A stretch of 30,642 bases of DNA from Candidatus Cloacimonadota bacterium (GTDB lineage: Bacteria; Cloacimonadota; Cloacimonadia; Cloacimonadales; TCS61). The position numbers and the translations under genes were made by a program. This document shows, piece after piece, positions 1-30,642 of this stretch (position 1 is the stretch's first letter; each line of letters starts with the position of its first letter). The stretch is from positions 1-30,642 of the forward strand of contig DAOUUD010000001.1 in NCBI GenBank assembly GCA_030668345.1, read 5' to 3'. Under the pieces are notes generated by a model that searched no databases, was not told the DNA's origin, and worked only from the letters and a program-made list of their open reading frames with translations.

Positions 1-1949
1 CAGAAACTAACCAGGAATAAAGCGATGAGATACCATTTTTTATAAACCGGAATTTCCGCTCTTTTCTTGAATGATATAAGTTGAGCTTCAGGAAATTCAA
101 ATTCAGTTATATCTTCGGGATAAAAATGCTTCCCATTTGTCTGATCCGAAATATAAGCAAGAAGCGATGTATTAAAACCTGTGTCCCTGCTTTCAGGATC
201 ATCGGCAGTTACCATGAATTCACCTTCTGTTTCCAGCCCGGTTCGTTCATCCCGGATTTTAAATGAATAGTTTCCCGATGGAAGAAACCTAATTTCACAT
301 TGGTATACATCTTCCTTGGCCAAGAGGAATTCCTCAAAAACTTTATCGTGTTTTTTATCGAATACTGTAAGCTTTGCATTCAGATCGTAAATGGAGGATA
401 GCGTCTCATCGTAAGCTGTTAAGTTGACTGTAATTTTCTCTCCGCTGAAATACGATGTCTTATTTGTTCGAGCAAAAAAACGTTCGGAACTTTCCCTGCT
501 AAGCCACGATATAATATTAGAAATAAATTGATTATATTTATTTTCCTTTTCCCACAATTGCCATTTCCAGAGGTTTAGGAAAGCTAACTGGAGTACTTTC
601 CCCTTCTCATAATTCATAAAAAGTATGGCAGGATTGCGTTCTTCATTTTCTATTTTTGCTAATATTTTTGCCTGGAGTTTTGGTTTCACAAAATAGTAAT
701 TTACAGGTGGAATGTTACTTCGGACTTTCTCCAGGTTAAATGTTTCATATCTTTTACTTTCATCAGTAAAAGAAAAGGTCGATTCGAATGTTGTTCTGAA
801 ACCGTAATCTGTTGCCGGTAAAATCTCGGAGATCTCTTTCGGTGGCTTACCCATCAGGAATAATCCTCCACCTTGTTTAACAAAGTTCTTTATAATTTCT
901 GCTTCAGCCGTGGTGAATTGCAATGAATTGTTATTTATAAGGATAAGCATTACGGTTTCCTGTATCTCATCTTTCAAAGATACTTGTTGTCTTATCTTTT
1001 TTAAAGTTTTTTCTTTAAGAAGAAAGGAATGCTCCCAGTGTGGATTTTGCTGAATTGCATCGATCATAAATTTTGCATCCCATCCCGGTTTATCTGAAAT
1101 TATGGTGATACGGGAACGTTCCCTCAAAACCTGAATTGCTCCGGTATATTTGTTATTCGCGGGATTTTTCTCATTTGTCGAATCCGAACTTACAACCACT
1201 TCAAATGATCTCATACCAGTTTCGTTGAAAGAAATTTCAAAAAACTCCTGCAGAAAATCAGTGTCGCGAAATTCAATTTTCTTTGCTTTATTTTTTTTGT
1301 TATTAATAAATAGTTCTACTTGAGCATTTCCATTGAAATTGGTGGATGAGAGATTTACTTCGATAGGGGTCAAGTCATTCCGGTAAACGGTTTTATTGTA
1401 ACGCAGGCTGGTTATTTCAAGATCAAAATCGTTAATCTTAAAATCGGGAACAACAGTATAAATTGGAATATTAAGAGCAATAATAGATTCCAGACTTTCA
1501 TCCTTTAACCAGCCATCGGAAAAAAGAAAAATCGCCTGAATATCTTCCAGATTCTGCTTTTGGGTTATTTCCTGCAAAGCAGGTGTCAATCTTGTAGTAT
1601 TTTTTCCAGGTTCTCCGGCAAAATCATAATTAACGATATCGTATTTCCCGGAGCGGATCTCAGTTCTCACTATTTCCCGAAAATCCTGTAAAGCATCTGT
1701 TTTACTAATATCTCCGCTTTCCTGGTTCATGCTGTCGGAAATATCATTCAGCATTATTACTTTAGGTCGGCTGATGGAATGTTTTATATAAAAGAGAACG
1801 GGATTGAAAAGCAGGATCAAAATAACAATTATTGCAAGCGATCTGAGTACGATCAGCAGTTTTTTTCTCCAGCCGTAAAGCTGTGGAACAGTATTTCTAT
1901 AAAAATAAAATATTAAAAGTACTGCTAAAGCTATCAATAAAAATATCAT
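1..1949 (-). CDS. vWA-domain membrane protein, about 649 codons visible, 3' end runs off the window
   Basis: Not in the ORF track. ATG at 1949, 3 nt after the radical SAM stop. My translation begins MIFLLIALAVLLIFYFYRNTVP and has two N-terminal hydrophobic segments. MIDAS-like NDISDSM (DxSxS), TTRLTPAL and IFLFSDG follow, then Ig-like and glutamine-amidotransferase-like regions and a C-terminal hydrophobic KKWYLIALFLVSF at the edge. Frame spot-checked open at several points. Confidence 0.8.
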   Translation of the reverse strand, partial: MIFLLIALAVLLIFYFYRNTVPQLYGWRKKLLIVLRSLAIIVILILLFNPVLFYIKHSISRPKVIMLNDISDSMNQESGDISKTDALQDFREIVRTEIRSGKYDIVNYDFAGEPGKNTTRLTPALQEITQKQNLEDIQAIFLFSDGWLKDESLESIIALNIPIYTVVPDFKINDFDLEITSLRYNKTVYRNDLTPIEVNLSSTNFNGNAQVELFINNKKNKAKKIEFRDTDFLQEFFEISFNETGMRSFEVVVSSDSTNEKNPANNKYTGAIQVLRERSRITIISDKPGWDAKFMIDAIQQNPHWEHSFLLKEKTLKKIRQQVSLKDEIQETVMLILINNNSLQFTTAEAEIIKNFVKQGGGLFLMGKPPKEISEILPATDYGFRTTFESTFSFTDESKRYETFNLEKVRSNIPPVNYYFVKPKLQAKILAKIENEERNPAILFMNYEKGKVLQLAFLNLWKWQLWEKENKYNQFISNIISWLSRESSERFFARTNKTSYFSGEKITVNLTAYDETLSSIYDLNAKLTVFDKKHDKVFEEFLLAKEDVYQCEIRFLPSGNYSFKIRDERTGLETEGEFMVTADDPESRDTGFNTSLLAYISDQTNGKHFYPEDITEFEFPEAQLISFKKRAEIPVYKKWYLIALFLVSF

Positions 1950-1952
1950 TGT

Positions 1953-2936
1953 TTACCAATACTCCAACGGCGGAATTTCTGTGAATAAAAATTTGGATTT
2001 TTCAATTTTGTTATCGATTATTATGGGTAGTTTATCCAGTTTCAATTCGAGCTTTAGTGATTTGAGCATGTTTGATTTGAAGCCTTTGAACAATGAAATA
2101 TCCGAGCTTGAGATTATAAGTGTTCTGGATTTATAGTTCTTTATAATATTCTTTTTTAGAATCTCAGCACGAACCAGTTCACCAAATGATCGGTGGTAAG
2201 GACCGGCAACTATATCTTCTTCCTTTATATCGGAATGAAGACCGATCTTGATCACCCGAATCCCTTTTTGTTCAAACTCACGCAGCATACCTGATACTAT
2301 TTCAACGGCTTCATTCAACTTGAGTGGAGTGTATTTTCCCGACAGAAACCAATTTTCTAACTTTGTTCTTTTTAGAATGATTGTGGGATAGATCCTTACA
2401 AAGTGGGGGGAGAGTTTTTTTGTAAGATTAATCGAGTTTTCCAATGATCGCCGGCAAAACCCGGGAAGACCGGGCATCAATTGAATTCCCAATTGAAACT
2501 TATGCTCTTTTACCAATTTGCAGGCATTTATTGCAGTTTCGGAATTATATCCTCTTAATGATTTTTTTAGTACTTCATCATCAAAACTTTGAATACCAAG
2601 TTCAATAGTTCGAACATTGTTCTCTTTACAAAAAATCAGCACCTCCGGGTCGATTGAATCTGGTCTGGTGGAAATTCTAATACCGGAGATGTGGTTCCTG
2701 AATTTATTGGCAATATCAAGATATTTTTGTTGAGATGGTTTTGTCAGGCTGGTGAAAGTTCCTCCGAAGAAAGCGATCTCTTTTTCTTCAGATATGTTTT
2801 TTCTACAAAAAGCTGTAATCTCTGTTTCTATCTTTTCTATATCTGGAAGCTTGCTGCGGGTAATGGAGTGCTGGTTACAGTAAATACATTGGTAAGGACA
2901 TCCCTGGTGAGGAATAAAAACAGGAAAGATATTCAT
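1953..2936 (-). CDS. Radical SAM protein, Elp3/YhcC-like family, no acetyltransferase domain
   Basis: IPHQGCPYQCIYCNQ (CxxxCxxC), FFGGTFT, ISTRPD, IELGIQS and RIYPT motifs; directly downstream of rnc. Confidence 0.85.
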   Translation of the reverse strand: MNIFPVFIPHQGCPYQCIYCNQHSITRSKLPDIEKIETEITAFCRKNISEEKEIAFFGGTFTSLTKPSQQKYLDIANKFRNHISGIRISTRPDSIDPEVLIFCKENNVRTIELGIQSFDDEVLKKSLRGYNSETAINACKLVKEHKFQLGIQLMPGLPGFCRRSLENSINLTKKLSPHFVRIYPTIILKRTKLENWFLSGKYTPLKLNEAVEIVSGMLREFEQKGIRVIKIGLHSDIKEEDIVAGPYHRSFGELVRAEILKKNIIKNYKSRTLIISSSDISLFKGFKSNMLKSLKLELKLDKLPIIIDNKIEKSKFLFTEIPPLEYW

Positions 2937-2963
2937 AGTGATTTAACCTGAAAATTCTGATTA

Positions 2964-3692
2964 TTAATTCAGTTGATTGCAAGCTTCTCTGGCGGCATTT
3001 TGTTGTGCTTCTTTTTTGTTACCACCCTTTCCACTTCCGTAGACTTTATTGTTTATCAACACTTCGACAGTAAATATTTTTTCGTGTTCGGGTCCCATTT
3101 CGCTGATTATTTTATAATACGGTATTTCATGAAATTCTGCCTGAGTGTATTCCTGGAGTTTGCTTTTATAATCGATAAGTTCATCGCTTTTAACGTATCT
3201 ATCTACATCTTTCAGAATAAACATCTTTATGAATTTCCGCACTTCTTCCAGGTTGCCATCCAGGTAGATTGCACTGATAATTGCTTCCATGCTATCTGCC
3301 AGGATAGAATCGAGACCACCACTATTGGCAGCTTCAGAACTGGTAAGAATGAATTCATGCAAATCGAACTGTTTGGCTTTTAAAGCTAACATTTTTTTTG
3401 AAACTATCTTTGATTTGAGTTTGGAAAGTTCACCTTCGCTGTAATTGGGATACTTCAGGAAAAGTTCTTCCGAAATTATTAATCCTAAAATGGCATCTCC
3501 CAGAAATTCCATTCTCTCAAAAGGGGAATATCCTTTATTCCCGGTGGGTAGTGATGTATGAGAAAGAGCTGCTGTTAACAACGGGAGATTTTGAAAATAA
3601 TAACCGATCTTTTCCTGTAGGATCTTAAATTTGGGATTTTTTTCTTTTCTAACAGAAAACTGATTTACTAAGTTATATATGATTTTTTTCAA
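2964..3692 (-). CDS. rnc: Ribonuclease III
   Basis: Signature ERMEFLGDAILG, ADSMEAIISAIYLD and C-terminal dsRBD (DYKSKLQEYTQ...GKGGNKKEAQQNAA). The track start at 3737 overlaps fabF and a terminator, so TTG at 3692 is more plausible; the start is uncertain. Confidence 0.95.
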   Translation of the reverse strand: MKKIIYNLVNQFSVRKEKNPKFKILQEKIGYYFQNLPLLTAALSHTSLPTGNKGYSPFERMEFLGDAILGLIISEELFLKYPNYSEGELSKLKSKIVSKKMLALKAKQFDLHEFILTSSEAANSGGLDSILADSMEAIISAIYLDGNLEEVRKFIKMFILKDVDRYVKSDELIDYKSKLQEYTQAEFHEIPYYKIISEMGPEHEKIFTVEVLINNKVYGSGKGGNKKEAQQNAAREACNQLN

Positions 3693-3695
3693 AAC

Positions 3696-3721
3696 AAAAA
3701 AAGACGGGGCTGGTGCCCCGC
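3696..3721 (-). terminator. Intrinsic terminator after fabF
   Basis: Minus strand reads CGGGGC-ACCA-GCCCCG-TC-TTTTTTT: a 6-bp all-GC stem plus a U tract, just after the fabF stop. Confidence 0.8.
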
Positions 3722-3726
3722 TTAAT

Positions 3727-4974
3727 TTAATTAACAAATTTCTTGAAAATTAATACACCATTGTGCCCACCAAAACCAAGAGAATTACTTAAAGCATAAT
3801 TCACTTTATATTCAATGGCTTTGTTGGGGACATAATCAAGATCACATTGCGGGTCAGGATGTTCTTGATTTGTGGTTGGATGGATCTTGCCAGTTTCGAT
3901 ACTTTTACAACAAGCTAACGCTTCAACTGCTGCAGCTGCTCCCAAAGTGTGTCCAACCATCGATTTAGTAGAACTGATCTTTAACTTGTATGCGTGATCA
4001 CCGAAAATGGTTTTAATGGCTGCTGTTTCGTTGGGATCATTCAGGGGAGTAGAAGTACCGTGTGCATTAATATAATCAATTTGATCGGGACTGATATCGG
4101 CATCTTCGATTGCCATTTTCATAGCTCGTGCACCACCTTCTCCGTTTTCTGCGGGAGCAGTAATATGGAAAGCATCACAAGTTGCGCCATATCCCGTAAC
4201 TTCAGCATAGATCTTTGCACCACGTTTCAAAGCATGCTCCATTTCTTCAAAAACAAGAACGCCGGACCCTTCTGCCATAATAAATCCATCTCTTTCCTTA
4301 TCGAATGGACGACAGGCTTTCTGCGGTTCATCATTTCTGGTACTGAGAGCTCTCATAGCGCAAAAACCAGCCACAGAAAGGGCTGTTACAGAAGCTTCCG
4401 AACCTCCGGTAAGCATAATGTTGGCATCTCCATATTGAATCGTTCGATAGGCAGTACCCATTGCGTGATTTGCAGAAGCACAAGCTGAAGATATGTTAAA
4501 GTTCAAACCTCTGAAATTATATTCAATGGCAACTTCAGCGGAGGCAATATTAGCAATCATTTTTGGAATGAAAAAAGGACTGATCCTTTTAGGTCCTTTA
4601 AGTGTCATTTTACTTGCTTCAGATTCAAAAGTTTCCATTCCTCCAATTCCTGTAGCGATGATAACTCCCGCACGATCGTGATCGAATTCAGCATTAATCA
4701 AACCTGAATCTTCCATTGCCTGTTTAGCAGAAATAAGTGCAAATTGTGAATATTTATCTACTTTTTTAAGTCTTTTATAATCGAAATATTGTGTCATATC
4801 AAGATTCTTAACTTCTCCTGCTATCTGGCTGGAAAATTCGTCTGTAACTTCAAAGTTCTTTATAAGTTCTATTCCCGATTTTCCTGCCAGCAGATTTTCC
4901 CAGGTTTCATTAACGCTGTGCCCAATGGCGTTCAATGTGCCCATACCTGTAATTACAACTCTTCTTTTATTCAT
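3727..4974 (-). CDS. fabF: 3-oxoacyl-ACP synthase II
   Basis: ACASANHA (catalytic Cys), NAHGTST and GHTLGAA (His-His), SNSLGFGGHN; GAGAGG SD upstream. Confidence 0.97.
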   Translation of the reverse strand: MNKRRVVITGMGTLNAIGHSVNETWENLLAGKSGIELIKNFEVTDEFSSQIAGEVKNLDMTQYFDYKRLKKVDKYSQFALISAKQAMEDSGLINAEFDHDRAGVIIATGIGGMETFESEASKMTLKGPKRISPFFIPKMIANIASAEVAIEYNFRGLNFNISSACASANHAMGTAYRTIQYGDANIMLTGGSEASVTALSVAGFCAMRALSTRNDEPQKACRPFDKERDGFIMAEGSGVLVFEEMEHALKRGAKIYAEVTGYGATCDAFHITAPAENGEGGARAMKMAIEDADISPDQIDYINAHGTSTPLNDPNETAAIKTIFGDHAYKLKISSTKSMVGHTLGAAAAVEALACCKSIETGKIHPTTNQEHPDPQCDLDYVPNKAIEYKVNYALSNSLGFGGHNGVLIFKKFVN

Positions 4975-4989
4975 TAAAACCTCTCGTTA

Positions 4990-5053
4990 GGATAATTTGA
5001 TATAATTATGGTGGGGTCAAAAAAATCCCCCACCATAATTGATATTATTATCC
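4990..5053 (-). other. Long inverted repeat / RNA hairpin between acpP and fabF
   Basis: AATTATGGTGGGG (5004-5016) pairs perfectly with CCCCACCATAATT (5028-5040). Outer GGATAAT (4990-4996) pairs with ATTATCC (5047-5053) across an internal loop. No U tract follows. Confidence 0.75.
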
Positions 5054-5281
5054 AAGCTTTTGTTTAAGATATTCGATAGCTTTGCCAACTGTAGTCAGCT
5101 TTTCTGCTTCTTCGTCAGCAATGTCGATATCGAATTCTTCTTCGAATTTCATGATAAGTTCAACAGTATCGAGAGAGTCAGCTCCCAGATCTTCAATGAA
5201 GCTGGCTTCTGGAGTAACTTCACTTTCTTCCACACCGAGTTCTTCAACGATAATTTCTTTTACTTTTGCAATAATGTCCAT
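5048..5281 (-). CDS. acpP: Acyl carrier protein
   Basis: [11 protein letters not shown] phosphopantetheine site; strong AGGAGG SD. Confidence 0.98.
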
Positions 5282-5301
5282 TATTTCCTCCTATTTATTG
5301 G

Positions 5302-6042
5302 TTACATTACTAAGCCACCATCTACATTGATGGTTTGACCTGTTATATATTTTGCTTCGTTTGAAGCTAAAAACACACATAAATTAGCAACATCTTTCAC
5401 CGTTCCCATGCAAGAAAGAGGAATTGCTGCTAAATATTTGTCAACAACTTCTTTTGGTAGTTTATCCGTCATCTCCGTTTGAATGAAGCCTGGAGCAATT
5501 GCGTTAACGCGAATATTTCTGCTGGCGAATTCTTTGGCTGCTGATTTGGTTAAGGCAATTATTCCACCTTTGGAAGCAGCATAGTTTGCTTGACCGGGGT
5601 TTCCCATAATTCCAATAATAGAAGATATGTTTATGATTACCCCGGATTTTTGTTTCAGCATAAATCTGCTGACTTTCTGGATACAATTAAAAGTACCTTT
5701 CAAATTGACATTTATCACAACATCCCAGTCCGCTTCTTTCATTTTCATAAGAAGATCATCTTTGGTAATGCCGGCATTATTCACCAATATGTCTATCTTG
5801 TCGAATTTTGAATGGATATCTTTAAAAACTATGCCCAGGTTTTCGGAGTCTGTTACATCACAGGCATAACCAATAGCTTTGAAACCAGCATCATCGATTT
5901 TCTGCACTGCGAAGTCCACATCGTCTTTGTTAAGGTCGATAATTACAGATAAAGCTCCATTTTGAGCTAATGTTTCTGCAATGGCAAAACCAATGCCACG
6001 TGCAGCACCTGTTATGATAGCAACCTTATCTTTCAATTTCAT
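5302..6042 (-). CDS. fabG: 3-oxoacyl-ACP reductase
   Basis: TGAARGIG, NNAGITKD, YAASK (YxxxK), VNAIAPGFI. Confidence 0.97.
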   Translation of the reverse strand: MKLKDKVAIITGAARGIGFAIAETLAQNGALSVIIDLNKDDVDFAVQKIDDAGFKAIGYACDVTDSENLGIVFKDIHSKFDKIDILVNNAGITKDDLLMKMKEADWDVVINVNLKGTFNCIQKVSRFMLKQKSGVIINISSIIGIMGNPGQANYAASKGGIIALTKSAAKEFASRNIRVNAIAPGFIQTEMTDKLPKEVVDKYLAAIPLSCMGTVKDVANLCVFLASNEAKYITGQTINVDGGLVM

Positions 6043-6983
6043 TATAAATTCCCCAATTCCTGCTTCACACTATTAAAAGTTTCCAATGTGTCTATGCTTA
6101 TAACATTCACATTTCTGTCAATTTTTTTAAGCATTCCAGCAAGTACTTTTTTAGGTCCAAATTCTATGAATGTATTTACCCCATTGTCGATCATAAATTT
6201 TATACATTCTACCCAGCGAACGGAAGAAGTTACCTGCTCTGCCAGATTTTTTCTGATTTTTTCAGGTTCGGTGGCTGGTTTTGCATCCACGTTTGCAATT
6301 ACAGGGATATTGGTAGAATTAAAATTTATCTTTTCCATTTCTTCTGCCAGCCAGGTTTTAGCCCTTTCAATTAAAGGAGAGTGAAAGGGTCCTCCAACAA
6401 CAAGCGGTATAACTCTTTGTGCACCTTTTTCCTGAGCTATTTCACAAGCTTTTTCCACACCGGCTTTTGAACCAGAGATCACGGTTTGAACCGGTGTATT
6501 GAAATTAGCAGCGATCACTATTCCAGTCGAAGAAGCTTCGTCACAAATATTCTTTACAGTAATAGAATCAAGCCCGATTATCGCAGCCATGGCAAAGGGT
6601 TTTCCATCGTTTGCCTGGATCATGAACTCTCCACGTTTATGAACCAGGTACATGGCATCTTCAAAACCAAGAACACCATTTGCAACCAGGGCAGAGAATT
6701 CACCCAATGAATGTCCTGCCACATAATCTGGTTTTATATCGAACTCGTTAAGAACTGTTTTCATGGCTGCAATACTATGAAAGAGTATTGCTGGTTGAGT
6801 GAATTTTGTTTCTTTTAATTGTTCTTCAGGACCTTCACGCATTATATTGAAAAGTTCAGTTCCATTTTTTTTATCAAATCTTTGCAGGATGTCTTTAAAT
6901 TCCGGATTGTTCTCTGCAAAATCCATTGCCATTCCCACATATTGGGCACCCTGTCCCGGAAATATAAAAGCTATTTTTTCCAT
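6042..6983 (-). CDS. fabD: Malonyl-CoA:ACP transacylase
   Basis: FPGQGAQ, GHSLGE (nucleophile Ser), GGPFHS, SSVRW. Confidence 0.97.
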   Translation of the reverse strand: MEKIAFIFPGQGAQYVGMAMDFAENNPEFKDILQRFDKKNGTELFNIMREGPEEQLKETKFTQPAILFHSIAAMKTVLNEFDIKPDYVAGHSLGEFSALVANGVLGFEDAMYLVHKRGEFMIQANDGKPFAMAAIIGLDSITVKNICDEASSTGIVIAANFNTPVQTVISGSKAGVEKACEIAQEKGAQRVIPLVVGGPFHSPLIERAKTWLAEEMEKINFNSTNIPVIANVDAKPATEPEKIRKNLAEQVTSSVRWVECIKFMIDNGVNTFIEFGPKKVLAGMLKKIDRNVNVISIDTLETFNSVKQELGNL

Positions 6984-6996
6984 TTTTACCTCATGA

Positions 6997-7992
6997 TCAT
7001 AATCTTATCAGCAAACTGCCAGAAGTTAAACCAGCACCGAAAGATGCCATTAGAATTAGGTCTCCATGCCTGATCTTTCCACTTCTAATAGCTTCATCTA
7101 AAGCAATCGGAATGGTTGCTGAAGATGTGTTGCCATATTTCTCAATATTAACGATTACTTTATTGGAATCAATTCTCATCTTTCTTCCGAGGGCTTCAAT
7201 AATTCTCATATTGGCCTGATGGGTAATTAACCAGTCGATGGAAGTAACATCCAGTTTGTTTCTTTTCATAACGATGTCACACATTGAATCCATAGATTTC
7301 ACAGCGAATTTAAATATCTTATTTCCTTCCATATAACATGTGTGAAGATTTTTTTTCACAGATTCTTTGGAAGCAGGCATTCTGGAACCGCCAGCCTCTT
7401 GAATGAGAAGTTCATAATGTGTTCCATCTGCAGTTATTTCGGAATCGATAATTCGGGAAATGTCTTTGGATTCAGCGCGTGAAATAATAGTGGCACCAGC
7501 TCCATCTCCAAATAAAATACAGGTATTACGATCATTATAATTCGTGATTTTTGTCAGGATCTCAACTCCCACAACCAAGATATTTTTTGCCACTCCGTTT
7601 TCTACAAACTGTTTGGCAATGTTAGCGGAATAAAGCCAACCTGGACAACCAGCCGAGACATCGAATGCCGGGAAATTTTTTAACCCTAATTTTTTTTGGA
7701 GAATGCAGGCTGTTGATGGAAAAGGATGATCTCCTGAAATAGTGCCAACGATGATCATATCAAGGTCTTTGGGTTTCAAATTTGCAGCTTCCAAAGCTTT
7801 CAAAGAAGCGGGATACGCCAGATCAGATGCTGCCTGGTCTTCTGTAACAACATGTCTTTCAACCATTCCAGTTCGAGTTCGGATCCATTCATCTGTAGTA
7901 TCGATCATTTTTTCAAGATCAAAATTTGTGAGTATTTTATCCGGGACATAATGACCGGTTCCTGAAATTTTAGCATTGTATTTGGCTATCAT
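6997..7992 (-). CDS. fabH: 3-oxoacyl-ACP synthase III
   Basis: SAGCPGW (Cys), THQAN (His), YGNTSSA (Asn). Start moved to ATG at 7992 (MIAKYN), which has a GAGAGG SD. Confidence 0.96.
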   Translation of the reverse strand: MIAKYNAKISGTGHYVPDKILTNFDLEKMIDTTDEWIRTRTGMVERHVVTEDQAASDLAYPASLKALEAANLKPKDLDMIIVGTISGDHPFPSTACILQKKLGLKNFPAFDVSAGCPGWLYSANIAKQFVENGVAKNILVVGVEILTKITNYNDRNTCILFGDGAGATIISRAESKDISRIIDSEITADGTHYELLIQEAGGSRMPASKESVKKNLHTCYMEGNKIFKFAVKSMDSMCDIVMKRNKLDVTSIDWLITHQANMRIIEALGRKMRIDSNKVIVNIEKYGNTSSATIPIALDEAIRSGKIRHGDLILMASFGAGLTSGSLLIRL

Positions 7993-7993
7993 T

Positions 7994-8989
7994 TTATAAC
8001 CTCTCAAAATATTCTTTAGTATGTTTTATAAAACCAGACGAAGCGATCCTGGAAGCCAGTTTAACAGCATTTTTTATTGCTTTGGCTCCAGATCTTCCGT
8101 GTGAAACAATAGAAATTCCATTTAATCCAACCAGCAATGCTCCACCATATTCTTCGTGATTCATTTTCCTTTTTAGATATGAATAGACTGGGTAAGAAAG
8201 CAATGTGCCAAAAACGGCGACCCAGTCTTTTTTTATTTGCTCTTTCATTATCGAAAAAATTGAATAAGCAACACCTTCGACAGTTTTAACCATAACGTTT
8301 CCAACGAAACCATCACATACCACCACATCTGCAATTCCCTTTAAAAGGTCTTTCCCTTCGATATTTCCTACAAAATTGATATCTTTAAATTCTTTTAATT
8401 TGCTATATGCAGCTTTTGTTAATTCATTACCCTTTGTCTCTTCTTCACCAATATTCAATAGTGCTACTTTCGGTTTGTCGGTTTTGAAGAAGAATTTATA
8501 ATAAAGACTTCCGAGTTTGGCAAACTGTACAAGGTTTTCTGGTGAACAGTCAACATTAGCTCCCACATCCAGGATTATTTCAGGATAAGATTGTGTGGGA
8601 AAAGAGGTAGCAATTGCGGGACGTAAGATGTTTTTTATTCTGCCATAACCCCAAAGAGATGCAGCCATAACTGCTCCTGTATTACCGGCACTCACCACAG
8701 CATCAACGGTTCCTTCTTTGTGAAGTTGAACTGCTCTTACTAAGGAAGAATCCGTTTTCTTTTTAACCACAGTAGCTGGAGCATCATTCATCGAGATTGT
8801 TTCAGATGCATGAACCACTTCTATTTTACTTTTATCATAAAAGAACTTATCCAGTTCCATTGTCAGGATGTCTGCTTTTCCGACAAGGTATATTTTGTCG
8901 CAAACATTCTCTTTAATTGCAAGAATTGCACCTTCCACTTCCGGGAAAGGTGCATTATCACTACCAAATGCATCAATTGCTATATGCAT
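7994..8989 (-). CDS. plsX: Phosphate acyltransferase PlsX
   Basis: IAIDAFGSD, VSAGNTGA, DVGAN, LLNIGEEETKG, DVVVCDGFVGN, SHGRS. Confidence 0.97.
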   Translation of the reverse strand: MHIAIDAFGSDNAPFPEVEGAILAIKENVCDKIYLVGKADILTMELDKFFYDKSKIEVVHASETISMNDAPATVVKKKTDSSLVRAVQLHKEGTVDAVVSAGNTGAVMAASLWGYGRIKNILRPAIATSFPTQSYPEIILDVGANVDCSPENLVQFAKLGSLYYKFFFKTDKPKVALLNIGEEETKGNELTKAAYSKLKEFKDINFVGNIEGKDLLKGIADVVVCDGFVGNVMVKTVEGVAYSIFSIMKEQIKKDWVAVFGTLLSYPVYSYLKRKMNHEEYGGALLVGLNGISIVSHGRSGAKAIKNAVKLASRIASSGFIKHTKEYFERL

Positions 8990-9017
8990 CTATATTTTCA
9001 GTGTTCAAGCTACAGGA

Positions 9018-9197
9018 TTATTCCTTAACTTCTAACACTTTTTTCCCATTATAATGACCGCAGTTTGAACATATATTATGTGGTCGGCATGGTTCGCTGC
9101 AATTTGAACAGGTGGCTACAGTTGGCATAGTAGCTTTATAATGTGTTCTCCTTTTATCCCGACGGGATTTAGATGTCTTTCTTTTAGGTACAGGCAT
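9018..9197 (-). CDS. rpmF: 50S ribosomal protein L32, zinc-ribbon (C+) type, 59 aa
   Basis: Not in the ORF track (too short). My translation: [67 protein letters not shown]; canonical position before plsX. Confidence 0.97.
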
Positions 9198-9264
9198 CTT
9201 TTCTCCTTTTATTTAACATCTTATAAATCAAATAATTATAACCATAATTATAATTTGAATAACA

Positions 9265-9292
9265 AAACTATTTTTACTTTTTCATGTGTCAA
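9265..9292 (-). promoter_or_regulatory. Putative sigma70-type promoter of the rpmF-fab operon
   Basis: TTGACA (9292-9287), 16-nt spacer, then TAGTTT (9270-9265). Confidence 0.55.
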
Positions 9293-9326
9293 GATTTTTG
9301 GATTATATCTACTTTGCAAATCCTGA

Positions 9327-10631
9327 TTAATTGATAACTTTTAAAATTATTTTCTGACCGGCTAATTTCCGAGTGGATAATGCAAAAGACTTATTGATTA
9401 ATTTTGCTACGTTCATTCCTGTTTCATAATTATTACTGTATATTTTACCAAGCTCTTTTCCTTTTTCAATTCGGTCACCGATCTTGAATGGCAGGTATGC
9501 TCCTGTACTATAATCCAGTTTCGAATCCAGTGCTTTGCGTCCAGCTCCCAGTTCTACAAGTGCATATCCGATCTTCTGTGAATCTATTGATTTTATCCAG
9601 CCGGACGATCCTGCAATAATCGGGATCTCATATTTTGATTGAGGAAGAAGAGTAGTGTCATCGCAAACTTTTGGATCACCACCCTGGGCAGATATGAATG
9701 TTCTGAAGCATTCAAGGGCTTTACCGTTTTGTAAAACTTCCTCTACCAGGAAAGCTGCTTCTTTCCTGTTTTCTGCATTTCCGGTAAGATAAAGCATTTC
9801 CACAGCCAGGGTTTTTGTAAGCTCGTGTATATCTGGCAATCGTTTACCTTTCAGGTATTCGATACATTCCTTGATCTCCAGTGCATTGCCTATATAATTT
9901 CCCAGTGGTGAATTCATATTGGAAAATACAACCGATACTCTCTGACCGAATTTTTCTCCGGTAGCAATGAGCAATTCAGCTAATTTTTGTGCATTATCCA
10001 GGTTTTTCATGAAAGCGCCGGTTCCCACTTTCAGATCTATGACCAGGTTTTGTGCTCCTTCAGCAATTTTTTTGCTCATGATGCTGGCTGTTATCAGGGG
10101 AAGGCTTTCAACAGTGCCTGTTACATCACGCAGGGCATATATCCTTTTATCAGCAGGAACAAGCTCTTCGGACTGGCAGATTATGGAAAACCCTACATCA
10201 TCAACCATTTTCTTGAATTCAACTTCAGAGAAATCTGTTCTGAAACCCGGGATGGATTCTAGTTTATCCAGTGTTCCGCCGGTGTGTCCCAAACCTCTAC
10301 CGGAGATCATCGGAATTTTGCCACCGCAGGCAGCCACGATCGGAGCCAGAACGATGCTTATCTTATCTCCAACTCCTCCGGTGGAGTGCTTATCTACCGT
10401 TGCGTAATCAGGGAACGTAATTCTTCTTCCCGATTCAATATAGATCTGCGTTAAAGTTTGAATTTCCTCGATCTTCATTCCCTTAAAGTAGATTGCCATT
10501 AAAAGAGCCGACATCTGGTATTCTGGTATCTTGTTATCCAAATAGGAACCAACGAAAAATTTCAACTCATCTTGTGTTAAACTCTCACCGGTTTTCTTTT
10601 TATTTATCAGCTCAACAGGATTGAATTCCAT
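9327..10631 (-). CDS. pdp: Pyrimidine-nucleoside (thymidine) phosphorylase
   Basis: DKHSTGGVGDK, SGRGLGHTGGTLDKLESIPG, YALRDVT, SIMSKK. Start moved to ATG at 10631 (MEFNPV), which has a GGAG SD. Confidence 0.95.
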   Translation of the reverse strand: MEFNPVELINKKKTGESLTQDELKFFVGSYLDNKIPEYQMSALLMAIYFKGMKIEEIQTLTQIYIESGRRITFPDYATVDKHSTGGVGDKISIVLAPIVAACGGKIPMISGRGLGHTGGTLDKLESIPGFRTDFSEVEFKKMVDDVGFSIICQSEELVPADKRIYALRDVTGTVESLPLITASIMSKKIAEGAQNLVIDLKVGTGAFMKNLDNAQKLAELLIATGEKFGQRVSVVFSNMNSPLGNYIGNALEIKECIEYLKGKRLPDIHELTKTLAVEMLYLTGNAENRKEAAFLVEEVLQNGKALECFRTFISAQGGDPKVCDDTTLLPQSKYEIPIIAGSSGWIKSIDSQKIGYALVELGAGRKALDSKLDYSTGAYLPFKIGDRIEKGKELGKIYSNNYETGMNVAKLINKSFALSTRKLAGQKIILKVIN

Positions 10632-10667
10632 GCTTTCTCCATTTCTGAAATAATCTACAAATAAATA

Positions 10668-10693
10668 TGTTCCCAAGCTTGATGCCGGGAACA
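10668..10693 (-). terminator. Possible weak terminator or hairpin between the transglutaminase-like gene and pdp
   Basis: TGTTCCC / GGGAACA 7-bp stem with a 12-nt loop, followed on the minus strand by TATTTATTT. Confidence 0.35.
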
Positions 10694-10729
10694 CATTCTA
10701 AATTATCGTCTTGTAAATTTATTTTCTTC

Positions 10730-12298
10730 TTACCACCAGCGTTGTTTATTATTATCATAGATAAAGATACGTTCTTCCTCTTTGGAACCTTCTTTTACCA
10801 GCCAGAGCAAGTGTTTTTTGGGAACATTTTTATAGATAAATGGTTCTGATGTAGCGGTTTGTTTTCCCAGAGATTTCCATTCGTCATCCCAATAGAATAA
10901 CTCATAAACTTCACCTTCATCCAGGAAAACTACTTTCTTAAATTCTGTTGCCTTATCAAAGATCTTTTTAGTTACCGAGACCAGTTCTGTTTCTTCATAA
11001 TTTCCATCACCTTCCAGGAAACGGAGATCACCATTTTTCATAAGAATAAAAGGCTTGCCGGCAGGTTCTAATTCTTTGTGTACATAGAACATGGGAAGGT
11101 AAACGATGTTTACTCCCATATCTGTAAAAGTGACTTTCCCATTTTGGATCTCAGACCAGTGGATCGCTTTCCATTTTCCTGAATTAAATACACAGAGATA
11201 GGCAAAATTTGTACTGTCGGGGATTTCATAATCCAGCGTAAAAGTAACATCGTGGACATTTGTGTAGTCAGGAGTTACATCCATATAGCTTTTTCCAGCT
11301 AACCAGGCAGGAGCCTTTTCACCTTCCTGTAGTTTGAAAACCAGGTTATTTTTTTGTTCAGAGAACATTTTTCGATATGCTTTAGCAAGGCGATGACCCA
11401 ACGAATAATCACCAGGATTAGCTTCACTGCCCATGAATGGAATGATCTTCCCATCCGGCAGAACAATAGAGTTCCAGGCGTGATTGTTACCGGTATCTGC
11501 CCAGTGAGGAGTATAGTCGCTGGTTACAGGAATTCCGTTAGCACGCATGGCATAGATAGTGATATTCGTCATATCTTCACAGCGACCGATCTTGTTCTTC
11601 AGCATTTCAAAAAGCCCCTGATCTGTTGGATTCAGATAAAATAGCGGATCGAATTTAAACCAATCTTTCAGATTTGTATTAATAAGCCGGGCTGCTTCGA
11701 TGGGATCATCCGGGTTTTCCATCTGTTTTTCTATGTCTTTGAAATCTTCCAGGAAATAACCCCGCCAGGACCGCCAGGATTCAATAGGTTCATTGCTCCC
11801 GCGATAGGGAAGAATATATTCTTTAAAAACATCATAAGAATAATTTTGTGCCCAGGGTTTTTCACGCCAGGCTTCAAATGCCAATTCAATATTATCGATA
11901 AGGAAATCGGCTGAGATGGTGTTGATATCCTTCTTTCTTTCTTTAACAGCCCAATTCAGTTCACCATGTTCAACTTCAAGCTCGTTCATGGCAGATTCTG
12001 CTTCGTCATAGTTTTTATGATCGAGAACATTCCAGGGAATTTCAACTTTGTTTGAATCGTAAAGTGCCATTTCAACGAAAGAGTGATCGCTCATATTATT
12101 TAAAAGATAATACAGGGCATCAAGTTGCAGAGAATCACCTTTTGAATGAAAATATCTGATTGCAATTTTGAGTTGTTTTTTATTTTTTCTGGCCTCTTTC
12201 AGATTACTTTTTATCTCATCAGGATATTTGATAGCAGAACAGGAAGCCAGCATAATAACAGTTATAATCAGAAGCAGATATTTTTTAATTCTTCTCAT
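10730..12298 (-). CDS. Transglutaminase-like superfamily lipoprotein
   Basis: Lipobox MLASC after a K/R-rich, hydrophobic signal; GRCEDM (Cys) and GNNHAWN (His) motifs; start overlaps the aroDE stop (ATGA). Confidence 0.8.
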   Translation of the reverse strand: MRRIKKYLLLIITVIMLASCSAIKYPDEIKSNLKEARKNKKQLKIAIRYFHSKGDSLQLDALYYLLNNMSDHSFVEMALYDSNKVEIPWNVLDHKNYDEAESAMNELEVEHGELNWAVKERKKDINTISADFLIDNIELAFEAWREKPWAQNYSYDVFKEYILPYRGSNEPIESWRSWRGYFLEDFKDIEKQMENPDDPIEAARLINTNLKDWFKFDPLFYLNPTDQGLFEMLKNKIGRCEDMTNITIYAMRANGIPVTSDYTPHWADTGNNHAWNSIVLPDGKIIPFMGSEANPGDYSLGHRLAKAYRKMFSEQKNNLVFKLQEGEKAPAWLAGKSYMDVTPDYTNVHDVTFTLDYEIPDSTNFAYLCVFNSGKWKAIHWSEIQNGKVTFTDMGVNIVYLPMFYVHKELEPAGKPFILMKNGDLRFLEGDGNYEETELVSVTKKIFDKATEFKKVVFLDEGEVYELFYWDDEWKSLGKQTATSEPFIYKNVPKKHLLWLVKEGSKEEERIFIYDNNKQRWW

Positions 12299-13683
12299 TT
12301 TTTACCTCCCAGATAATTCAATTCGTTCAGGAACTTTTTCAGTTGTGAATCAGCCTGCCATTTCCAGAACGTTTTACCATCCACAAAATCAATTTCATTT
12401 TCAATACACTGTTTTATTAGTATAGTATTTTTTTCTTTATAGGGCAAATCAATTATTTTCTCCGGTAATTTAATTCTCAATTTAACCAGAACATCTTCAT
12501 TATTCGTTCCTAAAGGTGTACAATTAATTAAAACCACAAATTCAAGATTATCAATTTCACTTATTGAAATAAATTCTCTGGAATATTTTACGGCCAATTC
12601 CATGCCTTTGTGTTCATTCCTGGAAGTAATGAAAATATTGTAACCGGATAAAGCAATTAAAGCGCTTTCGGTAGTAGCTCCGGCTCCAAAAATCAGGATC
12701 TTGTTTTCAGGTTTTATGTTTAAATAGTGCATACATTTCAAAAATGCTTCGATGTCTGAATTAAATATTTTCTTACTTCTTGGCAGGAATAGATTTATTG
12801 GGTGATTAATTAAATCTTGTGGATCGAACAATTTTGTTATTTCTTTTTTAAAAGGCATTGTTACTGAAAAGCCAAAAAACCTGTTTTTGAAATCCGTGCT
12901 ATTGAACCAATTCATAAAATCGGAAAGATCATCAGTAAAAAATGGCAGGTAAATAGCATTAAGTTTTCTTTTTTTGAATGTAGTATTATAAAATTCCAAT
13001 CCAAGCGATTGCCATACCTGTTCGCCACCAACGATCCCTCCTAAAGCAGTTTTGTCACTGATGTCTTTCAGTTTCAGGATGGCAGCTTCTTCTTCAGTTA
13101 ATTGACCATCGGCTGTGGTGTATTGTGTCAATCCTATAAATGTGCTGTCTGCTCCTAAATGTTTGTGTAAGATTCTCCCGATTTTTCCCAACTTTCCCAG
13201 GGCAGCAAAAATAACCGGTTTATTTGATTTCCTGATTATTTTTTCTATGAAGTTAAGGTCGATGTAATTGGAAATATTAACAACAATTTTTAAATATTTT
13301 GCAGCTTTTGAATTTGAAATTTCAACTACTTTTTCTAACTTCTGAATGTCTGGTATTTCCGAAAAATCATGATATGAGAGTATCAGGTTTTGGGCGGGAA
13401 TATCCACATTGTGATATTGTGAAAGTTCATAATCGACCAGGCAATCGAATTTATTTATCACTTTCCTGTAGAATTCAGTTTTCTCTTTGCGGGGTATTTG
13501 TTTTACTCCACCTTCCGAAACATCCCGGACAGTAATTATAGTTTTTGAATTGATATATTTTTCCGGTAATTTTTTATATTCGGAATTATAATCGAGCCGG
13601 TATTCGATCCATTCCAGTCCGGTTCTTTTTACATGATCTTCCAGGAAAGCATTATTTAAGTAGGGAATAGATAATATCAGCAT
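12295..13683 (-). CDS. aroDE: Bifunctional type I 3-dehydroquinate dehydratase / shikimate dehydrogenase
   Basis: N-half: IEYRLD, TVRDVSEGG, SYHDF (His), LKIV (Schiff-base Lys), GQL. C-half: VTMPFKK, FNSD, GAGA, INCTPLG, DLPY, DG...QA. Confidence 0.88.
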   Translation of the reverse strand: MLILSIPYLNNAFLEDHVKRTGLEWIEYRLDYNSEYKKLPEKYINSKTIITVRDVSEGGVKQIPRKEKTEFYRKVINKFDCLVDYELSQYHNVDIPAQNLILSYHDFSEIPDIQKLEKVVEISNSKAAKYLKIVVNISNYIDLNFIEKIIRKSNKPVIFAALGKLGKIGRILHKHLGADSTFIGLTQYTTADGQLTEEEAAILKLKDISDKTALGGIVGGEQVWQSLGLEFYNTTFKKRKLNAIYLPFFTDDLSDFMNWFNSTDFKNRFFGFSVTMPFKKEITKLFDPQDLINHPINLFLPRSKKIFNSDIEAFLKCMHYLNIKPENKILIFGAGATTESALIALSGYNIFITSRNEHKGMELAVKYSREFISISEIDNLEFVVLINCTPLGTNNEDVLVKLRIKLPEKIIDLPYKEKNTILIKQCIENEIDFVDGKTFWKWQADSQLKKFLNELNYLGGKK

Positions 13684-14981
13684 TGAACTTTTTTGCTATT
13701 TTCAAGGATGATTTTCCATAGAGTTGAGACCTGTTTTTCACTAAAACCCCAGGTTCTTGCTTTTAGTTTTAGTTTTTCAAGTAATTCTTTTTCTCTGTTT
13801 TTATCTTCGATCTTCAGGTTGTTTATTTTCTTATATTCACCTATCAGTTTGGAAATTTCCTGTCTTCTAAATAGTCCAATTAAAATATCTTCATCGATCT
13901 TATCTATCGCTTCGCGGAAGTCTTTAATTTCTAAAGACGTGTTATCGATAAGTTTCTGATAGCTGATTGCATCGGCTAGAATCAGTTTGATCATTGCCTC
14001 AGCTACCGGAATAATTCTGGGAATTATGCATGTATCGTGTCTTCCTCCTGATTTGAAGATAATCTCTTTTCCTGTATGGGAAATGGTTTTTTGTTCTATA
14101 TTAATGGAAGAGGTCGGTTTAACTACAAACCTGAAAATAATATTTTGTCCCGTGCTTATCCCGCCAAGAATACCACCACTATGATTTGATATAAATCCTT
14201 CTTTTTCCATCTGGTCGTTAGCTTTGCTTCCCTGCAGGTCTGCCAGAGCAAAACCATCCCCGAATTCTATCCCTTTTACAGCTCCAATAGATAAAATGGC
14301 TTTAGCAAGATTGGCATCGAGTTTTTCAAATACAGGATCGCCCAAACCAGCTGAGATATTCTCTATTTTCACCTCTACAATTCCACCGATTGAATCCCCG
14401 GAATTTTCAATTTTTTTGAGGTATTTTACAAGTTCGTTGTAATTATTCCGGTCGGACCAGTTGAGTTCATTTTGGAATGATGTATCAATATTTGAACTTT
14501 TAAACTCACCAATTTTAACCGGATAGATTTTTATGGTTATATCTTGCAGAAGATGATCAATCATTCCGGAAGCTGCAACCCGGGCTATCGTTTCCCGCCC
14601 GGAAGCTCTTCCACCTCCCCGATAATCGTATATCTTGAATTTTTGAAATAAAGAGAAATCAGCATGTCCGGGGCGAAAGATGTTCTTTAAATTCTCATAA
14701 TCTTCAGGTTTTGCATCTTTATTGTAAACCACCATGCAGATAGGCATGCCTGTAGTCTTTCCTTCCAATACACCGGATAGAATTTGAATGCGATCTTCTT
14801 CTTTCCTGCCGGATGCAAACCTTTTATTTCCGGGTTTTCTGGCGTTCAGGGCCTTCTGGATCTTTACTAATGGAAATTTTATACCTGGCTTGATATCTTG
14901 TATAACAACACCGATAGCAATGCCATGGCTTTCCCCGAAAGTTGTAATTCCCAAATAATTATTCCAGGAATTTGATCTCAT
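13677..14981 (-). CDS. aroC: Chorismate synthase fused to a C-terminal AroQ-type chorismate mutase
   Basis: TFGESHG, RPGHAD, GGRASGRET, GGILGGIS, GRHD in residues 1-345. The last 85 aa (13934-13680) read FREAIDKIDEDIL...RRQ...IGEYKK...DKNRE...NSKKVQ. Confidence 0.93.
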   Translation of the reverse strand: MRSNSWNNYLGITTFGESHGIAIGVVIQDIKPGIKFPLVKIQKALNARKPGNKRFASGRKEEDRIQILSGVLEGKTTGMPICMVVYNKDAKPEDYENLKNIFRPGHADFSLFQKFKIYDYRGGGRASGRETIARVAASGMIDHLLQDITIKIYPVKIGEFKSSNIDTSFQNELNWSDRNNYNELVKYLKKIENSGDSIGGIVEVKIENISAGLGDPVFEKLDANLAKAILSIGAVKGIEFGDGFALADLQGSKANDQMEKEGFISNHSGGILGGISTGQNIIFRFVVKPTSSINIEQKTISHTGKEIIFKSGGRHDTCIIPRIIPVAEAMIKLILADAISYQKLIDNTSLEIKDFREAIDKIDEDILIGLFRRQEISKLIGEYKKINNLKIEDKNREKELLEKLKLKARTWGFSEKQVSTLWKIILENSKKVQC

Positions 14982-15035
14982 AATACAATTCCTTATAATA
15001 AATTTCTCAGTTGAGGTTCAATTTATTATCTCTCG

Positions 15036-15074
15036 TGTCAATCATTTTCGACTTACTTAAAAGATAAATTGACA
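15036..15074. promoter_or_regulatory. Divergent promoter region with back-to-back TTGACA hexamers
   Basis: TTGACA on the minus strand at 15041-15036 (towards aroC) and on the plus strand at 15069-15074 (towards exbB). The -10 elements are not convincing. Confidence 0.45.
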
Positions 15075-15125
15075 ACTTAAAGCAATTTATTTCTCATCGC
15101 ATCACAAGTAGGTGAAGGAGGAGTA

Positions 15126-15797
15126 ATGAATCCTGTTTTTCTTGCGGCTACAGCAGAGATCGCTAATAAGACCAATCTGCTCTCAATTGCTGCTAAAGGT
15201 GGTTTTCTGATGATCGTGCTTTTACTCATATCTTTTTTGGGATTGATCATCATCATTGAAAGGCTTTTAAAATTCCGAAATGCACAAAAGGATGAAGAAG
15301 AATTCCGCCAGGAAATTTACGGTTACCTGAACAAACAGCAATATGAGAAAGCTATTCAGGTTTGCGAAACCCGCAAAAACAGCCCATTTGCAGTAGTTCT
15401 GGGCAAAGCGGTGGAGAGTATAGATAAAAACATATCTGAACTCAAAGAAATAATTGAAGCAGCCATAAAAAAAGAGATACATCAACTGGAAAGAAATCTG
15501 GGAACAGTAGCTACTTTTGCAGCCATCGCACCCCTTATTGGTTTTCTGGGAACGGTAACCGGTATGGTAAAGGTTTTCATGAAAATTGGTGGAACAGGCG
15601 GTGGCGTGGATATCAGCTTGCTGGCTAACGGCATCTGGGAAGCATTGATCACCACAATTGGTGGTTTAACTGTAGGTATCATCATGATCTTATTTTATAA
15701 TTACCTGGTAGGAAAACTGGAAGATCTTGCTCAACAACTGGAAGAGAATTCAAATGAATTCATTTTCAGTTTCAGGAGAATCAAGGATGAAAATTAG
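15126..15797 (+). CDS. exbB: MotA/TolQ/ExbB proton channel protein
   Basis: LATFAAIAPLIGFLGTV-type TM2 (IAPLIGFLGTVTGM) and GIWEALITTIGGL TM3; AAGGAG SD. Confidence 0.92.
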   Translation: MNPVFLAATAEIANKTNLLSIAAKGGFLMIVLLLISFLGLIIIIERLLKFRNAQKDEEEFRQEIYGYLNKQQYEKAIQVCETRKNSPFAVVLGKAVESIDKNISELKEIIEAAIKKEIHQLERNLGTVATFAAIAPLIGFLGTVTGMVKVFMKIGGTGGGVDISLLANGIWEALITTIGGLTVGIIMILFYNYLVGKLEDLAQQLEENSNEFIFSFRRIKDEN

Positions 15798-16203
15798 CGT
15801 TCGGAAAAAAAGGATCTCCACTGTAACTTTAATCTCTTTTACCGATGTTATTTTTCTGCTTATTATCTTCCTGTTGATCTCATCCAATTTTATTACTCAT
15901 TCCGGGATTAAAGTTGATCTGCCCGGTTCCAGTTCTCAGCAGAATGAATTCAATAAAAATATCAGTATTACATTAACAAAAAATGAAGAGATATACATCG
16001 ACAACGAATATGTATCTTGGGAAGAGTTACCGGAAATTCTTAATCGTAAATTGATCGATGATCCGGAACAAGTGGTGGTAGTACGAGCAGATAAGGATAT
16101 TGCCTTAAAGAAAGTAGTAAAACTATTGGACCTGGCAAAACTTTCGGGAACAAATCGTTTTTTCATTGCCACCGAGATCGAATATACGGAAGAAAATGAG
16201 TGA
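15787..16203 (+). CDS. exbD: ExbD/TolR biopolymer transport protein
   Basis: SFTDVIFLLIIFLLI (conserved Asp), IKVDLP, VVRADK. Start moved to ATG at 15787. Confidence 0.92.
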   Translation: MKISVRKKRISTVTLISFTDVIFLLIIFLLISSNFITHSGIKVDLPGSSSQQNEFNKNISITLTKNEEIYIDNEYVSWEELPEILNRKLIDDPEQVVVVRADKDIALKKVVKLLDLAKLSGTNRFFIATEIEYTEENE

Positions 16204-16951
16204 AAGAAAAACAGCTTTCCTGGGTTCGGTAGTATTTCATCTTCTAATTATTCTTGCAGCCTTTCTAATACAATTGACCATCCTTCCGCAAAAGATATTC
16301 AAACGGATCGAGATCATCGAATTCGGATTTAATGAATCACCAAATAATGAAAGATTTATCTCTCCTCGTTCGCAATTATCCCGTACTTCCGAATCTTATG
16401 AAAGCGGACGAAAAAGCAATCTTATACCCAAAAAAGTGGAATTACCAAAAAGTTATACGGAGTCGGATGAACCGATTTATGTTCCTCAACATAAAGAAAC
16501 CGCTTACAACCAGGTTGACTTAAATAATAAGATCGGGCAAAAAACTTTCAAATCTGATCTTGCGGAAGATAATGTAACAACTATCTCGGAATCTGAAAAT
16601 GAAGAAGCTGTAGCAGTTGCTAACGAGGATTATCTGAAATCGCTTACAAACAGGCTCTTTGGAGAAACCGGGGCAGATTCTCCCTACATCCTGGAAGGGG
16701 AGATTACCAACCGCCGGATATTATACAAAATTATACCTCTTTATCCGGAAGATGTACAAAAAACTTCGAAAGTGAAGATAAGCTTTGAAGTGAATCCAGA
16801 CGGTTCTGTTGTAAATATGATCATAATTCAGAAAGCAGATCCAGCCCTGGAAAACAATAGCCTGGATGCATTGGAAAAATGGAAATTTAATACTATTTCG
16901 CAGGATGTTGTGCAGAAAGGTGTGATCACCTTTATCTACGAATTAAAATAA
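16196..16951 (+). CDS. tonB: TonB-family energy transducer
   Basis: N-terminal TM with SVVFH (SxxxH), polar linker, C-terminal TonB_C pattern (P.YP...KV.ISFEVNPDGSV...ALEKWKF). Start moved to ATG at 16196. Confidence 0.8.
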   Translation: MSERKTAFLGSVVFHLLIILAAFLIQLTILPQKIFKRIEIIEFGFNESPNNERFISPRSQLSRTSESYESGRKSNLIPKKVELPKSYTESDEPIYVPQHKETAYNQVDLNNKIGQKTFKSDLAEDNVTTISESENEEAVAVANEDYLKSLTNRLFGETGADSPYILEGEITNRRILYKIIPLYPEDVQKTSKVKISFEVNPDGSVVNMIIIQKADPALENNSLDALEKWKFNTISQDVVQKGVITFIYELK

Positions 16952-16952
16952 T

Positions 16953-18155
16953 ATGAATAGAGTTTTGTTAATTAACGATCTGGAAGAAGCAAAAAAAGAA
17001 CTTACAAAAATAAAAGTATCTTCGCAGGGTATAGAGGTGATGGCTCCCAAAGCTTTAGGATTATTCATCAAACTTACACAAGTTCATGTGGGGGCCGCCA
17101 ATATACTTAAACAGGAAATGTTATCCATCGGGGGAGATGCCGCTGTTGCCCGTGGTGTGGTAAATGGTGTGGAAAAAACAAGTGATATGATCCTGTTGGG
17201 GAATGCAAATAAGATAAAGAAATTAATAAATAAATTAAACCATCAGACAATATTTGGTCTTCCGGAAATCAGAACAGATCTGGAATCGATGCTGAAAAAT
17301 GTATTGGAAAAACAAATATCTATCCTGAATTGCAATGGTAAAAAATTGAAACTAGATTCTATGAAAATAATGGGAGTTTTAAATGTAACTCCAGATAGTT
17401 TCTCTGATGGTAACAAGTTCATCCGGGTTGATAAAGCGGTGGATCATGCAACCCGAATGAACGAAGAAGGAGCCGATATTATAGATATCGGCGGAGAATC
17501 TACCCGACCAGGAGCGGAAAAAGTAGACATTCCCACTGAATTGGAAAGAGTAATTCCGGTTATTGAAGAACTCAGAAAACGAATCGACATTCCGATCTCG
17601 ATCGATACAAATAAAGCTGAAGTTGCAGATAAAGCTATTCAGGCAGGGGCTTCCATTATAAATGATATAAGCGCTTTGAGGTTTGATGCCGGAATGATTG
17701 GAGTTCTTCAAGAAAATCCGGATATTCCCATTATTCTGATGCACATGCTGGGAACTCCACAAACCATGCAGAAAGAACCGTTTTATGAAGACACAATCGA
17801 AGAAATTATGGATTTTTTTCAGGAACGAATCGATCATTGTGTTTCAAATGGAATTAATAGAAGCAGAATCGTTCTGGACCCGGGAATTGGCTTTGGGAAA
17901 AGACAGAGAGATAATCTCATAATATTAAAGAAACTATACGAGTTTAAAACTTTCGGTTTGCCAGTTCAGTTGGGCGCTTCCCGTAAAAGTTTTATTGGAA
18001 AGGTCTACGATTCCAAACCGGAAGACAGGCTGGAAGGAAGCCTTGCTGCAACTGCTCTTGCTTTCCAGAATGGAATTGATATCGTACGGGTTCATGATGT
18101 TAAACAACATAAACTTTTTATGCAGACATTGCAAAGTATAAAGGATGTTAAATGA
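16953..18155 (+). CDS. folP: Dihydropteroate synthase with an N-terminal extension of about 115 aa
   Basis: MGVLNVTPDSFSDG, DIGGESTRPG, SIDT, IINDIS, DPGIGFGK, GASRKSFI, VRVHDV. Confidence 0.96.
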   Translation: MNRVLLINDLEEAKKELTKIKVSSQGIEVMAPKALGLFIKLTQVHVGAANILKQEMLSIGGDAAVARGVVNGVEKTSDMILLGNANKIKKLINKLNHQTIFGLPEIRTDLESMLKNVLEKQISILNCNGKKLKLDSMKIMGVLNVTPDSFSDGNKFIRVDKAVDHATRMNEEGADIIDIGGESTRPGAEKVDIPTELERVIPVIEELRKRIDIPISIDTNKAEVADKAIQAGASIINDISALRFDAGMIGVLQENPDIPIILMHMLGTPQTMQKEPFYEDTIEEIMDFFQERIDHCVSNGINRSRIVLDPGIGFGKRQRDNLIILKKLYEFKTFGLPVQLGASRKSFIGKVYDSKPEDRLEGSLAATALAFQNGIDIVRVHDVKQHKLFMQTLQSIKDVK

Positions 18156-18895
18156 GGATTTTAATTCCCAGGATAACGGATATTATCGATATTCTTATAG
18201 TTGCATATTTATTATACAGGTTGATCCTGCTGTTAAAAAAAGCAGGTGGATTTCAAATTCTTATCGGAATAGCTGCTGCTCTGATAATCTATTTTACAGC
18301 ATCGATATTGAATTTGAATATGGTCTCCTCGATTTTGAAAGTATTCAAAGATTATTGGGTGATCGTATTTATTATTCTTTTTCAGCAGGAAATTCGTAAT
18401 TTGTTTGCCCGACTGGCTCAAAGTCACAATTTGAAATCCCTGTTCCGTGATGCTAAAAAATCTGTGTTTTCTCCTCTCTTAAATGCTGTTTCAATAATGT
18501 CTTTCAGAAAGATCGGTGCGTTGATAGTGATCGAGAACAGCAGGAAATTAAATGATTTTATAGAATCCGGTGAAATAATCGATGCCCAGGTTTCGGTAAA
18601 ACTACTGCTTACGATTTTTAATAACAAAACCATATTGCATGATGGAGCAGTAGTTATCCGTAATAACAGGATATTAGCTGTAAAAGTGGTATTACCTCTT
18701 TCTGAGAATGTGGAATATGCACAAAAGCTGGGTACTCGTCATCTGGCAGCAGTGGGTATTACCGAAGGCACAGATGCATTTGTCATAGTCGTTTCCGAGG
18801 AAACGGGTAGAATTTCTGTGGCTAGAAGCGGAGAATTGTTCCCGGGTCTTTCCATAGATGAACTTTCCCAGAGAATCAAGGATGAAACAACATAA
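18152..18895 (+). CDS. dacA: Membrane diadenylate cyclase (CdaA/DacA)
   Basis: Three N-terminal TM helices, IILFQQEIR, LHDGAVVI, GTRHLAA, VVSEETGRIS. Confidence 0.93.
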   Translation: MRILIPRITDIIDILIVAYLLYRLILLLKKAGGFQILIGIAAALIIYFTASILNLNMVSSILKVFKDYWVIVFIILFQQEIRNLFARLAQSHNLKSLFRDAKKSVFSPLLNAVSIMSFRKIGALIVIENSRKLNDFIESGEIIDAQVSVKLLLTIFNNKTILHDGAVVIRNNRILAVKVVLPLSENVEYAQKLGTRHLAAVGITEGTDAFVIVVSEETGRISVARSGELFPGLSIDELSQRIKDETT

Positions 18896-19514
18896 GCGTC
18901 CTTTCCTGATAGCAATAACCGGAAGTTTCGCATCCGGGAAAACATTAGTTTCCAAGTGGTTTGAAGAAAAAGGATTTACTGTTCATTACACTGATAAACT
19001 GGGTCATGCAATTCTACAGGTCGAAAAAGTGATCTATATTTTGGCAGAAAAATTTGGTAATGAAATCCTGGAAAATGGTGCAATAAGCCGCATAAAACTG
19101 GGGGAGATCGTATTTGATTCCACTGAGAATCTGAAATTCCTGAACAGCATTCTTCATCCGCAAATACGTAGTAAAACTCAGGTAATAATTGATTCGAGCA
19201 GAGAAGACTATCTTGTTTTTGAAATCCCTCTGCTCTTTGAAAACAAACTGCAGAATGCATTTGACCTGACGATAAATATATCGGCATCCAAAGAAAATCA
19301 GATCTCTCGCAGCCGGAAAAGAGATAAAATGAAGATTACTCAAATTGAACAGCGGATTAAATCGCAAATGTCCGATTATGACAAACAGAAACTGGCCGAT
19401 ATCAATATTGAAAATAACGGATCGATAAATGAATTATATTCCAGGCTGGAAAATCTCTTGCCACTGATAAAAAGGATGGGTAAAAAAGATATCAGGAAAA
19501 TTATTGAATTATAA
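18882..19514 (+). CDS. coaE: Dephospho-CoA kinase
   Basis: IAITGSFASGKT P-loop, LGEIVF, LNSILHP, EIPLLFE, SQMS, ADINIENNG. Start moved to ATG at 18882. Confidence 0.93.
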   Translation: MKQHKRPFLIAITGSFASGKTLVSKWFEEKGFTVHYTDKLGHAILQVEKVIYILAEKFGNEILENGAISRIKLGEIVFDSTENLKFLNSILHPQIRSKTQVIIDSSREDYLVFEIPLLFENKLQNAFDLTINISASKENQISRSRKRDKMKITQIEQRIKSQMSDYDKQKLADINIENNGSINELYSRLENLLPLIKRMGKKDIRKIIEL

Positions 19515-19525
19515 TAAAATTAAAT

Positions 19526-19553
19526 TTGACATATATTATCAAGTATATGAAAT
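19526..19553 (+). promoter_or_regulatory. Putative promoter of the 143-aa gene
   Basis: TTGACA at 19526-19531, 16-nt spacer, weak TGAAAT; AGGAGG SD before 19582. Confidence 0.4.
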
Positions 19554-19581
19554 TAGCTATGAGAATAATCAGGAGGAATAA

Positions 19582-20013
19582 ATGAGGAAAATTTTTCTGC
19601 TTACTCTAATATTAATGATATCTGTAATGATAAATGCAGAGATCATCCAGAATGCTTTTACACCAGGACTGCTTACACCTTCCTTTCTTAATACCAATAA
19701 TATTACAATAAATCATTCTGTTTCTTTTATGAGCGGAATTTCATCGAATAAACAGAGCTATTACCAATCGGTTTATACAAATCATTTGAATTACCAGTTC
19801 AGTCCGAAATTAAATTTGAACCTGGATCTGAACTTTGTGAATTTTGGAACTGCAACTTATAAAAGCGGAATTGAATTTGAAGGTAACAATGACAACACCA
19901 ACAAAATACTTCCTAATTTTCAGTTGAATTATTCACCTACGGAAAATACCAGTTTCATAATAGAATTCAAGCAATACACTGCTCCGGGAATTTACGACAG
20001 GTTTTGGAGATAA
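19582..20013 (+). CDS. Secreted hypothetical protein, beta-strand rich
   Basis: Signal peptide MRKIFLLTLILMISVMINA, strong AGGAGG SD, followed by a terminator. Confidence 0.8.
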   Translation: MRKIFLLTLILMISVMINAEIIQNAFTPGLLTPSFLNTNNITINHSVSFMSGISSNKQSYYQSVYTNHLNYQFSPKLNLNLDLNFVNFGTATYKSGIEFEGNNDNTNKILPNFQLNYSPTENTSFIIEFKQYTAPGIYDRFWR

Positions 20014-20032
20014 AGGAATTTATTATAGGAAT

Positions 20033-20066
20033 AAAAAAACCTCTCTGATAATCGGGAGGTTTTTTT
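20033..20066. terminator. Bidirectional intrinsic terminator between convergent genes
   Basis: AAAAAAA-CCTCTC...GGGAGG-TTTTTTT with A and T tracts on either side. Confidence 0.8.
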
Positions 20067-20079
20067 AATACTCTCAGGT

Positions 20080-23000
20080 TTAGTATACTAAATTTTCTCT
20101 ATCAGGTTTTTCTTCTTTCTGGAATTCAAACCCCTTTTCGTTAAATAAGATCATACAGGCGTCCACAACATCCGGGTCATAAAGAATATCGCGATTCTTC
20201 TTTATTTCTTCCAAAGCTACATCAATACCAAGAGAGGGACGATACGGACGATGAGATGACATAGCTTCTATAACATCTGCCACACTGATTATGCGGGCAT
20301 TCAAACTGATCTCATCTCCTTTCAAACCTTGCGGATATGCAGAACCATCCAGCCGTTCCTGATGCTGAAGCACTACTTCTGCCACAGGCCATGGGAATTC
20401 AATGGATTTGAGAATATCAAATCCGGTTTGAGGATGCATTTTTATCAGGTTGAATTCTGCGGGAGTTAGTTTACCGGGTTTACTTAATATCTCTGCCGGG
20501 ACATTGATCTTACCAATATCATGAACCAGAGCAGCCAAATTCAACCCATCTATTTGATCCTTGGGAAGCCCCATCTCACGAGCAAGAGCACCAGCAAGCG
20601 TAGCGACACGTCTCTGGTGACCAGCAGTGTAGGGATCTCGCATTTCGACTGCTGAAACGAGCCCATTTATAGTTTCTTCCAAAAGTCTTTGCAGTTTTTT
20701 ATAACTATCCTTTAATTCTTCTTCCGATTTTTTTAGATTTGAAATATCTATTTTTACACCGGCATGATATGTTTTTTCATTCTCTGGAACGATCTCGACC
20801 ATTCTATCTTCGATCCACATATATGAACCATCAGATTTCTTCACTCTGAACCAGAGAGTTAGAAGATCTGTCTTTCCTGATTTTTCCCACTCTTTATATT
20901 TTTGTTGTATATACTCTTGATCTTCGGGATGGATCAGGGTAGTGAATTTGTTTTTATCTTCTATAAAATCTTCTGCAGGAAATCCCAATAGATTGATGAT
21001 ATTTTCGGACATGAATTCCTGCTTACCACCGGTTTCGTATAGAATAATATTGGGCACATATTTAAACAGTGTTGCCAGACGAAGCTGAGTTCTCAGAAGT
21101 TTTTCTTCAGCTTGTTTTCGTTGTGTTATATCCTCTGTGATTATGACTACTTTATCGACCCTGCTGTCTCTATCCTGGATGGCATAAAAATAATGGGATA
21201 TCCATTTTATTTTATTTTTGCTACTAATTTCTAGTTCCGGAATGTAGTATTCACCGCCTTTTTTGTAAACTTTTTTTACATCTGGAAGATGTTCAGTAAG
21301 ATATTGGTCTCGTTTATCAAAATTTAAAGATGTTTTTTTCTGATGTTCAGACTCGATTTGCTTTTTAGTTTTATTCCAGAATTTTTTCCACGCTTTATTA
21401 GCTATAAGAAGTTTGCCGTTCTTATCTCTTACCGAAATTCCAAGAGGAGAATTATCGATAACTGTTCTGTTTAATTGTTCACTGGCTCGTAATGCTTCCT
21501 CAGCACGTTTTCTATGGACGGCAATTGCCACCTGGTCGGAAACAAATTCCAGAACTTTCAAGTCTTTTTTCTCGAAAGCTTTTTCATTTTCGTAACTTTG
21601 AACAGCCATTGCACCCATAACTTCGTTGTTGATCTTCAGAGGTACTCCTAACCATAGTTTGCTTTTCCATTTGTAATTGGCAATTCCCCCATCCTTCATA
21701 AGATCATCACGTTTCTTTTTATCCAGAAAGAGTGATTTTCCCGTGCGAATTACATAAGCAGTTAAACCTTGTCCAAGTTCCTGCTGAGGTGGAGTTTTTT
21801 TATTAAATTGATCAACATAATAAGGTGAGGTTATTAAATTCGAGCTTTTATCATATAGTGCAATGTAGAAATTTTTTGTTCGAATGATCTTAGCAAGTTC
21901 ATGGTGAATGGTTTTAAAGAATTCCTGCAGGTCTTTGGTTGAATTAACAGCATTTCCAATATTATAAAGTACATTATGGGTTAGTTCAGAGAGTTTTCTT
22001 TCTGAGATATCGGTTATCATTCCGTCCTGGTATATCCATTCTCCTTTTTCATTAGGGATGGTTTTAATACTCAGAGAGCACCAGAAGATTTCTCCGTTCT
22101 TTTTTAAAAGTTGAACCTCAAAATCATAAATCTCACTTTTAGAGCGAAGTTCCTCCATAAGCATTATGCGATCTTTTGAGCGGAAATAGAGTTGTGGTGT
22201 TGGAATGGTTATAAAATCTTCCTCAGATTCATATCCGAACATTTCAAACAAAGCTGGATTTGCCGCTAATAGTTTTCCTTCCGGGGTAGCTCGGAAGATA
22301 CCCACAGGAACATTAGTTTGTAGGTCTTTGTATCTTTTTTCGCTTTCACGATGGGCTTTTTCTGCCAGGTTCCGCTCTTCGATTTCGTGTTGTAATTTCT
22401 GATAGGTCTGTGCGTTTTTTATAGCTGTAGCGGCATAATTGGCAAATGTATCTGCCAGAGCCAGGTCATCTCTTGTAAAATAGGGTCCTATCCTGTTCAG
22501 GCAAATCGCTCCTAAAACTTTTCCTTCAGCTACAAAAGGCGCTGCGATTATCCTTTCATTTTCTTCCTCGGTAGTACCGGGGATTTGATAACCATTTGTA
22601 TTTTGTACAGCATCGTTAAACATTAAGCTTTCTTTTGCTTTTACAGCCTTTCCTGTAAAACTGATTTCAATATCGAGAGGAGTAGACATGATCTCTTTTT
22701 CATAAACCGGATCTATTACAATTTGTGGGATTAATGTTTTACTATCTTCTGCCAGCAAGTATATGGTACAGCCATAAGAGTTAAGTAAATCCATTACTTC
22801 TGTTGCAATCCGCCGCAGAACTTCGATTACATCCAAACTGGAATTTATATATCGAGCTGTTTTTAAAAGTAACTCCTGTTGTAATGTTTTACGTTGAAGA
22901 GCATCTTCCACATGAATTTTATCATTAATCTGTTTTTGCAGAAATTCGTTGGTCTTTATAAGTTCGTTTGTGCGTTGGTTTATCTTTTCTTTAACTTCGT

Positions 23001-24531
23001 CGTGTGCTTTTTGCAGCTTTTCCAGAGTTTTTTTTTTAAAGGATAAATCTCTTAATGTAGCCTGGATTACATCCTTATTATTTAAGCTGAAAGCAGTTAA
23101 CCATATTTCAGCCGTAAACAAATCTCCGTTCTTCTTTTTCAGAACCCACTCAAATTTATTATAACCATCTTTGTAGGCTTTTTCGAGATGTCGGTTTGCA
23201 GCCAATTGGGAACTTTCTCCATTCGGTTGTTTTAAGGGTGAAACATCTGAAATCGATTGGTTAAGTAATTCTTTTTTATCCGACACATTAAAAAGTTTTA
23301 GAGTGGCGTTATTATATTCAAAAATGCCTTTATGATCTAACATCATTATGGCGTCGATAGATGATTCAAACAGCCTCTTGTAGCGTTCTTCACTATTATG
23401 AATTGCAACTTCGGATTCCTTTCTGTCTGTAATATTTCGAAGTGAACCGATTATCTTTATTGTTCCGGTTTTATCATTTCTTACCAATTTTGCATTAACA
23501 GAACAGAGCATAGTACTGCCATCTTTGTCTTTAAGTTTTAAATAATAATCTGTAACCAAGCCTTCTTTGGTGATCTTGGAAAGAAATGCATCTTTTTCAT
23601 TGCAGTCGAAGTAAATGTCATTGATGGATTTTCCAATGAGTTCTTCACGAATATAACTGCTCATCGCTTCAACTGAAGGGCTTATTTCATACAAAATTCC
23701 ATCGAAATCGATCTCACAATAAACATCCTGGATGTTTTCAAATATCCTTTGATAATTATCTTTAGCTTCTTTCAGTTGTTGTTGTTTCTGTTTTTCCTCG
23801 GTAATATCATTGAATATTCCAAATGCACCCTTATAAAGACCTTGAGTAAATTTCGGGCTGGCATTAACACTTATTATTCTTTTAACACCGTTTTTCCGGG
23901 TTATTTCAACTTCATACCTGGAAGATTTATTATTTTTTCTCTGGTCTGTTTGTGAAAGTATCTTTTTAAATTCCTCATCAGTAACAAAATCATTTAGGTT
24001 TTGTCCCACAAGTTCACTGACCGGGCAACCGAATATCTCTGCAGAAGCGTTATTGCTGAAGGTGATATTTTCATCTTCATCTACAACACAGATGCTTTCT
24101 TTAGTTGTTTCCACCAGTGTCCGGAATTTATTTTCGCTTTCTTTAAGCATTTTGTCCATTTTATGCTTATATAATGCCATTTCAATAGTAGCCATCAATT
24201 CACGTTCTCTGAATGGCTTTAATAAATAACCGAATGGTTCTGTTAGCTTAGCCTGTTTAATAAAATCACTATCAGAATAAGCAGTAATGTAAACAATAGG
24301 AATGTTAAGATTGGATATTTCCTTTGCAACCTCGATACCATTCAATTGAGTCCGCAGCATAATATCCATGAGTATTAAATCTGGTTGGTTTTTTTTTACA
24401 TATTGGATAGTCTCTTCACCTGTTGAAATGATCTTAGGTACCAGGTAACCGTAATCCTTCAGTATTTTCTGGATATCTTCTGCTACTATTATTTCATCTT
24501 CAACTACAAGTATGCATTCTTTTGCTGCCAT
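20080..24531 (-). CDS. REC-(PAS)x6-(GAF)x2-HD-GYP signalling protein, putative cyclic-dinucleotide phosphodiesterase
   Basis: REC: LVVEDE, DLILMD, ITAY, KPF. Repeated PAS/PAC ends (DITE, NITD, DLS, DISE, DITQ, DISN). Two GAF blocks (APFVAEGKVLGAI; VPLKINNEVMGAMAVQSY). HD-GYP: EMRDPYTAGH, HDIGK, HQERLDGSAYP, DVIEAMSSHRPYR. The PAS count is by eye. Confidence 0.9.
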   Translation of the reverse strand: MAAKECILVVEDEIIVAEDIQKILKDYGYLVPKIISTGEETIQYVKKNQPDLILMDIMLRTQLNGIEVAKEISNLNIPIVYITAYSDSDFIKQAKLTEPFGYLLKPFRERELMATIEMALYKHKMDKMLKESENKFRTLVETTKESICVVDEDENITFSNNASAEIFGCPVSELVGQNLNDFVTDEEFKKILSQTDQRKNNKSSRYEVEITRKNGVKRIISVNASPKFTQGLYKGAFGIFNDITEEKQKQQQLKEAKDNYQRIFENIQDVYCEIDFDGILYEISPSVEAMSSYIREELIGKSINDIYFDCNEKDAFLSKITKEGLVTDYYLKLKDKDGSTMLCSVNAKLVRNDKTGTIKIIGSLRNITDRKESEVAIHNSEERYKRLFESSIDAIMMLDHKGIFEYNNATLKLFNVSDKKELLNQSISDVSPLKQPNGESSQLAANRHLEKAYKDGYNKFEWVLKKKNGDLFTAEIWLTAFSLNNKDVIQATLRDLSFKKKTLEKLQKAHDEVKEKINQRTNELIKTNEFLQKQINDKIHVEDALQRKTLQQELLLKTARYINSSLDVIEVLRRIATEVMDLLNSYGCTIYLLAEDSKTLIPQIVIDPVYEKEIMSTPLDIEISFTGKAVKAKESLMFNDAVQNTNGYQIPGTTEEENERIIAAPFVAEGKVLGAICLNRIGPYFTRDDLALADTFANYAATAIKNAQTYQKLQHEIEERNLAEKAHRESEKRYKDLQTNVPVGIFRATPEGKLLAANPALFEMFGYESEEDFITIPTPQLYFRSKDRIMLMEELRSKSEIYDFEVQLLKKNGEIFWCSLSIKTIPNEKGEWIYQDGMITDISERKLSELTHNVLYNIGNAVNSTKDLQEFFKTIHHELAKIIRTKNFYIALYDKSSNLITSPYYVDQFNKKTPPQQELGQGLTAYVIRTGKSLFLDKKKRDDLMKDGGIANYKWKSKLWLGVPLKINNEVMGAMAVQSYENEKAFEKKDLKVLEFVSDQVAIAVHRKRAEEALRASEQLNRTVIDNSPLGISVRDKNGKLLIANKAWKKFWNKTKKQIESEHQKKTSLNFDKRDQYLTEHLPDVKKVYKKGGEYYIPELEISSKNKIKWISHYFYAIQDRDSRVDKVVIITEDITQRKQAEEKLLRTQLRLATLFKYVPNIILYETGGKQEFMSENIINLLGFPAEDFIEDKNKFTTLIHPEDQEYIQQKYKEWEKSGKTDLLTLWFRVKKSDGSYMWIEDRMVEIVPENEKTYHAGVKIDISNLKKSEEELKDSYKKLQRLLEETINGLVSAVEMRDPYTAGHQRRVATLAGALAREMGLPKDQIDGLNLAALVHDIGKINVPAEILSKPGKLTPAEFNLIKMHPQTGFDILKSIEFPWPVAEVVLQHQERLDGSAYPQGLKGDEISLNARIISVADVIEAMSSHRPYRPSLGIDVALEEIKKNRDILYDPDVVDACMILFNEKGFEFQKEEKPDRENLVY

Positions 24532-24628
24532 TCAATATCCTATTAAATATTTTCTATTGGAAAAAGATAAATTTGTGTAATGTTTTTCTGTCAAGCTGAA
24601 TAAAATACAATTACTTTAATAAAATCTA

Positions 24629-25879
24629 TTAGATATGATTCCAGTAAGAGAAATCTTCGTTTACTATCAGAAGTTTACAACCAAGCCTATCTTTAAGTTG
24701 GGTTTTACTAATATTATCCAAGGTTATTCCATTTTCGTTGAAAATATTACTACTTAACACAGCGGTTCTGTTTTGTAAGGTATTAACCTGAGACAGGATA
24801 TCTGCTCCTGCCAGAAGACCTGTTACTGTTACCGAAGTACCAAAAAAAATATTAGCAATTGAAATAGTACTGATTTTTCCGGGTAATATTTCATTAATTT
24901 CTTCTGCTATTTTAGAAATATGCTTGAAAGCAAGCTTACCGGTAACAAAAACAAAACTTGAATTTATCGCTGCTATTTCTTTGATAAATGCTTCTTTGCA
25001 GGATTTCCAGTTCTCCAGCATCAGCCGTATCATGCCAATACCATTTTCCAGTTGAGGATAGCCATTATAGAAATTTTTGGATGGAATTTCTTCATTTGCC
25101 AGCAGGTAAATTTCATCGGAACAGTAAGTCTTAGGAAATTTAGCTGATAATTCTATAAGCTCTTTTGCCAGTTCCAGGGAAACATTCTTAATATTGATGA
25201 GGGAATTCCTGTATTTTGTAAGCCCTACCGGTACAATACCTACAGAGAGAACATTCAAGCAGGGTGAAGTAAGGTCTTTTAAAGATCGAAGCAATTCATC
25301 ACCATCATTCCAGCCGGGCACTACAACTATCTGTATATGAAGAGCTATTCCGTTTTTAGATAGATATTCCAGCTTTTCCATAATTTTGAAATCTTGTTTG
25401 TAACGCAGCATTTTCCGGTGAAGTAAAGGATTGGTGATATGAACAGAAATGTACAAGGGACTCAATCGCTGCTCAAATATCTTTTGATAATCTCTTTCCG
25501 TAAGGTTTGTTAATGTTATAAAATTTCCAAAGGCAAAAGAAAGTTTATAGTCGTCATCTTTAATATATAATGTTTTCCTGAAATTGGGACGCATCTGATC
25601 TACAAAACAGAAGATACAATCATTTGTACAGGTTCTGCATTTGTGGGGAACAGGCTCAATTCCCAGAGGTATATCCCAGTTCTGATGAATTGTTATCTGT
25701 TTGAATTCTCCTCGTGAATTTTTATAATTGATCTCTAAGGTTTCTTCAGCACCAAAAAACCGAAGATCAAGAAAATCGTTAATGTTATGATCATTGATGG
25801 AAATTATTGTATCCCCTGCTTGTAAACTGTGTTCAGCTGCCAGACCGGCAGTAGCCACAGATGCAATTTTTAGGGGCAT
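24629..25879 (-). CDS. PDZ plus radical SAM protein (DUF512 / TIGR03279-like)
   Basis: N-terminal PDZ-like LQAGDTIISIN, CTNDCIFCFVDQ (CxxxCxxC), DDDYKLSF, YISVH, QLENGIG, VTVTGLL. Confidence 0.85.
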   Translation of the reverse strand: MPLKIASVATAGLAAEHSLQAGDTIISINDHNINDFLDLRFFGAEETLEINYKNSRGEFKQITIHQNWDIPLGIEPVPHKCRTCTNDCIFCFVDQMRPNFRKTLYIKDDDYKLSFAFGNFITLTNLTERDYQKIFEQRLSPLYISVHITNPLLHRKMLRYKQDFKIMEKLEYLSKNGIALHIQIVVVPGWNDGDELLRSLKDLTSPCLNVLSVGIVPVGLTKYRNSLINIKNVSLELAKELIELSAKFPKTYCSDEIYLLANEEIPSKNFYNGYPQLENGIGMIRLMLENWKSCKEAFIKEIAAINSSFVFVTGKLAFKHISKIAEEINEILPGKISTISIANIFFGTSVTVTGLLAGADILSQVNTLQNRTAVLSSNIFNENGITLDNISKTQLKDRLGCKLLIVNEDFSYWNHI

Positions 25880-25880
25880 A

Positions 25881-26918
25881 TTATTCGCTGCTGATAAAAG
25901 CAGAGACGATCTTTAAAGCAGGTATTTCCTTGACTATAAGATTCATGGCAGAGGATATTGGGACAGCCAGTATCATTCCTACAGGACCCCATACCCAGAA
26001 CCAGAAGATCAAAGCGATCAAAACAAAAAGAGGAGATAGCTTCAATCCTGTTCCCATCATTTTGGGTTCTACGAAATTTCCCATTATCATCTGAGTGGAA
26101 ATGAGAGCTATGGAAATGGCAATGAGCTGCCAGCTGATTCCAAACTGAATAAAACAAATGAGCATGGGAAAAGCAGAAGCTACTATCGAGCCGAGATTGG
26201 GAATATAATTAAGAATAAATATCAAGAGTCCTGAAATAACTGCAAAGTTAATTCCCAGGACGGCAATAAAGAACATGCTGATAAGCCCGGTGATAAGGCT
26301 TATGAAGGTTTTATTTACGATATAGGTTTTTACCGATTGTTCGATCTTTATTACCACATTAGTTGAGTGTTTTGCTTCATCTATCGTTAGAACCCTTTCA
26401 ACACGTTTGATCAACTTGGTTCGTTCCAGAACGATGAATATCATAAAAGCGACAGTAAGAAGCAGCTTTACAAGGAAATCAATAAAAGTACCCATTGTGC
26501 CCGAGATTATCTTTGAAAGTGAAAATCTATCGGCAAGTTGAAGCCAGTTAACTTTGTTTTTTAGATAATCCATTACCTTTTCTACAGGGATTTCCAACTG
26601 AACTATAAGCTCTTGGAACATTTCGGTTATTTGTGCTTCGTATTTTGGGAATTCGGTTACAAATGAAGAAACACTCGTATAAACGATAGTTCCCATCAAT
26701 GTGAACGAAACCAGTATTATTATTACTATCAAAAGAATAGTAATTCCCACAGGTATTTTTTTATTAAGCAGGAAACGGTTCAATGGTTGGAACAGGAAAG
26801 AAAGGAATGCGGCAAACGTTAATGGGACGAATATGGTTTTCAATTCTTTAAGAATAACAACAACAATTGCCAGACTGATAACACCCAGAAATATTTTTAT
26901 AGAATTTAGTTCTTTCAT
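25881..26918 (-). CDS. AI-2E family (PerM/TqsA-like) transporter
   Basis: Multi-TM profile, LNYIPNLGS, GNFVEPKMMG, LSPLFVLIALIFWFWVWGPVGMILAVP. Confidence 0.92.
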   Translation of the reverse strand: MKELNSIKIFLGVISLAIVVVILKELKTIFVPLTFAAFLSFLFQPLNRFLLNKKIPVGITILLIVIIILVSFTLMGTIVYTSVSSFVTEFPKYEAQITEMFQELIVQLEIPVEKVMDYLKNKVNWLQLADRFSLSKIISGTMGTFIDFLVKLLLTVAFMIFIVLERTKLIKRVERVLTIDEAKHSTNVVIKIEQSVKTYIVNKTFISLITGLISMFFIAVLGINFAVISGLLIFILNYIPNLGSIVASAFPMLICFIQFGISWQLIAISIALISTQMIMGNFVEPKMMGTGLKLSPLFVLIALIFWFWVWGPVGMILAVPISSAMNLIVKEIPALKIVSAFISSE

Positions 26919-26985
26919 TTTTTCTCCTTATTATTGTGGAGAATTAGGAAAACTGGAATTTTTATGTCAATAAAATATTCTTTAT

Positions 26986-27945
26986 TTACTTGCTCAGGGC
27001 TTTTAGCCTTTCCAATCTCTCCGGTTCATTTGCTTGCAGCCATTCATCTTTGGAAAGGTATTCATAAGTAAGTTTGAAATATTTTTTTGCTTCAGATTTG
27101 TTATTTTTAATCAGGTAGAGTTCTGCCAGTTCTTCAAAGACATACCCATCCTGTTCGATCTGTTTTTCTTCAAATTCCTGTAACAGTTCATTCTGGATAT
27201 TCAAAGCTTCATCGTATTTTTCCAGGGAACGTAAACATCTTCCCACGTTCCATTTAGCGATACGAGTAGCTTGTTCGTTGTTTTGGGTTTTTCTCCACGC
27301 GTAACCTTTCTGGAATAGGTCCAGTGCTTTTTCAAATTCTTTCAAATCGTGATAAGTCCAGCCTATGTTGTTATAAAGGGTACCCAGCCAACCTTTACAT
27401 CTTTGATCGGATGATGCTTCTGCAATCTCCATTGCTTTCAGGCTCCAGTCTAACTGCTTTTCGGGTGGTTCCACAATTCCCATCATATGAGCTGCATCAA
27501 GTGTGTAATAATCCAGTGTATTTTCTTTCCCAAAATCATAAGCTTCCAGGAAAACAGATTTTGCAACTTCTCTTTTTCCTGAAGAATTGAGGATCCTTCC
27601 TTTTTCCAATAGATAGCGTATTTTGCCGGTTTTCATGTTTGCTGTAAGTATGCTATCGGCAGTTTCTAAAGTTCTTCCTGCTTCTTCGAATTTACCCTGC
27701 ATTCCCTGTGCTCTGGCTATCTGGGTAAGAAGCTCTACATGATATTCCGCATCGTAAGTTGTTTCGGGAGAATCTGTTAATAATGGAAGGATCTCAGCAA
27801 ATTTAGTTTCAGTAGAATCAGGTTGAGCATAATTCCACATTGCATCAAAGTTCGGGAGTGGATTAATACCTGTATCAGATTTCTTTTCCATAGAACATCC
27901 TCCAATAACTCCTGAAATAAGAAATATAAATAATATTTTTTTCAT
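26986..27945 (-). CDS. Tetratricopeptide-repeat lipoprotein
   Basis: Signal ending VIGGC (lipobox-like); TPR-type helices such as LYNNIGWTYHDLKEFEKALDLFQK and GYVFEELAELYL. Confidence 0.8.
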   Translation of the reverse strand: MKKILFIFLISGVIGGCSMEKKSDTGINPLPNFDAMWNYAQPDSTETKFAEILPLLTDSPETTYDAEYHVELLTQIARAQGMQGKFEEAGRTLETADSILTANMKTGKIRYLLEKGRILNSSGKREVAKSVFLEAYDFGKENTLDYYTLDAAHMMGIVEPPEKQLDWSLKAMEIAEASSDQRCKGWLGTLYNNIGWTYHDLKEFEKALDLFQKGYAWRKTQNNEQATRIAKWNVGRCLRSLEKYDEALNIQNELLQEFEEKQIEQDGYVFEELAELYLIKNNKSEAKKYFKLTYEYLSKDEWLQANEPERLERLKALSK

Positions 27946-27999
27946 CTGGTCTCCGTTTGTACAATTGCTAAATTCGGGAATCTATGAAAAAGTGGCAAG

Positions 28000-28031
28000 A
28001 AAAAAAAGCATCCGACAAAAGCCGGATGCTT
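28000..28031 (-). terminator. Intrinsic terminator after the beta-barrel gene
   Basis: Minus strand AAGCATCCGGC-TTTT-GTCGGATGCTT-TTTTTT: stem with one G:U pair plus a U tract. Confidence 0.85.
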
Positions 28032-28050
28032 AATTTATGAATTATGTTAA

Positions 28051-29778
28051 TTAGAGCTTAAGTGTGAAAGATAATCTAAGACCCTGGATAAAATCCTGTA
28101 GTGTGGCGAAATCAACATCGAAGAAACCTAACAGGTCGATCTGCATTTTATCGGTAGGTTTGAATCCCAGTCCATAATAGAAATCTGTGGTGCTGGTAGT
28201 TGTCTTTGAATGTTCGCTTGTAGATTCATATATATTGTTTTCAGTATCTATCTCAACTTCTCCATCGCCATAAGCGATTTCCGTTACATAGGGTTTGGAA
28301 TCAGTTATCTGCTTAGCATCGTTATTTGTTGTATATACATTTGTGAAGATAGTTCCGAATCTGGCATCCCATTTGCCGTTATTGGTAAATTGATACTCTA
28401 TACCGACCGGAAAGATGAGAGTTGTTTGAAATCTTTCATAAGTTCTATCAGCGGAAAGTCCGTAAGTTTCTGTTATCACATAATCGGCAGCGGTCGAATC
28501 ATCATCCACAAGTTCGAAGTCTTCGATATTAGCAATAGACTCTTCATAATCTGTTTCTCGAATAAGTTGATCATAATATAGCGTTCCACCGATACCAAAA
28601 TAGATTTTTTCATCCAAGGGATAATTAAGTTTACCTGAAATCCGGTATCCGAATGTTTTTTGAGTTCCATCATCGGTTATTTTTTCGATCTCGGTAAAGG
28701 TTTCCACGTAGTCCACAAGTAAAGTATCAAGTCCATCAAAGAATGTTTCGGTGGAAGTTAGAGTTTCTTCTTCCGAATTGGTATAATCACCGGAACCAAA
28801 GTTGATAGCTGCACCGAGTTTCCAATAACCGTCATTTTTACGCTCTGTAGCTTTATTGAATGTTTTCCTGAGGGAACCTCCAAGAACGAATCGGTTTTCC
28901 TTGATCTCATTCAAATTTTGTGCGTCTTCTTCTTCCACGTATGACTCTTCATAATCGGTTATTTCGGGGTCGAAATTATTAGTAGTTCCTTTTTCGTTAT
29001 AACGGAATTCGGTGGAATGATTCATTGATAAAAAGTTAATATCACCTCGAACTTCATAGCTATTCACATCCGGAAAGAGTATGGAAGTCAATATATCGAA
29101 CATAGAATTATCGTGGATATTATTGTAATCTTCAAAACCGGTTTCCATGAGGTCGTCATAATTATCGTCAATCAGAAATCTTGTATAGTTCATGAGATAA
29201 TCTTCGCTATAATCAGAGTAATCTTGAGAGAGCTTTAGGCGTGCACCTAAAACCATCGATCCCAGATCATAAGTATTATTTAGAACGAAATCCAGTGAGT
29301 TATTTTCATAGAAATTTCCTCTTTCCTGCGATATTTTCCTGATAGTATCGTAGATATCATTTCCGCTGGTATCCAGGTAAGATGTATATTCGTCGATCAA
29401 AGTGCCTTCTCCCCAGATATCATTACTTCCATTCAGGTCGGAGTCGATACCAACAGATAAAGGAGTGAGGGAATTTTCGAATCTGATCAGAATGGAATTC
29501 CAGAGGTTATTGATAAACGGATTTTGTGTGGAGAAACCGATCAGGTAAGTATCATCGGTAACATTATCGAATACATTTTCATTAGATGAAGTTAGATTAC
29601 TCAGGTTTGTATAAAGCCTGCTTCCTTCCACGAATTTAAGCTCGATAGGATCGTAAACAAGATCAAGATCATCATCGATAATAGTGCCTAAAGCAATACT
29701 GCGAAAAGATTGCGTTTGAGCATTAGCCATACTGAACAGTAAAAGTGTGAGTGCTGTTATAATTATTATTTTTTTCAT
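28051..29778 (-). CDS. Acidic secreted protein, predicted outer-membrane beta-barrel
   Basis: Signal peptide ending ANA; many alternating-hydrophobic strands (FGYRISGKLNY, IYFGIGGTLYY, FYYGLGF); C-terminal LRLSFTLKL; AAGGAG SD. Confidence 0.7.
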   Translation of the reverse strand: MKKIIIITALTLLLFSMANAQTQSFRSIALGTIIDDDLDLVYDPIELKFVEGSRLYTNLSNLTSSNENVFDNVTDDTYLIGFSTQNPFINNLWNSILIRFENSLTPLSVGIDSDLNGSNDIWGEGTLIDEYTSYLDTSGNDIYDTIRKISQERGNFYENNSLDFVLNNTYDLGSMVLGARLKLSQDYSDYSEDYLMNYTRFLIDDNYDDLMETGFEDYNNIHDNSMFDILTSILFPDVNSYEVRGDINFLSMNHSTEFRYNEKGTTNNFDPEITDYEESYVEEEDAQNLNEIKENRFVLGGSLRKTFNKATERKNDGYWKLGAAINFGSGDYTNSEEETLTSTETFFDGLDTLLVDYVETFTEIEKITDDGTQKTFGYRISGKLNYPLDEKIYFGIGGTLYYDQLIRETDYEESIANIEDFELVDDDSTAADYVITETYGLSADRTYERFQTTLIFPVGIEYQFTNNGKWDARFGTIFTNVYTTNNDAKQITDSKPYVTEIAYGDGEVEIDTENNIYESTSEHSKTTTSTTDFYYGLGFKPTDKMQIDLLGFFDVDFATLQDFIQGLRLSFTLKL

Positions 29779-29793
29779 TTTTCTGCTCCTTAC

Positions 29794-30642
29794 CTATTGA
29801 TTTACCCAGAAGTGGAATTGACCGTTATAACCATAGTCATAATAATCCCACTCGACCAGGATATTGGATTCAGCGTCCGTTACAATCCCTTCAATACCGC
29901 CATCACCAAATGTATCCCAGCAATGAACAGCATAATGTCCGTCATCCAGACCAATTGTGAATATCTGATTTTCGTAATTATAACTGAAAGTCTGATCTGT
30001 CGGGAAATAGTAAGAGCTAGTGGGATAGCAATATAAATTCCATGATGCTTCACCTGGATAAGAGTCAACTGTAACGCTGATGGTGATTATGTTTCCAGAC
30101 GGTTCAACAATGATGATAGATTCTTCATTAGAATAATCGGTGTATTCAATCGCCTGATAGTCATTATAAGCTCTCACTCGATAAGTAATGGTATCTCCAT
30201 ATTCAAATGAAGTAGTATCATAATCTGTATATTCTATAGTATTGTACATAGGAATAGTAACAATAAGTTCAAAATCTGCGCTGTTTATTTTACGCTCAAT
30301 TTCAAAACCTGTTTCCAGGTTGGAATTATCATCCCAGTTTAATATAACAGCTATTGTTCCACTTTCTTGATTTAAAGTAAGATCATCAGGTGGGTCAAAT
30401 ACTAAATCTGAAAATACAAAAGGAATACTTTCCGAAACCTGTGTTTCTTCTTCCCAGTCTCCCATTGCTTTGATACTGAATCTGTATACGGGTGTTGTTG
30501 GTAAATCATCGAAAAGCCAACTTGTAACATCTTGCCCAGTTGTGAAGGAGTCAATTGTAACAAACTGTCGAACAGTTGTAAGCGTATCAACATAGATCAT
30601 GAACCCGGTTTCAGATTCGGTGTTATCTTCCCAAGCTAACTC
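29794..30642 (-). CDS. Fibronectin type III repeat surface protein, 5' end outside the window
   Basis: The frame stays open to the window edge (ELAWEDNTESETGF precedes the track's Met at 30600). A second repeat reads LNWDDNSNLETGFEIERK...YRVRAYN. C-terminal module VDSYPGEASW...WDTFGDGG. Confidence 0.8.
   Translation of the reverse strand, partial: ELAWEDNTESETGFMIYVDTLTTVRQFVTIDSFTTGQDVTSWLFDDLPTTPVYRFSIKAMGDWEEETQVSESIPFVFSDLVFDPPDDLTLNQESGTIAVILNWDDNSNLETGFEIERKINSADFELIVTIPMYNTIEYTDYDTTSFEYGDTITYRVRAYNDYQAIEYTDYSNEESIIIVEPSGNIITISVTVDSYPGEASWNLYCYPTSSYYFPTDQTFSYNYENQIFTIGLDDGHYAVHCWDTFGDGGIEGIVTDAESNILVEWDYYDYGYNGQFHFWVNQ

Follow-up and report, generated by a model that had tools for sequence, protein, structure and literature searches.

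AroQ-type chorismate mutases (CM) are fused to a shikimate-pathway enzyme, in the form of DAHP synthase-CM proteins, in bacteria of the FCB group and in Gram-positive bacteria. Such fusions, exemplified by the B. subtilis AroA type (NF009239) and by Porphyromonas gingivalis DAH7PS-CM (PMC12202928), place the mutase on the first enzyme of the pathway, where feedback control is at least part of its function. In E. coli, PheA (AroQ CM, prephenate dehydratase and ACT domain) and TyrA (AroQ CM and prephenate dehydrogenase) carry an N-terminal mutase of the AroQ-alpha type, with a three-helix fold, joined to an enzyme that consumes prephenate (PMC10520331). Nature also offers, rarely, a fusion of CM to an adjacent step in the exported CM-cyclohexadienyl dehydratase (CM-CDT), a monomeric periplasmic protein with an AroQ-gamma mutase and a downstream partner, in which tethering gave neither channelling nor a kinetic gain (PMC10520331).

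Here the analysis concerned a stretch of 30,642 nucleotides (the window) from a Candidatus Cloacimonadota bacterium, which encodes a chorismate synthase (AroC)-CM fusion protein, P0001 (Table 1). Like PheA and TyrA, P0001 joins CM to a neighbouring enzyme of one pathway and shares the same eight mutase residues; its CM, however, is C-terminal and attached to the producer of chorismate, and no ACT domain or other end-product sensor is present, unlike in PheA. In contrast to the DAHP synthase fusions, the Cloacimonadota mutase sits on the seventh enzyme of the pathway, the direct supplier of its substrate, and in contrast to exported CM-CDT it is cytoplasmic and AroQ-alpha-like, with an upstream partner; the lack of a gain from tethering in CM-CDT may nevertheless serve as a useful prior for AroC-CM. 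The known partners of bifunctional CMs are prephenate dehydratase (PDT), prephenate dehydrogenase (PDH) and DAHP synthase, and the corresponding models (NF007910, NF008400 and NF009239) matched the CM part of P0001 only, far below their cut-offs. The initial annotation had named no characterised fusion to AroC, and this was borne out in the searchable literature, where no description of one was found. Its proviso that the architecture might prove to be both common and characterised applied in part, as it is common in databases, under the name “chorismate synthase”, but not characterised. The term “bifunctional chorismate synthase” in published papers refers to a flavin reductase activity, and nothing relevant was found on aromatic metabolism in Cloacimonadota.

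Table 1. Features of the aroC-aroQ locus (positions in the window).
Feature	Position	Strand	Description	Basis
aroD-aroE fusion gene (type I dehydroquinase and shikimate dehydrogenase)	12295..13683	-	462 aa	Pfam, NCBIfam
aroC-aroQ fusion gene, protein P0001	13677..14981	-	434 aa, stop codon inside coordinates	ORF list and translation
AroQ-type chorismate mutase domain	13683..13916	-	residues 356-433, three helices	PF01817, 1ecm alignment, AF2
Junction	13917..13964	-	residues 340-355	AroC C-terminal helix end, break 347-351, CM helix 1 start
Chorismate synthase domain	13965..14951	-	residues 11-339	PF01264, NCBIfam, AF2 model
Divergent intergenic region, aroC-aroQ / exbB	14982..15125	.	presumed promoter region, by position only	ORF map and sequence

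P0001 is encoded by a single unbroken ORF with both Pfam domains in one frame. The Chorismate_synt match (PF01264) is nearly full length (E 7e-118, profile positions 2-326 of 327), the N-terminal part exceeds the equivalog cut-offs of two NCBIfam models (397.2 against 321 bits for NF003793 and 381.1 against 212.2 bits for TIGR00033) and the AroC core was modelled with confidence by AF2. Across 47 fused sequences, H19, H106, R48, R129 and D337 as well as many glycines are invariant in this part, H19 and H106 presumably corresponding to the catalytic histidine pair of solved AroC structures. The AroC domain is followed by the least conserved segment of the protein, the junction (mean top-residue frequency 0.63 vs 0.76 for AroC), flanked in the AF2 model by helices 320-346 and 352-386. 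The C-terminal domain matched CM_2 (PF01817) with E 1e-17 and 64.5 bits against a Pfam gathering threshold of 27 (profile positions 2-79 of 80), and a CM_2 profile search of the whole genome returned identical coordinates at 67.5 bits. This part falls outside the named CM subfamilies, all NCBIfam models of which scored below their equivalog cut-offs, the best being CM_archaeal (50.9 vs 66.95).

The eight residues reported in the initial annotation at the spacing of the E. coli PheA mutase were confirmed by a phmmer alignment of the P0001 tail with E. coli CM (EcCM, PDB 1ecm), which is free of gaps and has a constant offset of +345. The equivalents are R356 (R11), R373 (R28), K384 (K39), D393 (D48), R396 (R51), E397 (E52), S429 (S84) and Q433 (Q88), the protein ending one residue past the last of these, and this agreement is far above chance. 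Among 121 fused homologues sharing 56-94% identity, the equivalents of R11, R28, K39, R51 and E52 are kept in all, those of Q88 and S84 in 116 and 115, respectively, and the D48 position is occupied by D or N. Judged from its sequence, the protein truly combines AroC with an AroQ domain whose active site is intact, and its CM part is very probably catalytically active. The three CM helices (352-386, 394-411 and 415-433) were predicted with pLDDT values of 91-96, and a homodimer model of the domain scored 0.82, compared with 0.01 for the best of three controls, with antiparallel H1-H1 contacts, agreement between runs in at least 96% of contacts and a partner pLDDT of at least 84. Of proteins with solved structures, 21 of 30 one-chain pairs and none of 23 single chains attain the mark used for this score; AroQ dimers are themselves among solved structures (1ecm), so that passing it indicates likeness and not binding. 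The modelling thus supports pairing of the three-helix protomers as an intertwined homodimer, as had been anticipated for this domain, and dimerisation of the full-length protein through CM is inferred from it.

An assembly or frameshift error joining two genes, or a decaying pseudogene, might be suspected in a source genome that is metagenome-assembled and fragmented (252 contigs, 83% complete). Against this, both domains are conserved and the same continuous frame is found in more than 120 homologues in the databases, proteins of 433-450 aa that have both domains and come from many assemblies including closed genomes, and in about 65 of the 151 Cloacimonadota genomes sampled. The stop or frameshift near position 13940, which would have undone the fusion, is thereby excluded; an artefact is hardly credible and its refutation leaves a real gene as virtually certain.

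The AroC sequences of the fused form constitute a single clade in the tree (SH-aLRT 99). In three other Cloacimonadota genera (g32, g37 and g34) aroC and aroQ are adjacent and in the same order, encoding separate polypeptides at the end of an aroDE-aroG-aroB-aroA-aroC-aroQ operon; in one genome (G051) the aroQ start overlaps the aroC end by 41 nt, and the operon likewise terminates at aroQ without PDT or PDH. Unfused aroC genes of the phylum are each followed by a separate CM of 85-104 aa. The AroC of the unfused genera belongs to a different, distant clade with 32-37% identity to fused AroC, so the unfused pairs do not represent a recent split of the fused gene.

At the locus itself, the ATG of aroDE overlaps the aroC-aroQ stop codon (ATGCTGA) and the gene pair is kept in this order in six of seven complete relatives, aroDE being the only conserved neighbour. 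No terminator-like site was detected between 10500 and 15300, and promoter calls in the divergent intergenic region did not rise above shuffled background. All seven shikimate steps are encoded in the genome (DAHP synthase, AroB, AroD-AroE, AroK, AroA and AroC-CM), which is itself 83% complete. Its DAHP synthase is a bare 271-aa core without a regulatory domain, at a locus whose neighbourhood gave no clue to function, and the neighbours of aroA are unrelated and not conserved.

No second mutase accompanies the fused CM in its genome, which gave one CM_2 match and no AroH-type mutase, and one CM_2 match was likewise obtained in nearly every CM-positive genome among the 151. PDT was found in none of the genomes of the fused lineage, save on one short, probably foreign contig (in G088), with controls matching in 14 of 14 cases, and a PDH score above the cut-off was confined to family f12, which also belongs to this phylum and has both enzymes (controls 13 of 14). 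PDT and PDH are thus unseen in about 80 CM-positive genomes, many of them 98-100% complete and some closed, in searches that rely on homology and are blind to a non-homologous dehydratase or dehydrogenase. Carboxy-SAM synthase (CmoA, TIGR00740), a known prephenate consumer, was rejected as a candidate: with a cut-off of 193 bits, the five genomes searched gave only generic methyltransferase matches at 20-39 bits.

On the chorismate side, the futalosine route to menaquinone was rejected in the same way, MqnA (PF02621) being without a match in five genomes. Neither an enzyme of the anthranilate/PabB/MenF type nor MqnA, an AroH-type mutase or a second AroQ was found in the organism itself. A Chorismate_bind enzyme occurs in 17 of the 151 genomes, and both clusters examined were pabA-pabB-pabC. 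Folate was rejected as the reason for retention of the pathway, as folP does not track AroC, occurring in 147 of the 151 genomes and in every genus without AroC, and PabB is confined to the 17 genomes; it remains a second use of chorismate in family f6 and a few genera of f1. The initial annotation had proposed channelling of chorismate at a branch point, but with no enzyme of a competing branch found chorismate is not a branch point here, and there is no branch against which channelling would guard.

The one known prephenate-using family that was found is U32, a family of Fe-S proteins published as hydroxylases that depend on prephenate and not on O2. TrhP (PMC6599085) and RlhA (PMC5727448) require prephenate, and for UbiU/UbiV prephenate is the oxygen donor, with phenylpyruvate proposed as the by-product (PMC10990095). 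In these E. coli systems prephenate is supplied by PheA and TyrA (PMC6599085, PMC5727448, PMC10990095), and CM and U32 occur in one cell, as in Cloacimonadota; in E. coli prephenate is a side-draw of aromatic amino-acid synthesis, whereas in Cloacimonadota, where such synthesis is not recognisable, its supply would be the main purpose of the pathway. U32 was detected in 85 of 85 AroC-positive and 86 of 86 CM-positive genomes compared with 5 of 66 AroC-negative ones, and the lineages without AroC and CM are almost always without U32, yet keep folP. Genera g18 and g21, among which Ca. Cloacimonas probably falls, are AroC-negative and U32-negative. Counted by taxonomic rank among related genomes, this amounts to about four separate co-absences of AroC and U32 (g38 in f2; a block of f3 genera; G004 within g19; and f13/f14), with four or five discordant U32-positive, AroC-negative genomes (G098, G150, G022, G142 and G070, the last of which has CM). 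The co-occurrence is suggestive, not statistically decisive.

Two U32 paralogues were distinguished. The 400-aa form has the Peptidase_U32 and Peptidase_U32_C domains of the TrhP-type architecture and its best NCBIfam match is TrhP (NF011996) at 390 bits, below the equivalog cut-off of 534. The 670-aa form scored 163-199 bits with the same model and lacks the DUF3656 domain of RlhA, leaving an RlhA identity unsupported. On these matches the Cloacimonadota proteins are members of the U32 family and at most candidate TrhP orthologues. Four cysteines (C167-x6-C174-x15-C190-x3-C194; CX6CX15CX3C) are invariant in 10 sequences of the 400-aa form and make up the 4Fe-4S cysteine motif shared with the known prephenate-dependent U32 hydroxylases and described in PMC6747719. 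In the genome studied here the TrhP-like gene is interrupted by contig ends, lying partly on C191 and partly on C102. The product of TrhP is 5-hydroxyuridine-34 in tRNA, and a TrmR-like O-methyltransferase (PF01596), which would complete mo5U, matched in 60 of 151 genomes, with weak matches in f1 and none in any member of f3, including the AroC-positive genus g22.

The reading we prefer, and which we hold to be somewhat the better supported side of a near balance, is that P0001 is a bifunctional EPSP-to-prephenate enzyme that closes a truncated pathway and delivers its product to U32 hydroxylases. The AroC part would convert EPSP to chorismate with reduced FMN, and the C-terminal AroQ domain, paired with that of a second subunit, would convert chorismate to prephenate. 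AroC-CM would then be the final enzyme that can be recognised in a shikimate pathway that is complete yet truncated, and since chorismate has no other known consumer in the lineage the fusion would cost nothing, while providing equal amounts of both activities. Prephenate would not be taken to phenylalanine or tyrosine by known enzymes but would most likely serve as co-substrate, donating an oxygen atom, for Fe-S U32 hydroxylases, with phenylpyruvate as by-product. Both catalytic activities are inferred from sequence and the use of prephenate by U32 from gene co-occurrence, and that U32 enzymes are the main consumer of prephenate has at best an even chance of being correct. A slightly more tentative extension is that in most Cloacimonadota the shikimate pathway may have ceased to serve amino-acid synthesis and be kept only for prephenate as an oxygen donor to Fe-S U32 hydroxylases of RNA, with AroC-CM as its committed final enzyme; lineages that abandoned U32 would then have lost the entire pathway. 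Cost is an objection to the U32 reading, seven enzymes being much to maintain for a co-substrate of which little is required.

The principal competitor is ordinary phenylalanine and tyrosine biosynthesis, in which unrelated families would provide the dehydratase and dehydrogenase that act on prephenate, or else an aminotransferase and arogenate enzymes. In its favour are the canonical role of CM, the expense of seven full steps, which suits a bulk product, and the existence of a non-PDT dehydratase family (PheC/CDT, with a periplasmic-binding-protein fold; PMC10520331). The failure to find PDT and PDH in so many CM-positive genomes, in searches whose controls matched almost throughout and which detected both in family f12, nonetheless speaks against it, as do the conservation of aroDE alone beside aroC-CM and the end of the g32/g37 operon at aroQ. 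No entry enzyme of the tryptophan branch was found in most of these genomes either, given the few Chorismate_bind carriers and the pab character of the two clusters examined, and the gene content is that of fermenters of peptides and amino acids. Taken together, these points make the amino-acid reading rather unlikely, though it is the alternative to which we give most weight.

Considerably less probable is that prephenate, or released chorismate, feeds some other product (a cofactor, part of the cell envelope or a secondary metabolite, for example), and that the tie to U32 is a lineage effect. The co-loss events are few, related genomes are not independent and many of their genes carry no functional assignment; however, comparison of the genomes linked no candidate gene to aroC-CM, U32 accompanies CM without exception as the only known prephenate-using family found, and the folP control indicates that AroC-less genomes are not merely gene-poor or badly searched. 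The mutase had also been proposed to act as an allosteric sensor, in which case the C-terminal domain would bind chorismate or prephenate and tune AroC with little catalysis. Type I-beta DAHP synthases carry CM domains that act allosterically (PMC12202928), and with the DAHP synthase reduced to its core any feedback control must sit elsewhere. As a main role this is very unlikely, because the genome encodes no other CM and the domain's catalytic residues are strictly conserved; the free-standing CM that follows unfused aroC likewise has the form of an enzyme and not of a sensor.

The AroC-CM fusion is widespread, has more than one origin and is labelled only “chorismate synthase”, as a consequence of which genome-scale models will wrongly score its carriers as being without chorismate mutase. 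Predictions of auxotrophy can mislead as well, a complete shikimate pathway in these bacteria being probably no sign of aromatic amino-acid synthesis. The analysis points to a shikimate route ending at prephenate across an entire order of strict anaerobes. Work from 2024 showed that prephenate donates oxygen, as an organic compound, to hydroxylations that E. coli performs independently of O2 (PMC10990095). If the reading preferred here is true, a lineage without other recognisable use of prephenate, in which U32 and the pathway are either both present or both absent, would provide independent evolutionary evidence for this oxygen-donor chemistry, and AroC-CM together with a U32 protein would offer a clean test system, free of a PheA, TyrA and CmoA background.

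A Pfam search of the 434-aa aroC-aroQ product placed Chorismate_synt at residues 11–339 (E 7e-118) and CM_2 at residues 356–433 (E 1e-17; 64.5 bits, where the gathering score is 27). With the NCBIfam models, the N-terminal part scored above both chorismate synthase equivalog cut-offs, and the C-terminal tail matched every chorismate mutase (CM) model, none at equivalog level. The tail aligned without gaps to E. coli CM (PDB 1ecm) at a constant offset of +345, pairing R356 with R11, R373 with R28, K384 with K39, D393 with D48, R396 with R51, E397 with E52, S429 with S84 and Q433 with Q88. The initial annotation, which had placed these eight PheA-mutase residues at exact spacing behind a complete AroC, was thus right in every detail. 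An AlphaFold2 model of the full protein, built on 47 homologues (mean pLDDT 83.9), showed the AroC C-terminal helix at 320–346, a five-residue break and then an AroQ protomer of three helices (352–386, 394–411 and 415–433; pLDDT 91–96). Two copies of residues 345–434 were modelled as an antiparallel H1–H1 dimer scoring 0.82 (best control, 0.01), a mark that 21 of 30 solved one-chain pairs attained but none of 23 solved single chains did; contact agreement between runs was at least 96% and partner pLDDT at least 84. As AroQ dimers have already been solved, this pass is read as predicted likeness to them, not as binding. Domain score, active-site residues and fold were each tested and agree that the tail is an AroQ-class member.

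Both Pfam domains were present in all of the best 120 database matches (56–94% identity, 419–478 aa), mostly from Cloacimonadota/Cloacimonetes MAGs and, where named, labelled simply “chorismate synthase”. The R11, R28, K39, R51 and E52 equivalents were invariant in 121/121 sequences, Q88 was kept in 116 and S84 in 115, and the D48 position held D or N. AroC occurred in 85 of 151 sampled genomes of the phylum and was a full-length AroC–CM fusion in about 65 of these, covering ten families. The stop or frameshift that the initial annotation named as refuting is excluded, as is an assembly artefact, because this fused form recurs in so many genomes, closed ones included. The aroC-aroQ match contained one in-frame TGA in two g7 genomes (G055:C42:12912-14207 and G147:C114:3348-4310) and in G104 (G104:C47:11064-11291); possible causes include a sequencing error and a match that reads through a stop lying slightly earlier.

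Among the best 150 matches in a wider survey of representatives of 50%-identity clusters from 1.8 billion proteins, about ten were fused, some just 36–41% identical and one labelled Clostridia. In a tree built from AroC domains only, without the CM columns, fusions from Cloacimonadota formed a single clade (SH-aLRT 99), and a second fused clade was placed apart from it, beside the unfused AroC sequences of genera g32, g37, g34 and g45 of the phylum. About six changes between fused and unfused were required, at least two of them forced by well-supported branches, and on this tree the fusion is therefore judged to have arisen more than once. Literature searches found no description of an AroC–CM fusion, “bifunctional chorismate synthase” there denoting flavin reductase activity; this is in line with the initial annotation, for which no characterised fusion to AroC was known, although the architecture is common in databases. 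With AroC as partner rather than prephenate dehydratase (PDT), prephenate dehydrogenase (PDH) or DAHP synthase, the protein falls outside every described bifunctional CM class; as in the P- and T-proteins, successive steps are joined, but here the mutase is linked to the enzyme that precedes it.

Locations of the fused genes and associated features (window positions unless a locus is named).
Feature	Position	Strand	Description
aroC-aroQ fusion ORF	13677..14981	-	single open frame, 434 codons
aroD-aroE fusion, 462 aa	12295-13683	-	type I 3-dehydroquinate dehydratase + shikimate dehydrogenase
Lipoprotein-like protein, 522 aa	10730-12298	-	transglutaminase-core domain; follows aroDE, 4-nt overlap
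FolP with N-terminal extension	16953-18155	+	~139 extra residues before Pterin_bind (140-381)
DAHP synthase, window's genome	G000:C28:6771-7475 (locus L003:1432-2244)		271 aa
aroDE-aroG-aroB-aroA-aroC-aroQ, genera g32/g37	L033 (G051:C2:275000-289000) 1977-7617		compact operon

The aroC-aroQ stop overlaps the start of aroD-aroE (ATGCTGA), for which NF006802, the best bifunctional model, fell well short of its cut-off; between them the two genes cover the mutase and three steps of the shikimate pathway, four activities in all. The pair was kept in six of seven complete relatives, among which aroC-aroQ had no other conserved neighbour; the transglutaminase-core gene was not conserved beside aroC in other genomes. 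The g32/g37 operon, which lacks shikimate kinase and carries AroC of another clade than the fused form, also ends at the mutase gene, an 87-aa aroQ overlapping aroC by 41 nt.

The window's genome, 83% complete at 1.79 Mb in 252 contigs, encodes every shikimate step: DAHP synthase, AroB, AroD-AroE, AroK, AroA and AroC-CM. Its sole DAHP synthase is a bare type I-beta core (a second DAHP_synth_1 match is KdsA) that carries neither an ACT nor a ferredoxin-like nor a CM regulatory domain, leaving the entry step without a recognisable feedback module. In profile searches the fusion tail was the only CM_2 match, and no AroH-type mutase, PDT, PDH or chorismate-binding enzyme was detected. Incompleteness does not account for the missing consumers because the same absences extend across the 151 genomes: PDT was confined to family f12, which belongs to another order and has unfused AroC along with a CM-PDT P-protein, plus one short contig of G088 (controls positive in 14/14), PDH above cut-off to f12, and Chorismate_bind to 17 genomes, the two clusters examined being pabA-pabB-pabC for pABA synthesis. 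CmoA uses prephenate and MqnA chorismate; both were absent from five genomes searched, three of them closed or nearly so. Nearly every CM-positive genome had exactly one CM, either fused to AroC, as a small ORF directly after unfused aroC, or fused to PDT (f12). In most of the order, chorismate thus has a single recognisable fate, and prephenate none. The initial proposal of chorismate as a branch point to be channelled thus lost its premise, no competing branch being recognisable.

The Peptidase_U32 (U32) family offers candidate consumers. E. coli TrhP, which forms ho5U34 in tRNA, requires prephenate (PMC6599085), as does RlhA, which forms ho5C2501 in 23S rRNA (PMC5727448); under anoxia, the U32 pair UbiU/UbiV takes its oxygen from prephenate, with phenylpyruvate the proposed by-product (PMC10990095). 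U32 proteins carry a 4Fe-4S motif, CX6CX15CX3/4C (PMC6747719). Two Cloacimonadota paralogues, of ~400 aa (U32 and U32_C domains) and ~670 aa, both keep C-x6-C-x15-C-x3-C. The shorter best matched the NCBIfam model “prephenate-dependent tRNA uridine(34) hydroxylase TrhP” (390 bits against a cut-off of 534), and DUF3656 was not found in the longer; they are candidate, not proven, TrhP or RlhA orthologues. The order rho, TrhP-like U32, YbgF/TPR-like gene, mutS recurred across families (L044:2596-8646 in G083; L046 in G019; G000:C191), this ~400-aa U32 gene being broken in the window's genome between two contig ends, those of C191 and C102. In G083, the 671-aa U32 gene is directly preceded by a ParD-like/ParE-like toxin-antitoxin pair (L045:3281-3852, G083:C15).

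Profiling PF01136 across the same 151 genomes found U32 in 85/85 AroC-positive and 86/86 CM-positive genomes against 5/66 AroC-negative ones. AroC and U32 were jointly missing from genera g18 (0/15), g21 (0/15), g25 (0/7) and g27 (0/5) and almost entirely from family f13; their sister genus g22 had both in 16/16, and in g19 one genome had both and one, 99% complete, neither. Counted by taxonomic rank, separate co-absences number only about four, set against one to five discordant genomes, and related genomes are not independent. Discordance meant U32 in a genome lacking AroC, mostly a MAG at most 93% complete; in the single 99%-complete case the U32 gene is on a 1,064-bp contig, and another discordant genome, G070, carries a free-standing CM. 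The control folP occurred in 147/151 genomes, all AroC-less genera included, so these were not poorly searched or depleted overall, and the shikimate pathway is not kept for folate. Near-universal folP contrasts with pabB, detected in just 17 of 151 genomes. A TrmR-like methyltransferase was distributed differently from AroC and U32.

The most likely reading of the fusion protein is a bifunctional enzyme, with the AroC part converting EPSP to chorismate and the tail, very probably an active mutase, chorismate to prephenate. Equal dosage and co-regulation suffice to explain the fusion; with no competing branch, no channelling argument is needed, and the one careful study of a CM fused to an adjacent enzyme saw no kinetic benefit of tethering (PMC10520331). 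The main rival, ordinary Phe/Tyr synthesis through unrecognised enzymes, would fit the missing consumers, since non-homologous prephenate enzymes are invisible to family searches, and is considered rather unlikely. The co-distribution makes U32 enzymes the most plausible main prephenate consumers, at even chances or slightly less, in which case the pathway would supply their co-substrate, not amino acids. Beyond the fusion itself, it is this truncated pathway and its co-distribution with putative prephenate-dependent hydroxylases that is unusual, and the hypothesis is directly testable.
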